In this document: one piece after another, positions 1 through 64,000 of the stretch
Position numbering within the stretch: the first letter of the stretch is position 1
Layout of the letters: every line of letters starts with the position of its first letter
Assembly: GCA_016197205.1 (NCBI GenBank)
Contig: JACPWG010000081.1
Coordinates: forward strand, 151,657 to 215,656
DNA: 64,000 bases
Direction of reading: 5' to 3'
Origin: Planctomycetota bacterium
GTDB lineage: Bacteria > Planctomycetota > MHYJ01 > WSZJ01 > JACPWG01
The notes under the pieces: generated by a model
Database searches by the model: none
The model's input: only the letters and a program-made list of their open reading frames with translations
What the model was told of the DNA's origin: nothing
Made by a program: the position numbers and the translations under genes

Positions 1-261
1 CCCGATCTTCCCTCTGGGCGCGCTCATGGGCAAGAATCTCGTCGATCGGACCGGAGGCCTAGCGGTCGGACAGGGGCTGGCCGAGGGTTGACTGGGGTGA
101 CGGGTTCCGGTGCATGTTCCCGGGACGGGCCCCGCGAGAGCTTTACGCCTTCCCTTGTCCGCGATCTTACCCCTCTGCGTGTCTTCGATCAAGCGCCACT
201 ATGGAGGCGAGCGCCACGACGCGGGCCTTTACCCTCCGGCCGGGAGTGCATTCCCCCGCGG

Positions 262-1164
262 TCAGTGCCCCGGCGGCTGCAGATGCTTCAACTCCGCCTC
301 CGCCAGCGTGTGGCAGACGGGGCAGTAGTCGTCACCGAGGCCGTCCAGGTCTTCGACGCGCTCCACGCGAAACATGGCGCAGCCCGGGCGCCGGCAATTC
401 TGGTCGGTGTGCAGCAGGGTATGTCCGAGGGCCTGAAGGGCCGCACGGAAGAGCCTTCGGGAGGCGACGGCGGCATCGCCGCCGGCGGCGCCCCGCTCGA
501 GCCCGGCCGTGGAGACGACGGCCGCGGCGCCGAAGCCGTGCCCGACGCCCGCGACCCAGGCGCGTCCCGGCCGCGCCAGCTCGCGATCGGTGACGAGCAG
601 GAGCCGGCCGTGTTCCCCTCGCACGTGCTGCGCCGTGAGGTCGAGCATCGTTTCGGCGTTCGTCGCGCCTCCGTCGATGCGCGGGAGGCCGGTGAAGGAC
701 AACGGGGAGGCTTCGCTCTCCACGGGGAGCCGCATGCGCGCGGCGAGGAAGGCCTCGAGGGTCGCGCGAAGCCCCTGCTCGATGTTGCCGTCCAGGAGCA
801 GGAGAAAGCGGCCTTCGAGCTCGAACGTGGGCTCGAGGTGCGGCGGCGGGCGGCGGGGCGGCCCATAGGAGGGGAGCATGCGAGTTTGCAGGAGGATGAA
901 GGTCCGCGCCAGCTCGCGCGTCTCCGCGTCCCCGGATTCTCGAAACGCATGGCAAAGGCCGTCCACGGCGGCGGGGCTGCCGAAGCTGGACATGGCGTAG
1001 ACGGCCGCGCGGGAAACGGCGGGGTCGGGCGACAGCGCTTCCTTCTCGAGCGCCGCGAGGCGCCACGGCGGGTAGCCAAGCACGCCGGCCAGCACGAGGA
1101 GCAGGGCGAGGATCGTCCAGCGGGCGCCGGCGGACAGAGGCAGGCGCAAGGCGGGGGGGGACAT
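262..1164 (-). CDS. Membrane-anchored HEAT-repeat / archaemetzincin-like protein (probably catalytically degenerate)
   Basis: N-terminal TM segment (WTILALLLVLAGVLG) and a HEAT-like segment. The C-terminus QALGHTLLHTDQNCRRPGCAM...DDYCPVC resembles the M54 archaemetzincin HExGH..C..C.M..C..C tail. Start placed at ATG 1164 because the longer ORF runs through repeats. Confidence 0.6.
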   Translation of the reverse strand: MSPPALRLPLSAGARWTILALLLVLAGVLGYPPWRLAALEKEALSPDPAVSRAAVYAMSSFGSPAAVDGLCHAFRESGDAETRELARTFILLQTRMLPSYGPPRRPPPHLEPTFELEGRFLLLLDGNIEQGLRATLEAFLAARMRLPVESEASPLSFTGLPRIDGGATNAETMLDLTAQHVRGEHGRLLLVTDRELARPGRAWVAGVGHGFGAAAVVSTAGLERGAAGGDAAVASRRLFRAALQALGHTLLHTDQNCRRPGCAMFRVERVEDLDGLGDDYCPVCHTLAEAELKHLQPPGH

Positions 1165-1206
1165 GGAGGCCTCCGGGAGCAGGCCGCGAGGGCGCAGCGG
1201 GTACGA

Positions 1207-1541
1207 GTGGCCCGTCGACGCAGTCCAGGCACGATGCCTGAGTACCGCTCCACGGAAGTCGGTGACCAATAGGCGAAGGCAAGTTTGGCTGCCCGCGAGG
1301 CGCGCGAGCGAGGCGTAGTAACGGAGAACTACGGCGAGCGAGCGCAACAAAGCGAGCGGCCAAAATCGCCGAGCAAATTGGTCACCCAATTCTGTGAGGC
1401 GGTACTGAGGGCGCGGGCTTCCCTCCTTCGCTCGCACGACGCGAGCTACGGAGCGCAGGTCGGCCCGCGCGAACGGCCGCATGGGTTACGACCCGCTTTG
1501 GCTGAGTCGACGACTGTGTCCAAAGTTAGTCAAGGGGCAAC
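1207..1541. mobile_element. Repeat family D copy (MITE-like) carrying a nested family A insertion
   Basis: Ends GTGGCCCGTCGACGCAGTCC and GTTAGTCAAGGGGCAAC. Internal sequence matches the uninterrupted copy at 37001-37129. Confidence 0.7.
1242..1405. mobile_element. MITE family A, copy 1 (164 bp)
   Basis: Imperfect TIRs GTACCGCTCCACGGAA / TTCTGTGAGGCGGTAC flanked by a TGA...TGA 3-bp duplication. Three further complete copies and one partial copy occur in the window. Confidence 0.85.
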
Positions 1542-1570
1542 TGGCGCAGGCCTGGGACGACGACGTCCGG

Positions 1571-2506
1571 CTACCTCAGCGGCCACGGGCGTTCCCAGGT
1601 CCCGGGAGGCGGCGGGAGCGCGCCGGGTGCTTCCGGGTGAAGCAAGGCGTGCAGGATTTCCAGGCCGTCCACGAGACTCGGACCGGGCGCGCTGAAGTAC
1701 GAGTCGCCGTCTAAGGCGAACACCTGATCCCGCTGCACGGCGGGTAGCTCCTTCCACCCTTCCCGCTCGCACAGGCCCGCTGCCTCCCGCGCGGTCCGCT
1801 CCAGACCGAAGCCGCAGGGCAGGAGGAAGACGGCCTCCGGGGCGCCCGCGACGAACGCCTCCCAGGGAAGCCGCGCGGAAGGGGCGCGCGCGCGGCCGAA
1901 GAGGTCCTCCCCACCGGCGATGTCGACCATTTCGGGGATCCAATGGCCGGCGGCCCAGAGCGGCTCGAGCCACTCGAGGCAGGCGACGCGGGGGCGGGTT
2001 CGAAGCGGACGCGCTCGCGTGAGCACGTCGTCGATGCGGCGCCGCAGCGCGGCGACGGCCGCCCGGGCCGCGTCCTCCGCTCCGGCGGCGGCGCCGACGC
2101 GCTCGACGTCGCCGAGCACGTCCTCCAGCCCCTGCGGGTCGAGCGAGAGCAGCGCGGGCGCTTTCGGCAACCGCTCCATGGCGCGGCGCACCTCGGCGTA
2201 GGGGGTCGCGCAGACCGTGCAGAGGTCTTGCGTGACGACGAGGTCGGGCGCGAGTTCCCGGACCGCGGCCTCGTCCAATCGGTAGAGCCCCTGCCCGGCC
2301 TCCAACTGTTCCGTCACCAGCCGGTCGATCTCCGCGCTCGACCGCCCCTCGAGAGGTGTCGTGTTCGACACGACGACCCGCGGCGTCGCGGCCCCGGGCG
2401 GGAGCTTGCATTCGTGCGTTGTGCCGACCACGCGGGCGCCGAGCCCGAGGTGGAAAAGGATTTGCGTCGCGCTCGGGACGAGGGAGACGATTCGCTGGGC
2501 GGCCAT
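1571..2506 (-). CDS. Cobalamin/Fe-siderophore-binding protein (BtuF/TroA-like fold)
   Basis: RIVSLVPSATQIL...VVGTTHEC, PDLVVTQDLCTVCA, LEWLEPLWAAGHW and YFSAPGPSLVDG motifs. Confidence 0.85.
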   Translation of the reverse strand: MAAQRIVSLVPSATQILFHLGLGARVVGTTHECKLPPGAATPRVVVSNTTPLEGRSSAEIDRLVTEQLEAGQGLYRLDEAAVRELAPDLVVTQDLCTVCATPYAEVRRAMERLPKAPALLSLDPQGLEDVLGDVERVGAAAGAEDAARAAVAALRRRIDDVLTRARPLRTRPRVACLEWLEPLWAAGHWIPEMVDIAGGEDLFGRARAPSARLPWEAFVAGAPEAVFLLPCGFGLERTAREAAGLCEREGWKELPAVQRDQVFALDGDSYFSAPGPSLVDGLEILHALLHPEAPGALPPPPGTWERPWPLR

Positions 2507-2646
2507 GGGATCTCGCGCACGCTGTCTGAGGCTGGAGAGTCCGATCCGACCGGCGTCGGGTGGCCAGGGGATTGCCGCGCCCCGACCGCGGGACCCGGGC
2601 GCCCCGGCGGCTCTGGTATTTTACCGATGGTCGTGCGGCGGGTCGA

Positions 2647-2817
2647 GGGCACGGCAACGCCGTGCCCCTACGCTTCGGCGTTCGCGAGCGCATGCCGCTA
2701 CGTCGCGGCCCGCAGTCGCCACGGAGGCCGGCCTGGCCCCTTGTCCGCCGGTCGGCTACGGCCGCGCGGCAACCGAGTCCGTCGTCGGAGCAGGTGGGGC
2801 ACGGCGTTGCCGTGCCC
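2647..2817. repeat. Pair of GTAG-type REP palindromes
   Basis: GGGCACGGCAACGCCGTGCCCCTAC (2647-2671) and an inverted copy GTGGGGCACGGCGTTGCCGTGCCC (2794-2817). A third copy lies at 53426-53450. Confidence 0.75.
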
Positions 2818-2828
2818 TCACATGCACG

Positions 2829-4298
2829 CTACGCGTTCAGGTCGATCCACACGCTCTTCACCTGCGTGTACTGCTCCAGCGCGTGCTGCCCCAGCTCGCG
2901 GCCGAAACCGCTCTGCTTGTACCCGCCGAACGGAGACGCCGGATCGTAGTAGTTGTAGGTGTTCACCCACACCGTCCCGGCCTTCAGCCGGCGCGCGACC
3001 CGATGCGCCTTCTTCACGTCCCGCGTCCAGACCGCCGCCGCGAGCCCGTAGCACGTGTCGTTCGCCTTCGCGACCGCGTCTTCCTCGTCGCCGAACGTCA
3101 GGACCGACAGCACCGGTCCGAAGATCTCCTCGCGGGCGATCTTCATTCGGTTCTCGACCCCATCGAAGATCGTGGGCTGGACGTAGTAGCCACGACCCGC
3201 GCCGACCACGGCGCGCTCGCCGCCGAGCTTCAGCTCCGCGCCTTCCTGCTTGCCCGCCGCGCAATAGCCGAGGACCTTCTCGAACTGGTCCTTGCTCGCG
3301 ACCGGCCCCATCCGGGTCTTCGGGTCGAGCGGGTCGCCGGGGACCATCTTCTTCGCCCGCTCGACCACCTTCGCGACCAGCTCGTCGTGCGCCGCGGCCT
3401 GCACGAGGAGGCGCGAACCCGCCGCGCAGACCTCCCCCTTGTTGTAGAAGATGCCGGCCACCGCCCCGCGCGCCGCCGCGTCGAGGTCCGCGTCGGCCAG
3501 GACGACGTTCGGCGATTTGCCGCCCAGCTCGAGCGAGAGCTTCTTCACGGTCGCCGCCGCCTCGCGCATGATCGCCTGGCCGGTGGAGGTCTCGCCCGTG
3601 AACGCGATCTTGTCCACGCCGGGGTGGCGGACGAGGGCCATGCCGGCGCCGCTGCCCGCCCCGGTCAGGACGTTGAAGGCGCCGTCCGGCAGCCCCGCCT
3701 CCTGCATGAGCTCCCCGAGCTTGAGCGCGGTGAGCGGCGTCTGTCTCGAGGGCTTCAGGATCACCGCGTTCCCCGCAGCCAGCGCCGGCGCGATTTTCCA
3801 CGAGGCGAGGAGGAGCGGGAAGTTCCAGGGCGTGATCGCGGCGACCACGCCGAGCGGCTCGCGCAGCGTATAGTTGAAAAAATTGCCGCGGACCGGGATC
3901 GTCTCCCCCTGGATCTTCGTGGCCCACCCGGCGTAATACTGGAACACCTCGGCGACCATCGGGATGTCGATGTTGCGGGACTCGGCGATCGGCTTCCCGA
4001 CGTCAATCGTCTCGAGGTAGGCCAGCTCGTCCGCGTACTTCAGCACGAGCTCGCCGATCCGCCAGACGATCTTCCCCCGGTCGGCGGCGGCCATCGTGCC
4101 CCAGGGCTTCTCCTCGAAGGCCTTGCGCGCCGCGGCCACGGCCGCGTCCGCGTCGCGCTCGTCCCCGAACGCGATCTGTGCGATCACCTCCTCGGTCGCG
4201 GGGTTGACGGTTTCGAAGGTCTTCCCCGAGGCCGCCTCCTGCCACCGCCCGCCGATGAGGAGCTTGCCGGGCTTCACGGGAAACGTCGCGGTCGCCAT
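2829..4298 (-). CDS. NAD(P)-dependent aldehyde dehydrogenase
   Basis: ITPWNFP, FTGETSTG, LELGGKSP, GEVCAAG (catalytic Cys), EEIFGPV, PFGGYKQSG. Confidence 0.95.
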   Translation of the reverse strand: MATATFPVKPGKLLIGGRWQEAASGKTFETVNPATEEVIAQIAFGDERDADAAVAAARKAFEEKPWGTMAAADRGKIVWRIGELVLKYADELAYLETIDVGKPIAESRNIDIPMVAEVFQYYAGWATKIQGETIPVRGNFFNYTLREPLGVVAAITPWNFPLLLASWKIAPALAAGNAVILKPSRQTPLTALKLGELMQEAGLPDGAFNVLTGAGSGAGMALVRHPGVDKIAFTGETSTGQAIMREAAATVKKLSLELGGKSPNVVLADADLDAAARGAVAGIFYNKGEVCAAGSRLLVQAAAHDELVAKVVERAKKMVPGDPLDPKTRMGPVASKDQFEKVLGYCAAGKQEGAELKLGGERAVVGAGRGYYVQPTIFDGVENRMKIAREEIFGPVLSVLTFGDEEDAVAKANDTCYGLAAAVWTRDVKKAHRVARRLKAGTVWVNTYNYYDPASPFGGYKQSGFGRELGQHALEQYTQVKSVWIDLNA

Positions 4299-4533
4299 GG
4301 TCGGGTCACTCCCTAGCGCGGCAGAGCCGCAACCCAACGCGGCGACGTCGAAAGCGCCGCGCTAGAAAATCCCAAATCCCAAATCCCAACGCGGCGGAGT
4401 TGCAACCAAGAAAGTCGATGTCACGCCGCGTCATGGCCCCAACCCTTGTGCCGCAAGGCTTTCAGGCTAGGCCCCGAAATTTCCTTTCCGCGAACGAACG
4501 AGTCTTGGCGACAATAAACTCTCGTGCTCCTAC

Positions 4534-4641
4534 TTAGCCGGGGAGGCCCCGGAGGAGGAACTTCCACAGAAACGTCAAGATGCCGGCGAAGACAAGGCCG
4601 GCCGCGAAGAGGATCAGGATCCGTCGCAGGTTGGAAGCCAT
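4534..4641 (-). CDS. Putative 35-aa single-pass membrane microprotein
   Basis: ATG-TAA ORF MASNLRRILILFAAGLVFAGILTFLWKFLLRGLPG. It starts 18 nt after the enoyl-CoA hydratase stop on the same strand. Confidence 0.5.
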   Translation of the reverse strand: MASNLRRILILFAAGLVFAGILTFLWKFLLRGLPG

Positions 4642-4659
4642 CGCGTGCGTTCCGACCCG

Positions 4660-5448
4660 CTACTTGCCGGTGAAAGCCGCCTGGCGCTTCTCGACGTACG
4701 ACGTGAGCCCTTCCTTCGCGTCCGAGCTCTTGAAGAGCTGTTGCTGCAGCTCGCGCTCGAGCGTGAGCGCGGACTCGAACGGGATCTCCGCGCCCGACTG
4801 CACGGAGCGCTTGATCCGGCCGACGGCGAGCGAGGCCTTGTTCGGCGGCGTGAACTGCGTCGCGTAGTCCATCACCTTCGTCATGAAGCCGTCGGATTCG
4901 TAGATGAACGTAACGATGCCGAGCTGGTGGGCTTCATCGAAGCCGAAGAGGCGGCCGCTCACCATGAGCTCGATCGCGCGTGCCTTCCCGACGATGCGCA
5001 CGAGTCGCTGCGTGCCGCCGGTGCCGGGGAGGACGCCCAGGCTGACCTCGGGCAGGCCGCACTTGCTGTCCCCCTTGCGCGCGATCCGGAGGTCGCAGGC
5101 CATGGCGATCTCGAGGCCGCCGCCGACGCAGTTGCCGTTGATCGCGGCGATCGTCAGCTTCGGCGTCTGTTCCAGGCGCGAGAGGGTCTCGTTGGCGTGC
5201 AGGCAGAAGTAATACTTGAATTCCGGCGTGACGCTCGCGAGCATCTTGATGTTCGCGCCGGCGGAGAAGAACTTGTCCCCCTTGCCGGTGAGGACGATGA
5301 CGTGGGCATTGACGTCGAAGCGGGCCGCCAGGATCGCCTCGTCCAGGTCGCGCATCATCTCGTGCGTGTAGGTGTTCGCAGGCGGGTCGTCCATCTCGAT
5401 GATGGCGACGCCGCGTTCGGTGCGATAGTTGACGAGCTTCTTCGACAT
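4660..5448 (-). CDS. Enoyl-CoA hydratase/isomerase (crotonase family)
   Basis: FFSAGANI, AAINGNCVGGGLEIAMACDLRIA, GLPEVSLGVLPGTGGTQRL; GAGGAG RBS upstream of ATG 5448. Confidence 0.93.
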   Translation of the reverse strand: MSKKLVNYRTERGVAIIEMDDPPANTYTHEMMRDLDEAILAARFDVNAHVIVLTGKGDKFFSAGANIKMLASVTPEFKYYFCLHANETLSRLEQTPKLTIAAINGNCVGGGLEIAMACDLRIARKGDSKCGLPEVSLGVLPGTGGTQRLVRIVGKARAIELMVSGRLFGFDEAHQLGIVTFIYESDGFMTKVMDYATQFTPPNKASLAVGRIKRSVQSGAEIPFESALTLERELQQQLFKSSDAKEGLTSYVEKRQAAFTGK

Positions 5449-5486
5449 CTCGGCTACTCCTCGTTGCGTCTCAGGTAAAGACCTTA

Positions 5487-5739
5487 GGGCCCGTAGGAAA
5501 AGAACTGGCTCGCTTAGCGGGCAGAGGAGCGACATGAATTCTCAATGCTCAATTCTCAAAACTCAGACAAGGCTCAAGGTTCAATTCTCAATGACCACCA
5601 TGGAACGCAGCACGGGCAAGGAATCACGGACTCTGAGCCTTGAACGTTGAGCCTTGTCTGGAAATTGATCATTGAGCCTTGAGCCTTTTCATGAGGAGCT
5701 CCCTGGTTTTCGAACTGCATGTTGTTTCTTGACAGGCCC
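5487..5739. mobile_element. MITE family B, copy 1 (uninterrupted, 253 bp)
   Basis: TIRs GGGCCCGTAGGAAA / TTTCTTGACAGGCCC with TTA...TTA duplication. Internal 7-mer arrays (ATTCTCA/GGCTCAA and TTGAGCC). Homologous to 26215-26636 and 53540-54001. Confidence 0.85.
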
Positions 5740-5820
5740 TTAGGCTGGTCCGTAGGGGTCGTTGAGGCCTCCGTGTCTCCGTGGTGAACTCGTGCGGGCG
5801 GTCAATCGTCCTCCGGACGG

Positions 5821-6126
5821 TTACACCTGCACCCACACGTCCTCTCCCTCGACCTTCGTCGGATACGAGGGCACCCGCACGGCGGGGTTGTCGGGGCAGA
5901 TGCCCGTCCCGACGTCGAACGGCCACGCGTGCAGGGGGCACGAGACCGTCGCGCCGTCGAGGGCGCCCAGGCCGAGCGACCCTCCGCGATGCGGGCAGAC
6001 GTTGCCGAGCGCGCGGAAGTCGCCGCCGACGTTGAAAAGGGCCAGGGCCAAGTCGCCCGCCTTCACCACGCGGCCGGTGCCGGGGGGGACGTCGGCGACC
6101 CGGGCCACCCGAACGAGCGTCGCCAT
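5821..6126 (-). CDS. Rieske [2Fe-2S] ferredoxin
   Basis: CPHRGG...CPLHAW Rieske ligand motifs; about 101 aa from ATG 6126. Confidence 0.9.
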   Translation of the reverse strand: MATLVRVARVADVPPGTGRVVKAGDLALALFNVGGDFRALGNVCPHRGGSLGLGALDGATVSCPLHAWPFDVGTGICPDNPAVRVPSYPTKVEGEDVWVQV

Positions 6127-6326
6127 CTGAAAGAAAGGCTCCGTGACTCTGTTCGAAGCGACGACCGCGCCGCGGGGGGGTGTATTATCCCCGCCGCGCC
6201 ACGGGATGCAAGCGATTTTCCGGAAAACCCTGGACACTGCTCGTTCGGAAGGGCTACAATTCCAGAGGTTAAAAAGCCGTTCGCCCGCGCCCCTCCGAGC
6301 CGGCTCGCCCCTGGAAAGGACCTCCC

Positions 6327-8150
6327 ATGCCTGCGCGGCTCCGCCCCTCTCGTCCCGTCGCGACCCGCCTCCGCGTGTCGGCCGCCTTCCTGGCCGGAGT
6401 CGTCCTGGGTGCGAGCCCGCCGCCGCTCCCTGCCGACGAGGGGCCGCGGGAATTCCTCGAGACACTACACCCCGACGCGCGCGCCTTCGCCGCGCGCGTC
6501 ACGTCACCCACGACCTACCGGATCGACTTCGAACTCGACCCGGACTTCCTGACCTTCAAGGGGCGCGAGGAGGTCACGCTCGTCAATCGGAGCCGCACGC
6601 CGTTCCAGGAGGCCTGCTTCCACATCTACCCGAATGCGTCCTTCGTCGCCGAGGAAGGCACGCGGAACATCGTCGTGACGCGCGCCGCGGCACAGGGGGC
6701 CGAGGCGGCATTCACCCTCTCCGGGACCGTCCTGCGCGTCCCGCTCGCGGCACCGGTCGCTCCGGGCGCGAGCGTGAAGGTCGAGATCTCGTGGAAGGGG
6801 ATCCTGCCGCGGCAGAGCGGGGAGCAGAAGGACATGATGGCGCAGGGCATGGAGCAGCTCGGCGAGATGCTCGGCGCCGCGGCGAAGGAGAAGCAAGGGG
6901 ACTACGGCCTCTACGCCGCCGTGAAGGGGACCTTGAACATGGCCCTCTGGTACCCGGCACTCGCCGCGTATGAGGACGCGAAGGGCTGGGACACGCGTGC
7001 GCCGAGCGGCATCGGCGACTTCGGGTTTTTCGAGGTCTCGAACTACGAAGTGCGCCTCACGGTACCGCGCGACATGTCGGTCGCCTGCTCCGGCATCCAG
7101 GTCGCTGAGGCCCCCGCCCCCGCGGGCGGCGACCTCGTCACGCGGACCTTCCGCGCGGGATACGCGCGCGATTTCGTCGTGCAGATGAGCCGGAAGTTCA
7201 AGCGCGTGAGTCGCGACGTGGACGGCGTCACGGTGAACTCCTGGTATCTGCCGGGAGACGAGGCGGGCGGGCGAAAAGTGTTGGAGTACGCGGCGGCCGC
7301 CGTGGCGCTCTACAACCGGATGTACGGCATGTATGCCTACCGGGAGCTGGACCTCGTCGAGGCGCACCTCAAGGGGGGCGCGGGCGGCGTGGAGTTCCCG
7401 GGGTGCGTGACGGTCAACTCCATGTTCTACCCTTCGGGCGCGAAGGCGGCGACCGGAGGCGGTCAACTCGGGGAGCTGATGAAGCAGCTCGGCGGCGGCG
7501 CGGGCGGGCTGGACCTGGAGGCGATGCTCGAGTTCACGGTCGTGCATGAGGTCTCGCACCAGTGGTGGAACGCCGCCGTGGGGAGCGATGCGCAGGAGTA
7601 CCCGTTCATCGACGAGTCGATGGCGAACTGCACCTCGGTGCTTTATTTCGAGAGCTGCCACGGTCCCGAGGCGGCGAAGGCGCAGACGGCCTCGCAACTC
7701 GCGATGCCCTTCCAGATGCTGGGGCTCTTCGGGACGAAGGACGCGGCCGTGAACCAGCCGGCGTCCGCGTTCAAGAATTCGATGCAGTACGCGGCCGTGG
7801 TGTACGGGAAGGGCGCGCTGTACTATTTGAAGCTGCGGGAGCTGACCGGGGTGAAGGCGTGGGAGGCGGGCGTCCAGGAGTATTATCGCGCCTACTTTTT
7901 CGGCATCGCCCCGCCGCGCGGGCTGACCGACGCCGTGGCCAAGGCCTCGGGGCGGGCGGCGGAAGTGGACCGGCTCTATCGGCGGTGGATCCTCGAGACG
8001 CACGGCGTGGAGGACATCGGCGCGGAGAATTCGATGCTCGACAACCCGCTCGTGAAGGAGCTGCTCGGCGGCGCCGCGGGCGGGGGCGGCGGGGCCGACC
8101 TGAAGGAACTCGAGGACCTCCTCAAGGAACTCGGGGGAGGCAAGGAATGA
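6327..8150 (+). CDS. Secreted M1-family zinc aminopeptidase
   Basis: Signal-like N-terminus, GGVEFPG, HEVSHQWW followed by IDES, YGKGA. Confidence 0.9.
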   Translation: MPARLRPSRPVATRLRVSAAFLAGVVLGASPPPLPADEGPREFLETLHPDARAFAARVTSPTTYRIDFELDPDFLTFKGREEVTLVNRSRTPFQEACFHIYPNASFVAEEGTRNIVVTRAAAQGAEAAFTLSGTVLRVPLAAPVAPGASVKVEISWKGILPRQSGEQKDMMAQGMEQLGEMLGAAAKEKQGDYGLYAAVKGTLNMALWYPALAAYEDAKGWDTRAPSGIGDFGFFEVSNYEVRLTVPRDMSVACSGIQVAEAPAPAGGDLVTRTFRAGYARDFVVQMSRKFKRVSRDVDGVTVNSWYLPGDEAGGRKVLEYAAAAVALYNRMYGMYAYRELDLVEAHLKGGAGGVEFPGCVTVNSMFYPSGAKAATGGGQLGELMKQLGGGAGGLDLEAMLEFTVVHEVSHQWWNAAVGSDAQEYPFIDESMANCTSVLYFESCHGPEAAKAQTASQLAMPFQMLGLFGTKDAAVNQPASAFKNSMQYAAVVYGKGALYYLKLRELTGVKAWEAGVQEYYRAYFFGIAPPRGLTDAVAKASGRAAEVDRLYRRWILETHGVEDIGAENSMLDNPLVKELLGGAAGGGGGADLKELEDLLKELGGGKE

Positions 8151-9316
8151 GCCTTCTCGAAGGCGCTCGTCGCGGGACGAGGGAGCGGTCGAAGTCTCTC
8201 GCCGTGCGCATCCGCGCGGCGCAGGCCCTCGCCGACCAGCGCCGCATCGAGGAGGCGGAGGCGGCCTACCAGTCGGTGCTCGCCGACGCGCCCGACTCGT
8301 GGATCGCGGCGAACAACCTGGGTGCGCTCCATGCCCGCGAAGGCGACCTGCAGACGGCCCTCGCGCACTACCTGCGCGCCTGGGAATATTCGCGGGAGCA
8401 CGAGGCGGTCGCGGTCAATCTCGCGGACGCGTACCTGCGGATGGGTCGCCACTCGGACACCGTCGCCACCTGCACGCAGGCCCTGGGGCGCGGGTGCCGG
8501 TCCGGGCCCGTGTACCACGCCCTCATCGAGGCCTCCGCACGCCTCCACAAGTACGACCTCGCCGCCGCGACCATCGAGGAGTACCGGCCCCTCATTCGCG
8601 ACCAGCAGGAGTTCCTGACGGTCAACCTCACGCTCCTCGAGTGCTACGTGGCGCAAGGGCGGACCGTCGGGGTCCCGCAGATCGCCGAGGACCTGCTGGC
8701 GCTCTCCGGGCCGGACCGGCCCGAGCGCTGGTTGCGGCTGGCGCGCCTCCTGCGCCAGGCCGGCTGCCCCGATCTCGCCTTCCGCACCCTCGCGCGGATC
8801 CGGCGCGTAACCCCGGCGTGCTCCGACCTGGAGTTCGATCTGTACCAGGACTTCGAGGACATCGAGGGGCTGGTGCGAGACGTGTATTCCTCGAACGAGG
8901 AGGAGGCGAACCGGGCGTTCCGGCAGCTTTCGCGGTTCCGGACCGAGAAGATCGCCAACGCGCTGCAGCCCCTCGCGCGCCTCGACGGCACGGTCCTGGG
9001 AAAGCAGGCGAAGGACTACCTGGAACGCGTGGAGCGGGACCGCGAGCGCGACGCCGGCCCCCCGCGCTTCTTCACGTCGTTCGCCCCGACCTTTCTGCCT
9101 CCGATCGTGGTCCTCCCGCTGGACGACGACGACGGCGAGTCGGCCGCCGGCGGCGCGGAGCCGGGGCTGCGCTGGCAGTTCTCGGTCCCCGAGCCCGCGT
9201 CGGACGACACGACGCGCGCGGGCGTGCGCGGCCGGCACGCGACCGACTCCCCGCTCGTGGCCTGGATCCTCGTGCTCCTGGGGATTCTCTCCCTCCTCCT
9301 CCTGCCCCTTTTCTGA
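8147..9316 (+). CDS. Tetratricopeptide-repeat protein with C-terminal membrane anchor
   Basis: ATGA overlap with the peptidase stop; TPR motifs (AANNLGALH, AVNLADAY); hydrophobic C-terminus. Confidence 0.75.
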   Translation: MSLLEGARRGTRERSKSLAVRIRAAQALADQRRIEEAEAAYQSVLADAPDSWIAANNLGALHAREGDLQTALAHYLRAWEYSREHEAVAVNLADAYLRMGRHSDTVATCTQALGRGCRSGPVYHALIEASARLHKYDLAAATIEEYRPLIRDQQEFLTVNLTLLECYVAQGRTVGVPQIAEDLLALSGPDRPERWLRLARLLRQAGCPDLAFRTLARIRRVTPACSDLEFDLYQDFEDIEGLVRDVYSSNEEEANRAFRQLSRFRTEKIANALQPLARLDGTVLGKQAKDYLERVERDRERDAGPPRFFTSFAPTFLPPIVVLPLDDDDGESAAGGAEPGLRWQFSVPEPASDDTTRAGVRGRHATDSPLVAWILVLLGILSLLLLPLF

Positions 9317-9334
9317 GCCGTGGAGCGTAGCGGC

Positions 9335-9871
9335 ATGCGAACGCTCGCGATCGACTACGGCGAGAAGAGGATCGGCCTGGCCCTCGCGGACACCCACGGC
9401 ATCCCGCTCGCGCTTCCGGTGCTTCTGCGGTCCACGCCCGAGCGCGACCTCGGCGCCCTCGCGCAGCTCGTCGAGGACCGGCGGATCGGGGACGTCGTCG
9501 TCGGGATGCCCCTCAACATGAGCGGCACCGTCGGCCCGCGGGCGCGTGCGACCTTGGAGTTCATGGACACCCTGCGCGCGGCCCTGGCCATTCCCGTGCA
9601 TTCGTTCGACGAGCGGCTGACCTCCGTGCAGGCGACGGGGATGCTGGCGGGGAGCGGACTTTCGCGGAAGCACAAGCGCTCGCACGTGAACACGGTGGCG
9701 GCGCAGCTCATTCTGGGCGGGTACCTCGAGGCGCGGGCGCGGGCGGAGGCACGGGCGGCCGCTAACGAGCGAGCGCGAATCGAGAGGGAAGGGGAGCAGG
9801 TCGAGGAAGCCGACGAGGCTGCCTCGGGGCCCGACGCTCCCTGGCCGGAAGAGAAGTCGGATGCGACCTGA
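9335..9871 (+). CDS. ruvX: Holliday junction resolvase-like / pre-16S rRNA nuclease RuvX (YqgF)
   Basis: MRTLAIDYGEKRIGLA, VVGMPLNMSG, FDERLTS. Confidence 0.9.
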   Translation: MRTLAIDYGEKRIGLALADTHGIPLALPVLLRSTPERDLGALAQLVEDRRIGDVVVGMPLNMSGTVGPRARATLEFMDTLRAALAIPVHSFDERLTSVQATGMLAGSGLSRKHKRSHVNTVAAQLILGGYLEARARAEARAAANERARIEREGEQVEEADEAASGPDAPWPEEKSDAT

Positions 9872-9925
9872 GCCGAGCCCCCCGAGGAACTCGGGCTGGG
9901 GCCACCCGCGGTCAGGAGAGAGGGA

Positions 9926-10177
9926 ATGAAAGAATCGGTGATCTACCAAGACATCTTCCAGGAGGGCCGGGACGAGGGCCTCACGCAGGGCCGCGACGAG
10001 GGCCGCGCCTTGGCCCGCAGGGAGGACGTGCTCCGCATTCTGGAGCGGCGGTTCAAGGGGATGCCGGAAGCGGCGCGCGCGAAGGTCTCTGCGGCGGCCG
10101 GAATCGAAGCCTTGGATCGGCTGTTCGACCTGGCTCTGGCCGCGCCATCGCTCCCGGATTTCCTCGCCCAGGCCTGA
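9926..10177 (+). CDS. Stand-alone C-terminal module of Rpn/DUF4351-type proteins
   Basis: MKESVIYQDIFQEGRDEG..QGRDEG..LRILERRF..L..LFDLAL..SL..FL pattern; GGAGAGAGGGA upstream of the ATG. Confidence 0.65.
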   Translation: MKESVIYQDIFQEGRDEGLTQGRDEGRALARREDVLRILERRFKGMPEAARAKVSAAAGIEALDRLFDLALAAPSLPDFLAQA

Positions 10178-10255
10178 CACGCCCTTCCCGCAACCGCTCC
10201 GGCGCATCCAGCTCAGGCCGAAGCCGCGCCCGCGCGCCCGACATTGCGCGGCCCC

Positions 10256-11272
10256 CTACCTCCCCCTGCCGTCCGGGGGCGACCCGCCGCCGGGCGCGCT
10301 CTCGGGCGCCGGCCCCGGGGGCAGCTCCGCCCCGAGCTTCGCACGCATCTTGGGCGCGTACGCCGCCGCCTTCTTGCCGAAGGGTGAGTCCGGGTAGTCG
10401 CGCGCCAGCCCTTCCATCGTCCCGAGCGCCTCCCTGCGCTTGTCGATGGCCCACTGGCAGTTCCCAAGCCAATAGAGCAGCTCCGGCACGTGCGCGTCCC
10501 GCGCGCCGGGGTCCAGCGCCCGCGCCCGGGCGAGCAGGGCCTCGCCGCGCACGTAGTCGCCCGCCTGCGCCGCCAGGAGTCCCAGCTCCGCCCGCGCCCG
10601 CACGCCCGCGCCCTGCTTCCCCTCGGGGTCCAGCTCCGCCGCCTTTTCCAGATGCGGCTTGCCCTCCGCCCCGCAGGCGACGTCGAGGTAGGCGAGCCCG
10701 AGCTCGAGCCGCGCCCGCGCGTCCTCCGGTCGCTCCTTCACCGCGCGCAAACGCTCCCGCAGACCCGGCACGCCGTCCACCAGGCCGCGGACCTTCTCCA
10801 GGAAAGTCTCCGGCGCGGTCACGCCCGCGATCCGGCCGTACGGCGTCCCTTCCGCGTCGAGCACGAGCAGCGTCGGGTGCCGCGCGACGTCATAGCGCTT
10901 TTCGAGATCGAGGCGCTCGAGGCCGTTCACTTGGAGCGCCACGAGCCGCCCCGTGACGAACTCCACCACCCGCGGGTCCGAATGCGCAGCCGCATCCTGG
11001 CGGGCGCACGCCTCTCAGCCCGGCGTGTGAAAATAGACCAGCAGGAGCTTCTCCCCGCCCCGCGCGCGCGCAAGCGCCTGCTCGTACGGTCCCTGCTCCC
11101 AGGCAATGCCCGCCGCGCACGCGAGTCGGACGGCGAAAAAAAGAACGCCTGCGAACGACAAGGCGCGGGTTGCCCGCGCTGCCGCAGGCCGTAGCGCTCG
11201 GCTGCGCCCAGGCGGGGGCGAGGGCGGGAGCGAGGGCGCGCGCGAAGGCGACGGCGGGGACGCGGTAGTCAT
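10256..11272 (-). CDS. Putative selenoprotein: exported thioredoxin-like (UxxC) domain plus TPR repeats
   Basis: ORFs 11015-11272 and 10256-10969 are in the same frame. Read-through gives KLLLVYFHTPG-TGA-EACARQD...YDVARHPTLLVLD (Trx fold). A hairpin follows the TGA. Confidence 0.75.
10983..11014 (-). promoter_or_regulatory. Candidate bacterial SECIS element
   Basis: After UGA: GAGGCG-UGCGC-CCGC-CAGGAU-GCGG-CU-GCGCA, a two-part stem with a G-containing loop; the GG begins 18 nt after UGA. Confidence 0.55.
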
Positions 11273-11346
11273 GCTCGAACTCCGTTCGCTGGAAGGGAAC
11301 CGTCGAGGAGGCCCGCGCCGATTGTACTGCCGGAGTCGGTCCGTTG

Positions 11347-11491
11347 GCGCCCGCGCAAGAATTACTTTACATTTTCGTGGATCGACCGATGCCTGGGGGC
11401 GCGGGCCACCCGCCCGCGCAGCGCGGCCCAGAGGGCCGCGCCCCCAGGAGCCTCGAGGTCCGAATCTGCGCAGTTATTTTTGCGCGGGCGC
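11347..11491. mobile_element. MITE family E, copy 1
   Basis: TIRs GCGCCCGCGCAAGAATTACT / AGTTATTTTTGCGCGGGCGC with TTG...TTG duplication; inverted homologue at 35998-36120. Confidence 0.85.
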
Positions 11492-11927
11492 TTGCAATTG
11501 CCGGCCGTTCAGCGCCGAACTCGCTCTCGGCCGAGCCGTGGACAACTGCGACTCCCCGATACTACCCAGGTCGGTAATTTGCGACCTATTCTCCGCCCCA
11601 TTTCCCACCGGTCGGGAATCGAAGTGCCCGATAATAATCTCCATTACCATTTGCGCTGATAGCGGTTATGGGAATTATTGGAAAAACGGGCACGAGGGAT
11701 CGCCGTTTGTGAGTGTCTTTTGCGGAAGCGTGAACATGAAAGACGAACAGGAGTCACCCCAAAAACAGAAGACACCTCCACAAAGCTCGACCCGGCGGTC
11801 CGATCCCCACCCGGACCGTCGGGTCGGGTGGGCTGGACTCAACCCGATACCATGATCCTCGGAGGGCCTGCGACAATACTCGGCGTTGTGAAGCGATCGT
11901 GCATGGGGAAAGTCAAGGCCCTCAAAT

Positions 11928-11963
11928 GCGGGGACCCTCGAAAGGGGGGCCCCGCTTTTGTTT
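11928..11963 (+). terminator. Rho-independent terminator
   Basis: GCGGGGACCCTC-GAAA-GGGGGCCCCGC hairpin followed by TTTTGTTT. Confidence 0.75.
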
Positions 11964-11994
11964 CTCGCGCGGCTGGGGGCTCGAGGGGGCCGCT

Positions 11995-13212
11995 TCAGGA
12001 AATGAGGGTGGGGGATTTCAGCACGTCCAGCACGACCGGGACCAGCTCGGGGTCGTACAGGGTGCCCATGCCCCGCGTCAGGATGACGATGATCGCGGCA
12101 GGGTCCCTCCGCGGGCGGTAGGGCCGGTCCGACGACATCCCGATCGCGGCCTCCGCCACCGCGAGAATGCGTCCGAGCAGCGGGATCTGCGCGCCCTTCA
12201 GCTTGTCCGGATACCCCGTGCCGTCGTAGCGCTCGTGGTGGGCACGCACCGCGGAAACGACGGCCGGCGGCAGGTCCATCCCTCGCAACAGCTCCGACCC
12301 CACGATCGGGTGTTGCTCCACCTGCGCCCTCTCCTCCGGCGTCAGCTCCCCTACCTTGCGCAGGATCTGCGCGGGCACCTTCACGTTGCCGATGTCGTGA
12401 AGCGTCGACGCCAGCGCCAGGCAGCCCTCTTGTTGCGGCGGCAACCGCATGGCGCGCGCCATGATCACCGCCAGTTCACGCACCCGCCGAGCATGCCCGT
12501 AGAACTCCCCGAACTCGAAAAGAGTCACCAGTCCCAGGACGACCCGGTGGAGCGCTTCCAGGCCGACCGTGTCGGCGCGCTCCCGCGCGAGCGTTGCGGC
12601 CTCGTCGGCGGGTACGAGCGTGCCGGAAACGGCGATTTCGGCGGTCTGCTCCAACTCCGTGCCCGACATCTCCGTCTTCAGGTCGGTGTCCACCTCGGAC
12701 ACCTCCGCGTCCGGAGGCAGCGCAGCGGACTTGATGCCCGCGTCGGAACCCGCGCCCGCGCTCGAGCCCGGACCGCCGCGCGCGGGCGTGGAAGCGGCCT
12801 TCTCCACGTCCCGAAGCTGGCGGGTAGGGGCGTGGCCCCGTCGCGTCGCCGTCTTCTTGCGGGCGGGCCGCTCGCCGGACGCTGAAGCGGCCGGCCTGGT
12901 GGGCGCCTCGGTCACCTGGAGCCGCAGCGTGATCCGGCCGATGCGGATGACGTCCCCGACCATGAGGCTGGCCTCGGTCACCTTCTTGCCGTTGACTAGG
13001 GTCCCGTTTCGGCTCCCCAGGTCGCGGACGACGACGCGATCGTCCACGCACGTGACCTCGCAGTGCCGCTTCGAGATCGAGGTCGAGTCGATCCGCAGCC
13101 GGCAGGTGTGGCTGCGACCGACGACGATCGGCCTGCCGTCCACCTCCACCCCCGTCCCCTTGGCCGGCCCGTCCAGCACGACCAGGCTCACGCCGTCTTC
13201 CGACACTTGCAC
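11995..13212 (-). CDS. FHA-domain HD-GYP phosphodiesterase
   Basis: FHA (VGRS..ISKRHC..DLGSRNGT) plus LHDIG and HHERYDGTGYP; GTG start preceded by GGAGG. Confidence 0.9.
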   Translation of the reverse strand: MQVSEDGVSLVVLDGPAKGTGVEVDGRPIVVGRSHTCRLRIDSTSISKRHCEVTCVDDRVVVRDLGSRNGTLVNGKKVTEASLMVGDVIRIGRITLRLQVTEAPTRPAASASGERPARKKTATRRGHAPTRQLRDVEKAASTPARGGPGSSAGAGSDAGIKSAALPPDAEVSEVDTDLKTEMSGTELEQTAEIAVSGTLVPADEAATLARERADTVGLEALHRVVLGLVTLFEFGEFYGHARRVRELAVIMARAMRLPPQQEGCLALASTLHDIGNVKVPAQILRKVGELTPEERAQVEQHPIVGSELLRGMDLPPAVVSAVRAHHERYDGTGYPDKLKGAQIPLLGRILAVAEAAIGMSSDRPYRPRRDPAAIIVILTRGMGTLYDPELVPVVLDVLKSPTLIS

Positions 13213-13367
13213 CTGTCCTCCACGGTCGCGTCGCGCTTGGCCCTTCGGTCGACGCCGACTATACCACGCGCTCTTCGGGGGCGGCAAGGGGGAATTCCCG
13301 CGTCGGTGCACGCCGCCGGTTTCGACTGGCCCACGCGCCCTTGTCCGGCTAGAATGGCGGAGAGCGA

Positions 13368-13453
13368 ATGGCCCGTTGACGAAGTCCAGACACGATGACT
13401 GGGGGCGCGGGCCTCCGGCTCGCGTCAGTCGCTCGAGTTTTCAAAGGACCGGC
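13368..13453. repeat. Repeat family D, short copy
   Basis: GGCCCGTTGACGAAGTCCAGACACGATGACTGGGGGCGCGGGCCTCCGG, shared with 37001 and 47110. Confidence 0.65.
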
Positions 13454-13454
13454 C

Positions 13455-14393
13455 ATGCAAGAAGAGTCCCCTCGCTCCCCGGGTCGCCTCGCCCGCTTCC
13501 AGATCGCGCTCACCCTCGCGGCGGCCGCGGTCATCCTCGTGGCGGCGTGGCGGACGTGGGGCGGACGCGCCGTCGACCAGGACCTGCGCACGCTCCGGTA
13601 CGCCCCGGACTGGAAGGAGCGGGCGAATGCCGCGCTCCGGCTCGGCCGCGGCAAGCGGCGCGAGGCGGTTCCCGGCCTTTTCACGGCCCTCGCGGACAAA
13701 TCCCTCCGCGTTAAAAAAAACTCTCTATGGGCGTTGAAGGAGCTGACCGGGCAGCCGTGGGGCCTCGAGGAGGACGAGTGCCGCGCGTGGTGGGAACGAA
13801 ACCGCGCGGACTTTCTCGCCGGCCGTTCGACGCCCGACCTCCCGCGGCCCGCGCCGCCGCCCGCGCATGCCGGCGAGCCCTGGCTGCAGGTCCAGCTGGG
13901 GCTCGGCGCCCCGCCCTCCGCATCGCCGGAGGCGCCGAGGCCGTCGATCGTGGCGCGCGTAACGCTTCGCAATCGCACCCAAGCGCAGCTCACCCTCGCC
14001 ACGCGCCCGGTCGAGGCGTACGACGCCCTCGAGTTCCTGCCGGGCGGACGCTTCGTCAGCGTCGCGGAGCCAGACGCGCCTCTCTCCTACGTGGAGGTGT
14101 CGGCCGAGGTGGTCGAGGCGGGCGGGCGAACCGTCGAGCTGCCCCAGAGCGCGAGCGCGGCCGGCCTCGCCCTCGCTCCGGGGGCCGAATTCGTGCTGGA
14201 GTTCGAGCTCCCCGTTCCGCAAGGCTGGACGCGGCTCCGCGCCCGCCTTCTCCCGGCGCTCGCGCTCCTCCAAAAGGGCGACGAGCTCGGCACCGAGCCG
14301 CTCGCCGCGCCCGCCATGGAGTGGCGTCCCCCAGCCCCACCCGCGCCCGTCCCTCCGGCGGATGGCGGCAGCGCCGCTCGTCGGCCCGGGTAG
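13455..14393 (+). CDS. Membrane-anchored HEAT-repeat protein
   Basis: TM segment, then ERANAALRLG..AVPGLFTALADKSLRV..ALKELTGQ..WW. Confidence 0.65.
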   Translation: MQEESPRSPGRLARFQIALTLAAAAVILVAAWRTWGGRAVDQDLRTLRYAPDWKERANAALRLGRGKRREAVPGLFTALADKSLRVKKNSLWALKELTGQPWGLEEDECRAWWERNRADFLAGRSTPDLPRPAPPPAHAGEPWLQVQLGLGAPPSASPEAPRPSIVARVTLRNRTQAQLTLATRPVEAYDALEFLPGGRFVSVAEPDAPLSYVEVSAEVVEAGGRTVELPQSASAAGLALAPGAEFVLEFELPVPQGWTRLRARLLPALALLQKGDELGTEPLAAPAMEWRPPAPPAPVPPADGGSAARRPG

Positions 14394-14406
14394 CTCGGAG
14401 ACCTCG

Positions 14407-17400
14407 ATGGCCGACCCGCCGTTCGAAAGCGATCGCAGCCCACCGGAGACTCCGCGACCGGGGCCGCCCTTCCCCATGCCCACGCTGCCCGGCGCCGATG
14501 CGCCGACACAGGTCGACTCCCGACCGGACGCCCAACGGACCCTCCCGGCCGCGCCCGGACTGCCGGAGGCGGTGGCGGCGGCCGGCCTGCGGCCTGATGG
14601 CCGGTTCGGCCGGTATCGGGTGCTCTGCCCGATCGGGTCCGGCGGCATGGGAACGGTCTGGAAGGCCGAGGACACCGACCTCGGCCGCGTCGTCGCCCTC
14701 AAGCTCATCAAGGGGGACGAATTCCCGGACGCCGAAACGCTCGGCCGATTCCTGCGCGAGGCGCAGCTCGCGGCCCGTCTTCACCACCCCGGCATCGTCG
14801 CGGTCCACGAGGTCGGCGTCGCCGAGGGCCGCCACTACCTCACGATGGATTGCGTCGAGGGGAGGACGCTCGACGCCTACCTGGTGGAGGGACGAACCGT
14901 GAGGGCCCTCGGGGCGAAGCGCGGAGCGGAGCGGCTGCGCGAAGAACTCGCCTGCCTCGCGGACGTCGCGGCGGCCGTGGGGTACGCGCATGCGGAAGGC
15001 GTCATCCATCGCGACCTCAAGCCCTCCAACGTGCTGCTCGACAAGGCCGGTCGCGCCTACGTGACGGACTTCGGCCTTGCGAAAGAAACGCCGGTCGCGG
15101 GCGGCGCCGCCGACTCGACGGCTGCGAAGCCGCTCTTGACACGCACGGGCCGCACCCTTGGCACTCCGTCGTACATGAGTCCGGAGCAGGCGGACGGCGA
15201 CCCGTCCCGGCTCGGCCCTCCGTGCGACGTATGGGCCCTTGGCGTCATCCTCTATCAAATCCTCACCGGCGCCCTGCCGTTCGAAGGGTCGGCGGACTAC
15301 GCGACCCTTTCGGCGGTCGTCCTCAAGGACCCGATCCCGCCGCGTCGCCGGGACCGGTACGTGCCGGACGAGCTGGAGAAGATCTGTTTGAAGGCCCTCG
15401 AGAAGAAGCCCGAGCGACGGTATCCGACCGCGACCGGGTTCGGCGACGATTTGCGGCGGTGGCTCCGCGGCGACCCGGTCGAGGCCCGCCGGCCCACGCT
15501 CACCCACCTCGCCTGGCGTTGGGCCGCGCGGCGCAAAGCCCTCCTCGCCCCGCTCGCCCTCGCCGGCGCGCTGGTCGTCGTCGCGCTCGCGGGGTGGCGG
15601 TACGAGCGCTCTCGAGCGGACGCGCAGTCGGGGTCCCTCGTCGCGGAGCTCGCGGCCTCGGTCGAGCGACTCGAGGACGCCCTGCGGCGGACCCCGGTCC
15701 CGCGCGAGGCGGCGCGCCTCCTCGCCCGGCAGCCCATCGGTCTTCTGGACAAGCTGATCGCTTCCGAGCCTCGGTCCGGCGCGGCCTATGCCTGGCGCGG
15801 TCGCTTGAACGATCTGCTCGGCAACGAACGGGAGGCGGACGCGGACTACGACCGGGGATGCGAGCTGTCGCCGGAGTCCACCCTCGTCTGGCTGCTGCGC
15901 GGCGTCCACCGATTGGACCGGTACGCGCGCTCCCGCGGGCTTCCGGCGGCCCTTCACCTCGGCACCCGGGTCGAGTTCGAGCGGCCGCGGCCGGAGACCG
16001 ACCAGGAGCGGTCGCTCCGTGAAAAAGGGCTTGTCCATCTCGCCCGCGTGGAGCTGGCGGCGGCGGCCGACCGCTCGGCGAACCCCGCCGACGTGCGCGT
16101 GGCGCGGGCCATGACCGCCCTGCACTCGGGCGGGCCCGCGGGCTGCGAAGAGGCCCTTGGCCTGCTGGAAGGACTCGCGGGCCCGAAAGTTTCAGAGCTG
16201 CGGGCGCTGTCGCTCTATCACCTGGGACACTTCGACGCGGCCGTGGCGGCGTTCGACGAGGTCATCCGCGAGTGGCCGGAGGAGCCGGACATCTGGCTCC
16301 AGCGCGCCGACGCATGGATGGGGCTGGCGGCCGGCGGGTCGGCGGGAAAGGTCCCTCCGAGCGGCTGCTGCCGGCGTGCGATCGCGGACCTTGGCGAGGA
16401 GCTGCGGCGCCGCCCGGAGCACGGGCAGGCCCTCGTGCGTCGGGGCATGGCCTGGCACGCGCTGGGCGAGTTGGAGGCGGCGGGCGGCAAGTCGCCGGAC
16501 GAGAGCTACGGGCGCGCGCTGCTCGACTACGACGCAGGGTTGAAGCGGGGCGGGGACCTCGATGGGGTCCTCAACAACCGGGGAAACGCGTGGGTGGCGC
16601 TGGCCGAGGCGCAGGCGGTGCGCGGTGAGGATCCCGCCGCGTCCCTTGCGAACGCGCTCGCGGACTTCGATCACGCGATCCGGGTGCGGCCGGACCTCGC
16701 GGTCGCGTACAGCAACCGATCGAACGTGCACCGGCACCTCGGCGAGCGGGAGGCCGCGCGCGGGCACGGGCCGCGGGAACACTATGCGCGCGCGCTCGCG
16801 GATGCCGAGGAGGCCGAGCGCCTCGCGCCGGACCGGGTGGTGGCGGCCGTTGGACATGGGAACGTCCTCCTGGCGATCGCCGGCTCCGAGTCGGAGGCGG
16901 GTGAGGATCCGCGCCCGACGTTGCGACGTGCGGTCGCCGCGTTCGAACGCGCGCTTCGCCTCGACGGCGAACTGGCGGCCGCCTACGTGAATCGCGGGAA
17001 TGCACACCACGCGCTCGGCAAGGAGGAGGCTGCGCGCGGCGAGGACCCTCGGCCGTCGTTCGGCCGCGCGCTCGAGGACTACACCGAGGGGATCCGACGG
17101 CTACCCGGGTCGGCCGCGGCCCACCTCAACCGTGGCCTGGTCTGGTGCCATCAGGCGGACGCGGAGGCCGCGCGCGGCGTGGATCCGGAGGCGTCGCTTC
17201 GGAGGTCGCTCGCCGATGGCGACGAGTCCCTGCGGTTGAATGCGCGCGATCCCGCCGCCTGGAGCAACCGCTGCCAGGTGCGCCACGCGCTGGCCCAGGT
17301 GGCGAAGGCGCACGGGGTCGATCCGGCGGCGGGCCTGCGGTCCGCGATCGCGGACGCGACCGAGGCGGTGCGGCTGAACCCGGAGCACGGCGCCGCGTAC

Positions 17401-17844
17401 GTTCATCGTGCGATCGCGGAGGATGCGCTGGCCGTCTCGGAGGCGGAGCACGGCCGGGAGGCGCGGGGGGAGGGCTTTGCGCGCGCGATCGCGGACTACG
17501 GCGAGGCGCTGAAGCGCAACCCCGCGGACGGTGCCTCGTACAACAACCGGGCTTCGGCCTGGCTGCATCTGGCGGAGCTGCGTTCGCAGGTGCGCGGCGG
17601 GGACTCGCGTGAAGCGTTTGCGCGTGCGGAGGCGGACGCGAAGGCCGCGGTGGAGCGGCATTGCCCGACGGCGCTCCTCATTCTTGGATGCGCGTATCGG
17701 CTGACCGGGCGCTACGAGGAGGCGATCGCCGCGTTCGAGGCGGCGGCGCGCGAGCTGCCGGCGCGTGCGGAGGAGGCCCGGCGGCAAATCGAGGCGACGC
17801 GTCGTCGGGCGGCGGGGGCGGGCGGGGGTGGCGGGGTGAGGTGA
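14407..17844 (+). CDS. Hanks-type Ser/Thr protein kinase with TM segment and TPR repeats
   Basis: GSGGMG, VALK, HRDLKPSN, DFG, GTPSYMSPEQ; many TPR-like NRG repeats. Confidence 0.93.
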   Translation: MADPPFESDRSPPETPRPGPPFPMPTLPGADAPTQVDSRPDAQRTLPAAPGLPEAVAAAGLRPDGRFGRYRVLCPIGSGGMGTVWKAEDTDLGRVVALKLIKGDEFPDAETLGRFLREAQLAARLHHPGIVAVHEVGVAEGRHYLTMDCVEGRTLDAYLVEGRTVRALGAKRGAERLREELACLADVAAAVGYAHAEGVIHRDLKPSNVLLDKAGRAYVTDFGLAKETPVAGGAADSTAAKPLLTRTGRTLGTPSYMSPEQADGDPSRLGPPCDVWALGVILYQILTGALPFEGSADYATLSAVVLKDPIPPRRRDRYVPDELEKICLKALEKKPERRYPTATGFGDDLRRWLRGDPVEARRPTLTHLAWRWAARRKALLAPLALAGALVVVALAGWRYERSRADAQSGSLVAELAASVERLEDALRRTPVPREAARLLARQPIGLLDKLIASEPRSGAAYAWRGRLNDLLGNEREADADYDRGCELSPESTLVWLLRGVHRLDRYARSRGLPAALHLGTRVEFERPRPETDQERSLREKGLVHLARVELAAAADRSANPADVRVARAMTALHSGGPAGCEEALGLLEGLAGPKVSELRALSLYHLGHFDAAVAAFDEVIREWPEEPDIWLQRADAWMGLAAGGSAGKVPPSGCCRRAIADLGEELRRRPEHGQALVRRGMAWHALGELEAAGGKSPDESYGRALLDYDAGLKRGGDLDGVLNNRGNAWVALAEAQAVRGEDPAASLANALADFDHAIRVRPDLAVAYSNRSNVHRHLGEREAARGHGPREHYARALADAEEAERLAPDRVVAAVGHGNVLLAIAGSESEAGEDPRPTLRRAVAAFERALRLDGELAAAYVNRGNAHHALGKEEAARGEDPRPSFGRALEDYTEGIRRLPGSAAAHLNRGLVWCHQADAEAARGVDPEASLRRSLADGDESLRLNARDPAAWSNRCQVRHALAQVAKAHGVDPAAGLRSAIADATEAVRLNPEHGAAYVHRAIAEDALAVSEAEHGREARGEGFARAIADYGEALKRNPADGASYNNRASAWLHLAELRSQVRGGDSREAFARAEADAKAAVERHCPTALLILGCAYRLTGRYEEAIAAFEAAARELPARAEEARRQIEATRRRAAGAGGGGGVR

Positions 17845-17996
17845 GGGGGCGGCGAGGCAACATAGCTTCGAACCCGGGGCAACAAGACGTGACGACTGTG
17901 CGGCGCTGAGAGGTCTTTTTTTACACAGAGGCGCAGAGACGCTGAGGACTTGTGATTTATGAGCGCGTCCTCACCACTTTGAATCCCTGCGGTGCG

Positions 17997-18512
17997 CTAT
18001 TCTATTGTGGTCTTGGGTGGCTTTTTGCCGAACCGTCGGCGGACGGTGCGCCAGGCCCAGGCAGCCGGGAGAATGCCCGACAGGCTGGCGAGGAGGCTGT
18101 AGGTTGTCCAGCCGAACCACCATTCCTCGGCCGTGAAGGACTTTCCCGTGATCGACTCGCAGTGGGAGTGGTGTTGGGCGCCGAAGCCGATCCAGGAGTC
18201 GTCCAGACCCTGCAGGAGCCCGCGAGCCTTCTCCAGCGCCGCGTGCGCCTCCCCCGACGCCGTAGGCAGGTCGCCCGTCGTGCGCAGGGCGCCGTAGATT
18301 TCCGTCGCCTCATCGAGACGTACATGGGCGCGGGAGATCCTCCCCCTCTCCGAGACCACCACGCGGGCCGACTTGGGGGCCTCGGAAAGCACCCATTCAT
18401 CGCGCGCGTACGAGCTGCGCACCCACATCCCCGTTGCCGCCAGGCACACCAGCAGCGAGGGGATGGCGAAGACCGCAAGGACCGCTGTCTTTGTGTTTCC
18501 GGCCGAATTCAT
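17997..18512 (-). CDS. Hypothetical two-TM membrane protein
   Basis: Hydrophobic N- and C-terminal segments with a W.RS motif after TM1; flanked by repeat DNA. Confidence 0.5.
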   Translation of the reverse strand: MNSAGNTKTAVLAVFAIPSLLVCLAATGMWVRSSYARDEWVLSEAPKSARVVVSERGRISRAHVRLDEATEIYGALRTTGDLPTASGEAHAALEKARGLLQGLDDSWIGFGAQHHSHCESITGKSFTAEEWWFGWTTYSLLASLSGILPAAWAWRTVRRRFGKKPPKTTIE

Positions 18513-18851
18513 TTCCCGATGCCTCACCGATCCAGGAGGGACTTTGGTTGAACCCCTCGGTTCCAAGGGCGCGGAGCGGGGCCTCTGGCGCCGAGGGTCT
18601 GATTCTACCGCGGAGGCGCGGACACGCTGAGGATTTTCGATCGATGAACGGTCCTCTGCGCCTCTGCGTTTCGTGAACCCTCCCTCACCGCTCCTGACCT
18701 TTCGCATTCGCGGAATGCCTTGAGCCCCAGAGCTCCCCTTGCCCCCCGCATTCCCACCCCCCCCTCCTGCCCGCCCCCTTCACAGCCCGCCCGATTCCCC
18801 GGCGACCCTGCCGAAAAGGTCGTCGCGCTTCCTGCGGTTCCTCCTTCGCCC

Positions 18852-18895
18852 TTGACCAAGGAGCCGTCATACTGTATTATATGCATTAGTACAGT
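18852..18895 (+). promoter_or_regulatory. Sigma70 promoter overlapped by a YtrA-type GntR operator
   Basis: TTGACC-17 bp-TATTAT; palindrome ACTGTATTATATGCATTAGTACAGT at 18871-18895. Confidence 0.8.
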
Positions 18896-18953
18896 TGTGA
18901 CCGCGCTGCCCCGGGCGCCCGGGGGAGAGGCGACACACGGTCGAGGAGCGTGC

Positions 18954-19367
18954 ATGCTCGAGCTGCGCATCGTCACGGGGAGCAACGTACCGCTCTACCA
19001 GCAGATCGTGGACCAGGTCCGCTGGGGCGTGGCGAGCGGCGCACACCCGGTCGGGACGCCCCTCCCGAGCGTGCGAGCGCTCGCCGAGCAGCTCGTGATC
19101 AATCCGAACACCGTCGCTCGCGCCTACGCCGACCTGGTGCGCGAGGGCGTGGTCGAGACCCGCGCCGGGAAAGGCTGCTTCGTCGCCGAGCCGCGCAAGG
19201 TTTATGCCGACGAGGAGCGCGAGCGGCGGCTGGACGCGGCCCTGGAGAGCTTTCTGAGCGAAGCGCTCTCCTTGGGGTATCGAGGGGCCGCGATCCGCTC
19301 CGCGGTGGAGCAGCGGCTTGCCCGCCTCGAGTCCCAGGGGGGAACGAGAAAGAGGGAACGACGATGA
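18954..19367 (+). CDS. GntR-family (YtrA subfamily) regulator
   Basis: PLYQQI..LPSVRALAEQLVINPNTVARAY..GKGCFV. Confidence 0.92.
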   Translation: MLELRIVTGSNVPLYQQIVDQVRWGVASGAHPVGTPLPSVRALAEQLVINPNTVARAYADLVREGVVETRAGKGCFVAEPRKVYADEERERRLDAALESFLSEALSLGYRGAAIRSAVEQRLARLESQGGTRKRERR

Positions 19368-20302
19368 GCCAGACGAACGCCCCCGAGGCGATACGGACGG
19401 ATGGGCTGACTCGCTATTTCGGGAGCGAGGCCGTCGTGAAGGACCTGACGCTTGCGGTCCCCCGCGGCAGCGTCTTCGGCTTGCTGGGTCGGAACGGGTC
19501 GGGCAAGACGACGACGATCCGGCTCTTGCTCGGGCTGCTCGCGCCGACCCGCGGCTCGGCCGTCGTGCTGGGAAGCCCGTGCACGAATCTCTCCCCGGAG
19601 ACGCGGGCTCGCATCGGGTACCTCGCAGAAGGTCATCCGGTGTTCGGCTGGATGCGGGTCGCGGCATTCGGCAGGTTCCAAGCGGGCTTCTACCCGACCT
19701 GGAACGAAGACGTTTTTCAGGGCGTCCTTCGGTTCTTCCAGATCGATGCGCGCAGACGGGGACGCGATCTGTCACGCGGGGAGCGTGCGGGCCTTTGCCT
19801 GGCGGCGACGCTCGCGCCGGACCCGGAGCTCCTGGTCCTGGACGACCCGGCGATCGGGCTGGATCCGGTGGCGCGGCGCGGGCTGCTCGAGGCCCTGCTC
19901 TACGTCACGCGTCGGGAGGGGCGGACCGTGCTCTTCTCCTCGCATGTCCTCGCCGACGTGGAACGCGTGGCCGACCGGGTCGCGGTGCTTGACCGGGGCG
20001 TGCTGCGCGCCTGTTGCACGGTCGACGCCTTCCGCGAACGCGTGCGCCGCGTCGTGTTGCGCTTCTCCGGCGCGCCGCCGACGTTGCCCGAGATCCCGGG
20101 CCTCCTGAGCCGATGGATTACGGACGGCGAGCTCCGGCTCACCATCGCCAACTACGACGCCGCCGTGCAGCGCATCCTCGAGGGGCTGCCGCTCGAGCGC
20201 ATGACCGCGGAGCCGCTCGGGCTCGAGGAGGCGTTCCTCGATTACGTCGGCGATCGGGGAGAACGCACGTTTTTCCTGCAGGGACGGAGGGCCGAGGCAT
20301 GA
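19364..20302 (+). CDS. ABC transporter ATP-binding protein
   Basis: GRNGSGKTT, LSRGE, LLVLDDP, SSH; ATGA overlap with the regulator. Confidence 0.92.
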   Translation: MSQTNAPEAIRTDGLTRYFGSEAVVKDLTLAVPRGSVFGLLGRNGSGKTTTIRLLLGLLAPTRGSAVVLGSPCTNLSPETRARIGYLAEGHPVFGWMRVAAFGRFQAGFYPTWNEDVFQGVLRFFQIDARRRGRDLSRGERAGLCLAATLAPDPELLVLDDPAIGLDPVARRGLLEALLYVTRREGRTVLFSSHVLADVERVADRVAVLDRGVLRACCTVDAFRERVRRVVLRFSGAPPTLPEIPGLLSRWITDGELRLTIANYDAAVQRILEGLPLERMTAEPLGLEEAFLDYVGDRGERTFFLQGRRAEA

Positions 20303-22281
20303 GAGCGATCGCCTGGAAGGAGCTTCGGGAACACCTGCGCTGGGCGCTGCTCGGCTTGCTGGCCAACGGTCTTGGCCTGCTGGTGGGGCTCTGGCCCGGC
20401 AGGGTCCCTTGGAGCTATTTCCGGTCTGAGTCCCTCCTCTCCGAGCGTTTCCTTGCCCTGACGACGTCGCAGTTCGCGGTCTGGGGGGGGATCCTGGGGT
20501 TCCTCCTCGTGCTGCGTGACCATTCCGGAGACCGTTGGTCGTTCCTCCTATTTCGTCCGATCCGCCCCGGGACGATTTTTCAGGGAAAGGTGCTGGCTGC
20601 GGCGGCGCTCTACTTCCCATCGACCCTGGTGCCCCTCTTCCTCGCCGCGGGCTGGGCCGCGACGCCGGGGCACCTTGCGGCCCCCTTCGACTGGCGGATG
20701 AGCCTTGCCGGGCTGGCGGACGCGCTGACCGGGTTCGTTTTCTGCCTCGCGGCGATGCTGACCGGGCTGCGTCAGGCGCGCTGGTACGCGACTCGCGCGA
20801 TCGGCCTCGTGGTCGCCGTCCTCTGCGCGGCGCTGGTCCAGGAGGTTCGGGAGTTCGGCGAGGCGCTCGCCGCCATCTTGGTCTCCGCGGCGCTGCTCTA
20901 CGGCGCCGCATGGGAGGCCTTTCTCGCTCGGGCGGGCGCGGCCAGGCGACCGTTGCCCCTTCGGTTCGCGCTCGTGGCCGTGCTTTTCACCGGTCTGGCC
21001 GCGCTGGCGGAACCGGCGATCGAGCTTCTCGCGCTCCTCCCGGCCCCGAAGCGCCAAACCTATTCCATTTACGCGCTGACCCCGCAGGGCGAAGTCTGCG
21101 TGATTCGCTACGACCATGCCGACTACCCCCCAAAGCTGATCTCCGCCGAGAGTCTCGAGGGGAGACCCCTCGAGTTGGGGACCGATCGGCTGTCGTTTTG
21201 GGAAAAAATCGTCCGAGGGATCTACCTCGACTTCGAACCCGGCACCCGTTGGGCGGACCGGTATCGTGACGCGGACCGGTTCTTCACGCGCGTAGGGAAG
21301 TGGAGCACGCTCGAGGACGGTTTCTACCGGTTCGGCGCGCGCACCGTCGAGCTGTACGACCGCAAGGACAAGCGACTGCTCGCAATCGCGGGCCCCCAGG
21401 GCTTTGCGCTTCCGGAGCACGAGGGCCCGCCCTTCCCGGGCGAATTGCTCCTCTCGGTTCCGAATGGCCCGTCCTTTCTCGTCTTTGCGGACGCGGCGTA
21501 TGGCATCGACGAGGCGTCGCGTCGGCTGACCCCTCATCGGATGCGGGAGCCTCTGGTCAATGCCGTGTGGGAAGGAAACAGCCAGGGGGAGGGCCTGATT
21601 GCGGCCTGCTCGCGGCGAGAGCTCTTCCTTCTGCGCCGCGACGGTCGGGTCCTCCTGTCCTCTCCCCTCCGTTTCACGGCTCCGGACTACGACCGCGTCG
21701 AGTGTTCCATGCTCCCAACGGGCGATCGCTTCTTCGTATGGTACTTCCCGAGCTCTTCGACGACCGCCCCTGTACCCGGGAAATCCGTCCGACTCCAGCT
21801 CCAGGAAGTCACCGCGCACGGCGAGGTTGTCCGAACCTACGCCCTCCCGGTGAAGCGGCCCGCGCTCGTCCAGGAGCCCCTCTCCCCGCTGGCCGCGCTG
21901 GCGGCTTTGACGCCGCCCCCGCTCTGCCTGGCGAACGCGATCGGGAGGGGCCTGCCGGCGGACCATCCCCTCGCGGCGTGCGCCCCTCTCTCGCTCGTCT
22001 CGGCGGCGGTGTTCGCCGTCCTCGCCTTCTGGGTGTGCCGGAGATTCGCCTTCCGGCCGTCGATGTGCCGGGGCTGGGCCGGTGCGGTGTTCGCACTGGG
22101 GCCGCTCGGCCTCCTGGCGATGCTCGCGGCGCACGAGTGGCCTGCGCGGCTCCCGTGCTTTCGCTGTGCCCGCCGGCGCGTGGTGTCGCGCGACACCTGC
22201 GAGCACTGCGGGGCGGGCCTGGCGCCCGTCGCGCCGGACGGGACGGAAATCTTCGACGTCGAACACCAGGGCACGAAGTAA
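20299..22281 (+). CDS. ABC-2-type permease with large extracytoplasmic domain and C-terminal Cys ribbon
   Basis: MRAIAWKELRE, FLLFRPI, multiple TM segments, CFRC..CEHCG; ATGA overlap. Confidence 0.8.
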   Translation: MRAIAWKELREHLRWALLGLLANGLGLLVGLWPGRVPWSYFRSESLLSERFLALTTSQFAVWGGILGFLLVLRDHSGDRWSFLLFRPIRPGTIFQGKVLAAAALYFPSTLVPLFLAAGWAATPGHLAAPFDWRMSLAGLADALTGFVFCLAAMLTGLRQARWYATRAIGLVVAVLCAALVQEVREFGEALAAILVSAALLYGAAWEAFLARAGAARRPLPLRFALVAVLFTGLAALAEPAIELLALLPAPKRQTYSIYALTPQGEVCVIRYDHADYPPKLISAESLEGRPLELGTDRLSFWEKIVRGIYLDFEPGTRWADRYRDADRFFTRVGKWSTLEDGFYRFGARTVELYDRKDKRLLAIAGPQGFALPEHEGPPFPGELLLSVPNGPSFLVFADAAYGIDEASRRLTPHRMREPLVNAVWEGNSQGEGLIAACSRRELFLLRRDGRVLLSSPLRFTAPDYDRVECSMLPTGDRFFVWYFPSSSTTAPVPGKSVRLQLQEVTAHGEVVRTYALPVKRPALVQEPLSPLAALAALTPPPLCLANAIGRGLPADHPLAACAPLSLVSAAVFAVLAFWVCRRFAFRPSMCRGWAGAVFALGPLGLLAMLAAHEWPARLPCFRCARRRVVSRDTCEHCGAGLAPVAPDGTEIFDVEHQGTK

Positions 22282-22511
22282 GGTCATCTGAAGAGAGGCC
22301 CCTCTCTTCGCTCTCCGAGGCAACTGTCCCTACCGAATTCTTTTTTTGCACAGCGGCTCTGACCCTGTTCAATCCACGAACCCTCCTCTGCGTCTCCGCG
22401 CCTCTGTGTTTCGTCAAGCCCTCCTCACCGCTCCCGGCCCCTCAAGTGCGCTCAAGCATTGGAGCGTCGGACCCATCTCCTCGCAGCCGTCGCGCCCGCC
22501 CGCCCGTCCCC

Positions 22512-23066
22512 TCACGGCCGGCTCTCCGCGCCGCCCCGCAGCGAGAGCATCCGCCGCACCGCCGCGATCTGGCCCTTGTGCGCCGCCTCGTGGTCGAGGA
22601 GGTGGTAGAGGATCCAGCGTACGGTGAATACCTTACGCACGCCCTGTCCATCTCCCTCCACCTCGTACACGCGCTGCGCATCGAGCTCCGTCGCAGCAAA
22701 CGGCGCCAGCCGGCGCTTCGTTTCCGCCCGGGCGTAGTCGAGAAGCGCCAGGAGCTCCGCCGGCGGTCGCGTGCCGACGTCCGCCAGGGGCGGGCCTTCC
22801 CGCAAAAGCGCGGGCGTCTCCGGCGGCCGTTCCCGCAGCCCGCACACGTCGATGAGGATCCACTCCAATTCGACGTAGGCGATGTGTCGAAGCAGCCGCC
22901 CGATCGAGTTCCCGGCCGCCGGCGGCACCCACGCCAGCTCTTCCGCCGACAAGCCCTCCAGCCCCTCCTTCGTCTGCCGCCGGCAGTCGTCCAGCGCGGC
23001 GACCCAGGCGCCGATTTCCCCGGCGAAGCCCCGGTCCGGCTCCAGCAACCGCTTGAATTCCTTCAT
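22512..23066 (-). CDS. DinB/DUF664-family protein
   Basis: NSIGRLLRHIAYVE and WILYHLLDHEAAHKGQI; overlaps the RND stop. Confidence 0.85.
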   Translation of the reverse strand: MKEFKRLLEPDRGFAGEIGAWVAALDDCRRQTKEGLEGLSAEELAWVPPAAGNSIGRLLRHIAYVELEWILIDVCGLRERPPETPALLREGPPLADVGTRPPAELLALLDYARAETKRRLAPFAATELDAQRVYEVEGDGQGVRKVFTVRWILYHLLDHEAAHKGQIAAVRRMLSLRGGAESRP

Positions 23067-26000
23067 GGCCGTCGGTCCTCCAGCACCTGCCCCGCCATCC
23101 GCCCGGCGAACACGCGCAGGTCGTCCAGGTAGTCGTAGAAGAGCGGCACGACGACGAGCGAGACTACGGTCGACGCCAACAGTCCGCCCATGATCGCCCG
23201 CCCCATCGGGTAGTACGGGATGCCCATCAGGTTCGAGTTCCCCACGGCCATCGGGATCAGGCCGACCAGCGTCGTCAGCGCGGTCATCCAGATCGGCCGG
23301 AACCGGTCGCGCCCGGCCTCCAGAATCGCTTCGCGTCGACCCAGACCCTCCCCGCGCAGCCGGTTCACGAGGTCCACGAGCACGATCGCGTTGTTCACTA
23401 CGACCCCCACGAGGATGATCACGCCGATCGAGGCCATCATGTCGATCGGGGTCCCCGTCAGCCAGAGGGTCCAGTACACGCCGAAGAACGCATACGGGAT
23501 CGACGCCATCACCGCGAGCGGCAGGACGAAGGACTCGAAGAGGAACCCCATCAACAGGAACACGAAGACCATCGCCAGGAGGATCGCGAACATGAACGTG
23601 CCGGAGTTCTCCGCCATTTTCGACAGCCGCGTCCCCTTGTCCCACTCGTAGCCGCGGGGCAGCTCAAAGCCCTTCATCCGCTCGTCGAGGGCCGCCGACA
23701 GGCTCGCCAGGTCGTCCTTCCGCGTGAGGATCTTCACGTTGAAGCACGTCCGCCGGTCCTGCCGTGAGATCGTGCCGAGCCCGCGCGCGAAAGCAAAGGA
23801 CGCGACGCCCTCCAGCGGGACTTCGCGCCCCTCGCGGTTCGCGACGGCGACGTTCCGGAGCAGGGCGAGGCTCTCGCGGACCTCGGTCGAAAACCGCACG
23901 CGCATCGGGATCTCGCGGTCCCCGAGTCGGAAGTCCGGCAGGCCCGACCCGCGCAGGGCGTACAGCACCGTCCCGCCGACCGCCCACGAATCCACGCCGT
24001 GCTTCGCGGCGAGCGCCCGGTCCACGGTGACGTGGATCTCCGGGCCGCCCTCCTCCAGCTCCGTCTCCACGCCCAACACGCCGGGGAGGTCCCGCACGCG
24101 ACGCCGGACCTCCTCCGCAAGGCCGACGAGCGTCTCGGTGCTTTCACCGCGCAGGCGCAGCGTCACGCTGCCGTCCCCGGACTCCGAGTTCTTCCAATTG
24201 ATGCGCAGGTCCACGCCGGGCAGGGTGGGCAGCAGGGCCTTCACCTTTTCCAGGACCTCGTCCACGCGCCGGCCGGACTTCGACTGGGACTTGAGGAAGA
24301 GGCCGAGGTGGGCCCTCGTTTCCCGGAAGCTCGCGAAGAGGTTCTCGATGCCCAGCTCCTCGCGGTGGGAAAGCAGCACGTTTTCGAGGAGGGACACGGT
24401 CTGGTTCGCGTCGTCCAGGTCGTAGTGCTCCGGGAACCGGAAGCTCAGGTGGATCGTCCCCGGGTGCCCTTCGACCTCGTCCACGCGCTTCACATGCTGG
24501 TAGGGCCACGCGCTGGAGCCGAGGAGCAGCAGCGAAAGGACGAGCGCCTCGAGTCGGTGGCCGAGGGCGCAGGCGAGGCAGCGGCCGTAGGCGCGCCGGC
24601 ACCAGGCGATGGCCGCCAGCTCGCGCGGGGGCTTGCCGCCGGCCAGCCGCGCGGCCGCGACCGGGACGAAAATGAGCGCGACGATGAGGGACGCCCCAAG
24701 CGACCACGAGACCGGCGCGCTGAGCTGCCCCATGTAGAAGCGGAACTCCGCGCTTTCGTTCATGAGGATGAGAGGCAGGAACACGACCACGCTCGTCGCG
24801 GTCGAGAGGATCACGGCCAGCGCGACCTCGCCCGCGCCCACGCCGGAGGCCTCGCGCATGTTGCGTCCCTGCAGCCGCAGGCGGTACACGTTTTCGACGA
24901 CGACGATCGAATTGTCGACGAGCATGCCCACGGCGAGCGTGAGCCCCATGAGGGTGATGAGGTTCAGGCTCCCGCCCGAGAAGTAAAGGACCGCGAGGGT
25001 GAGCAGGAACGAGACCGGGATCGAGAGCGCGATGAGGAGCGTCATCCGGACCCGGAAGAGGAAGAGGTAGAGCACGGCGACGGCAAGGAGGCCGCCCAGC
25101 CAGGCGCTCTCGATCAGGTTGTCGATCGCCTCGCCGATCCACTTCCCCTGATCGAAGAGGATGGCCGAGCGCAGCCCCGCGAACTCGGGCTCCGCGGGGA
25201 GCTCGTTCTCGACCACGCGCCGCACCGCGCGGCACACGTCGACCGTGTTCGCCGTCGATTCGCGGTAGATGGCGAGCGTCACCGCGGGCCGGCGATCGAT
25301 GCGCGTGATCCGCTCGCGGATGGACGACGCGAGCCCGACCTCGGCGACGTCGCGCAGGAGCACGCCGGGCGCCACGGGCAGGTCGCGGATGGCGTCCAGG
25401 GAGTCGAGGCGCGCGAGGGAGCGGACCAGGTAGCGACGCCCGCCGTCCTCCACCACGCCGCTCGCGAGGGAGAAGTTGCTCGAGCGCAGCGCTTGCACGA
25501 GGGAGTACGCGTCCAGGTGCCGCGACTTCACGCGGGCGGGGTCGAGGTCGATCGAGACGATACGGTCGACCAGGCCGTCCAGCTCCACTTTGGCCACGCC
25601 GGGCAGCCGCTCCAGGCGCGGCTTGAGGCCCTTCTCGATGAGCACGTACGGGTCGGCCGCGAGGCCGGACCCGCCGCCCGCGCCGCCGCCTGCGCCCGCC
25701 CCGCCCCCATCGCCCGGAGTGCCGGGCGCGACGCCCATCCAAACCACGGGCGCATCGTTGACGTCGTTTTTCCACACGTAGACCTGGTTCGCGTCGGCCG
25801 GGAAGCGACCGCGGACTCGGTTGATTCGGTCGGTCACCTCCGCGTACGCGAGATCCATGTCCGCATTCGCGTGGAAGGAAAGGGAGACCTGGCACCCGTT
25901 CGACGAGGAATTGGTGCCGAGCTCCGTCACGTGCCGAACGGTCCCGAGCATCTCCTCCAGCGGGCGGGCGATCGAGTTTTCCACCTCCTGGGGATTCGCC

Positions 26001-26179
26001 TGCGGGTACGGGACGTAGACCCACAGGTGGGGAGAGGTGAAGCCGGAGGGCATGAGCTGGACGGGCATGCGCAGGTAGGCGAGGACGCCGACGACGACGC
26101 CGGCGACGAAGAGCATCGCGACGGTGACGGGTCGATCCATGGCCAGGCCGACGAGGCCGGCGGGGCGGGAAGAAGACAT
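23063..26179 (-). CDS. RND efflux transporter permease (AcrB/AcrD/AcrF family)
   Basis: RPVTV, GMLVDNSIVVVENV, GVVVNNAIVL, RFRPIWMT. Confidence 0.95.
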   Translation of the reverse strand: MSSSRPAGLVGLAMDRPVTVAMLFVAGVVVGVLAYLRMPVQLMPSGFTSPHLWVYVPYPQANPQEVENSIARPLEEMLGTVRHVTELGTNSSSNGCQVSLSFHANADMDLAYAEVTDRINRVRGRFPADANQVYVWKNDVNDAPVVWMGVAPGTPGDGGGAGAGGGAGGGSGLAADPYVLIEKGLKPRLERLPGVAKVELDGLVDRIVSIDLDPARVKSRHLDAYSLVQALRSSNFSLASGVVEDGGRRYLVRSLARLDSLDAIRDLPVAPGVLLRDVAEVGLASSIRERITRIDRRPAVTLAIYRESTANTVDVCRAVRRVVENELPAEPEFAGLRSAILFDQGKWIGEAIDNLIESAWLGGLLAVAVLYLFLFRVRMTLLIALSIPVSFLLTLAVLYFSGGSLNLITLMGLTLAVGMLVDNSIVVVENVYRLRLQGRNMREASGVGAGEVALAVILSTATSVVVFLPLILMNESAEFRFYMGQLSAPVSWSLGASLIVALIFVPVAAARLAGGKPPRELAAIAWCRRAYGRCLACALGHRLEALVLSLLLLGSSAWPYQHVKRVDEVEGHPGTIHLSFRFPEHYDLDDANQTVSLLENVLLSHREELGIENLFASFRETRAHLGLFLKSQSKSGRRVDEVLEKVKALLPTLPGVDLRINWKNSESGDGSVTLRLRGESTETLVGLAEEVRRRVRDLPGVLGVETELEEGGPEIHVTVDRALAAKHGVDSWAVGGTVLYALRGSGLPDFRLGDREIPMRVRFSTEVRESLALLRNVAVANREGREVPLEGVASFAFARGLGTISRQDRRTCFNVKILTRKDDLASLSAALDERMKGFELPRGYEWDKGTRLSKMAENSGTFMFAILLAMVFVFLLMGFLFESFVLPLAVMASIPYAFFGVYWTLWLTGTPIDMMASIGVIILVGVVVNNAIVLVDLVNRLRGEGLGRREAILEAGRDRFRPIWMTALTTLVGLIPMAVGNSNLMGIPYYPMGRAIMGGLLASTVVSLVVVPLFYDYLDDLRVFAGRMAGQVLEDRRP

Positions 26180-26214
26180 GCGAGGTGCTCGGAGAGGAGA
26201 GGGGGCGTGGGTTA

Positions 26215-26636
26215 GTGCCCGTAAGAAAACAACTTGCTCGTCTAACGGGCAGGGGAGCGGTTTGAATTCTCAATGCTCAATTATCAAGACTCAGACAAGG
26301 CTCAAGGTCCAATTCACAATGACCAGCACAGAACGCAGCCCGGGCACGGAATCGCGGACTCTGCGTACCGCTCCACGAAAGTCGGTGGCCAATAGGCGAA
26401 GGCCAGTTTGGCTCCCCGCGAGGCGCGCGAGCGAGGCGTAGGCCGGGAGAACTACGGCGAGCGAGCGCAACAGAGCGGGCTGCCGAAATCGCCGAGCAAA
26501 TGGGTCATCCAATTCCGTGGGGAGGTACTGAGCCTTGAACTTTGAGCCTTGCCTGGAAATTGATCATTGAGCCCTGAGCCTTTTCATGAAGAGCTCCCTG
26601 GTTTCCGATTTGCATGAGTTGTTTCTTGACGGGCCC
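26215..26636. mobile_element. MITE family B, copy 2, with nested family A
   Basis: TTA...TTA duplication; collinear with 5487-5739 apart from the 164-bp insertion. Confidence 0.85.
26365..26528. mobile_element. MITE family A, copy 2 (164 bp)
   Basis: Same TIRs and core as 1242-1405; flanks TGC/TGA. Confidence 0.85.
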
Positions 26637-26814
26637 TTAGGGTGTGGTTTGCGGAAGAGAGTCACTACGACGGGTACGGTTCTGTGGGCGTATTTCAAAA
26701 TTCAAATTGCAAAATTTCAAATCTCAAATTGCGATGTCGAGGGGCTACCTTTCGTCAAGCGGTCGGGTCGTAGGAGAGCAGGCTCGCCCGTCGCAAATTC
26801 TCAATTCTCCAATC

Positions 26815-27684
26815 TCAAACCCTTCCGACATCGGCGAGAAACTCCCGCATGTACCGATTGACGAGCTCCGGCTGCTCCTGTTGGACCCAGTGGGAACAGC
26901 GGGGGATGTAGCGGAGCTGGAGATTGGGGACAAACTCCTCGGTGCCGTAGGTCAGCTCCACGCCGAGGGCCTCGTCCGCTTCTCCCCAGATGAGCAGGGT
27001 CGGGACCCGGACGCGCATGCCCGTCCCGCGGAAGAGGCGAGCGCCCTGACTCCGACGGATCGCGCGGTAGTAATTGATCGCCGCGGTCAGCGCACCGGGG
27101 CGCGCGATCGCCTCCTTGTAGAGCCGGATGTCCGCGTCGGTGAAGGAGCCCTTGCGGACCTCCATGCCGCGGAACATCCATTCGATGAGCGCGTAGTTCC
27201 GTGCGCGGATGAAGCCCTCGGGGATGGCGGGGAGCTGGAAAAAGCCCATGTACCAGCTCCGGAGCATCTGGCGGGGATTGGTCCGCAGCGCGCGCAGCAT
27301 GAGCGCCGGGTGGGGGATGTTCATGGCGATCAGCCGGTCGACCCGCTCCGGCCGTGCGATCGCGAGCCCCCAGGCCACTGCGCCCCCCCAGTCGTGGGCG
27401 GCCACGATCGCCCGCTCGTGTCCGAGGACGCGGATCAGGTCGACCATGTCCGCGACAAGCGATTCCACTTCGTACCCGGACGGCGGCTTGTCGGTGAGGT
27501 TGTAGCCGCGGAGGTCGGGCGCGACGACGGTGAAGTCCTCGCGAAACGCCGCAAGCTGGTGGCGCCAACTGTACCAGAACTCCGGGAAGCCGTGCAGGAA
27601 GAGGAGGAGCGGCCCGCGACCCGCGGTGACGTAGTGCATGCGGATGCCGTTGACCTGGGCGTAGCGGTGTTCGAGGTCGTCCAT
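26815..27684 (-). CDS. Alpha/beta hydrolase (epoxide hydrolase-like)
   Basis: LHGFPEFWYSWRHQ, AHDWGG, SWY, NYYR, SHWVQQE. Confidence 0.92.
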   Translation of the reverse strand: MDDLEHRYAQVNGIRMHYVTAGRGPLLLFLHGFPEFWYSWRHQLAAFREDFTVVAPDLRGYNLTDKPPSGYEVESLVADMVDLIRVLGHERAIVAAHDWGGAVAWGLAIARPERVDRLIAMNIPHPALMLRALRTNPRQMLRSWYMGFFQLPAIPEGFIRARNYALIEWMFRGMEVRKGSFTDADIRLYKEAIARPGALTAAINYYRAIRRSQGARLFRGTGMRVRVPTLLIWGEADEALGVELTYGTEEFVPNLQLRYIPRCSHWVQQEQPELVNRYMREFLADVGRV

Positions 27685-27702
27685 CGAGAGAGCACTCCGC
27701 CT

Positions 27703-28247
27703 ACCGCGGCCGGTGGCCGCAACCAAAGCAGGTTGACGAATGACCAAGCTCCAAGTACCAATGACCAATCAATGCCGAAGCCCGAATGACCAAGCTGAAC
27801 ACGTGACCGGCGTCAGGGCCGTGGCGCCGTCATCCTTCTTCGCTGCTGGAGCCCAAGCCCTTGGACCCCTACCGGTGAACTTCTTGAAAGCGTCTCCAGA
27901 TTCGCAGGCGACGAAACCACAAAGACTCGAAGTCACGAAGACCACAAAGGCGCTTTTCGGCCGAGCCAGACTCAGCACCCCCTATCGAGTCCTTCGTGGT
28001 CCTCGTGCCTTAGTGGCTTTGTGGTTCCGTCGTCCGTTTGGGTTTCGGGCCTTCGCCCGAGTTGGACATTGGTCATTTTGGCCTTGATTGGTCCTTGGAA
28101 ATTGGTCATTGATCATTGTCCCCATAGGATTTGCGCATGCGACGCGAATGTTGCGGAGGAATAGCCTAGCGCGGGTAGCGGCAACCAAAGTCGGACACAG
28201 GCGTCGCGCCCTTGTTCGAGTTTGGTTGCGGTCATCTGCGTCGCGGT
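27703..28247. repeat. Nested inverted-repeat complex
   Basis: Outer pair CCGCAACCAAA/TTTGGTTGCGG; middle pair of AATGACC/GGTCATT 7-mer arrays; inner pair AACCACAAAG../..CTTTGTGGTT. Confidence 0.7.
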
Positions 28248-30241
28248 TATTGACCCGGCTCGCCGCCCGCCTGGCGACGCGGCGGGTGGGCCTTGACGAA
28301 CGACTCCTCGAAGAGCTCGGTCACGACGCGGCCGGACAGGCCGCGCGGGACAGGGAACCCGAGGAGGTAGAGCACGGTCGGCGTGACGTCGTAGATGGAC
28401 GCCTGGACCCCGAGCGCGCCCTTCCGGACCGGGCCGCCCGCCGCCACAAGCACTCCGGTCGGGCCGTGCGCCTCGGGCAGGAGCGGGTTGTGCCGGAGCA
28501 TCTGGAAGCCATGGTCGCTTACCACGAGCAGGACGGTACGTTCATCGGCGGCCTCGAAGCAGGGCCGGAGCCGCCGGTCGAGCCGCCGGTGGTGACCGTT
28601 CAGGATCCTGCCCCAGCGACGGACCTCGTCCGCGTCGAGCTCGTCGAAGCGCTCCGGCCAGCGATGAGGGGCGAAGTAGTGGTTCACCTCGTCCTCCAGA
28701 CCGGAAACGATCAAGTTCAGGTCCGCGGGCCGACTCTTGAAGAGCTCGAGGCCGACGCGATGGATGTTTTCCTCGACCGCGGTGTCCCATTTCAGGTGGG
28801 CGAGGCGGAGCGGGGTCGGCGCGGCCTCCTGAAGGGAGAGCCGAAGCTCCACCCAGTCGGCGGCGCTGAAGTCCCCATACTCCGCGAGCCCTTCGACCGG
28901 GTACTTCGCGGGCGGGACCGTGAGGGCCTCGACCTCGGCGCGCAGGCTTTCGGGCTCGACGAGGGCGTGCGTTGCCCGGAGCGGGAAGCGCACCCAAATC
29001 CACTCGCGAAAAAAAGCGTCACTGACGATGCAGCCGCGGGGTTCGGCCGCCGGGTACGACGTCCAGCAGTTCACCACGTTGGCCTTCCCGCCGCCCGCCT
29101 CCACGAGCTCCCAGAGCGTGTCGGCCCGCCGATGTTCGGCGGTCACGGGGTGGAGCTGCACGAGGCCGAGCATGTGGAGCGAAGCGGCGATGCCCTGGAA
29201 CGGAAAGAGCCAGCGGCTGTCGAGCCCCTGGCGCGGGGCGAAGCGGCACCCGGCGCAGTCGAGCGCGAGGTAGGAGATGATCCCGTGCTCGGAGGAGGGC
29301 CGACCCGTCTGGATCGTGCTCCAGCAGGTGGGGGACTCGAACGGCGCCTCCGAGGCCAGGTCGCCGCGCGCGCCGCGAGCGAGCACCCGCTGGAAATGCG
29401 GCAGCTCGCCGTCCGCGAGCATGTCGTCGAGGATGTTCCAGGAGGCACCGTCGAGTCCGAGGAGCAGCACCCGGAGACCGGTCTCCACGCGCTCCGCGGC
29501 GGCGGGCCCGGCCCCGCGAGGGGCCTGCGGCCGGAGCGCGGTGCGGACGGCGCCCGCTGCCAGGTTGCCGCCGAGTACCGCGAGGAGGACGAGGAGCGCG
29601 CCCCGGGCGGCGACCCGGTCGGGCAGCCGGCGAAGAGGCCGACCGGCGAACGCGACGACGGCCAGCGAGACGATCGCGAGCGCGGCGTCGGCCAGGATCC
29701 ATTGGAACGGATGGAGCCCGCGTTCCACGGCGTGGAACATCGGGACGAGGTAGCCGTCGATGGACACGAGCGCGAGGAGAAGCATCGCCGCGTGGAAGAG
29801 CAGGCTTTCGGCGAGATGCGCGCCGACCGGGCGGAGCTGAGTGTTCGCGCGCTCGAGGGCGGGCGCGGCGAGGAAGACGGCCGCGTGCACGGCGCACCGC
29901 AGCAGCGCCCACGCCGCGGCGGGCACGGCCAGCCACGCGCCGAGCAGGAGGCCGAGCGCGGCCTGTTCGGGGAAGGGGCGCGTGAAGTTCATCGTGAGCG
30001 CGGCGGGGAGGAGGTAGGCGGAGCCTACGGCGAAGGCCGACACGAGCGCGGCGAACTCCCTGCGGGCGAGGTCGCGGGCGAAGCGGAGGAGGTGGGGAGT
30101 CGGGGTCGCGACCGCGTCCGCCCGCTCGTGGGCGGGGGCCGCGGCGCTCGAGCCCCCTGCGGGAAGGGGGCCCGCGGCGGCGCCTACGGGCGGGGGACTC
30201 TGGCCCTCGCGGAACGCGGAGGCGTCGGGGAGTCCGTCCAT
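28247..30241 (-). CDS. Membrane-bound alkaline-phosphatase-superfamily (type I phosphodiesterase) protein
   Basis: N-terminal TM segments; LLGLDGASW, SPTCWSTIQTG, VVSDHGF, DVTPTVLYLLG. Confidence 0.85.
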   Translation of the reverse strand: MDGLPDASAFREGQSPPPVGAAAGPLPAGGSSAAAPAHERADAVATPTPHLLRFARDLARREFAALVSAFAVGSAYLLPAALTMNFTRPFPEQAALGLLLGAWLAVPAAAWALLRCAVHAAVFLAAPALERANTQLRPVGAHLAESLLFHAAMLLLALVSIDGYLVPMFHAVERGLHPFQWILADAALAIVSLAVVAFAGRPLRRLPDRVAARGALLVLLAVLGGNLAAGAVRTALRPQAPRGAGPAAAERVETGLRVLLLGLDGASWNILDDMLADGELPHFQRVLARGARGDLASEAPFESPTCWSTIQTGRPSSEHGIISYLALDCAGCRFAPRQGLDSRWLFPFQGIAASLHMLGLVQLHPVTAEHRRADTLWELVEAGGGKANVVNCWTSYPAAEPRGCIVSDAFFREWIWVRFPLRATHALVEPESLRAEVEALTVPPAKYPVEGLAEYGDFSAADWVELRLSLQEAAPTPLRLAHLKWDTAVEENIHRVGLELFKSRPADLNLIVSGLEDEVNHYFAPHRWPERFDELDADEVRRWGRILNGHHRRLDRRLRPCFEAADERTVLLVVSDHGFQMLRHNPLLPEAHGPTGVLVAAGGPVRKGALGVQASIYDVTPTVLYLLGFPVPRGLSGRVVTELFEESFVKAHPPRRQAGGEPGQ

Positions 30242-30492
30242 CTGTCACCAGCTCCCCAGGGCTCGCCGTCTTTCGAAGCAGCAAGCCGTGAATTGCATTC
30301 GACCGCCGGCCAGTGTAGTGTGCGCCCCGCCGGCGGTCAACGGATTCCGGAGGCCGCACGTCCGGCGTCCGTCGCCCCTTGCCGGCTCCGCGGGGGGCCC
30401 GCAAACCCACAATTCCATTGTATTCGGACGGGGGCGAGCCTAGAATAAACGCAGCGAAAACCCGGCTGCGAGCTCCCTTTCCCCCGCCGTCC

Positions 30493-30658
30493 GCTCGCAA
30501 AAAAAACAACAACCCGAACTGAGGCTAAACTCGACCGACGGCGGCAAATGGCTAGATCATGGCTCCGCGTCCCAGCTAGACGCGGGCGAAATTTGAGATT
30601 TGAAATTTGACTTTTTGCAATTTGAAATTCGACCCGGCCGCGTGGGGCGAATGCGAGC
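30493..30658. repeat. Repeat family F, left copy
   Basis: About 165 bp with an AAATTTG 7-mer array; inverted homologue at 31632-31958. Confidence 0.8.
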
Positions 30659-31494
30659 CCAACCGGGACGGGACGAAGGCCTTCGGGGGCTGCACGTTCT
30701 GCGCGAACGAGAGCTTCAGTCCGAACACGCGCGGCCCGCGACGGAGCGTCCGCGACCAGGTGCTTGCCGGGATGGAGTTCTACCGGCGGCGCAACGCGGC
30801 GGAGCGCTTCATCGTGTACTTCCAGGCCTTCACGAACACCCACGCCCCGGCGGAGACGCTGCGGCGGGCGTACGACGAGGCCTTCGTTTCGGACGACGTG
30901 ATCGGGCTGTCGGTCGGGACGCGGCCGGACTGCGTGCCGGACGACGTGCTCGACCTGCTGGCGGAATACGCCCGCAAGTGCGACTTGTGGGTGGAGTACG
31001 GCCTCCAGTCGATGCACGACGAGACCCTGCGCGCCGTGAATCGGGCGCACGGCTTCGCCGAGTACGTGGACGCGGTGGAACGGACGCGGCGCCGTTGCCC
31101 GACCGCGCGGATCTGCGCTCACCTGATGCACGGCCTGCCCGGGGAGACGCCGGCGATGATGCGGGCGACCGTGGAGCGCGTGGCCGACGTGGGGCTGGAC
31201 GGGATCAAGCTCCACCACCTCTACGTGTCTCCCCGCACCGCGCTGGAGGCGCAGCTCCGGCGCGGGGAGTTGCGGACGCTCGCTTTCGAGGAGTACGTCG
31301 GCCTGGTCTGCGACAGCCTGGAGCGCCTGCCCGCGGAGGTCGTGGTCCAGCGGCTCATGGGGGAGCTCGACGGTCCCTGGGTGGTCGCGCCGCGTTGGGG
31401 CCGCTCGAAGGCGGAAGTCTTGCGTGCGATCGACGGGGAGCTGGAGCGTCGCGACACCTGGCAGGGGAAGCTGCGCGGCGCGCCGCGTCCCTGA
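30607..31494 (+). pseudogene. yhcC: TIGR01212/YhcC-type radical SAM gene, 5'-truncated at repeat F
   Basis: PNRDGTKAFGGCTFC, YFQAFTNT, GTRPDC, EYGLQS, GIKLHHL. The sequence upstream of PNRDG is repeat DNA rather than the usual N-terminal ...DAGFTC segment. Confidence 0.7.
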
Positions 31495-31631
31495 GTACCG
31501 CTCCGCTACTTTTTTTTCAACAAGCCGAAGGGAAGCTAAAATCGATCTCTCCGTCCGTTGCCAGAGATGATCGCCGGTAGAGGACGGTGGACTCAGCGCC
31601 CGGCCTCTGCGTCTCCGCGTCTCTGTGGTAA

Positions 31632-31958
31632 AGTCACGCGTTCGACCCACACGGCCGGGCCGAATTTCAACTTGCAAAAAGTCAAATTTCAAATTTCGCC
31701 CGCGTCTAGCTGGGACACAGAGCCCTGATCCAGCCATTTGCCGCCGTCGGTCGAGTTTAGCCTCAGTACCGCCCCACAGAATTGGGTGACCAATTTCCTC
31801 GACGATTTCGGCCGCCTGCTTCGTTGCGCTCGCTCGACGTAGTTCTCCGTTACGACGCCTCGCTCGCGCGCCTCGCGGGCGGCCGAACTTGCCTTCGGCT
31901 ATTGGTCACCGACTTCCGTGGAGCGGTACTCAGTCCGGGTTGTTATTTTTTTTTGACT
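31632..31958. repeat. Repeat family F, right (inverted) copy with nested family A
   Basis: Reverse complement matches 30499-30655 once 31766-31929 is removed. Confidence 0.8.
31766..31929. mobile_element. MITE family A, copy 3 (164 bp, reverse orientation)
   Basis: TCA...TCA duplication; GTACCGC/GCGGTAC ends. Confidence 0.85.
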
Positions 31959-32015
31959 CCCTGGCTCATAAGTATGCGTTCGGGTCGCATGGAGCCCTTG
32001 CGAGGAGAACCCAGG

Positions 32016-33005
32016 ATGTCCGCCGCCGCCGTCTCCCGACGAAGCGTGAGCTCGCTCTGCTTCCGTCTGTCGCTCCTGGTCGCGGGCTTCGCCTTCATCT
32101 CCCACCTGATCGCCGTGGGCTTCGACCCCGTGGCGTTCGTCCAGATCGCGTGGTGGAAGCATCAGGTCCGGACCAGCGACCGCGCGGCCCGAACCGACGC
32201 CTTGCGCGACCTCGGCAACACCGGCAACACCGCCGTGCTGCCGTTCCTTCTGGACGCCATGCACAAGGACGACTTCAACGACCCCTCGAATTGGCGTGCC
32301 TCCTTCGCCGTCATGCGCTTCGACGCGGAGGCCGTCCCCTACCTCGACCGCGCGATCGAGGACGAGGACCCGAATCTGCGCAAGCTGGCCATCCTCATGC
32401 TCGTGGCCCTGCGGATGAACCAGGCCGGGCCGTTTCTCCGGAAGGGGATCCGGAGCCCGGACCCGGAGGTCCGCAAATGGACGCTCCTTGCGGCCCTCAA
32501 CCGGGGACTCGCGTTCAGCGTCCGCCGCGACCTCGCGATCGGGTCGTTCGAAGACCCGGACCCGGGCGTGCGCGCGGCCGCGTTCACCTGCGTGCGGGAC
32601 CGGCGGGATGCGGACTGCCTCGCGCTCCTGCAACGCTCGGCCGGGCAGGACAACCTCACGACGAGGTCCTCCGCGGAAGTGATCCTGGCCCAGCTCGGCT
32701 ACAAGGAGAACATCCCCCGCGTGATCGCCTACATCGGCGCCACGAACCCGCACGAGCTGCATCACGAACCCGTCGGTCAATACGCCGCCCAGTGGCTCGT
32801 ACGCTTCATTCGCTTCATTCGGACCCGGGACAACTCCTCCGAGCTGCTGCCCCTGCTCGCCCAGACGAGGCGCGTGGCGGACGGGGAGGCGACGCCTCCC
32901 GAGCTCACCGCGACGGGGGAGCAGTGGAAGGCATGGTGGGAGCAGAACAGCGAGCAATTGAGCTGGAACGAAAGGGACGGCTGGCTCCTGGCGAGACGGG
33001 AATGA
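32016..33005 (+). CDS. Membrane-anchored HEAT-repeat protein
   Basis: TM segment followed by repeated DEDPNLR / SPDPEVR / DPDPGVR HEAT motifs. Confidence 0.75.
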   Translation: MSAAAVSRRSVSSLCFRLSLLVAGFAFISHLIAVGFDPVAFVQIAWWKHQVRTSDRAARTDALRDLGNTGNTAVLPFLLDAMHKDDFNDPSNWRASFAVMRFDAEAVPYLDRAIEDEDPNLRKLAILMLVALRMNQAGPFLRKGIRSPDPEVRKWTLLAALNRGLAFSVRRDLAIGSFEDPDPGVRAAAFTCVRDRRDADCLALLQRSAGQDNLTTRSSAEVILAQLGYKENIPRVIAYIGATNPHELHHEPVGQYAAQWLVRFIRFIRTRDNSSELLPLLAQTRRVADGEATPPELTATGEQWKAWWEQNSEQLSWNERDGWLLARRE

Positions 33006-33604
33006 GCGCGCGTTCCCCTTGGATCGAGGGGCTGCGGCTCGCGCTCGGCGGCCGGGCCCGGCGCGAGCTGCCCGCGGGCGGATGGAAGCCCGCGGCCGTG
33101 CTCGTCCCCCTGCTCCGCCGTCATGGGACGGAGAGCCTCCTGCTCACGCGGCGCAGCGAAGAGGTGGCCACCCACCGTGGACAAGTCTGTTTCCCCGGCG
33201 GTCGCCGGGACCCGCGTGATCGCGACCTCGCGGAGACGGCGCTACGCGAGGCGAAGGAAGAGCTGGGGATCCCGGCCGCCGCGGTCGACCTCCTCGGCGC
33301 GCTGGACGATTGTCGGACCCTGACCTCGTCCTTCCTGATCACGCCCTTCGTCGGCTACCTCCCGGAGGATCTGCCGCTGTCCCCTCGACGGGAAGAGGTC
33401 GCCGAAGTGCTGGAGATCCCGCTCGGCGCACTCCTGGCGACGGGGGCCCGCACGGAGGAAGTGCGACGCGTGGGGGGAGCCTGGCTCCCGCTCGAGGTGT
33501 ACGTCTGGCGCGAAGCCCGCATCTGGGGCGCGACCGCCCGGATCCTGGGGCAGCTCCTGCCCTTGGTCCGTTCGCTCTCCGTACCGCCCCACGCAATTGG
33601 GTGA
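33002..33604 (+). CDS. Nudix hydrolase, CoA pyrophosphatase-like
   Basis: AAVLVPL, LLTRRS..HRGQVCFPGGR..ALREAKEELG, IWGATA; its last codons lie inside MITE A copy 4. Confidence 0.9.
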   Translation: MSARSPWIEGLRLALGGRARRELPAGGWKPAAVLVPLLRRHGTESLLLTRRSEEVATHRGQVCFPGGRRDPRDRDLAETALREAKEELGIPAAAVDLLGALDDCRTLTSSFLITPFVGYLPEDLPLSPRREEVAEVLEIPLGALLATGARTEEVRRVGGAWLPLEVYVWREARIWGATARILGQLLPLVRSLSVPPHAIG

Positions 33605-33744
33605 CCAATTCTCTCGGCGATTTTGGCCGCCCGCGTCGTTGCGCTCGCTCGCCGTAGTGCTCAGTGACTACGCCTCGCTCGCGCGCCTAGCGGGCGGCCA
33701 AACTTGCCTTCGCCTATGGGTCACCGACTTCCGTGGAGCGGTAC
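33581..33744. mobile_element. MITE family A, copy 4 (164 bp)
   Basis: Same ends and core as the other copies; flanks TCC/TCA. Confidence 0.85.
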
Positions 33745-33758
33745 TCAGAGCATTTCCG

Positions 33759-33787
33759 TTGACAAGGCGGCGAGCGCAACTTAGATT
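33759..33787 (+). promoter_or_regulatory. Sigma70-like promoter
   Basis: TTGACA-17 bp-TAGATT. Confidence 0.55.
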
Positions 33788-34030
33788 AGAAAGTTTGCGG
33801 CCGGAATCGGGACGACCTGGCCGGCCGACCCCTTCCCGGGGCCCGGCGTCACAACGCGCTTCGCCCCTGGCCGGCGGCGTCAAGACCGGGTGGCTCCCTT
33901 CCCGGTTTCGATCCGCGTCGTCACCGGAAGCCGTTCGCCCCGGCCTCCAGCATCGCCCAGCCAAGCAGTTTTCCCGCGGCCCTTGCGTCGTCGGCGCGGG
34001 GGCCGAGGCTTCGTCGCGTCGGGGAAGCCC

Positions 34031-35092
34031 ATGTCCTTCCACCCTGCGGGCTCCATCACGGGCATCGGCAGCCTTCCCCATCGGGGCGCCGCCGAGGCCG
34101 TGGAATGGGTGTTCCGGAACACGCCGGACCTGCCCTTCTGGCCCCAGCTCCCCGCTTCGCCCGGGGGCAGGGACATGGTGGGCCAATTCCAGACCGGCTT
34201 TCCCGGCCTCGTGAACCCCGCCGGCCCCCCGCTCGTGAACAACGATTCGGCGGGCTTCCGGGAGGGGTGCGAGCGGCTCGGGGCGGACCTGGCCGCCGGC
34301 AACCTCGACCCGTACGGCTTCACCCCCGACGAAGCCCCGGGCTGGTTCGCGTTCGTCGCCCGGTTCTCCGGCGCCGGGCGCACCACCCGCTTCGTCAAGG
34401 GGCAAGTCACCGGTCCCGCCACGCTGAGCACCAGCTTCGCGAACAAGAACCGCGTCTCCATGTTCGTGACCGCGGACGCGTTCGAGGCCGCCGTGCAATG
34501 GGTGACCTTGAAGGGGCTGTGGCAGATCCGGGAACTCCTCCGTCTGGGCGCGACGCCGGTCCTCTTCCTCGACGAGCCGATCCTGGATCCCGTGTTGGGC
34601 GGCTACTCGCGGACGGCGGAGGAACGGGGGCTGGCCGGGCTCCGCCGCGTCCTCGCCTCCTGGCGCGCCGCGGGCGCCGTGGCCGGGCTGCACGTCTGCC
34701 CCCAGGTGCGCTGGAAGCCGCTCTTCGAACTGGGCGCCGACGTGTTGAGTTTTGATGCGGCGCAGTACCTCGAGGACTTCCTGCAGGAGCTCGACGCGGT
34801 ACGAAACTTTTTTCGGGCGGGCGGCGTGGTGGCCTGGGGCGTGATCCCTACCCATTCGCCGACGTGCGAGCTGGAGCCGACGGCGGCCCGACGGCAGCTC
34901 GACGACGCGCTCGGCCGCATTGCGGACCCGACCCTGGCGCGGGAACAGCTCCTTCGGCAGTCGCTCTTCACGCCCGCGTGCGGGACCGGCGGGCTCGAGC
35001 TGCACCGGAGCGAAGCGGTTTTTCAAGCGCTCAAGGCGGTCGCGCGCTCCTACGTCGAAGCGGCGGAACCTTTGCCGGCGCTCCCTCACTGA
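34031..35092 (+). CDS. Cobalamin-independent methionine synthase-like (UROD/MetE fold) protein
   Basis: TGIGSLPH, PFWPQLP, KGQVTGPATL, FLDEP, GLHVC, AWGVIPT, TPACG. Confidence 0.8.
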   Translation: MSFHPAGSITGIGSLPHRGAAEAVEWVFRNTPDLPFWPQLPASPGGRDMVGQFQTGFPGLVNPAGPPLVNNDSAGFREGCERLGADLAAGNLDPYGFTPDEAPGWFAFVARFSGAGRTTRFVKGQVTGPATLSTSFANKNRVSMFVTADAFEAAVQWVTLKGLWQIRELLRLGATPVLFLDEPILDPVLGGYSRTAEERGLAGLRRVLASWRAAGAVAGLHVCPQVRWKPLFELGADVLSFDAAQYLEDFLQELDAVRNFFRAGGVVAWGVIPTHSPTCELEPTAARRQLDDALGRIADPTLAREQLLRQSLFTPACGTGGLELHRSEAVFQALKAVARSYVEAAEPLPALPH

Positions 35093-35108
35093 CGAAGGGC
35101 CTGGCCGC

Positions 35109-35894
35109 ATGCCGGACGAGCCGAGCGGGAGCTCGCCCCGAGCTCCCCGCGATCCCCCCGTCCCCTCCCCCTGTCCCCCCCTCTCCCGCCCCGCCGGTCC
35201 CGAACCGGCGCCTGGGTCGGCTGCGCCCACGGCCACGGCCGCCTCCCGCCGAACGCCGGGGGCCGACGTGTCCGCGCCGGGTACCTGGGAAGGCTGGTAC
35301 CGCACCGGGGAAGACGGCTGGGACAAGGGGGCCGTCGCCCCTCCCCTGGCCCGGCTCGCGGCCGAGGGCGTCCTGGCCCCGTGCCGGCTGGCGGTCCTCG
35401 GGTGCGGGCGGGGACACGACGCGCTCCATTTCGCCCGGCTCGGTTTCGACGTCACGGCCGTGGATTTCGCCGAGACCGCCTGTCGCGAAGCGCGGTCGAG
35501 GGCGGCCGCGAGCGGCCTCGCGCTGACGGTCCTCCAGCGCGACGTCTTCACCCTCGCCCCCGCATACGAAGGAACCTTCGACGCGGTCCTGGAGCACACC
35601 TGCTTTTGCGCGATCGACCCGAGCCGCCGGCCCGACTATGCCCGCGTCGTGGCGGCGCTCTTGCGCCCGCGCGGCCTCCACTTCGGACTTTTTTTTCGTC
35701 CCTTGGAGCCCGGCAACCCGCCGTTCACCACCGACGAGGAAGAAGTCAGACGGCTGTTCCGTGCGGGGTTCGAGTTGCTCCGCCTGGAGGTGCCGCCCGA
35801 CTCGTTTGAGCCGCGGCGCGGCCGGGAGCTCCTGTTCGTGTTCCGTCGACGCGAGGGGCTGCACCGTCCGGCCGACTCCGGCCAAGGCACTTGA
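35109..35894 (+). CDS. TPMT-like class I SAM methyltransferase
   Basis: GWDKG, VLGCGRGHDA, EHTCFCAIDP, PPF. Confidence 0.85.
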   Translation: MPDEPSGSSPRAPRDPPVPSPCPPLSRPAGPEPAPGSAAPTATAASRRTPGADVSAPGTWEGWYRTGEDGWDKGAVAPPLARLAAEGVLAPCRLAVLGCGRGHDALHFARLGFDVTAVDFAETACREARSRAAASGLALTVLQRDVFTLAPAYEGTFDAVLEHTCFCAIDPSRRPDYARVVAALLRPRGLHFGLFFRPLEPGNPPFTTDEEEVRRLFRAGFELLRLEVPPDSFEPRRGRELLFVFRRREGLHRPADSGQGT

Positions 35895-35919
35895 CAGGGC
35901 CCGAGTTCGGGGCTATGCT
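35891..35919 (+). promoter_or_regulatory. Sigma70-like promoter
   Basis: TTGACA-17 bp-TATGCT. Confidence 0.55.
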
Positions 35920-35997
35920 ATTCCCCCTGGTAGGGGAGAGGGCCGGGGTGTGCGGTGCTACGAGCGTCGCGCCCGTGTCCGGGTTCGGTTGCGGTTA

Positions 35998-36120
35998 GCG
36001 CCCGCGCAAAAATAACTGCGCAGATTCGGACCTCGAGGCTCCTGGGGGCGCGGCCCTCTGGGCCGCGCCCCCAGGCATCGGTCGATCCACGGAAATGTAA
36101 AGTAATTCTTGCGCGGGCGG
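35998..36120. mobile_element. MITE family E, copy 2, inserted in repeat H
   Basis: TTA...TTA duplication; the flanks match the uninterrupted repeat at 63823-63905. Confidence 0.85.
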
Positions 36121-36395
36121 TTACCCGCGTCAGGAGCCGAGGCCGACTGCGGGGCATCGCGGGCCCCACGCGTACTTCGATCGTCGAGGGGCTTGTTCTC
36201 CTGCGGACATTTTTTCCCGCGTTCGGGGACTTCTAGACGCGAAGGACGGGAAACACGCGAACTCGGCGAAGACGATTGCTCTTCGTGGCCTTCGGCAGTC
36301 GCGCGTGATTCCTGCCCCGTCGGGCCGCCGGGACACCGCGCATCGCGACGCCGGCAACTGTTCGGCTGCGGCAACGCCGCGCTGGGAAAGCGCGC

Positions 36396-37001
36396 ATGGA
36401 TCCAACCAAATCCGCGTTCACCACCGGGGAAGTCGCCCGCCTTTGCAGCGTGTCCGCGCCGACGGTGATTCGCTGGATTCAGGAGGGGCGCCTTTCGGCC
36501 TTCCGGGTCGCCGACAACGGGGGGCGCAGGATCTCACGACAGAGCTTGCTCGAGTTTGCCCGCCGCCACACGATCGCGCTCGGGCCGCTGTTCGAAGGCT
36601 CGAGCTCGACGCGGCTCCTCGCCGTCACGACGGACCCCGGCTTGGAGCGCGCTCTCCGGGGGACGCTCACCCAGCAGAAAGGCTTCGAGCTCCGGGTCGT
36701 GGCGGGCGCGTTCGAGGCGGGAGCGGCCGCGTTGCTGCTGCGGCCCCACGCCCTGCTGCTCGACGTGGAAGCGGCAGGCATCCAGCCGGTGCGAATCACC
36801 CAGGTCGTGCGCGAACAGGCGGAGCTTTCCCACACGAAGGTCGTGCTCTTCTCGCCGATCCAGAGCCGGGAAGAGGCGGAGTCCCTCCTCGTGGCGAACG
36901 CCGACGCCTATCTGGAGAAGCCGCTGGATCCGGATCGCCTGCTGGCCCGGCTCGGCAAGTTTGAATTTCGGGGGCCCCTCGCGGCGAAGCCGGGTAGCTA
37001 G
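36396..37001 (+). CDS. Excisionase-like HTH plus receiver-domain regulator
   Basis: FTTGEVARLCSVSAPTVIRWI..GGRRI, followed by a degenerate REC domain (LLLD, YLEKP). Confidence 0.82.
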   Translation: MDPTKSAFTTGEVARLCSVSAPTVIRWIQEGRLSAFRVADNGGRRISRQSLLEFARRHTIALGPLFEGSSSTRLLAVTTDPGLERALRGTLTQQKGFELRVVAGAFEAGAAALLLRPHALLLDVEAAGIQPVRITQVVREQAELSHTKVVLFSPIQSREEAESLLVANADAYLEKPLDPDRLLARLGKFEFRGPLAAKPGS

Positions 37002-37129
37002 CGGTCCGTGGACGAAGTCCAGTCACGACGCCTGGGGGCGCGGGCCTCCGGCCCGCGCGAACGGCCGCATGGGGTACGACCCGCCGTGGCAGCATTGACG
37101 ACTGTGTCCGAAGTTCGTCAACGTGCCAC
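37001..37129. mobile_element. Repeat family D, uninterrupted copy
   Basis: Imperfect TIRs GCGGTCCGTGGACGAAG / GTTCGTCAACGTGCCAC. Confidence 0.7.
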
Positions 37130-37302
37130 GAGTGGTCCGTGGACGGCCTGAGGACACGATCGTCCACTCTGTTACGGCCGATCACGGCCCATGGAGCCGC
37201 TCACGCGGGCCGGCCTGCATGTCGGAGGCGGAGGTGGGGCGAGGGGCGAATACGAAGACAGCCGATCCGACGGACCGGCTCCAATACCCGAGGAGATGGC
37301 AG

Positions 37303-37614
37303 ATGGTGAAGCAGACCGGAAAGAGCGGCGGGGGCCGGGGCGGCAAGACGGCCGCGGGCCCGCGAGCGCTCGATTCGGAGGGGGCGGACCGGGCGATCCG
37401 GAAGGGACGGGGCGACCTCCTGACCGAGCGGGAGAACGAGGTCATGCTCTTCTTGGCGGACGGGCTCACCAACAAGGAGGCGGCCTCACGTCTTCGCGTA
37501 AGCTACAAGACCGTGGATACCCACCGGACGAACCTCATGAAGAAGCTGGAGATCCACTCCGTCACGGGGCTCGTCAAGTACGCCCTCTTGAGCCACCGCG
37601 CGCACCTCCCGTAG
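37303..37614 (+). CDS. Stand-alone LuxR-type HTH regulator
   Basis: LTERENEV..GLTNKEAA..SYKTVDTHRTNLMKKL; AGGAG upstream of the ATG. Confidence 0.85.
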   Translation: MVKQTGKSGGGRGGKTAAGPRALDSEGADRAIRKGRGDLLTERENEVMLFLADGLTNKEAASRLRVSYKTVDTHRTNLMKKLEIHSVTGLVKYALLSHRAHLP

Positions 37615-37733
37615 CGGCCCGCAAGGGAACAAGTCGGGCACTTACGCCAGTCTGTGTAGGCCGGAAGGCCGGCCCTTCCAAGCCGGCTGCAGGCCGGCGT
37701 CCCGGTGCGGTTTCCGGCGTCGTCCACGCCCTC

Positions 37734-40700
37734 CTACCTCGGCGTCGCCTCGGCGCCGACGTTCGAAATTCCGGACTCGTTGCCGGCCGCGTCCCTGACC
37801 TTGAGCGCGAAGTAATAGAGCGTTCCGGGCTCGAGGCCGAGCGCCAAGGCCTCCTCCGGCTCTCCGGCCGCCCGGGGCGCCGGCGTCGCGACGGCACGGG
37901 CCGACGACCAGTTGGCCTCGGTGATCGCCGACGTGGAGCAGCGGAGATCATAGGCTGCGGCCCGTCCTGACCGGTGGTCATTCCCGCTCGCGGTCCACCG
38001 CACTCCCAGCGCGGTCGCCATCGCCCCCGCGGCCTCGCCGACCTCCAACTCCGCGACCTGCGCGTCGCCGCCCGACCCGTGCGCAAGCACCAGGCGTACG
38101 AACCGGGCCGGTGTGGCGGGGAACGCGAACACCGCATGCGTGCGCTCCTCCGCCCGGAACCCCGCGACGGTCGCCGCGACCGACCACCGGGCCCCGTCCT
38201 CGCTGGTCTCGAGCCGGAAATCCGCCGGGAAGAGGGAAGCGGAGCCTTCCCGCGGCAGGGCCCGCACCCGGTCCACCGGCCGGATGCCGCCGAGGTCGAG
38301 CGTCACGAATTCCTCGCGCAGCCCGCTCCCGGTTGCCGTGGACCACGCGGTGGAATACAGCCCGTCCGCGACCTTGTCTTTTCCACTCTCCGCCGACTGC
38401 TCGCTCGAGGCCGCGACGGCGCGCGCCGGCACGTACTGCCCGGTCCCCGCGACGACCTCCGCGGCGAGGTCGACGACCGCGGCGGGGGCCTCGGTGTCCG
38501 TGTCCGGGGCGGGGGCCGTGAAGGGGACCTTGACGATGCGTGACGCATTGCCTCCCCCGTCCACCAGGCGGACCCCGATCTCGACCGCCCGACCCGGAGG
38601 GAGGCCGGCCAGCAAGCAGCGTTCGTTCGTGCCCGCGGCGCTGGGCCTGCCGACTCCCGTCGCCTGCGTGGCGGACGACCAGGAGCCTTCGTCGAGAGGC
38701 GCGGGCCCAAAGCGCGCGTCATAGGTTTCGGGGCTGCCCTCCCCGGCGGCCGGCGCCGTCCAAGCAAGGGCCGCGAGCCCCGCCGCGGCGCCCCTGGGCG
38801 CGTGAGCCGTCAGTTCCGCGACCTGCGCGTAGCAATTCCGGGTCTCCGACTCCTGCGCGGACGTCCCTCCGAACCGTACGTAGCGGGCCGCCTCGGTCGG
38901 GAAGGAGAGTTCGACGGCGCCGCCGGAGGCGGTACCCGCGTCCCTCGCCACGGTCTTCCAGGAGCGGCCGTCCGCGCTCACCTCCACGAACCGATCGGTC
39001 GGGAAGAGTTGAGGGGTCTCGGCCCGAGGCGACGCTCGCACCCCCGCGACCGCGCACAGCGACCCCAGGTCGAGGACCAGGTGTTCCGTGCGCGGGCCGC
39101 GACTCGCGGCGGAGGACCAGCTCGTGCCGGCCTGTCCGTCCGCGGCCTTCTCCATCTCCCACCCGCCGCCGAGCACGCTCGACGCCTCGGCCACGCGGGC
39201 CGCGAGCGCCTCGCCGTTCCCGGTGACCTCGCGGGCCGACAGCCCGGTGATCGGGTCGGGGGCGACGTGGTCCACGCTCGTCGAGGCGAAGGCGCCCGCC
39301 AAGGCGCCGGCATTCCCCGCGTCGTCGACTGCCTTGATCGCGAAAAAGAACGTCTGCCCGGCCGGCAGGTTCGTCACCAGGAACGTCTCCGCGCTGCCCG
39401 AGGTCAGCGGCGCGGGCACGCCCGCGACCGGCGTCGCCGCCGCGAAATTCCCCGCGTTGATGGCGGCGTTCGACTGCCGCAGATCGTAGGAAGTGGCCCT
39501 GCCGACGTTGCCGTCGTCACCGACCGCGGTCCACGTGAGACGCACCGCGCTCGAAAGCCCGGCGGGCGGCTCGAAGACCTGGAGCTCGCCGATCACGGTC
39601 GTGAAGAGGGTGCCGGACTTCGTCGTTTTGGTGACCAGGATGCGCACGAAGCGCGCCACGACCGGCGCGGGGAGCTTGTACGACTTCAACTCGCCGTTGG
39701 CGGCGACCTGGGCGGTGACCGAGAGTTGCGTGACGTAGTTCACGTCGTCGGCCGAGGTCTGGATCTGGAAGTCGACCGGGAAAAGGGCGTTGGAGTTGGT
39801 GCGCGGCGCGAGCTTGACGGTGCCGACGTTTCTCGAAGTCCCGTTGTCGACCACGAGGAACTCCGAGGTGAGGGCCTTGCGGAGAATGGACTGCCAGCCG
39901 GTCGTGAGGCTGCCGTCCGTCGCTTTTCCGAAGCCGGCATTCACCGAGTCCGAAGTCGAGCTGACGCGTTTGGCCAGGGCGGGGATCTGGGGGCCCTCGG
40001 CGACGGTTGCTTGGGCTGCGAGGTTCGTGATGGCCGCGGGGGCCGTGAGGTCGGTGGCCGTGACGGTGACGTTCACCGTGTTGGGGGAGCCCGTTGCCCC
40101 GGGCGCGGTGACGGTCAACACCGCCGGGAAGACCCCGGCGCTGAGCGTCGTGGTGTTCGCGGTGACGGTCACGGTCGCGTTGCCCGTGCCGGAGGTGGGC
40201 GACACGGTCACGAACGCCGCGTTGGAGGAGATGGACCAGTTGAGCGTGCTGCCGCCCGTGTTGGTGATCGAGAGGTTCTGCGTGGCGGGCTGGAGCGTCC
40301 CCTTCTCGCCGCCGGCGAAGGCGAAGGAGGAGGGCGCGACGCTGAGGACGGGCGCCAGTGCCACGTCCAGAGTCACGGCGATCTGTTGCGGCAATAATGG
40401 CGCCGCCGAGATGTCGATGTTGCCGTTTTGCTGGCCGACGGGGAGGCCCGTGACGTCGACAGTCGCAGTAACGACGTCGAAGGCGCCTGCCGTCAAACTT
40501 CCGCCGGTCTTGTCGAGGGTGAGGAAGCTCATGTTGTCCGACAAGGACCACGACATCCGGCCCCCGCCCGTGTTCGTGATCGTGAAGGTCTTGGTCGCGG
40601 GGTTCACTCCGACGAGGGTCGAATAGGCGAGCGCGGTCGGGGCCACGGTGAGAACGGACGCCGTGTCCGTCAGGTCCATGGTGACGGTCAGGAACTGGGT

Positions 40701-43700
40701 CTGCGGCGTGGGGGCGATGGAGGTGAAGGTGATCGTGCCCGTCTGCTTGCCGGGCGGCTCGCCGGCGCGGGTCGCCGTGACGGTCACGGTCGTATTGTTC
40801 GTGCCGGAGCTCGGCGAAATCGAGAGGAAGTCCGCGTTGGAGGTCGCGGTCCAGTTCAGGGTTCCGCCGCCGGTGTTGGATACGAGGAGGCTCTGCGTGG
40901 GGAGCGTACCCGCGCCGACCAGACCCGCGAAGGCGAGGGTGGAGGTCGAGATCCCGAGGATCGGGGGTTGCGGGAGGCCGCCGGTGATGTCGAGACTCCA
41001 GTTATTGATCGACCCGTTCCCCTTGAGCGCGGTGTCGCGTACGAAGAGGCTCCACGTCCCCTTGGCGGACTGGCCGTTCACCGAGGCCAGGGACTGCGTG
41101 GGGGCGGTCAAGGTGTCATACGTCGTGATGAGGTTCCTGGTGATGCCCCCGGTCTTGTTGTGCAGGATGACGGTGGTCCCCGCGGGCGACTTGAGGATCA
41201 CGGTCAGGTCACCGATGGCCGTGTGGCTGATGGCCACGGACACGTTCACTTCCTGCATGATGAGGTCGTCCGGGACCACGAGCGTGCTCGTGACCCCGTT
41301 GATGTTGTTGTCCGGGATTTTCAGCGCGGGGTTTTCGGTTTTCACGAAGAACTTCGTGACCGACGTCGGCTGGTCGATGTGGAGCGTGACCTGGACGACC
41401 TGGAGCGCGTTGCCGACACCGCCTCCCGTCGCGGCGATGGTGATGAAGCCTCCGTAGCCGCCCGCGGGGAGTCCCGCGATGTTGGCCGTGACGTTGATGC
41501 TGCCCGAGTCCGTCCCCGCAGCCGCGTCCAGGGTGAGCCAGGGGGCGTTGGGGGAAACCGTCGCGGTCCAGTCAAAGGTCCCGATGCTGGTGGGGTTGGA
41601 GATCGTCAAACTCACCGGGGCCGGGTTGGGGGCATCCTGCAGGGCGAGGAAGGCCACGTTGAGCGGGGATACCGACAGGACCGGGCCGGAGAAAACGCCC
41701 GTTGCGCTGAGTCGCCACTCGTTGAGCTGGCCGAAGTCGCTGAAGCCGTCGTTGTCCGACACGGTCAGCGTCCACGTGCCGAAAGCGTCGTCCCCGATCA
41801 GCGTCCCGAGGGACTCGAACGGCGCCGTTTGCGTGGGGTAGGTCGTCTTGATCGCCTGAGCGCCGAGACCCGTCTGGTTGTGGAGGAGGATGGTCTTGCT
41901 CGCGGGGGCGGGGGAGGTGAGCGTGACTTTCAGGGCACCGATGAAGGTGTGCGTGAGGTCCACGGATACGGCCATGTCCGAAAGCGTGATGTGCTGATTG
42001 ATGACGATCTGGCTGGAGACACCCGAGACGTTGTTGTCCGGAATGCTGAGCGGCGGGCTCTCCACGCGCAGGAACTGTATGTTGGTGGACGGGACTCCCA
42101 CGAAGTTCACGTTGACGAGGTTTGCGGTCGAGACCGACAGGTCCTTGATCCGGGCGGGTTGGAAGGCCAAGCCGGCCTTCGAGGGTGTGACCGTGTAGGT
42201 GCCGGGGGCCACGCTCGTGAAGCTGTAAATCCCGTCCTTGTTGGAGACGGTCGTCGCGGCGGTCCCATCGCTGAGCTCCAGGGTCACTCCGGCGATGGGA
42301 ACGAGAGCGGCGTCCGTGGTGGTGCCGGAGATCGTGAACAAGGTCGGAGCCGTGACCACTTTGCTCGTCACGACCACGAACGGCTGGGGGCCGGTCGGTA
42401 CGGAGCGGCCTGTGACCCGGACGATCCAGGTCCCGCCCAGGAAGGCGGGGATGGGGCCGGGGACGAACACCTGTTCGAGGGTGTCCACGTTGTTGCGGCC
42501 GGTGAGCGTCGGACCGTTCGGATCCCCCGTCCCGGGCCCGACGAACGGAAAGAAGACGGAGCCGTCCGGGGCGACCAGCTCCAGGTCCAGGTCGTTCACC
42601 CGCGCCAGCGCGGCGGCCGCGCTCCCCGGCGGGTCGATCCAGGTGAGCGTTGCCTTGAAATTCGGCGTCCCCGCGGGGACGTTCACCGTGAACGAACTCG
42701 TGTTCCCGTTGGAAATCTGGCCGGCGGAGAAGAAGGTCGGACCTGTCCCGATCAGGTCGGCGGCCGCCTTCACGTCGACAGAGCCATACCCGAACTTGTA
42801 GTCGGGACCCGGATTGCCGGTGTCCACGGCCGTTTGCGCGAGCAGGGCCTTGAGGAGGCCGGGCGGCGGGTTTCCGCCCACCACCTGCCGAAAGCGCTCG
42901 ATGAGGAGGGCGCAGCAGCCGGTGACCACGGGCGTGGACATCGAGGTCCCGTCGAAGACGCCATAGGAATCGTTGGGAAAGGTGGAAAGGACCGAAACGC
43001 CGTTGGCGCAGAAGTCCGGCTTGATCCGGCCGTCCGTCGTCGGACCGAAGCTGCTGAACGAGGACATCGTCCCGTTGTCGTTCAGCGCGCCGATCGCGAG
43101 CACGTTTTTCGCGGAGGCGATCGTGCTCATCACCCCGAAGCTGTCCACGCCGTTCCCGTCGTTGCCCGCGGCGAAGAGGATCGTGAGCGGGGCGGGCGCC
43201 GTCACGGCGCCCGGGAGCGCGACGGTGTCGGCATCCACCGTGAAGGACGAGTACTGGCCGGCGTTTCCGAACGCGAGTCCCCACGAATTCGTAGAGAGCA
43301 CGACGGAGCGCGCAGGAATCGCGGCGGTCATCTCGCCGAAGACGTCGCCGAAAAAGTCGAAGCTGAAGAGGCTCGCACGCGTGGCCATGCCCTTCGCTCC
43401 GGCAACGCCCGCGCCGCTGCCGAGGACCGTGCCGCACACGTGCGTCGCGTGCTCGTCGATCGTCGGGGCGGTCTCCCCGTTCTGGACGCGACCGCCGAAG
43501 TCCGCGTGCGCGCCTACGTTCCCGCCGTCCCATTCGCCGACGATTACGCCGTTGCCCGACAACCCGAGCGGGGCGGCGGTGACCTGGTCGACGTGGGCGA
43601 GCAGCGCGGCGTTCGCGTTGAGCGTGCGGGGCGGGGACGGGACCTGGTCCAGGTATTCGACGACGTCCTCCGCGGCGAAGGCGAGCGCCGCCTCCGGCGT

Positions 43701-44492
43701 CGACGCGGTGAGGGTCAAACGATGATTGAAGGCAAACTCCGTCGCGCCGGTCGTGAGGCCGGTGGCGAGCAGGGCCTCGGTGGTCTGCCGGAACGTGACC
43801 GAGTCGTAGAATTTCGCGTTCAGCCGGACCGCCCCCGAGGGCTCGACGGCCCAAGAGCCGTACTGCTTCAGGTACACGTTCGACGCGACCTTGTCCGCGA
43901 GCTCGATCTCGCCGACCCCGCGCACGAAGGGGAGCAGCAGGACCTTCTCGAACGTGTCGCGCATGACGTAGGTCAGGAAGGCGTAGGCGTCGAGGTAGCG
44001 TTCCAGCTCGACGCCGTAGTAGGCGAGTTCCTGGCGCTGTGCGGGCGTCGGGTTGTCTTCGAACTGCATCACGATGCGCTTGTGGTCGGTCGGGAAGTCG
44101 ATCTTGGAGTCCTTGGAAAGGGAGAAGTAGCGGGACTTGAGGCGGACGACGTACTTGCGCTCGGTCTCGGGGAGCGAGAGGCGCCAAGCCTCCCAGGCGG
44201 GGTGATCATAGAGCGCCGGAGGGCCGGCCACGGCCGCTCCGGCCCCTGCCGCCGCGCCGGCCGCGATCGGCGGGACGGTGCGTCCCTGCGGCCCCTGCCC
44301 TTCTTCCGGCGGCTGCGCCGGCGACCCGCTCTGCCGGCGGTGGACCTGCTGTCCCTTTCGCACCTCCCCGGGTCGCCCCGGTCGGTCGAGGCTCACGTCG
44401 AGCGCTACGATCATGGCGAAGAAGGCCACGGTCACGCACCCGGCGACCAGGCACTTCAACCTCTTAGAGGTGTTCATGCGCGCAGTCCTCAT
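37734..44492 (-). CDS. Giant multidomain S8 (subtilisin) serine protease
   Basis: Catalytic triad motifs EWDGG, HATHVCG and GTSMSTP, plus AAGN. Two proprotein-convertase P-domains (IPDNN), several BACON/Ig-like repeats, F5/8-like and FN3-like modules, and an N-terminal TM/signal segment. Confidence 0.9.
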   Translation of the reverse strand: MRTARMNTSKRLKCLVAGCVTVAFFAMIVALDVSLDRPGRPGEVRKGQQVHRRQSGSPAQPPEEGQGPQGRTVPPIAAGAAAGAGAAVAGPPALYDHPAWEAWRLSLPETERKYVVRLKSRYFSLSKDSKIDFPTDHKRIVMQFEDNPTPAQRQELAYYGVELERYLDAYAFLTYVMRDTFEKVLLLPFVRGVGEIELADKVASNVYLKQYGSWAVEPSGAVRLNAKFYDSVTFRQTTEALLATGLTTGATEFAFNHRLTLTASTPEAALAFAAEDVVEYLDQVPSPPRTLNANAALLAHVDQVTAAPLGLSGNGVIVGEWDGGNVGAHADFGGRVQNGETAPTIDEHATHVCGTVLGSGAGVAGAKGMATRASLFSFDFFGDVFGEMTAAIPARSVVLSTNSWGLAFGNAGQYSSFTVDADTVALPGAVTAPAPLTILFAAGNDGNGVDSFGVMSTIASAKNVLAIGALNDNGTMSSFSSFGPTTDGRIKPDFCANGVSVLSTFPNDSYGVFDGTSMSTPVVTGCCALLIERFRQVVGGNPPPGLLKALLAQTAVDTGNPGPDYKFGYGSVDVKAAADLIGTGPTFFSAGQISNGNTSSFTVNVPAGTPNFKATLTWIDPPGSAAAALARVNDLDLELVAPDGSVFFPFVGPGTGDPNGPTLTGRNNVDTLEQVFVPGPIPAFLGGTWIVRVTGRSVPTGPQPFVVVTSKVVTAPTLFTISGTTTDAALVPIAGVTLELSDGTAATTVSNKDGIYSFTSVAPGTYTVTPSKAGLAFQPARIKDLSVSTANLVNVNFVGVPSTNIQFLRVESPPLSIPDNNVSGVSSQIVINQHITLSDMAVSVDLTHTFIGALKVTLTSPAPASKTILLHNQTGLGAQAIKTTYPTQTAPFESLGTLIGDDAFGTWTLTVSDNDGFSDFGQLNEWRLSATGVFSGPVLSVSPLNVAFLALQDAPNPAPVSLTISNPTSIGTFDWTATVSPNAPWLTLDAAAGTDSGSINVTANIAGLPAGGYGGFITIAATGGGVGNALQVVQVTLHIDQPTSVTKFFVKTENPALKIPDNNINGVTSTLVVPDDLIMQEVNVSVAISHTAIGDLTVILKSPAGTTVILHNKTGGITRNLITTYDTLTAPTQSLASVNGQSAKGTWSLFVRDTALKGNGSINNWSLDITGGLPQPPILGISTSTLAFAGLVGAGTLPTQSLLVSNTGGGTLNWTATSNADFLSISPSSGTNNTTVTVTATRAGEPPGKQTGTITFTSIAPTPQTQFLTVTMDLTDTASVLTVAPTALAYSTLVGVNPATKTFTITNTGGGRMSWSLSDNMSFLTLDKTGGSLTAGAFDVVTATVDVTGLPVGQQNGNIDISAAPLLPQQIAVTLDVALAPVLSVAPSSFAFAGGEKGTLQPATQNLSITNTGGSTLNWSISSNAAFVTVSPTSGTGNATVTVTANTTTLSAGVFPAVLTVTAPGATGSPNTVNVTVTATDLTAPAAITNLAAQATVAEGPQIPALAKRVSSTSDSVNAGFGKATDGSLTTGWQSILRKALTSEFLVVDNGTSRNVGTVKLAPRTNSNALFPVDFQIQTSADDVNYVTQLSVTAQVAANGELKSYKLPAPVVARFVRILVTKTTKSGTLFTTVIGELQVFEPPAGLSSAVRLTWTAVGDDGNVGRATSYDLRQSNAAINAGNFAAATPVAGVPAPLTSGSAETFLVTNLPAGQTFFFAIKAVDDAGNAGALAGAFASTSVDHVAPDPITGLSAREVTGNGEALAARVAEASSVLGGGWEMEKAADGQAGTSWSSAASRGPRTEHLVLDLGSLCAVAGVRASPRAETPQLFPTDRFVEVSADGRSWKTVARDAGTASGGAVELSFPTEAARYVRFGGTSAQESETRNCYAQVAELTAHAPRGAAAGLAALAWTAPAAGEGSPETYDARFGPAPLDEGSWSSATQATGVGRPSAAGTNERCLLAGLPPGRAVEIGVRLVDGGGNASRIVKVPFTAPAPDTDTEAPAAVVDLAAEVVAGTGQYVPARAVAASSEQSAESGKDKVADGLYSTAWSTATGSGLREEFVTLDLGGIRPVDRVRALPREGSASLFPADFRLETSEDGARWSVAATVAGFRAEERTHAVFAFPATPARFVRLVLAHGSGGDAQVAELEVGEAAGAMATALGVRWTASGNDHRSGRAAAYDLRCSTSAITEANWSSARAVATPAPRAAGEPEEALALGLEPGTLYYFALKVRDAAGNESGISNVGAEATPR

Positions 44493-44850
44493 CGAAAGCC
44501 GTCTCGCGTGCGACTCCGAACCGCCCACTCCGCAGCCGTCGGGCGCAGCGCCTTCCCCACTTTCCCAGCGGCACGTGCTGGGCTTGGGCGACAGTATCCC
44601 AGATACACAGTAGGACAACAACAATGAAGTATGCGAAGTATAATCATGCGCCCGGAGGGGCGTCAAGAAATTTCCGGCACGGTACAAATCGGGCGGCAGG
44701 CCGAGCCTTGCTTCCGTCACGATCCGAAACGCCGTTACGAATTGCTACGCACCACAACGCCCCCCGGCTCGGCCTCACCGTGCCGGAAAAGCCCAGGTAG
44801 CCCATCCATTTCAACTGAATCAGCCTGAATGCTGGAATCATGTGCTTCTG

Positions 44851-44866
44851 TGGCGCGGTGCTTGCA
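44851..44866 (+). promoter_or_regulatory. Sigma54 (-24/-12) promoter
   Basis: TGGCGCG-GTGC-TTGCA versus consensus TGGCACG-N4-TTGCW, about 85 bp upstream of the pilin. Confidence 0.7.
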
Positions 44867-44949
44867 CTGGGGGGAAGCCATGATCGACGCGCGATCGGCG
44901 CGCGAAACGGATCGGCTTCACCCACTTTCAAGCTTCCTCGGAGGATGCC

Positions 44950-45201
44950 ATGAACAAGACTTTGCGAAATCTTCGTCACGACGCCAAGCTCCAGCAGGTG
45001 CGCGGACAGGCCATGACCGAGTACATCGTCATCGTTTCGCTCGTCGCCATCGGCTGCCTCATGACGGTCACGAGTTTCGGCCACCAGCTCGCCGAACTCT
45101 TCAAGCGGTCCACGAATGCCCTCAACAGCGGCACCGTGCAGGCGGTCAACCCCGTCCATGCGGAAGAATATGTCGGAATCGGCCAGTCGGACCGGTTCTA
45201 A
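44950..45201 (+). CDS. Flp-family type IVb/IVc pilin
   Basis: Prepilin motif RG|QAMTEY followed by a hydrophobic helix; GGAGG RBS. Confidence 0.85.
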   Translation: MNKTLRNLRHDAKLQQVRGQAMTEYIVIVSLVAIGCLMTVTSFGHQLAELFKRSTNALNSGTVQAVNPVHAEEYVGIGQSDRF

Positions 45202-45502
45202 CCGGGGTCGAACGAAACCCGATCCGTGCGAGGCGCTCGGCGCAGGGGAGGAAACGGTGGCGGGCGCCCTGCTGCGCAGGCGCGCGGCAAAGGCCGAACC
45301 CACGGCCGGGCGGGTCCTTCTTCGGAGGCCCCGCCCGGTCGCCTTTCTCGGCGGGGTTCCAACTGAAGTCGACCTCGCGCGCGCACGCCCTTGACGCCTC
45401 CCGCCTCGTGTCGCTAGAATCTCCCCCGTCTGCATGCGCGCGCCGTCCGTTCCAAACCCAATTCGCGAAATTGGCGTCACTCGCGGTTCCCTCCTTTCCA
45501 GG

Positions 45503-46963
45503 ATGCCGATGCGCCCTCTCTTCCTCCTCCAGGCCCGCCTCTTCGCCGTCGTCCTCCTCGCGGTCTCGTTCGCGGTACCGCTCCGCGCCCAGGACGCGGC
45601 GCGCGACCCCGTAGCCGCCGTCCGCCGTGAGAGCGCCGGGCTCTCCGACGCGGACCGGCGTGCGAAGTTCGAGAAGCTGGCCGGCTCCCCCGCGGACTTC
45701 TTCCGCGGCACGGCCCCGCTCTTCTGGGAGGACCTCGGGCGCGACCCGCGGCTCAAGACCTACGGCGGCGTGCCCGACACGCGCACCTGGGTGGTCGGCG
45801 ACCTGCACCCCGACAACTTCGGCTCCCGGGAGGACGATCGCGGTCGCGTGGTCTACGGCTTGAACGATTTCGATGCGGCGACGGTCGCGGACTACCAGCT
45901 GGACGTCTGGCGCATGGCCGCCGGCATTTCCCTCCGGGCGCGCGCCGCGGGGCTTGACCGCGAGGAGGAGCGCGAAGCGATGGAGGCCTTCGCCCGCGCC
46001 TACCGCGAGGGCCTGGAAGACCGCCGCGGCAAGGAACACCCCCGCGCCGAGCCGTTGAGCGCGGACACCGCCTCGGGACCTTTACGCGATTTCCTGCTGC
46101 GCGTCGAAAAAAAGAAAAGCCGCGCGGCCATGCTCCGCCAGTGGACCGCGAAGCACGGGGGCGAACGCGCCTTCGACGCGGCCTCCGGCAAGCTCGCCGC
46201 CGTGGATCCGACGACCCGGACGGCGGTCGGCGAAGGCATGCGGGACTACGGCAAGACCCTGAGCGGCGGCCTGCGGTGGGACCCGCGGTACTTCCATGTG
46301 AAGGTCGTCGCGCGGCGCGTCGGGGCCGGCACCGGTTCGCTGGGCGCGGACCGCTTCTACGTGCTGGTCGAGGGGGAGACCGACGCGGACGACGACGATC
46401 GGATCCTGGACGTCAAGCGGCAAACCCGGCCGCCGGCCGACGACGTGCTCCCGAAGTCCGAACGCGCGACGTTCGCCAATCCCGCCCTGCGGGCCGTGCT
46501 CGCCGAAAAAGCCCTGCTGCGCCACGCGGACGACCACCTGGGCTGGATGCGCGTGGGGGACGGGTTCTTCTCCGTGCGGGAGCTGTCGCCGTACAAAGAC
46601 GCCCTCTCGTCCGACGACCTGCGGGGAAAAAAAGACTTCCGGCGCATGTCCGAGGCGTGGGGCGGCATCCTCGCGGACGCGCATGCGGGGGCCGACAACG
46701 ACTTCGACCCGAAGTGGGTCGGACACTCGCTCGAACGGGGAGTGGCGGCGCGGCTCGGAAAGGACCGGAAGGGCTTTGACCGCCTGGTGGCGAGCGTCGG
46801 CTCCGAGTACGCCGACCGGGTCGAGCGGGACTTCCAGAGCTTCACGGCCTGGCGGGCGGCCGGCGGGGCCGGCGGCGGCGGGGGAGAGGGCGGCCGCGGC
46901 GCGGTCGAGAACCTGGAGGGCGCGGGCGAGGGGGGCGGAGGGGGTTCGTCGCGCCACCGCTAG
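45503..46963 (+). CDS. DUF2252-family (kinase-like) protein with signal peptide
   Basis: FFRGTA, GDLHPDNFG, LNDFD, GTGSLG, LDVK, AHA. Confidence 0.85.
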   Translation: MPMRPLFLLQARLFAVVLLAVSFAVPLRAQDAARDPVAAVRRESAGLSDADRRAKFEKLAGSPADFFRGTAPLFWEDLGRDPRLKTYGGVPDTRTWVVGDLHPDNFGSREDDRGRVVYGLNDFDAATVADYQLDVWRMAAGISLRARAAGLDREEEREAMEAFARAYREGLEDRRGKEHPRAEPLSADTASGPLRDFLLRVEKKKSRAAMLRQWTAKHGGERAFDAASGKLAAVDPTTRTAVGEGMRDYGKTLSGGLRWDPRYFHVKVVARRVGAGTGSLGADRFYVLVEGETDADDDDRILDVKRQTRPPADDVLPKSERATFANPALRAVLAEKALLRHADDHLGWMRVGDGFFSVRELSPYKDALSSDDLRGKKDFRRMSEAWGGILADAHAGADNDFDPKWVGHSLERGVAARLGKDRKGFDRLVASVGSEYADRVERDFQSFTAWRAAGGAGGGGGEGGRGAVENLEGAGEGGGGGSSRHR

Positions 46964-47376
46964 CGGGGCCTTCACCAGTTTAGACGTCCGCTCCGACCGA
47001 GGGCTCCGCAGTCGTGGGCCATGCCGCCCAACGCCCCGCCTGAAGGCGGAACTACGAACGGCCGCGCCGTCTTTCACCAACTGTGACCGCACTCGGTCAA
47101 CGGACTCCTGGGCCGCGTGGACGAAGTCCAGTCACGATGCCTGGGGGCGCGGGCCTCCGGCCCGCGCGAGCCGGCACACGGCGTCCGCAGGGCCGTAGGC
47201 GCCCGCGTGGAAACCGAACCGCGACCGTGAGGGAGCGGTCTGGGGGCGTCCTGCCATGATCTCCGGTTCGAGGCCGCCGACCCGCATGCGAGCGCCCTGC
47301 GAGCGCATCGGGCAGCGAGGTCGAAGCCGCGGCTCTGGAAGAACGTTCGGAGACCGCTCCCTCACGGTCGCGGTTC
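46961..47376. repeat. Repeat cluster: REP, family D copy and family G inverted pair
   Basis: CCGCCTGAAGGCGGAACTAC REP near 47036; D core at 47110-47170; GAACCGCGACCGTGAGGGAGCGGTC and its reverse complement at 47352-47376. Confidence 0.7.
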
Positions 47377-47452
47377 CGTGTGTCCGTCGCGGACTCGTTA
47401 CGCTTCAGTCGGCCTAATTTCGTGCACCCCCAGGATCGAGATTGAAGGCCCG

Positions 47453-48604
47453 CTAGTTTTTGTCGCCGCTCCCGCCCTCTCCGCCCTCCGTCGGCCCGGC
47501 CGCGGGCGCGGCGGACGCCCCACCCGACTCTCCGCCGGGCGCCGCCGCCGCCGCCAATGCGGGCGCCTCTCCCCCGGGTCGTGCCGTCGCCGTCCCCCCG
47601 CCCGTCGAGGCCGCGCCTCCAGCCGCCGCCGCCAGGGCCGCCCGCCTGCGCGTCACCACGACCGACGCCCCCATCGAGGTCGAGAGCGCGACGACGATGA
47701 AGCCCAGCGAGCCCGTCACCTCCAGCCCGCTCGGATGCTCCCCCGCGTGGCTGAAGAACATCTTGATCCCTACGAACCCCAGGATCGCGGCGAGCCCGTA
47801 GTGGAGATAGACGAACTGCCCCATCACGCCGGCCAGCAGGAAATACAAGGCCCGCAGCCCGAGGATCGCGAAGATGTTCGAGGTGTAGACGAGGAAGGGA
47901 TCCGTGGTGATGCCGAAGATCGCCGGGATGGAGTCGACGGCGAACATCACGTCGGAGAACTCGATCACCAGCAGGACGACGAAGAGCGGCGTGGCCCAGC
48001 GCCGCCCTTCCCGGAGCACGAAGAAATTCCCGCCTTCGAACTTGTCCGTGAGCCGCATGAAACGGCGGACGAAGCGGATGATGAAGTGATTCGACACGTC
48101 GGGCTCCTTTTCCGTGTCGAAGCACAGCTTGATGGCGGTGAAAACGAGGAACGCGCCGAAGATGTACATCACCCAGTGGAAGGCGGAGACGATCGCGGCC
48201 CCGAGGCCGATGAAGATCGCGCGCAACAGGAGCGCGCCGACGATGCCCCAGTGGAGGACGCGGTGTTGGTACTCCTGGGTCACGCCGAAGTAGTCGAAGA
48301 TGACGAGGAAGACGAAGAGGTTGTCGACGCTGAGGGCCTTTTCCAGGAGATAGCCCGTCAGGAAAAGCTCGGCGTTGGCGAAGCCCCGGAACACGCCGAC
48401 CACGACGGCGAAGAGCAGCGCCATGGTGATCCAAACGATGCTCCAGGTCAAGGCCTCCCGGCGGGAAACGGCATGCGCGTTCCTGTTCAAGACGAACAGG
48501 TCGAGGAGCAGCATCGCGACAACGAAGACGGAAAAGCCGCCCCAGAGCCACAGCGGTGTGCCCGAGGGAAGCGCGTGCGTCACGGCCGTGGCGGATGGGG
48601 GCAA
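47453..48604 (-). CDS. TerC/Alx-family membrane protein
   Basis: GYLLEKALSVDNLFVF, DVMFAVDSIPA, SNIFAILGLRALYF; TTG start with AGGAGG RBS. Confidence 0.93.
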   Translation of the reverse strand: MPPSATAVTHALPSGTPLWLWGGFSVFVVAMLLLDLFVLNRNAHAVSRREALTWSIVWITMALLFAVVVGVFRGFANAELFLTGYLLEKALSVDNLFVFLVIFDYFGVTQEYQHRVLHWGIVGALLLRAIFIGLGAAIVSAFHWVMYIFGAFLVFTAIKLCFDTEKEPDVSNHFIIRFVRRFMRLTDKFEGGNFFVLREGRRWATPLFVVLLVIEFSDVMFAVDSIPAIFGITTDPFLVYTSNIFAILGLRALYFLLAGVMGQFVYLHYGLAAILGFVGIKMFFSHAGEHPSGLEVTGSLGFIVVALSTSMGASVVVTRRRAALAAAAGGAASTGGGTATARPGGEAPALAAAAAPGGESGGASAAPAAGPTEGGEGGSGDKN

Positions 48605-48715
48605 GGGAACCTCCTGAGCGTGGCACGGTTCGAGGATTTCCGTTTGAGCGCGGGGCGCGCGCTGCTAGGATGACAGGGGCGAGCGCGTTCCCCTGTACTG
48701 CTGATCGTTCGAAGA

Positions 48716-48897
48716 TTGTTTTCTTGCGACCATTTTTGCTTGGGTCGAACGCCACGAAAACCACAGATTTCCCAGGGCAGCCGCTGGCCGCAACCAAAGG
48801 GACGAGCCACCGAAGACGCCGAAAACACCGAAAGACGAACCGCGCATTTCGCCGATTTCGCGAATTTTCTGCGGAGAATTCGTTGCCAGAAAAACAA
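48716..48897. mobile_element. MITE-like element
   Basis: Imperfect TIRs TTGTTTTCTTGCGAC / GTTGCCAGAAAAACAA; internal CCGCAACCAAA and 9-mer repeats. Confidence 0.5.
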
Positions 48898-48899
48898 GC

Positions 48900-49538
48900 G
48901 TGCGGGTCCTTCGGTCCGAGGCCGGCCTGGCCCCGGGTCGGCGGGCCGTGGAAATCGGCTGCGGCATCGGCAGCTTCACCCGGCACCTCGCCGAAACCGG
49001 CGCGACCCTCGTCGCGGTCGACCTCGTCCCCGAGCTGCTCGCGCAGGCCCGCGCCTCGACGCCCGCGAGCAACGTGCTCTTCGTCCAGGGGGACTGCACG
49101 CGCCTCGACGACATCCCGGAGGCGCGCGCGGCCGACGCGGTCGTCGGCAACGCGGTCCTCCATCACCTCGACGTCCGGCCCGCGCTCGAGTCCGTCTTCC
49201 GGGTCCTCGTGCCCGGCGGCGTCCTCGCGCTCTTCGAGCCGAACCTGGTCAACCCGCAGATCTTCGTTTTCAAGCACACGCCCATGCTGCGCAGACGCGC
49301 CGGGTGGTCCCCGGACGAGACGGCGTTTACCCGGTGGCGGCTCGCGCGCGACGTGCGCGCCGCCGGCTTCACCGACGTCCGCGTGCGGCCGTTCGACTTT
49401 CTCCATCCGTCCACGCCGCGTCTGCTGGTCGGCGCGGTGGAGCGGCTCGGCCTCTTCGTGGAAAAGGTCCCCCTGCTCCGCGAGCTCTCGGGGTCCCTCG
49501 CCGTCTTCGCGCGCAAGCCGGTCGCGCCGGTAGTATAG
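48900..49538 (+). CDS. Class I SAM-dependent methyltransferase (possibly 5'-truncated)
   Basis: VEIGCGIG, GNAVLHHL, LVPGG..FEPN; starts immediately after the repeat with no RBS. Confidence 0.75.
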   Translation: MRVLRSEAGLAPGRRAVEIGCGIGSFTRHLAETGATLVAVDLVPELLAQARASTPASNVLFVQGDCTRLDDIPEARAADAVVGNAVLHHLDVRPALESVFRVLVPGGVLALFEPNLVNPQIFVFKHTPMLRRRAGWSPDETAFTRWRLARDVRAAGFTDVRVRPFDFLHPSTPRLLVGAVERLGLFVEKVPLLRELSGSLAVFARKPVAPVV

Positions 49539-49605
49539 GCGGGATCGCCGGCCGGGTCAAGCCAAGAGGCTCGGCCGCCGACTTTCGCTCCACCCGGCCC
49601 GCCTC

Positions 49606-50133
49606 CTACCAACCCTCGCGTCCCAACACCACGTGGGCGTACTGGCGCGTGGGCTCGATGTACGTCTCGTAGGCCTGCTCCACGAGGATGCTCCAGTGGA
49701 GCGACTGCATCGGCGTCCGCCCGCGCTTCACGTCCCGTTCGATCCGCCGCGCGACCCGCAGATGCAGCGGCGTGTCGATGAAGATGCGCAGGTCGCCGAT
49801 TTCGCGCAGCGGCGAACAGAGCGCGAAAATTCCCTCCACCACGAGGATCCCGCTCTTCGGCGGCTCGACCTCCCGGGTCGCCACGCGCTCCGATTGCTTC
49901 ATGTCGTATACGGGCAGCGTGGCCGGCCGTCCCGCGGCCAGGTCCAGCACGGCGTCCCGGCACCCGCCGAGGTCCACGGCGTCGGGCTCGTCGAAATTCA
50001 GCGTCCCATCCGGCCGTTCGCGGATCTCCGCCCGCGGGCGATACCAGTCGTCGGTGGAGAGGATGAGGGCGTCGAACTTCGACGCGAACGTGCTCTTGCC
50101 GGAGCCGGAGCCGCCGCTGATGAGGACGATCAT
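49606..50133 (-). CDS. Uridine kinase-like P-loop kinase
   Basis: ISGGSGSGKST, NFDEPDA, VEGIFAL, RRIERDVKRGR, YIEPTRQYA. Confidence 0.85.
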   Translation of the reverse strand: MIVLISGGSGSGKSTFASKFDALILSTDDWYRPRAEIRERPDGTLNFDEPDAVDLGGCRDAVLDLAAGRPATLPVYDMKQSERVATREVEPPKSGILVVEGIFALCSPLREIGDLRIFIDTPLHLRVARRIERDVKRGRTPMQSLHWSILVEQAYETYIEPTRQYAHVVLGREGW

Positions 50134-51593
50134 CGGCCGCCGCCCGCCGCCCGCAACCGGGCCACGCCCTCGTCGATGCCCGGGGCGAGCAGGAACTGCT
50201 TCAGGATGTCGAGTCGCTCCAGATGGTCCTGCAGGTTGGAGGAGAGGTTGACGAGCGCGACGACCGCGGCCCGGCTGTCGGCGTCGATGAGGGACGGGAG
50301 GATCGAGAAGAAGCTCAGTCCCTTCGAGCTGACGTGCGTCGTGAATTCCAGGTCGACCACGAGGCGTCGGATGTCGTTCGCGTCTTTGAGCGACAGGATC
50401 TGCTTCACCAGGGAGTCCGCCGCGGCCTCGTCCATCACGCCGGAAATGCGCAGCACCGCCAAATGGTCCTCGGCGTGGAGCGCGGCCACGTCGAGCCGGA
50501 AACGACCCGGGGTGGGGCCCTTGCCCGCCGGCTCGGCTCGGCGCGCGGACGGCCCGGCGGCGGCAGAGGGCGCGGGCGCGGGCGCGGCGGGCGCGGAGCC
50601 GGTCGGGCTCGCGGGTGCGGGGCCCGCGGGCGGCGCGACCCGGGCCGCGCCGGGGCGAGGGCCCCACGTCGAGGCGTATCGGTCAGCCGTGGGGCCCGCG
50701 GCGGCGGGGGACGCGGCGGCCGCAGCGGGGGAAGCCGGCGAGGCCTCGGCGCCCGCGCCCTGACCGGCGCCGGGGGACGCGGTCGGCCGAGGCTGGCCCG
50801 CGACGGGCAGCGGGCCCGACAGCGCGAGCGCCGCGGCCGACGCCGTGAGCATTTCCCGGAAGAGCTTCATGGACGGGAACCGTCGTTCGCGGCGCGCGAT
50901 CGACCCGAGCACGAGGCCGTCCACCCACGCCGGGATCGCGTGATTTCGGGCGCTCGGGAGGTCGAAGGTCCGCGGCAGCTCTCCGGTCAGGAGTTCGTAG
51001 AGCATCACCCCGAGGGCGTAGACGTCGGAAGACGCGTCGGGCTCATCGCCGCGCCGCTGCTCCGGGTCCGCGTAGCTGGAGCGTGCCGTCTGGCCCAGAA
51101 GCCAGGCGATGCCGATGTCGCAGACCTTCACGTTGCCCGCTTTGTCGATCAGCACGTTTCCGGGCCGAAGGTCGCGGTGGGGAGCCTTGCGGCCGTGGGC
51201 CAGCTCCAGCGCCGCGGCGATCTCCGTCGCCGTCTCCACGGCCTGACCCGGGGGAAGCGGGCCGCCCGCGAGCCGGCTGCGCAGGGGCTTGCCGTCGATG
51301 AGGTCCATGGCCACGAACACCGTCCGCCCGTCCTGGCCCGCGTCGAGCAGCGCGGCGATGTGAGGGTGGGTCACGCCGATGAGCGTGCGCGCCTCCTGGA
51401 CGAAGCGCGCGGAGGCCTCCGGGCCCGCGAGGAGCGGCGCTGCGACGAGCCGGAGGGCTAGTGTCCTTCCTGTCGTGGCGTGCCGGGCCGCGTGGACCGT
51501 CCCCAGCCCGCCGCGGCCGAGTTCCCGGACCAGTTCATAGGGTCCCACGCGACGGGGCTTGCCATCGGCGCTTCCTGCGGGAGAGTCGGGCAT
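50130..51593 (-). CDS. Ser/Thr kinase-like domain fused to a C-terminal STAS domain
   Basis: GRGGLG, HRDLRPGN, DIG, DVYALG; Pro/Ala linker; STAS-like LVVDLEFTTHVSSKG. Confidence 0.8.
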   Translation of the reverse strand: MPDSPAGSADGKPRRVGPYELVRELGRGGLGTVHAARHATTGRTLALRLVAAPLLAGPEASARFVQEARTLIGVTHPHIAALLDAGQDGRTVFVAMDLIDGKPLRSRLAGGPLPPGQAVETATEIAAALELAHGRKAPHRDLRPGNVLIDKAGNVKVCDIGIAWLLGQTARSSYADPEQRRGDEPDASSDVYALGVMLYELLTGELPRTFDLPSARNHAIPAWVDGLVLGSIARRERRFPSMKLFREMLTASAAALALSGPLPVAGQPRPTASPGAGQGAGAEASPASPAAAAASPAAAGPTADRYASTWGPRPGAARVAPPAGPAPASPTGSAPAAPAPAPSAAAGPSARRAEPAGKGPTPGRFRLDVAALHAEDHLAVLRISGVMDEAAADSLVKQILSLKDANDIRRLVVDLEFTTHVSSKGLSFFSILPSLIDADSRAAVVALVNLSSNLQDHLERLDILKQFLLAPGIDEGVARLRAAGGGR

Positions 51594-51675
51594 CGCACGG
51601 GTCCTCCTTGGGCGTCGCGGACGGGCGTGGGGCTTGGGGCAGGTGGGCCGATTTTAGGAACCGCCGCGCCGTTCG

Positions 51676-53211
51676 TCAAGAGACGCGGCGGGCGATGGGC
51701 TCATTTCCCTTTTTTCGCCCCTCGGATTCGGCAGTCGTGTCGGGCCCCGACTCCTCGCCGGCCGACTCAGGCTGTGCGTCGCGCATGGCGGCGGCCTCAC
51801 GCCCTTCGACCGTCCGCTCCGCGAACGAGATCGCCCCCGCCTCGGGCGCCAGGGCGAGGCTGCCCGACTCCCCCCCGCTCTCCGCCACGCTGAGGCGACC
51901 CGCTTCCGCACCCGCGAGCCGCGACTGGATCGCCGCTACGGCCGATTGCGCGGCCTGGCGGAGCCGAGAGGTCTGGGCGAACCACGCGCCTGCAGGGGCG
52001 CAGGCGAGCAGCGGTTCGACCGCGTGCACCGACCCGATCCGGCCCAACGAACCCGCCGCCGCAATTTGCACCTCCACGTCCGCGGACTTGAGGAACTCGA
52101 GAAGCGGTGCTTCGGCCGCCGGCCCACCCACCGCCGCCAACGCCTCCGCGATGGCCGCCGCCGTCGCGGGCGCGGCCCTTCGCCCGGCCGCGACGAGCCG
52201 TTGGAAGGACGGCGCGTGCCCGAGCTTCCCCAGCGCGCGCACCGCCCGGGTCTCTACCCCTGGGCAACCGACCTCGAGCAGCCGGTCGAGCAGTCCGGGC
52301 AGCCGGCCCGCGGGCACGCAAGCCACGAGGTGGTCGACCCCCCGCGCGCGGACCTCCTCCTCGGCGTCCCGCGCCGCCGCAAGCGCCGCCATCCGCTCCC
52401 ACCCCTCTTCCCCCAGCCCCTTGGCCGCGAGGAACCGGAGTTCCGCGGGGACTCCCTTGGCCTCCGGGGCCGCAAGTGCGCGACACGCCTCGCGCGCGTC
52501 GTCGCTCCCCGCGTATGCGCCGAGGAGCGTTTGCAGGCATCTTCTTCTGAAATCGGCGATCGAGTCTTCGACCGCGTTTCGTCGAAGCAGCCCGGGCACG
52601 CTCCGCCCGGCGAGCGAGAGCCGGCGTGCCAGCTCGAGCACTTCCTGGACGGAAGAAACCAGGAGTTGCGTCGAAGGGATCACCTGGCCGATGTCGAGGA
52701 CGAGCCGGCCTTTTCCGACCGCGCCGCCGCGCGCGGTGACGAACCGGAGGAGCTGTCGCCGGGTGGTCTCGTCGAGAATCGCAAGGATCTCGCCCTCCCC
52801 CCCGTGGATCAGGATTTCCCGGTCGAACCACGGATGCCCGGTCTGCACGTCGTTGCCGGTGACCACCTTCATCAGCGGCGTCGTGAGATTTTCCCGACCG
52901 ACCGTGAGCTCGCTGGGGAGATCCGGGACCTCGACGACGATCCGGACCAGCCCCGGCTGGGAGGGTCCTCCCGGCCGCTCCTCGGTCACGGTGACGGTCA
53001 TCGCCCCGAGCTTCCCGGAGAGCACGGGCGAGTCGGAGCGGAGAAACCGCTTTCGGTGCTCCATCTGGAGGCCGAGCGCCCGCGCCGCATCCGACCAGGT
53101 GCTCTCGGACTGCGCGCGCTCCGCCTTCTTCCTCGTCCCAAACGCGAGGTCGAGGAGGAGGATCAACGTCAGGCCGACCGTGAAAGCGGTCATCAAAATG
53201 GCAGGCATCAT
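51676..53211 (-). CDS. Membrane-anchored HEAT-repeat protein
   Basis: N-terminal TM segment, TGHPWFD motif, C-terminal HEAT repeats and GRLSVAE..GSLAL tail; start uncertain. Confidence 0.7.
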   Translation of the reverse strand: MMPAILMTAFTVGLTLILLLDLAFGTRKKAERAQSESTWSDAARALGLQMEHRKRFLRSDSPVLSGKLGAMTVTVTEERPGGPSQPGLVRIVVEVPDLPSELTVGRENLTTPLMKVVTGNDVQTGHPWFDREILIHGGEGEILAILDETTRRQLLRFVTARGGAVGKGRLVLDIGQVIPSTQLLVSSVQEVLELARRLSLAGRSVPGLLRRNAVEDSIADFRRRCLQTLLGAYAGSDDAREACRALAAPEAKGVPAELRFLAAKGLGEEGWERMAALAAARDAEEEVRARGVDHLVACVPAGRLPGLLDRLLEVGCPGVETRAVRALGKLGHAPSFQRLVAAGRRAAPATAAAIAEALAAVGGPAAEAPLLEFLKSADVEVQIAAAGSLGRIGSVHAVEPLLACAPAGAWFAQTSRLRQAAQSAVAAIQSRLAGAEAGRLSVAESGGESGSLALAPEAGAISFAERTVEGREAAAMRDAQPESAGEESGPDTTAESEGRKKGNEPIARRVS

Positions 53212-53539
53212 GGCGACGATTGTACGTGTTGCTCCGTAGGATTTCCAGCCCGCGGGCGGGAGCGATTCGCGACTCCACATTGGGGAGTCCTTCGCCGGCA
53301 CGCCGGCCGCGCCCATCGGAGGCGCTTTCCACTCGTTGACACCGCTTCCCGGCTCGGGGTAGAATCGCTGTCTTCGCCTTTGGCAGGGTTCGATTTCGAG
53401 ATGCCGTCGCCGATCGACCGGTTCGGTAGGGGCACGGCGCTGCCGTGCCCACGAAGCGAGGAGCCGCGTTCGGATGTGCGTAGCGCCGGCGGCAGTTAGA
53501 GCCCCGCCCCGCCTTTCGCCCCCTGCCGCGTGGGCGTGG

Positions 53540-54001
53540 GGGCCCGTAAAGAAACACCTCATGCAGCTCGGAAACCGGGGAGCTCCTCAGGAGAAGGCTC
53601 AAGGCTCAATGATCAGTTTTCAGGCAAGGCTCAAGGCTCAGAGTCCGCGATTCCGTGCCCGGGCTACGTTCCGTGGTGGTCATTGAGAATTGAACCTTGA
53701 GCCTGGCATGGTTCAAATCGGGGCTTGGTTCAAATCGGGCGGCGCCTGGGTAACACGGATCGACGTCCGGACGTAGGGGCGGGCCTTGTGCCCGCCCTCA
53801 TGGCGACACGATGCCCTCTAACGACTTGTTGCCGGTCGCGGGCGCCCACAAGGGGCGCCCCTACGGCAGGCGGCCGACGGCAACCCGTAACCCAGATTTG
53901 AACCATGCCTTGAGCCTTGTCTGAGTCTTGAAAATTGAGCATTGAGAATTCTTGTCGCCCCCCCTGCGCGTCAAACGAGCAAGTTGTTTTCTTACGGGCC
54001 C
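53540..54001. mobile_element. MITE family B, copy 3 (reverse) with nested element C
   Basis: GGGCCCGTAAAGAAAC / GTTTTCTTACGGGCCC ends; reverse complement of 5487-5739 plus an insertion. Confidence 0.85.
53705..53909. mobile_element. MITE C (205 bp) with 8-bp TSD, carrying a REP doublet
   Basis: Perfect 15-bp TIR GGCATGGTTCAAATC / GATTTGAACCATGCC; TTGAGCCT duplicated on both sides; GTAG-REPs at 53773-53797 and 53840-53864. Confidence 0.88.
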
Positions 54002-54028
54002 CAAGCTTCTCGGAGGCGCCGCCGCCTG

Positions 54029-54838
54029 ATGGCCTCTCGACGACGAGTCGTCGCGCTCCTCACGGATTTCGGGACGCACGACGCCTACGTGGGGGTCCTG
54101 AAGGGAGTCCTCCTCGGGTTCGCGCCCGAGGCGCAGGTGGTCGACCTGAGCCACGACGTTCCCGCTCAAGACATCCGCTCCGCGCGTCGCCTCCTGGCCT
54201 CGGCCGTGCCGTACTTCCCGGAGTCGACGGTCTTCGTGGTGGTCGTGGATCCCGGGGTCGGCACCGACCGCTGCGCCCTTGCAGCCCGGCGCGAAGGCCG
54301 GCTCTTCGTGGCCCCGGACAACGGCCTGTTGGCCTTCCTGGACCAGGGACGTCCGGCCGCGGAGTTCCGCCGCATCGACGCGGACCGCTGGGGGCTGCGA
54401 CCGCGCAGCGCGACCTTTCATGGACGGGACGTCTTCGCCCCCGTGGCCGGTCGCTTGGCGAGCGGATTGGCGTTCGGCCGCGTGGGTGCCGTGGTCGCGC
54501 GCATTGAGCCAGGCCCTCCCGAGCCTGCAGCGAGCTCGATTCCCGGAGGGCTCGCAGGCGCCGTCGTTGCCGTCGACCGATTCGGCACGCTCGTGACGAA
54601 CCTGCGGGCCACCGACCTGGAGATGCTGGGGACCGGCGGCTCGCTTGAGGTTCGGCTCGGCGCGCGTCGGCTCGGAGCGGTCCGGCGGACGTTCGCGGAC
54701 GTGCCCACCGGCCGGCCGGTGTGCTTCGTCGGAAGCTTCGGGGAGCTGGAAATCGCCGTCCGGGACGGGGACGCCGCCCGGCGTTTTCGGTGTGGAGTCG
54801 GCGCGCCCGTCGTCGTGCGGGCCGTTCGAGCAAGGTGA
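54029..54838 (+). CDS. SAM hydroxide adenosyltransferase / halogenase family (DUF62)
   Basis: LLTDFG, VVDPGVGTDR, APDNG, TFHGRDVFAP, DRFG. Confidence 0.92.
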   Translation: MASRRRVVALLTDFGTHDAYVGVLKGVLLGFAPEAQVVDLSHDVPAQDIRSARRLLASAVPYFPESTVFVVVVDPGVGTDRCALAARREGRLFVAPDNGLLAFLDQGRPAAEFRRIDADRWGLRPRSATFHGRDVFAPVAGRLASGLAFGRVGAVVARIEPGPPEPAASSIPGGLAGAVVAVDRFGTLVTNLRATDLEMLGTGGSLEVRLGARRLGAVRRTFADVPTGRPVCFVGSFGELEIAVRDGDAARRFRCGVGAPVVVRAVRAR

Positions 54839-54842
54839 AGCC

Positions 54843-56324
54843 ATGCGCATCGCGTACTTCGACTGCGTTTTCGGCGTAAGCGGCGACATGTTCATCGGCT
54901 CGCTGCTCGACGTCGGCCTGCCGCTGGCGGACTTGAAGCGGGAGCTGGAGCGCCTTCGCCTTCCGGGCTACGCCCTGGCCCAGCGGAAGGTCATGAAGGG
55001 CGTGATGCAGGCGACGAAATTCGACGTCGTCATCGAGGGGGACGCCCGCGGGAACGGCACGCGCCGGCCCCAGGCCAGCGTCCTGCACGGCGGCCCGCGC
55101 CGCGGCCTGCCGCGCGAGGTTGCCGTAGACGATGCGCCCGCGGCCGAACACGCCCATGCTCACGGGCACACGCACGAGCCGGAGCACGGACATGCGCACG
55201 GCGAGGAGCAGGGTTACGCGCACGGCCCCGCGCAGGAGGCCGCGACAAGCGGCCTTCGGACCCACCCGCGCGACGTCCCGCTCTCTGCGATCCTCGCGCG
55301 CATCGAGCGGAGCACGTTGCCGCGCGGCGTCCGGGACCGGGCCCAGGCGATCTTCCAGCGCATCGGCGAGGTCGAGGCGAAGATCCACGGCGTCCCGGTG
55401 GAGACGGTTTCCTTCCACGAGATCGGCGCCGTGGACTCGATCGTGGACGTGGTCGGCGCGGTCACGGGCCTCCACCTGCTGGGCATCGAGGAGCTGTATT
55501 GCTCGCGCCTCCCGCAGAGCTGGGGAACGGTCGACTGCCGGCACGGCCGGCTCCCGGTGCCGCCGCCCGCCTCCTGGGAGCTGTTGAAGGGCTTCCCGGT
55601 CTTTTCGGTGGACGTGCGCGGCGAACTGTGTACGCCGACCGGGGTCGGCATCGTGACGACGCTCGCGCGCGCCGTAGGGTCTTTCCCCGAGATGACCATC
55701 GAGACGGTCGGCTACGGCGCCGGTGACCGGGACTTCGCCACGCACCCCAACCTGCTCCGCGTGCTCGTCGGCCGGCGGGCGACGGCCGGGGGTACGGCCG
55801 GCGAGGCGGACGGGCTGTGGCAAGTCGAGACGAACCTCGACGACATGACCGGCCAGCAGGTGGGCTACCTTTACGATCGGCTCTTCGCCGCGGGCGCGGT
55901 CGAGGTCTTCTCGACGCCGATCCAGATGAAAAAAAATCGACCGGGCGTGCTCCTGTCGGCGCTCGTGCCGCCGGGCGCGTTGGCGGCCGCGGAGTCGGCG
56001 CTCTTCGCGGAGACGACCACGTTCGGGATCCGGCGGCACTGGGTGGAGCGGACGAAGCTCGAGCGCGAGATCGTCTCGGTGGGCACGCCGCTCGGCCCGA
56101 TCCGGTTCAAGGTGGGCCGGCGACAGGGCGCGCCGACGACCGTGTCCCCGGAGTACGAGGACTGCCGTGGGATCGCGGAGGCGCGCGGCATTCCGCTGCG
56201 GGAGGTCATGGCGGAGGCGCACCGGCGCGCCCCGGAGGCGTCCGGCGCTGCAAATGCGAAACCGGAACCGGCGCCGCCGGGTAAAAGTCCCCGGAAGCCG
56301 CGGGCCGGCCGCGGCGCAACGTGA
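54843..56324 (+). CDS. larC: Nickel-pincer cofactor biosynthesis protein LarC
   Basis: GVSGDM, His-rich insert, FHEIGAVDSIVD, TPTG, ETNLDD, MKKNRPG, PEYED. Confidence 0.93.
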   Translation: MRIAYFDCVFGVSGDMFIGSLLDVGLPLADLKRELERLRLPGYALAQRKVMKGVMQATKFDVVIEGDARGNGTRRPQASVLHGGPRRGLPREVAVDDAPAAEHAHAHGHTHEPEHGHAHGEEQGYAHGPAQEAATSGLRTHPRDVPLSAILARIERSTLPRGVRDRAQAIFQRIGEVEAKIHGVPVETVSFHEIGAVDSIVDVVGAVTGLHLLGIEELYCSRLPQSWGTVDCRHGRLPVPPPASWELLKGFPVFSVDVRGELCTPTGVGIVTTLARAVGSFPEMTIETVGYGAGDRDFATHPNLLRVLVGRRATAGGTAGEADGLWQVETNLDDMTGQQVGYLYDRLFAAGAVEVFSTPIQMKKNRPGVLLSALVPPGALAAAESALFAETTTFGIRRHWVERTKLEREIVSVGTPLGPIRFKVGRRQGAPTTVSPEYEDCRGIAEARGIPLREVMAEAHRRAPEASGAANAKPEPAPPGKSPRKPRAGRGAT

Positions 56325-56444
56325 AGACCGGCTTCGATCCGTTCGCGGACTACATCGCGACGCGGCTCGGGCGGTGAGGGCCCGCGCCCCCGGTTCGTGA
56401 GCTGCCGGCGAGAGTGTGAAGTTGGTATTGCGCGGGCGCTACCC

Positions 56445-57827
56445 ATGACGCTCGACCAGCTCCGGGAAAAGGTGGCCGGCTTCCCCGACGGACCGGGCGT
56501 GTACCTGATGAAGGACGACCGCGGCCGGGTGCTCTACGTTGGAAAAGCGAAGTCGCTCCGCCAGCGCGTCGGGAGCTACTTCCAGCCGTCGGCGGATCAC
56601 GAACCGAAAGTGCAGGCGCTGGTCGAGGCCGTCCGCGACGTGGAGTTCCTCGACGCTCCGTCCGAAGTGGACGCCTTGCTGGCCGAAGCGCGGCTCATCA
56701 AGGACATCCAGCCGAAGTACAACGTCCAGCTCAAGGACGACAAGAGCTTCCCGCTCCTGGCGATCTCGAAGAACGAGGACTTTCCCCGCGTCGAGGTGAC
56801 GCGGGACGTGGACCCCAAGAACTGGCAGTACTTCGGCCCGTTCGCGAACGCGGGAGACTTGCGCGCGGCGCTGAAGATCCTGCAGGGGGTGTTCAAGTTC
56901 CGGACCTGCACGATCCCGATCCGCGAAGGGGACGACGCGCGGCGGTATTTCCGGCCGTGCATCCTGCACTCGATCCGGATGTGTACGGCGCCGTGCGCGG
57001 CCCTGATCGGCCGCGAGTCGTATGCGGAGGACATCGAGTCCTTGAAGACGATCCTCGCGGGTCGGCGGCGGGAGCTGGTACGCGAGCTCGAGGCGAAGAT
57101 GAAGGCGGCGGCCGAGGCGCGCCGCTACGAGCGCGCGGCGGGGTTTCGCGACCAGCTCCGGGCGATCGACAGCCTGGGACGCCGCGGCCGGTTTCGCGAC
57201 GTCTTCGACGGGGACGTGACGCCGATCGATCCTCGCGAGGGGACCGAAGGGCTGCGGCGCATGCTGGGGCTCGCGGGGACGCCGCGCACGGTCGAGGGGA
57301 TCGACATCGCGCACCTCGGCGGCGAGGACACGGTGGCGAGCCTGGTTTCGTTCGTCGACGGGGCCCCGTTCAAGCCGGGCTACCGCAGGTACCGGATCCG
57401 GTCGGTCGAAGGGATCCACGACCCCGCTTCCATGCGGGAGGTCGTGCGCCGGCGCTTCACGCGCCTGGTCGAGGAGGAATCGGTTTTTCCCGACGTGCTG
57501 CTCTTGGATGGAGGCCTGGGCCAGATGCACGCGGTCGAAGCGGAGTTCGGCGCGCTCGGCATCCGGCCGCCGCTCTTGCTCGCGCTCGCGAAGCACGAGG
57601 GGGACCACCTCTTCCGGAGCGGCGGGAACACGCCGTTGGAAGTCGACCGCCGGGACCCCGGCTTCCGGCTGCTGCAGCAGGTGCGGGACGAGGCGCACCG
57701 CTTCGCGCAGCACTACCACCACCTGTTGCGAAGAAAAAAGCTGGTGGGCGGCGAGAAGCCGCGTGCACGCGCCGCCGGGCGAGTCGGCCGGCGTGGCGGG
57801 AAGGCGTCGAAAGGCGGTGAGGCATGA
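56445..57827 (+). CDS. uvrC: Excinuclease ABC subunit C (short form without HhH tail)
   Basis: PGVYLMKD..YVGKAKSLR, LKDDKSFP, DGGLGQ, RDEAHRFA. Confidence 0.9.
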   Translation: MTLDQLREKVAGFPDGPGVYLMKDDRGRVLYVGKAKSLRQRVGSYFQPSADHEPKVQALVEAVRDVEFLDAPSEVDALLAEARLIKDIQPKYNVQLKDDKSFPLLAISKNEDFPRVEVTRDVDPKNWQYFGPFANAGDLRAALKILQGVFKFRTCTIPIREGDDARRYFRPCILHSIRMCTAPCAALIGRESYAEDIESLKTILAGRRRELVRELEAKMKAAAEARRYERAAGFRDQLRAIDSLGRRGRFRDVFDGDVTPIDPREGTEGLRRMLGLAGTPRTVEGIDIAHLGGEDTVASLVSFVDGAPFKPGYRRYRIRSVEGIHDPASMREVVRRRFTRLVEEESVFPDVLLLDGGLGQMHAVEAEFGALGIRPPLLLALAKHEGDHLFRSGGNTPLEVDRRDPGFRLLQQVRDEAHRFAQHYHHLLRRKKLVGGEKPRARAAGRVGRRGGKASKGGEA

Positions 57828-58027
57828 TGCGGACGCGCGCGTGGGGTTGGAAATGCCGACCCCGTCGCGCAAGGCCGACTGCGTGCCCGCGCGGCGAGAA
57901 ATGGCTCTCGGTCGCGCGCCGCGTCCCCGGCGGTCTTGAGGTACCCCGAAATCGCGTCCGTTCGATTCCTGCCGGGCGAAAATCCAGTCGATAATGACTT
58001 TGCGAGCTCCAAAATGAGGGACCTTCC

Positions 58028-59713
58028 TTGAGCGATCGACCGGTGGACAAACCGCCCGTGTCCGAGGCGCTGGCGGTCCGCCAGCTTCGGGTCGTCGAAG
58101 CGGTGGACACGATCTTCGATGTCGCCCGAAATGCGAGCGTCGACGAGGTCATCCCGAAGCTCTTCGCCCTGCTTCGGGCCGAGGTCCCCGGCTTCGGCTT
58201 TTTCGCGCGCACGACGCTGCCGGACTACGAGGAGAAGGACACCGGGGAGACGGTCGCGATGATCGAAAATGTCCTGGTGACGGAGGAGGCGGACCGGGAG
58301 GCGGCGCAGCGGGCGGCGGTCGAGGCGGAGGGGACGAAGGGGGAAGCCGCCTCGGTGACGTCCGGGAATTGCCTCCTCGTCCCGCTCCGGCGGCGCGGCG
58401 GACGGATCGGTTGGCTCGGAGCCGTGCGGCCGGCGGCAGCGGCGGATGGAGTGCCTGGGTCGTCCGCGGGGGCGTCCGCGCAGGCGAGCGAGACGGAATG
58501 GCTCCTGGCCGCGCTTACGACCGTCGCGCAGCGGCTCGACTCGGAGCTGGAGATCCACTCGCTCCGGCTGCACCGGCGCATCCTGGCGAGCAAGCTCAAT
58601 CGCGCCCTCGAGGACTACTACCTGGACCGGGGCATCAGCCGGGCCATCAACATCCTGATGGTGAACGGCGTCTGCGAGGGCGTTTACGTCGCCTACGACC
58701 GGTCGGGCCTGCAGGGGGAGCCGGACGTCTCTTCGCAGTTCCACTGGGTCTGGGGAGTGGAAGAAATGCGGCTGCCCCATGTCGAGGTCGAGACGTTCCT
58801 CAAGGATCCCTCGCTCGTGCCGGGCTGCGCGCGGGAGCGCATCGCGGGCGTGGCCGGGGGGCTCACCGTCCCGCTCCGCCGCCGCGACTTCGACGGCAAG
58901 CAGCAATGCTTCGGCTGCATCACGTTCATCGGCTCGGCCGTCGACTACAGCTCGCGCATGCTGCTGGAGGAGTTCGCCAACGTCCTCGATTCGGCGATGA
59001 TTAATTACCACGAGAAGCGACGCGAGCTCTCGCGGTTTCTGTCGCCTCCGCTCGTGCGTCAGTTGCTCCAGGGAGATCGCACGGAGATTGAGCGGCGCAT
59101 GGCGCCCCGGCCGCAGCTCCTCGCGCTCGCGTTCGCGGACATCGTCGGCTACAGCCGCCTGTGCAGCCGGTATCCGGAGAAGGCCCTCCAGACGGCGGCG
59201 CTGCTCTGCGAGTGGAAGCGGCTGGCGCGGGAAATCACCTACCGGCGCAACGGCATCGTGGACAAGTTCATCGGCGACTGCCTCTTCTATCAGTGCGGCG
59301 CGTGGACGAAGGACCCGCCCGAGCAGCTCGTGCTGGACGCGGCGGCGATCGCGCTGGACTGTTGCGAAGAGACGGAGAAGCTGGGCCGCTGCATGAGCGA
59401 CTACGGCTTTTCACAGGGGGACAGCCTGCGGCTCTCGGTGGGGATCCATGTCGGGAGCAGCCTGGTCGTGGGGGAGATCGGGGGGGAATTCACGGCCATC
59501 GGTTCGGACGTGAACATCGCCTCGCGCATCCAGGACGATGACTACACGAGCGGTCGGATCGTGGTGAGCCAGGCCGTGTACCAGCTCCTGGCCCCGTCCA
59601 TCCACCGCCTGGACCGGCCCGGACGCAAGGTCACCTTCGGCGAGCCCGCGAGCCTGGAGCTGAAGGGCGTGGGGCAGATGAAGGTGTACGCGCTCCAGGT
59701 GAATCCGGCGTAG
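58028..59713 (+). CDS. Class III adenylate/guanylate cyclase with GAF-like N-terminal region
   Basis: FADIVGYS, DKFIGD, GIHVG, GSDVNIASR, LKGV. Confidence 0.88.
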   Translation: MSDRPVDKPPVSEALAVRQLRVVEAVDTIFDVARNASVDEVIPKLFALLRAEVPGFGFFARTTLPDYEEKDTGETVAMIENVLVTEEADREAAQRAAVEAEGTKGEAASVTSGNCLLVPLRRRGGRIGWLGAVRPAAAADGVPGSSAGASAQASETEWLLAALTTVAQRLDSELEIHSLRLHRRILASKLNRALEDYYLDRGISRAINILMVNGVCEGVYVAYDRSGLQGEPDVSSQFHWVWGVEEMRLPHVEVETFLKDPSLVPGCARERIAGVAGGLTVPLRRRDFDGKQQCFGCITFIGSAVDYSSRMLLEEFANVLDSAMINYHEKRRELSRFLSPPLVRQLLQGDRTEIERRMAPRPQLLALAFADIVGYSRLCSRYPEKALQTAALLCEWKRLAREITYRRNGIVDKFIGDCLFYQCGAWTKDPPEQLVLDAAAIALDCCEETEKLGRCMSDYGFSQGDSLRLSVGIHVGSSLVVGEIGGEFTAIGSDVNIASRIQDDDYTSGRIVVSQAVYQLLAPSIHRLDRPGRKVTFGEPASLELKGVGQMKVYALQVNPA

Positions 59714-60018
59714 CGGCGAAGGCGGGCATGAAGGACGAGCCGTACAACTCGATGAACCTGACGGAGCTGATCCGGCTTCAGCAGGAGGTCTCGCAGCACA
59801 GCCCGAGTTGGAAGCAACAGCCGGTCGCTGGGAGGTTCTCCTCCGGCGGCGGGGAACACTTGAACCCGGTCCCGGCTCCTACCCGTCGCCGGCGCCGTCC
59901 ATGGGGCGCCGCTTGAGATCGTGGAGATCCCCTGCTGCGGCAAGCTCTGCATTCGCTCGCCCATTGGGCGAAGCTCCCCGCCGAAAACGGCGCGGCGGCA
60001 CGCGCTTTCTGGTGCGGG

Positions 60019-60771
60019 TTGCTGCCGCAGGTGACGATTGCCGCCGCGTTGTGGAGTTGCTGGACGTGGGGGACGCTTGGCGGCTTGGAATCGGAGCTCG
60101 CGTCTTGGGGGCGCCTTGGCCTTGCCGAGCGCACTCTGCTGGTCACTACGGTGCTTGCCCGACCCCCCATCCTCGTCTCCGCCGCGCTCGCATGCCTGGT
60201 CGGCGGCTTTGCCATCGCCCAACGACGCCGTTGCACGCAGGCAAGCTGCGCGCTTGTCTACGCGGCTGGAGCGATCTTCCTGGCCGCGCTCACGGCATGG
60301 CTTGTTGCATTCTCAGCCGTCATGACGGACCTCATCAAACAATTTCCTCCGCCCGTCGATTTCGAACCATGGATGGTCCTCCCACCGGCTGCTGCGCTCC
60401 TTCTGGTACTGCTTGCTGCAAGAATCGTCTCCAGCGACGTCGTCATCCCCGACGGCGACCGAACGACCTCCTTGCTCGCCGCACTTTCGCAATTGGTGAT
60501 CCTTGTGACGATCCTGGTCGGCGAAGCAAGTAGGCGAGCCTGCACGGACCTGGGCAAGGACTACCTCCGGGTCCTTGATCTGGTCCTGGGGGTGTGGCCG
60601 GCGACTGGCGTCGCCCTCGTCGGGTCGGCCGCGATCTGGCTGCTACCTGTGCTCCTGGGTGTTCGGGGTGCCCGCTACGGAGGCTGGCTGGTGCTCGCAT
60701 TCTCCTGTGCGACACTGCTGGTGGCGCAAGCAAGACTTCAAATGGTAGCGAGGTTTCTCGATATGAGTTGA
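60019..60771 (+). CDS. Hypothetical multi-pass membrane protein
   Basis: About seven hydrophobic segments; visibly less GC-biased codon usage; start uncertain. Confidence 0.5.
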   Translation: MLPQVTIAAALWSCWTWGTLGGLESELASWGRLGLAERTLLVTTVLARPPILVSAALACLVGGFAIAQRRRCTQASCALVYAAGAIFLAALTAWLVAFSAVMTDLIKQFPPPVDFEPWMVLPPAAALLLVLLAARIVSSDVVIPDGDRTTSLLAALSQLVILVTILVGEASRRACTDLGKDYLRVLDLVLGVWPATGVALVGSAAIWLLPVLLGVRGARYGGWLVLAFSCATLLVAQARLQMVARFLDMS

Positions 60772-60885
60772 CCGACCGGAGTGCTCATGCTTCGCCCCCT
60801 GCCCGCCCTGGCCCTGCGCTCGCACCCACATGAGCGCATTCGAGCAGCCGCCCGCTCACCAGTGGCAGATGCGCGCCGCGAGGCC

Positions 60886-61103
60886 GCACCGAACCGCGAG
60901 CGTGAGCGAGCGGTCCCGCGGCTCGCGACGATGACGCAACCCTTGAACTCGCTCACATCGCATCGATCGCCGGCCGACCGCAGGGTTGCCGCTCCCGGGA
61001 CTCATCGCGTCCATCGCCGCGCTTGAACGCGAGGATCCGCAATCGCAAATTGCGTCGTGGAAGGACGCCGCGGGACCGCTCGCTCACGCTCGCGGTTCGG
61101 TGC
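60886..61103. repeat. Family G inverted pair (REPIN-like)
   Basis: Perfect 36-bp inverted repeat at 60886-60921 / 61068-61103; related to the pair at 47214-47376. Confidence 0.8.
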
Positions 61104-61177
61104 ACGGCAGCGCCGTGCCGTGCAGTGCGCAGCAGCGCCGTCCCGCACCGGGGAGCCGCCCGGCCGCGCCCCCACCT

Positions 61178-63763
61178 TCACTTCCCCAGCACCCCGCCCG
61201 CCCCGCCCGAGATCAGCGACGCCACGTTCGCCAGCACGCGCGGCAGGGCCAGCCCGCCCGGGCACGCGAGGTACTTCGGCTCCCACTCGGGGCCGAACTT
61301 CTCCTTGAACCGGCGTAGCCCCTGGAAATTGTAGAAGTGCTCGCCGTGGCGGAAAAGCCGCGCCCCCAACCGGTGCCAGAGCGGCGCCAGCGCGCGGTCC
61401 TCCATGCCCGAAAGAGGCGCCATTCCCAGCGTGAAGCAGCCGTAGCCTTCCGCCTTCCCCCACAGCAGGAGCTGCACGATGAGGTACTCCATCACGCCCG
61501 ACGGCGCCGCGCCGCCGTACCGCATCAGGTCGATGGACAGCTCCTCCTTCCCCCCGCACGCGCCGCCGCCGCCGAGCCACACGTTCGCGAACGCGACCGT
61601 CCGCCCCTCCTTGTGAATCCGCGCGATCGGACAGAGCTTCAGGTATTCCGCGTCGAAGCGCCCCAGCGAGAAGCTCTTTTCGCGAGTCTTTTTTTCGCCG
61701 AGCCACTCGTCCGAGATCCGCGCGAGGTCCGGCAGCAGCGCCTGCGACTCCGGCGGCCGCACCACCTCGAACGCCCAGCCGTCGCGCTCCAGCTTCCGGA
61801 AGGACTGCCGGAGCCCCTTCCGTCCTTTCCCTTCGAGCGCAAACCCCGCGAGCGGTACCCGCGCCTCCTCGCCCAGCTTCAAAAGCGCGAGCCCCAGGTC
61901 GAGGTAGAGAGGCAGCCGGTTCGCCCGCACCTGGTAGAAGACCGACCACCCGCCGTGCCGCTCGCACTCCTCGCGAAAGCGCCAGACCAGGTCCGGCAGC
62001 TCGTCTTCCGGCCCCACCGGGTCCCCCATCGCCACCCAGCTCCGCCCTTCCACCCCGTACATCACGAAGGCGGTCCGCTCGTCGTTCCAGAGAAAGCCCT
62101 TGTCGCCGAGCAGCGCGAGGTGCGCCGTCGTCTCCGGGCTCCGCGTCACGAGCTCCCGTACCTTCGCGAACTCCTCCGCCGTCGGCGTCCGTGGCGCCGG
62201 CTGGCTGGAACGCAAGAGCCACGTAAGCGCGAAAAGCAACGCCGCGGCCGCGGCTCCGACGGTCCCGCGCAGGAAGCGAGGCGCATCCCCGGCGAAACTG
62301 AACCGCCACCAGAGCTCGTCCGAGTACTCCACATGCTTGTGCGCGAAGGCGCCCAGCCACGCGGTCCCCAGGACCACGACGAGCACCGCCGCGATCCAGC
62401 CCGGGGAGAAGCGTTCGCCGAAGAACCGCGTCCGCCGCCGGAAGTGCGCGCGGCCCGGGACGAGGGCGACGAGGACGATGCCGAGCCCGACGGCCTCCTC
62501 GTAGTCGATGCCCTTGCCGAGCGAAAAGGCCATGCCCGCCGCGAGCAAGAGAGCGGTGAACCACCACGCGGCGTCGAGTCGGCGCAACAGGCCGCGCGCG
62601 AGCAGCAGCAGGCCGGCCCCCGTCAGGCTGGACAGGAAATGGGACGCCTCGAGCACCGACAGCGGGAGGAGATTCGCCAGCCACTCGCGGCGCGCGACGA
62701 CCGCGGGCAGCGCGCCGGAGAGGAGGAGTGCCGCGCCGGAAGCGAACGCGAGGAAGGCGAAGAGCGGCGGCGCGACCGACGGCGCCAGGTCGCCCGCGAG
62801 GTCCGCCCACCGGCGTAGCCGTTCCCGGCCGCGCGCGGCCTCGTACCCGCCGAGGAGGAGCGCGGCCACCGCGAGCGGAGCGACGTAGTAGCAGAGCCGG
62901 TACGCCACCAGCGAGCCGACCAGCGCAGCCGCGGGCACTTCGCCCGCCAGCAGCGAGACCATCACCGCCTCGAACACCCCGACGCCGCCGGGGACCTGGC
63001 TCGTCACGCCCGCGAACTGCGCGAGCAGGAACACGCCGAGGAGGCCGAGAAATGTGACGTGCGAGGTCGCCGTCGCCGCAGGGAGCAGGACGAAAAGCAC
63101 GCCGCCCGCCAGCGTCCAGTCGGCGCACGCGAGCGCGACCTGGCCGGCGGCGAGCCTCGGGTCCGGGAGCGCGAACTCCCAGGCCCCGAGCCGCAGCGGT
63201 TCGCGCCGCACGGCGCTCCATGCCACGTAGGCGCCGGCGAGCGCGAGGAGGGCGAGGCCGAGCGGCAGCGTGGTCGCGAAGGGGAGGGGGACGGACGCCG
63301 GGAGGGGCATGGGCTCGACGACGAAGATGGCGCCGGCCGCGCCCGCGAGGCCGAGCCAGAAGGTGATTGCCCCGAAGGCGACGACGCGCGCGATGTCCGC
63401 GGCCGAGAGCCCCCACCCGGAGTAGAGGCGGTAGCGGATCGCGGCGCCCCCGAGCATCGAGAGGCCGAGGTTGTAGCTGAAGGCGTTGCCGAGGAAGGAG
63501 GCGAAGGCGACGCGGCGGAAAGGGAGGCGGCGGCCCGCGTAGGCGAGCGCGAGCCCGTCGAAGCCGACGAGGACGAGGTAGCCGAGGGCGGTGAGTCCGA
63601 GGGCGAGCAGGATGCGGAGGGCGGGGATCGCGCGGAGTTCCGTCGCGACCTCGCGGTAGTGGTGCTCGCGGAGCGCGTGGCGGAGGGCCCAGAGCGCGAC
63701 CGCGAAGAGCGCGACGCCGACGAGGGGCGCGGCGCGCAGGGCGAGCGACTTCAGTCGGGCCAT
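61178..63763 (-). CDS. mprF: Bifunctional aminoacyl-phosphatidylglycerol flippase/synthetase MprF
   Basis: PGGVGVFE, ASHFLSS, LLGDK, MGDPVG, SIDLMR, LGMAPLSG, FYNFQGLRRFKEKF. Confidence 0.95.
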   Translation of the reverse strand: MARLKSLALRAAPLVGVALFAVALWALRHALREHHYREVATELRAIPALRILLALGLTALGYLVLVGFDGLALAYAGRRLPFRRVAFASFLGNAFSYNLGLSMLGGAAIRYRLYSGWGLSAADIARVVAFGAITFWLGLAGAAGAIFVVEPMPLPASVPLPFATTLPLGLALLALAGAYVAWSAVRREPLRLGAWEFALPDPRLAAGQVALACADWTLAGGVLFVLLPAATATSHVTFLGLLGVFLLAQFAGVTSQVPGGVGVFEAVMVSLLAGEVPAAALVGSLVAYRLCYYVAPLAVAALLLGGYEAARGRERLRRWADLAGDLAPSVAPPLFAFLAFASGAALLLSGALPAVVARREWLANLLPLSVLEASHFLSSLTGAGLLLLARGLLRRLDAAWWFTALLLAAGMAFSLGKGIDYEEAVGLGIVLVALVPGRAHFRRRTRFFGERFSPGWIAAVLVVVLGTAWLGAFAHKHVEYSDELWWRFSFAGDAPRFLRGTVGAAAAALLFALTWLLRSSQPAPRTPTAEEFAKVRELVTRSPETTAHLALLGDKGFLWNDERTAFVMYGVEGRSWVAMGDPVGPEDELPDLVWRFREECERHGGWSVFYQVRANRLPLYLDLGLALLKLGEEARVPLAGFALEGKGRKGLRQSFRKLERDGWAFEVVRPPESQALLPDLARISDEWLGEKKTREKSFSLGRFDAEYLKLCPIARIHKEGRTVAFANVWLGGGGACGGKEELSIDLMRYGGAAPSGVMEYLIVQLLLWGKAEGYGCFTLGMAPLSGMEDRALAPLWHRLGARLFRHGEHFYNFQGLRRFKEKFGPEWEPKYLACPGGLALPRVLANVASLISGGAGGVLGK

Positions 63764-63933
63764 CGGATGGTTCCGCGACGATTGCGCGTCGAGCGCGAGG
63801 GTTGCGGATCCGCAGTCATCCTTTCCCCCGCAGGGGAGAGGGTTGGGGAGGAGGGGGCCTTCGGGCGTCGCGCCCGTGTCCGAGTCTGGGCGGCTACCCG
63901 CGTCCGGACCGGTGGGTGGAGGGCTTGTCCTCA

Positions 63934-64000
63934 GTACCGCCCCACGGAATTGGGTGACCCATTTGCCCGGCGATTTTGGCCGACCGCTTCCCCCCTTCGC
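63934..64000. mobile_element. MITE family A, copy 5 (partial, at window edge)
   Basis: TCA-GTACCGCCCCACGGAATTGGGTGACC matches the starts of copies 3 and 4. Confidence 0.75.

What the first reader, a model, noticed from the sequence alone, without database searches (positions are those of the whole stretch)
10256..11272. Hidden selenoprotein: exported thioredoxin(UxxC)-TPR fusion split by an in-frame UGA
Seen in sequence: two ORFs in one frame are separated only by TGA at 11015-11017. Read-through gives signal peptide + W..ALARA..KLLLVYFHTPG-U-EAC...PTLLVLD + TPR repeats. The stop falls where the first Cys of a Trx CxxC belongs, and a UGCGC/CCGC-CAGGAU-GCGG/GCGCA hairpin follows directly. Established knowledge: Sec typically replaces the first Cys in UxxC, and bacterial SECIS elements lie just 3' of the UGA. 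Inference: this is a Sec-containing, apparently exported Trx-TPR redox protein that ORF callers would split or truncate.
Basis: partly seen in the sequence, partly recalled or inferred. Interest (0 to 1): 0.85.

Follow-up and report, generated by a model that had tools for sequence, protein, structure and literature searches.

The report
Exported thioredoxin-TPR selenoprotein gene
This is very likely a real gene for a secreted redox protein that carries selenocysteine at its active site, read through a UGA "stop"; it is a further example of a well-known kind of bacterial selenoprotein that gene callers truncate.

Summary
On the minus strand, one frame runs 11272..10256 with a single in-frame TGA at 11017..11015. 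Read through, it gives a 338-aa protein: signal peptide, Thioredoxin_7 domain with U-E-A-C, then TPR repeats.

Evidence for selenocysteine:
- The genome has tRNA-Sec, selA, selB and selD, and no other UGA-reading tRNA.
- At the aligned column of 75 homologous sites, 42 are TGA, 27 are Cys and 6 are other residues.
- A 7-bp hairpin with a 4-nt loop starts 27 nt from the U of UGA. An uninterrupted stem of 5 bp or more occurs in 22 of 42 Sec forms, including this gene, and in 0 of 27 Cys forms.
- A covariance model built only from relatives hits this site as the top match in the window (35 bits, next 14.4).
- An AlphaFold model (pLDDT 87) puts one thioredoxin fold across the UGA.

It overlaps the hairpin that relatives conserve, and that one is the likelier SECIS.

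Public protein data hold only the truncated 236-aa product.

Verdict: a genuine but unremarkable selenoprotein, in a Planctomycetia-like lineage rich in thioredoxin-type selenoproteins. Function is inferred: a periplasmic thiol-disulfide oxidoreductase with a TPR client-binding arm.

The parts
10256..11272 (-). Whole selenoprotein gene: ATG at 11272..11270, TAG stop at 10258..10256, 338 codons including one UGA
   Evidence: sequence, ORFs, translation with TGA=U. Homologues align over the whole length.
11280..11283 (-). GGAG, a Shine-Dalgarno-like motif 7 nt before the ATG
   Evidence: Read directly from the sequence. Inference only.
11114..11272 (-). Long N-region plus hydrophobic signal peptide (residues 1-53). 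The likely cleavage site is after A-C-A, which aligns with the A-x-A sites of homologues.
   Evidence: Alignment A2. The AF2 model has a low-confidence helix at 31-52. No signal-peptide predictor was available, so this is inferred.
10856..11101 (-). Thioredoxin_7 domain (residues 58-139); the fold continues to about residue 152 in the model
   Evidence: Pfam PF13899, 32.4 bits against cut-off 27. AF2 secondary structure. DsbD-gamma and DsbH structural matches with target-normalised TM 0.69-0.80.
11015..11017 (-). UGA codon 86, read as selenocysteine; first position of the U-E-A-C redox motif
   Evidence: Aligned with TGA in 41 other sites and with Cys in 27. Unchanged in an independent contig.
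11006..11008 (-). Cys89, the resolving cysteine of UxxC; a nearly invariant column
   Evidence: C89 in at least 90% of rows.
10980..10997 (-). Probable SECIS core: 7-bp stem and 4-nt loop (GCUG). The loop begins 27 nt from the U of UGA. It is positionally homologous to the hairpin of Sec-form relatives.
10968..11005 (-). Extended hairpin: a 6-bp lower stem around the SECIS core (-19.1 kcal/mol); this is the MFE fold
10983..11008 (-).
   Evidence: -12.5 kcal/mol, pair probabilities 0.29-0.37 against 0.36-0.40 for the family hairpin.
10874..10876 (-). Pro133, at the position of the thioredoxin-fold cis-proline; a nearly invariant column
   Evidence: It lies just before strand 134-138 in the model.
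10325..10813 (-). All-helical TPR region (residues 154-316, eight helices)
   Evidence: Pfam TPR_19 and weaker TPR families. AF2 helices. Matches to consensus TPR and YbgF/CpoB structures.
10259..10324 (-). Pro/Gly-rich C-terminal tail (residues 317-338), low model confidence, absent from homologues

Best explanation
The minus-strand frame 11272..10256 is one gene for a 338-residue selenoprotein. The ribosome reads UGA at 11017..11015 as selenocysteine, using SelB with Sec-tRNA(Sec). SelB is recruited by a stem-loop inside the coding sequence just 3' of the UGA. That stem-loop is most likely the 7-bp stem with a 4-nt loop at 10997..10980.

The product is exported by an N-terminal signal peptide. 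It consists of a DsbD-gamma/DsbH-like thioredoxin domain (Thioredoxin_7), whose attacking residue is Sec in a U-x-x-C motif, followed by a TPR arm.

The likely function (inferred) is a periplasmic thiol-disulfide oxidoreductase, either a reductase or an isomerase. The TPR arm would hold client or partner proteins. The enzyme could be kept reduced by the DsbD/CcdA-type membrane electron carrier found in the genome.

Shown here: the UGA, the conserved fold on both sides of it, the Sec/Cys pairing with homologues, the Sec-form-specific hairpin and the Sec machinery. Inferred: actual Sec insertion, export, substrate and direction of the redox reaction.
For: (1) Sec machinery in the same genome. 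tRNA-Sec scores 80.6 bits and ARAGORN calls it tRNA-SeC with anticodon tca. selA scores 541.5 bits, selB 332.7 bits and selD 399.2 bits, all over their cut-offs. Of 88 tRNAs the only UGA reader is tRNA-Sec, and the Trp tRNAs have anticodon cca.

(2) Sec/Cys pairing. In 85 loci searched, 67 gave 75 sites spanning the column: 42 TGA, 27 Cys (26 TGC, 1 TGT) and 6 other.

(3) Hairpin specific to Sec forms. An uninterrupted stem of at least 5 bp around a 4-nt loop at +27 occurs in 22 of 42 Sec forms (this gene has 7 bp), in 0 of 27 Cys forms and in 0 of 6 others. On 39 relatives, 79.1% of cells pair against 27-63% when the partner is slid, and 0 of 500 shuffles reach the covariation score.

(4) A covariance model built from those 39 relatives, with no sequence of this genome, finds 10967..11020(-) as the best hit in the window: 35 bits, E 6.6e-10, next hit 14.4 bits.

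(5) The AF2 model has mean pLDDT 87.4. Strand 76-82 lies before the UGA and helix 87-97 after it, so the two ORFs form one thioredoxin fold with U86 at the helix N-terminus. Structural matches are DsbD-gamma, DsbH and YbbN.

(6) An independent contig of run X1 covers 10256..11370 with 0 differences at word depth 16.4.

(7) In a 38-row tree this gene and its paralogue are sister (SH-aLRT 97) and group with a Sec form of another genome (88).

(8) A DsbD_TM protein is present in the genome (79.3 bits).
Against: - No orthologue closer than 40% identity was found. The closest relative is the same genome's paralogue, which has Glu and Ser at the U and C positions, so the redox motif is dispensable in that sister copy.
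- TGC to TGA is a single-base change, so a recent nonsense mutation cannot be excluded by sequence alone.
- The region around the UGA is no more stable than shuffled sequence (z +0.85), and two exclusive hairpins have similar probabilities.
- The covariance model also captures coding conservation, not only structure. Cys-type and non-Cys paralogues in this genome score 30.2, 19.4 and 16.1 bits.
- Loci were chosen by their stop status, so the 42:27 ratio is not a frequency. 18 of 85 loci gave no site spanning the column.
- Run X1 may be the sample the assembly came from, and only contigs, not reads, were laid.
- There is no expression or protein evidence.
- No Rfam family matches the site.
Confidence: 0.85

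Rival explanations
1. Pseudogene: a former Cys-form (or Sec-form) Trx7-TPR gene recently inactivated by a TGC-to-TGA nonsense change, or no longer expressed. The redox-dead paralogue would show that the clade is losing its catalytic function.
For: A single base separates TGC from TGA. The nearest homologue has lost both redox residues. No close orthologue was available to test purifying selection. Long open frames arise by chance in this GC-rich DNA.
Against: The stop falls exactly on the column where 41 other sites carry TGA. The gene has the 7-bp hairpin at +27 that none of 27 Cys forms has with 5 bp or more. Both stem differences from the family consensus keep pairing. Conserved residues continue after the stop: P133, G150 and the C-terminal TPR motif shared with the paralogue.
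Confidence: 0.08
2. Assembly or sequencing error: the true codon is TGC or TGT and the protein is an ordinary CxxC thioredoxin-TPR protein.
For: The genome is a 197-contig assembly at 90.84% completeness. Raw reads could not be inspected; only contigs were available.
Against: A second assembler's contig of 5706 bases matches 10256..11370 with 0 differences at word depth 16.4. The Sec-form hairpin would not be expected in a Cys form.
Confidence: 0.03
3. Two separate genes: an 85-aa exported peptide ending at the TGA, and a 237-aa protein starting at GTG 10969, as the public gene call has it.
For: The public protein collection holds exactly the 236-aa C-terminal product. A GTG start exists at 10969.
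Against: The split would cut the thioredoxin fold between strand 1 and helix 1 and leave the larger piece without a signal peptide. Homologues with Cys are single proteins spanning both parts. The same kind of truncated fragment exists for Sec forms of relatives (P0018, P0096).
Confidence: 0.03
4. UGA is read as another residue (Trp, Cys or Gly) by a changed genetic code or a suppressor, not as Sec.
For: None specific. Near-cognate read-through of UGA occurs at a low level in bacteria (recalled).
Against: The only tRNA with anticodon tca is tRNA-Sec, and the Trp tRNAs are cca. The complete selA/selB/selD set is present. In the sites I examined the in-frame TGA sits on the Cys column of the redox motif.
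Confidence: 0.01

Closest known systems
Bacterial thioredoxin-fold UxxC selenoproteins, for example NCBIfam NF041199 'Trx7/PDZ domain-containing (seleno)protein' and NF041383 'VPGUxxT family thioredoxin-like (seleno)protein'
   Same: Thioredoxin_7-type fold. Sec sits at the first position of the redox motif, with Cys-form homologues. The SECIS lies inside the coding sequence just after the UGA. The local motif (T-P-G-U here, V-P-G-E in the paralogue) resembles VPGU.
   Different: Scores are far below the curated cut-offs: 21.1 against 300 and 16 against 275. The C-terminal partner domain is TPR, not PDZ. The resolving residue is Cys, not Thr.
Cys-form exported Thioredoxin_7-TPR proteins, such as P0005, P0006 and P0008 and the tandem partners in genus g4
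   Same: Same architecture, length (about 310-345 aa), signal peptide and conserved columns. They are members of the same protein family.
   Different: They carry CxxC instead of UxxC and lack the +27 hairpin.
DsbD gamma domain and DsbH (periplasmic disulfide reductase domains; PDB 1vrs, 2fwh, 2ju5)
   Same: Best structural matches of the thioredoxin domain: target-normalised TM 0.70-0.80 and rmsd about 2 A. Profile matches reach E 1e-18. They are periplasmic and reductive (recalled).
   Different: This gene is not fused to a DsbD membrane domain. It has Sec in place of the first Cys and carries a TPR arm.
CnoX/YbbN chaperedoxin (PDB 3qou)
   Same: Thioredoxin domain followed by TPR helices. 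It is the top Foldseek match over the whole length.
   Different: The overall superposition is poor (TM 0.27-0.32, rmsd 19.6). CnoX is cytoplasmic and has an SxxC motif (recalled). This protein has a signal peptide and a Thioredoxin_7-type domain.

Membership tests
Bacterial selenoprotein gene (SelB/SECIS-dependent UGA recoding) | In-frame UGA with conserved coding sequence on both sides | tested here: met
   Homologues align across the stop, with invariant W58 before it and G150 after it.
Bacterial selenoprotein gene (SelB/SECIS-dependent UGA recoding) | UGA aligns with Cys in homologues, and other homologues carry TGA at the same column. Criteria as quoted in PMC1976440: at least two Cys homologues, and at least two sequences with a conserved TGA. 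| tested here: met
   of 75 sites, 42 TGA, 27 Cys and 6 other. Passages of PMC1976440 read.
Bacterial selenoprotein gene (SelB/SECIS-dependent UGA recoding) | Stem-loop immediately 3' of the UGA with a guanosine in the apical loop | tested here: met
   A 7-bp stem with loop GCUG at +27, shared with Sec-form relatives and absent from Cys forms. Caveats: it is no more stable than shuffles, and a competing hairpin exists. bSECISearch was not available.
Bacterial selenoprotein gene (SelB/SECIS-dependent UGA recoding) | selA, selB, selC (tRNA-Sec) and selD in the genome | tested here: met
   all four are over their curated cut-offs.
Bacterial selenoprotein gene (SelB/SECIS-dependent UGA recoding) | Selenium physically present in the protein | not testable with these tools
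   Needs 75Se labelling or mass spectrometry.
Thioredoxin_7 (PF13899) / thioredoxin fold | Profile score over Pfam's gathering cut-off | tested here: met
   32.4 bits against 27, residues 58-139, with U read as C.
Thioredoxin_7 (PF13899) / thioredoxin fold | Redox dyad at the N-terminus of helix 1, and a proline at the cis-Pro position | tested here: met
   U86 and C89 lie at the start of helix 87-97. P133 lies before strand 134-138. Both C89 and P133 are at least 90% conserved. The cis conformation itself was not examined.
TPR repeat proteins | Profile match and paired-helix repeats | tested here: met
   TPR_19 scores 25.3 against 25, which is marginal. Eight helices span 154-316. Consensus-TPR structures match.
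NCBIfam curated thioredoxin-type selenoprotein families (NF041199, NF041383, NF045694) | Score over the curated cut-off | tested here: not met
   21.1 against 300, 16 against 275 and 24.9 against 805. The 21 family members match these models only weakly: at E 0.001 or better, 15, 8 and 21 of them respectively, best E 6.6e-21.
CnoX/YbbN chaperedoxins | Cytoplasmic thioredoxin-TPR protein without a signal peptide | tested here: not met
   An N-terminal hydrophobic signal sequence aligns with those of homologues. The structural match covers architecture only (TM 0.27-0.32). CnoX's location and SxxC motif are recalled.
DsbD (thiol:disulfide interchange protein) | Gamma domain fused to the DsbD transmembrane domain | tested here: not met
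   No DsbD_TM match in this protein. NF001419 scores 20 bits against 330. A separate DsbD_TM gene lies elsewhere in the genome.

The most novel reading that the evidence does not exclude
The gene belongs to a lineage-wide expansion of exported Thioredoxin_7-type selenoproteins in Planctomycetia-like bacteria. This genome has at least nine such UGA sites.

These genes share one coding-embedded SECIS design: a 7-bp stem closed by C-G, with a G-initial tetraloop 24 nt after the UGA. The design has been carried along by gene duplication and constrains the protein motif it encodes.

Sec, Cys and redox-dead paralogues sit side by side and could form a selenium-responsive periplasmic redox network. 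The Trx7-TPR architecture would be a selenoprotein family not yet covered by a curated model.
Probability: 0.3. Interest if true: 0.55.

Novelty: new member of a known kind. Interest (0 to 1): 0.4.

Why it matters
- It corrects an annotation. The public protein collection holds only a 236-aa fragment that lacks the signal peptide and the active site, and Sec forms of relatives are truncated in the same way.
- It adds a secreted thioredoxin-TPR architecture to the list of thioredoxin-fold selenoproteins.
- It gives a lineage-specific SECIS pattern. In this genome the pattern picked out eight further candidate selenoprotein sites, which is useful for annotating selenoproteomes of uncultured Planctomycetia-like bacteria.
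- It does not change what is known about how selenocysteine is decoded.

Tried and rejected
- **Rfam.** A permissive scan of 10700..11300 and a gathering-threshold scan of the whole window gave no SECIS or other family. I cannot say whether Rfam holds a model for this kind of bacterial SECIS.
- **Thermodynamics.** This did not discriminate.
- **Homologue searches.** The word-based protein search found only the window's own fragment and one weak hit. Scanning genome contigs with the protein found nothing. A relative's protein then gave two records titled 'uncultured Planctomycetia bacterium'.
- **Representatives search.** The top of the list was dominated by long TPR proteins. Of its best 150 I read 24 and used 17 in the tree.
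- **Neighbouring genes.** RuvX, an 83-aa ORF with no Pfam family and an FHA/HD-GYP protein suggest no operon link. The promoter and terminator scan gave nothing above shuffles.
- **RNA evidence.** No RNA holder was listed for this stretch. X2 and X3 hold next to none of its words.
- **Literature.** Two searches and term look-ups were made. In the 2026 review PMC13188914, the terms TPR, tetratricopeptide, Planctomycet and periplasm each occur 0 times in the main text. No description of a Trx7-TPR selenoprotein turned up. Supplements are closed, for example S9 Table of PMC4807772, which lists planctomycete selenoprotein candidates, and the family tables behind the review. I therefore do not claim it is not in print.
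- **Not used.** Complex prediction, the protein atlas, and bSECISearch (not available).

Full report
**Observation**

On the minus strand an 85-codon ORF starts at ATG 11272 and ends ...KLLLVYFHTPG. It is followed in the same frame by TGA at 11017..11015. The frame then stays open for 252 more codons to TAG at 10258..10256. Read with TGA=U, the product has 338 residues and the motif U86-E-A-C89. With U read as C, Pfam gives Thioredoxin_7 at residues 58-139 (32.4 bits, cut-off 27) and TPR_19 (25.3 bits, cut-off 25), plus weaker thioredoxin and TPR families.

**Sec machinery**

The window lies in a 9.1-Mb, 197-contig genome (completeness 90.84%). That genome holds:
- a tRNA-Sec (Rfam RF01852, 80.6 bits; ARAGORN calls it tRNA-SeC with anticodon tca);
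- selA (541.5 bits), selB (332.7 bits) and selD (399.2 bits, itself with one in-frame TGA), all over their curated cut-offs.

ARAGORN over the whole genome finds 88 tRNAs. The only one reading UGA is tRNA-Sec, and the two Trp tRNAs have anticodon cca. A changed genetic code is therefore not the explanation.

**Homologues**

A six-frame search of 41 genomes (this one and 40 relatives) found matches in 28. Many matches carry exactly one in-frame TGA.

I fetched 20 best loci automatically. I picked 60 more from that table by their stop status, 40 labelled '1 TGA' and 20 labelled 'none', not by any RNA feature. I added five regions of the own genome.

Of these 85 loci, 67 gave 75 sites with a tblastn alignment spanning column 86. 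The other 18 gave none and were dropped. At that column:
- 42 sites are TGA, including this gene;
- 27 are Cys (26 TGC, 1 TGT);
- 6 are other residues.

Because of how I picked loci, this ratio is not a frequency. The point is that the stop falls exactly on a Sec/Cys column. The field's usual criteria ask for at least two Cys homologues and at least two sequences with a conserved TGA (passages of PMC1976440), and these are met.

The full-length family (alignment A2, 21 rows) shares a signal peptide ending A-x-A, an invariant Trp (W58), the second Cys (C89), the proline at the cis-Pro position (P133), G150 and TPR motifs to the C-terminus.

The nearest homologue is a paralogue in the same genome at 39-40% identity.

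In a quick maximum-likelihood tree of 38 rows (the 21 of A2 plus 17 full-length representatives I chose out of the 150 listed), this gene and the paralogue are sisters (SH-aLRT 97). Together they group with a Sec form from another genome (88). Sec and Cys states interchange many times across the tree.

**The SECIS**

Folding the 63 nt after each TGA showed that Sec-form relatives share a hairpin with a 4-nt loop beginning 27 nt from the U of UGA. It is typically a 7-8 bp stem closed by C-G, with a G-initial loop.

A direct pairing test gave an uninterrupted stem of at least 5 bp at that place in:
- 22 of 42 Sec forms;
- 0 of 27 Cys forms;
- 0 of 6 others.

The window's gene has 7 bp and its redox-dead paralogue has 3. 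Several further Sec forms have the stem with a bulge or shifted by one base.

On an ungapped alignment of 39 relatives (none from this genome; one duplicate dropped), 79.1% of cells pair, against 27-63% when the 3' partner is slid. 0 of 500 shuffles reach the observed pairing or covariation score. Only 12 cells in 4 pairs change on both sides, so covariation support is modest and the relatives are not independent.

A covariance model built from those 39 sequences finds 10967..11020(-) as the best hit of the 64-kb window, at 35 bits and E 6.6e-10. The next hit scores 14.4 bits. The model also encodes the conserved codons, so part of that score is protein homology. The thioredoxin paralogues of this genome that lack the TGA score 30.2, 19.4 and 16.1 bits.

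In this gene the encoded residues at the hairpin have diverged: Q-D-A-A-A-H-S, where relatives have M-D-T-D-T-Y-P. Yet both stem differences from the consensus keep pairing (G-U to G-C, and G-C to G-U).

The family hairpin is -8.4 kcal/mol alone and -19.1 with a 6-bp lower stem, and that extended form is the MFE fold.

Energetics cannot decide between them, and the whole region is no more stable than shuffles (z +0.85). Comparison with relatives favours the +27 hairpin. [quoted passage not shown] Both candidates fit that loose description.

**Fold**

AlphaFold2 on alignment A2 gives mean pLDDT 87.4, with values above 95 over residues 60-310. It shows a low-confidence N-terminal helix (31-52, the signal sequence). 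A thioredoxin fold follows, with strand 76-82 before the UGA and helix 87-97 directly after it, and then eight TPR-type helices. The two ORFs are thus halves of one domain.

Foldseek against the PDB ranks E. coli YbbN/CnoX first. It has the same thioredoxin-plus-TPR architecture, but the global fit is poor (TM 0.27-0.32). DsbD-gamma, DsbH and an exported cytochrome c biogenesis-related domain follow, with target-normalised TM 0.69-0.80 at about 2 A. Profile search of PDB sequences agrees.

**Is the TGA real?**

One public run holds the stretch. A 5706-base contig made by a different assembler covers 10256..11370 with no difference, at word depth 16.4. The run may be the source sample, and raw reads were not available, so this excludes an assembler artefact but not a systematic read error.

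**Annotation state**

The large protein collection holds only the 236-aa C-terminal product of this gene. The representative library holds fragments of relatives' Sec forms that begin just after the U (P0018, P0096). It also holds many full-length Cys forms and forms with Arg at the first position.

No NCBIfam model reaches its cut-off. The best are TsoB's DsbD-like end at 24.9 against 805, the Trx7/PDZ (seleno)protein at 21.1 against 300, and VPGUxxT type 2 at 16 against 275.

**Lineage and context**

Two relatives' records are titled 'uncultured Planctomycetia bacterium'. Sec use in planctomycetes is in print (passages of PMC4807772).

The gene appears monocistronic. Its neighbours are ruvX, an unassigned 83-aa ORF on the other strand, and an FHA/HD-GYP gene 720 nt upstream.

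The genome has one DsbD_TM-type protein, a candidate electron donor.

Of the ten best own-genome hits of the covariance model (23 bits or more), nine have TGA at the model's UGA position with open frames on both sides. Seven have UxxC, including this gene, and two have UxxG.

**Mechanism and verdict**

Shown: a UGA on a Sec/Cys column, inside one conserved thioredoxin fold, followed by the hairpin that marks Sec forms in relatives, in a genome with the full Sec apparatus.

Inferred:
- SelB-dependent insertion of Sec;
- export by the signal peptide;
- a periplasmic reductase or isomerase role in which Sec86 attacks substrate disulfides, Cys89 resolves them, and the TPR arm binds clients or partners.

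I put 0.85 on a genuine selenoprotein. The remainder goes mostly to a recent nonsense mutation. Thioredoxin-fold UxxC selenoproteins with Cys homologues are a long-known class, so this is a new member of a known kind, of moderate interest.

I found no printed description of the Trx7-TPR architecture as a selenoprotein (searches; look-up). Supplementary tables were closed, so I make no claim of absence.

Noticed in passing
window 11346-11480 (just upstream of the gene): A roughly 135-nt GC-rich element with pairing ends occurs more than 200 times in the own genome: blastn-short gave 534 hit segments and per-base coverage of about 200-440. It folds strongly (-77.2 kcal/mol, z -3.1) and has very high summed depth across about 190 contigs of run X1. 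It looks like a MITE/REP-type interspersed repeat, and no Rfam family matches it.
   Followed up: partly
G000:C41:18035-18955 (L018): The selD match (399.2 bits) contains one in-frame TGA, so selenophosphate synthetase is probably itself a selenoprotein here.
   Followed up: no
G000: C134:15500-15553, C139:4456-4509, C102:6470-6523, C12:153190-153243, C12:152672-152725, C74:72484-72537, C13:129707-129760, C15:57856-57909: Eight further sites in the same genome match the relatives' UGA-plus-hairpin model and have TGA at the model's UGA position with open frames on both sides. Six have UxxC; those at C13 and C15 have UxxG. The C134 site lies in a long frame, 347 aa before and 418 aa after the TGA. 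All are candidate selenoproteins, and their domains were not analysed.
   Followed up: partly
G000:C131:5897-6772 (L100:598-1473): A 292-aa paralogue of the finding (39-40% identity, same signal peptide and TPR tail) has V-P-G-E-L-E-S where the finding has T-P-G-U-E-A-C. It is a redox-dead copy.
   Followed up: partly
L022, L027, L028, L031, L041 (genus g4 genomes G003, G010, G005, G007, G009): A Cys-form and a Sec-form Trx7-TPR gene lie in tandem on the same strand, about 10 bases apart or slightly overlapping. In L023 (G006) both tandem copies are Sec forms, and in L030 (G008) both are Cys forms.
   Followed up: partly
window 11995-13311 (-): A 438-aa protein with an FHA domain followed by an HD_5/HD-GYP-type domain, upstream on the same strand. 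No link to the finding is evident.
   Followed up: no
window 9926-10177 (+): An 83-aa ORF between ruvX and the finding matches no Pfam family. It may be a spurious frame in GC-rich DNA.
   Followed up: no
whole genome G000: ARAGORN reports three 'tRNA-???' predictions with irregular anticodon loops, written (ag), (aggg) and (tc). They were not examined.
   Followed up: no
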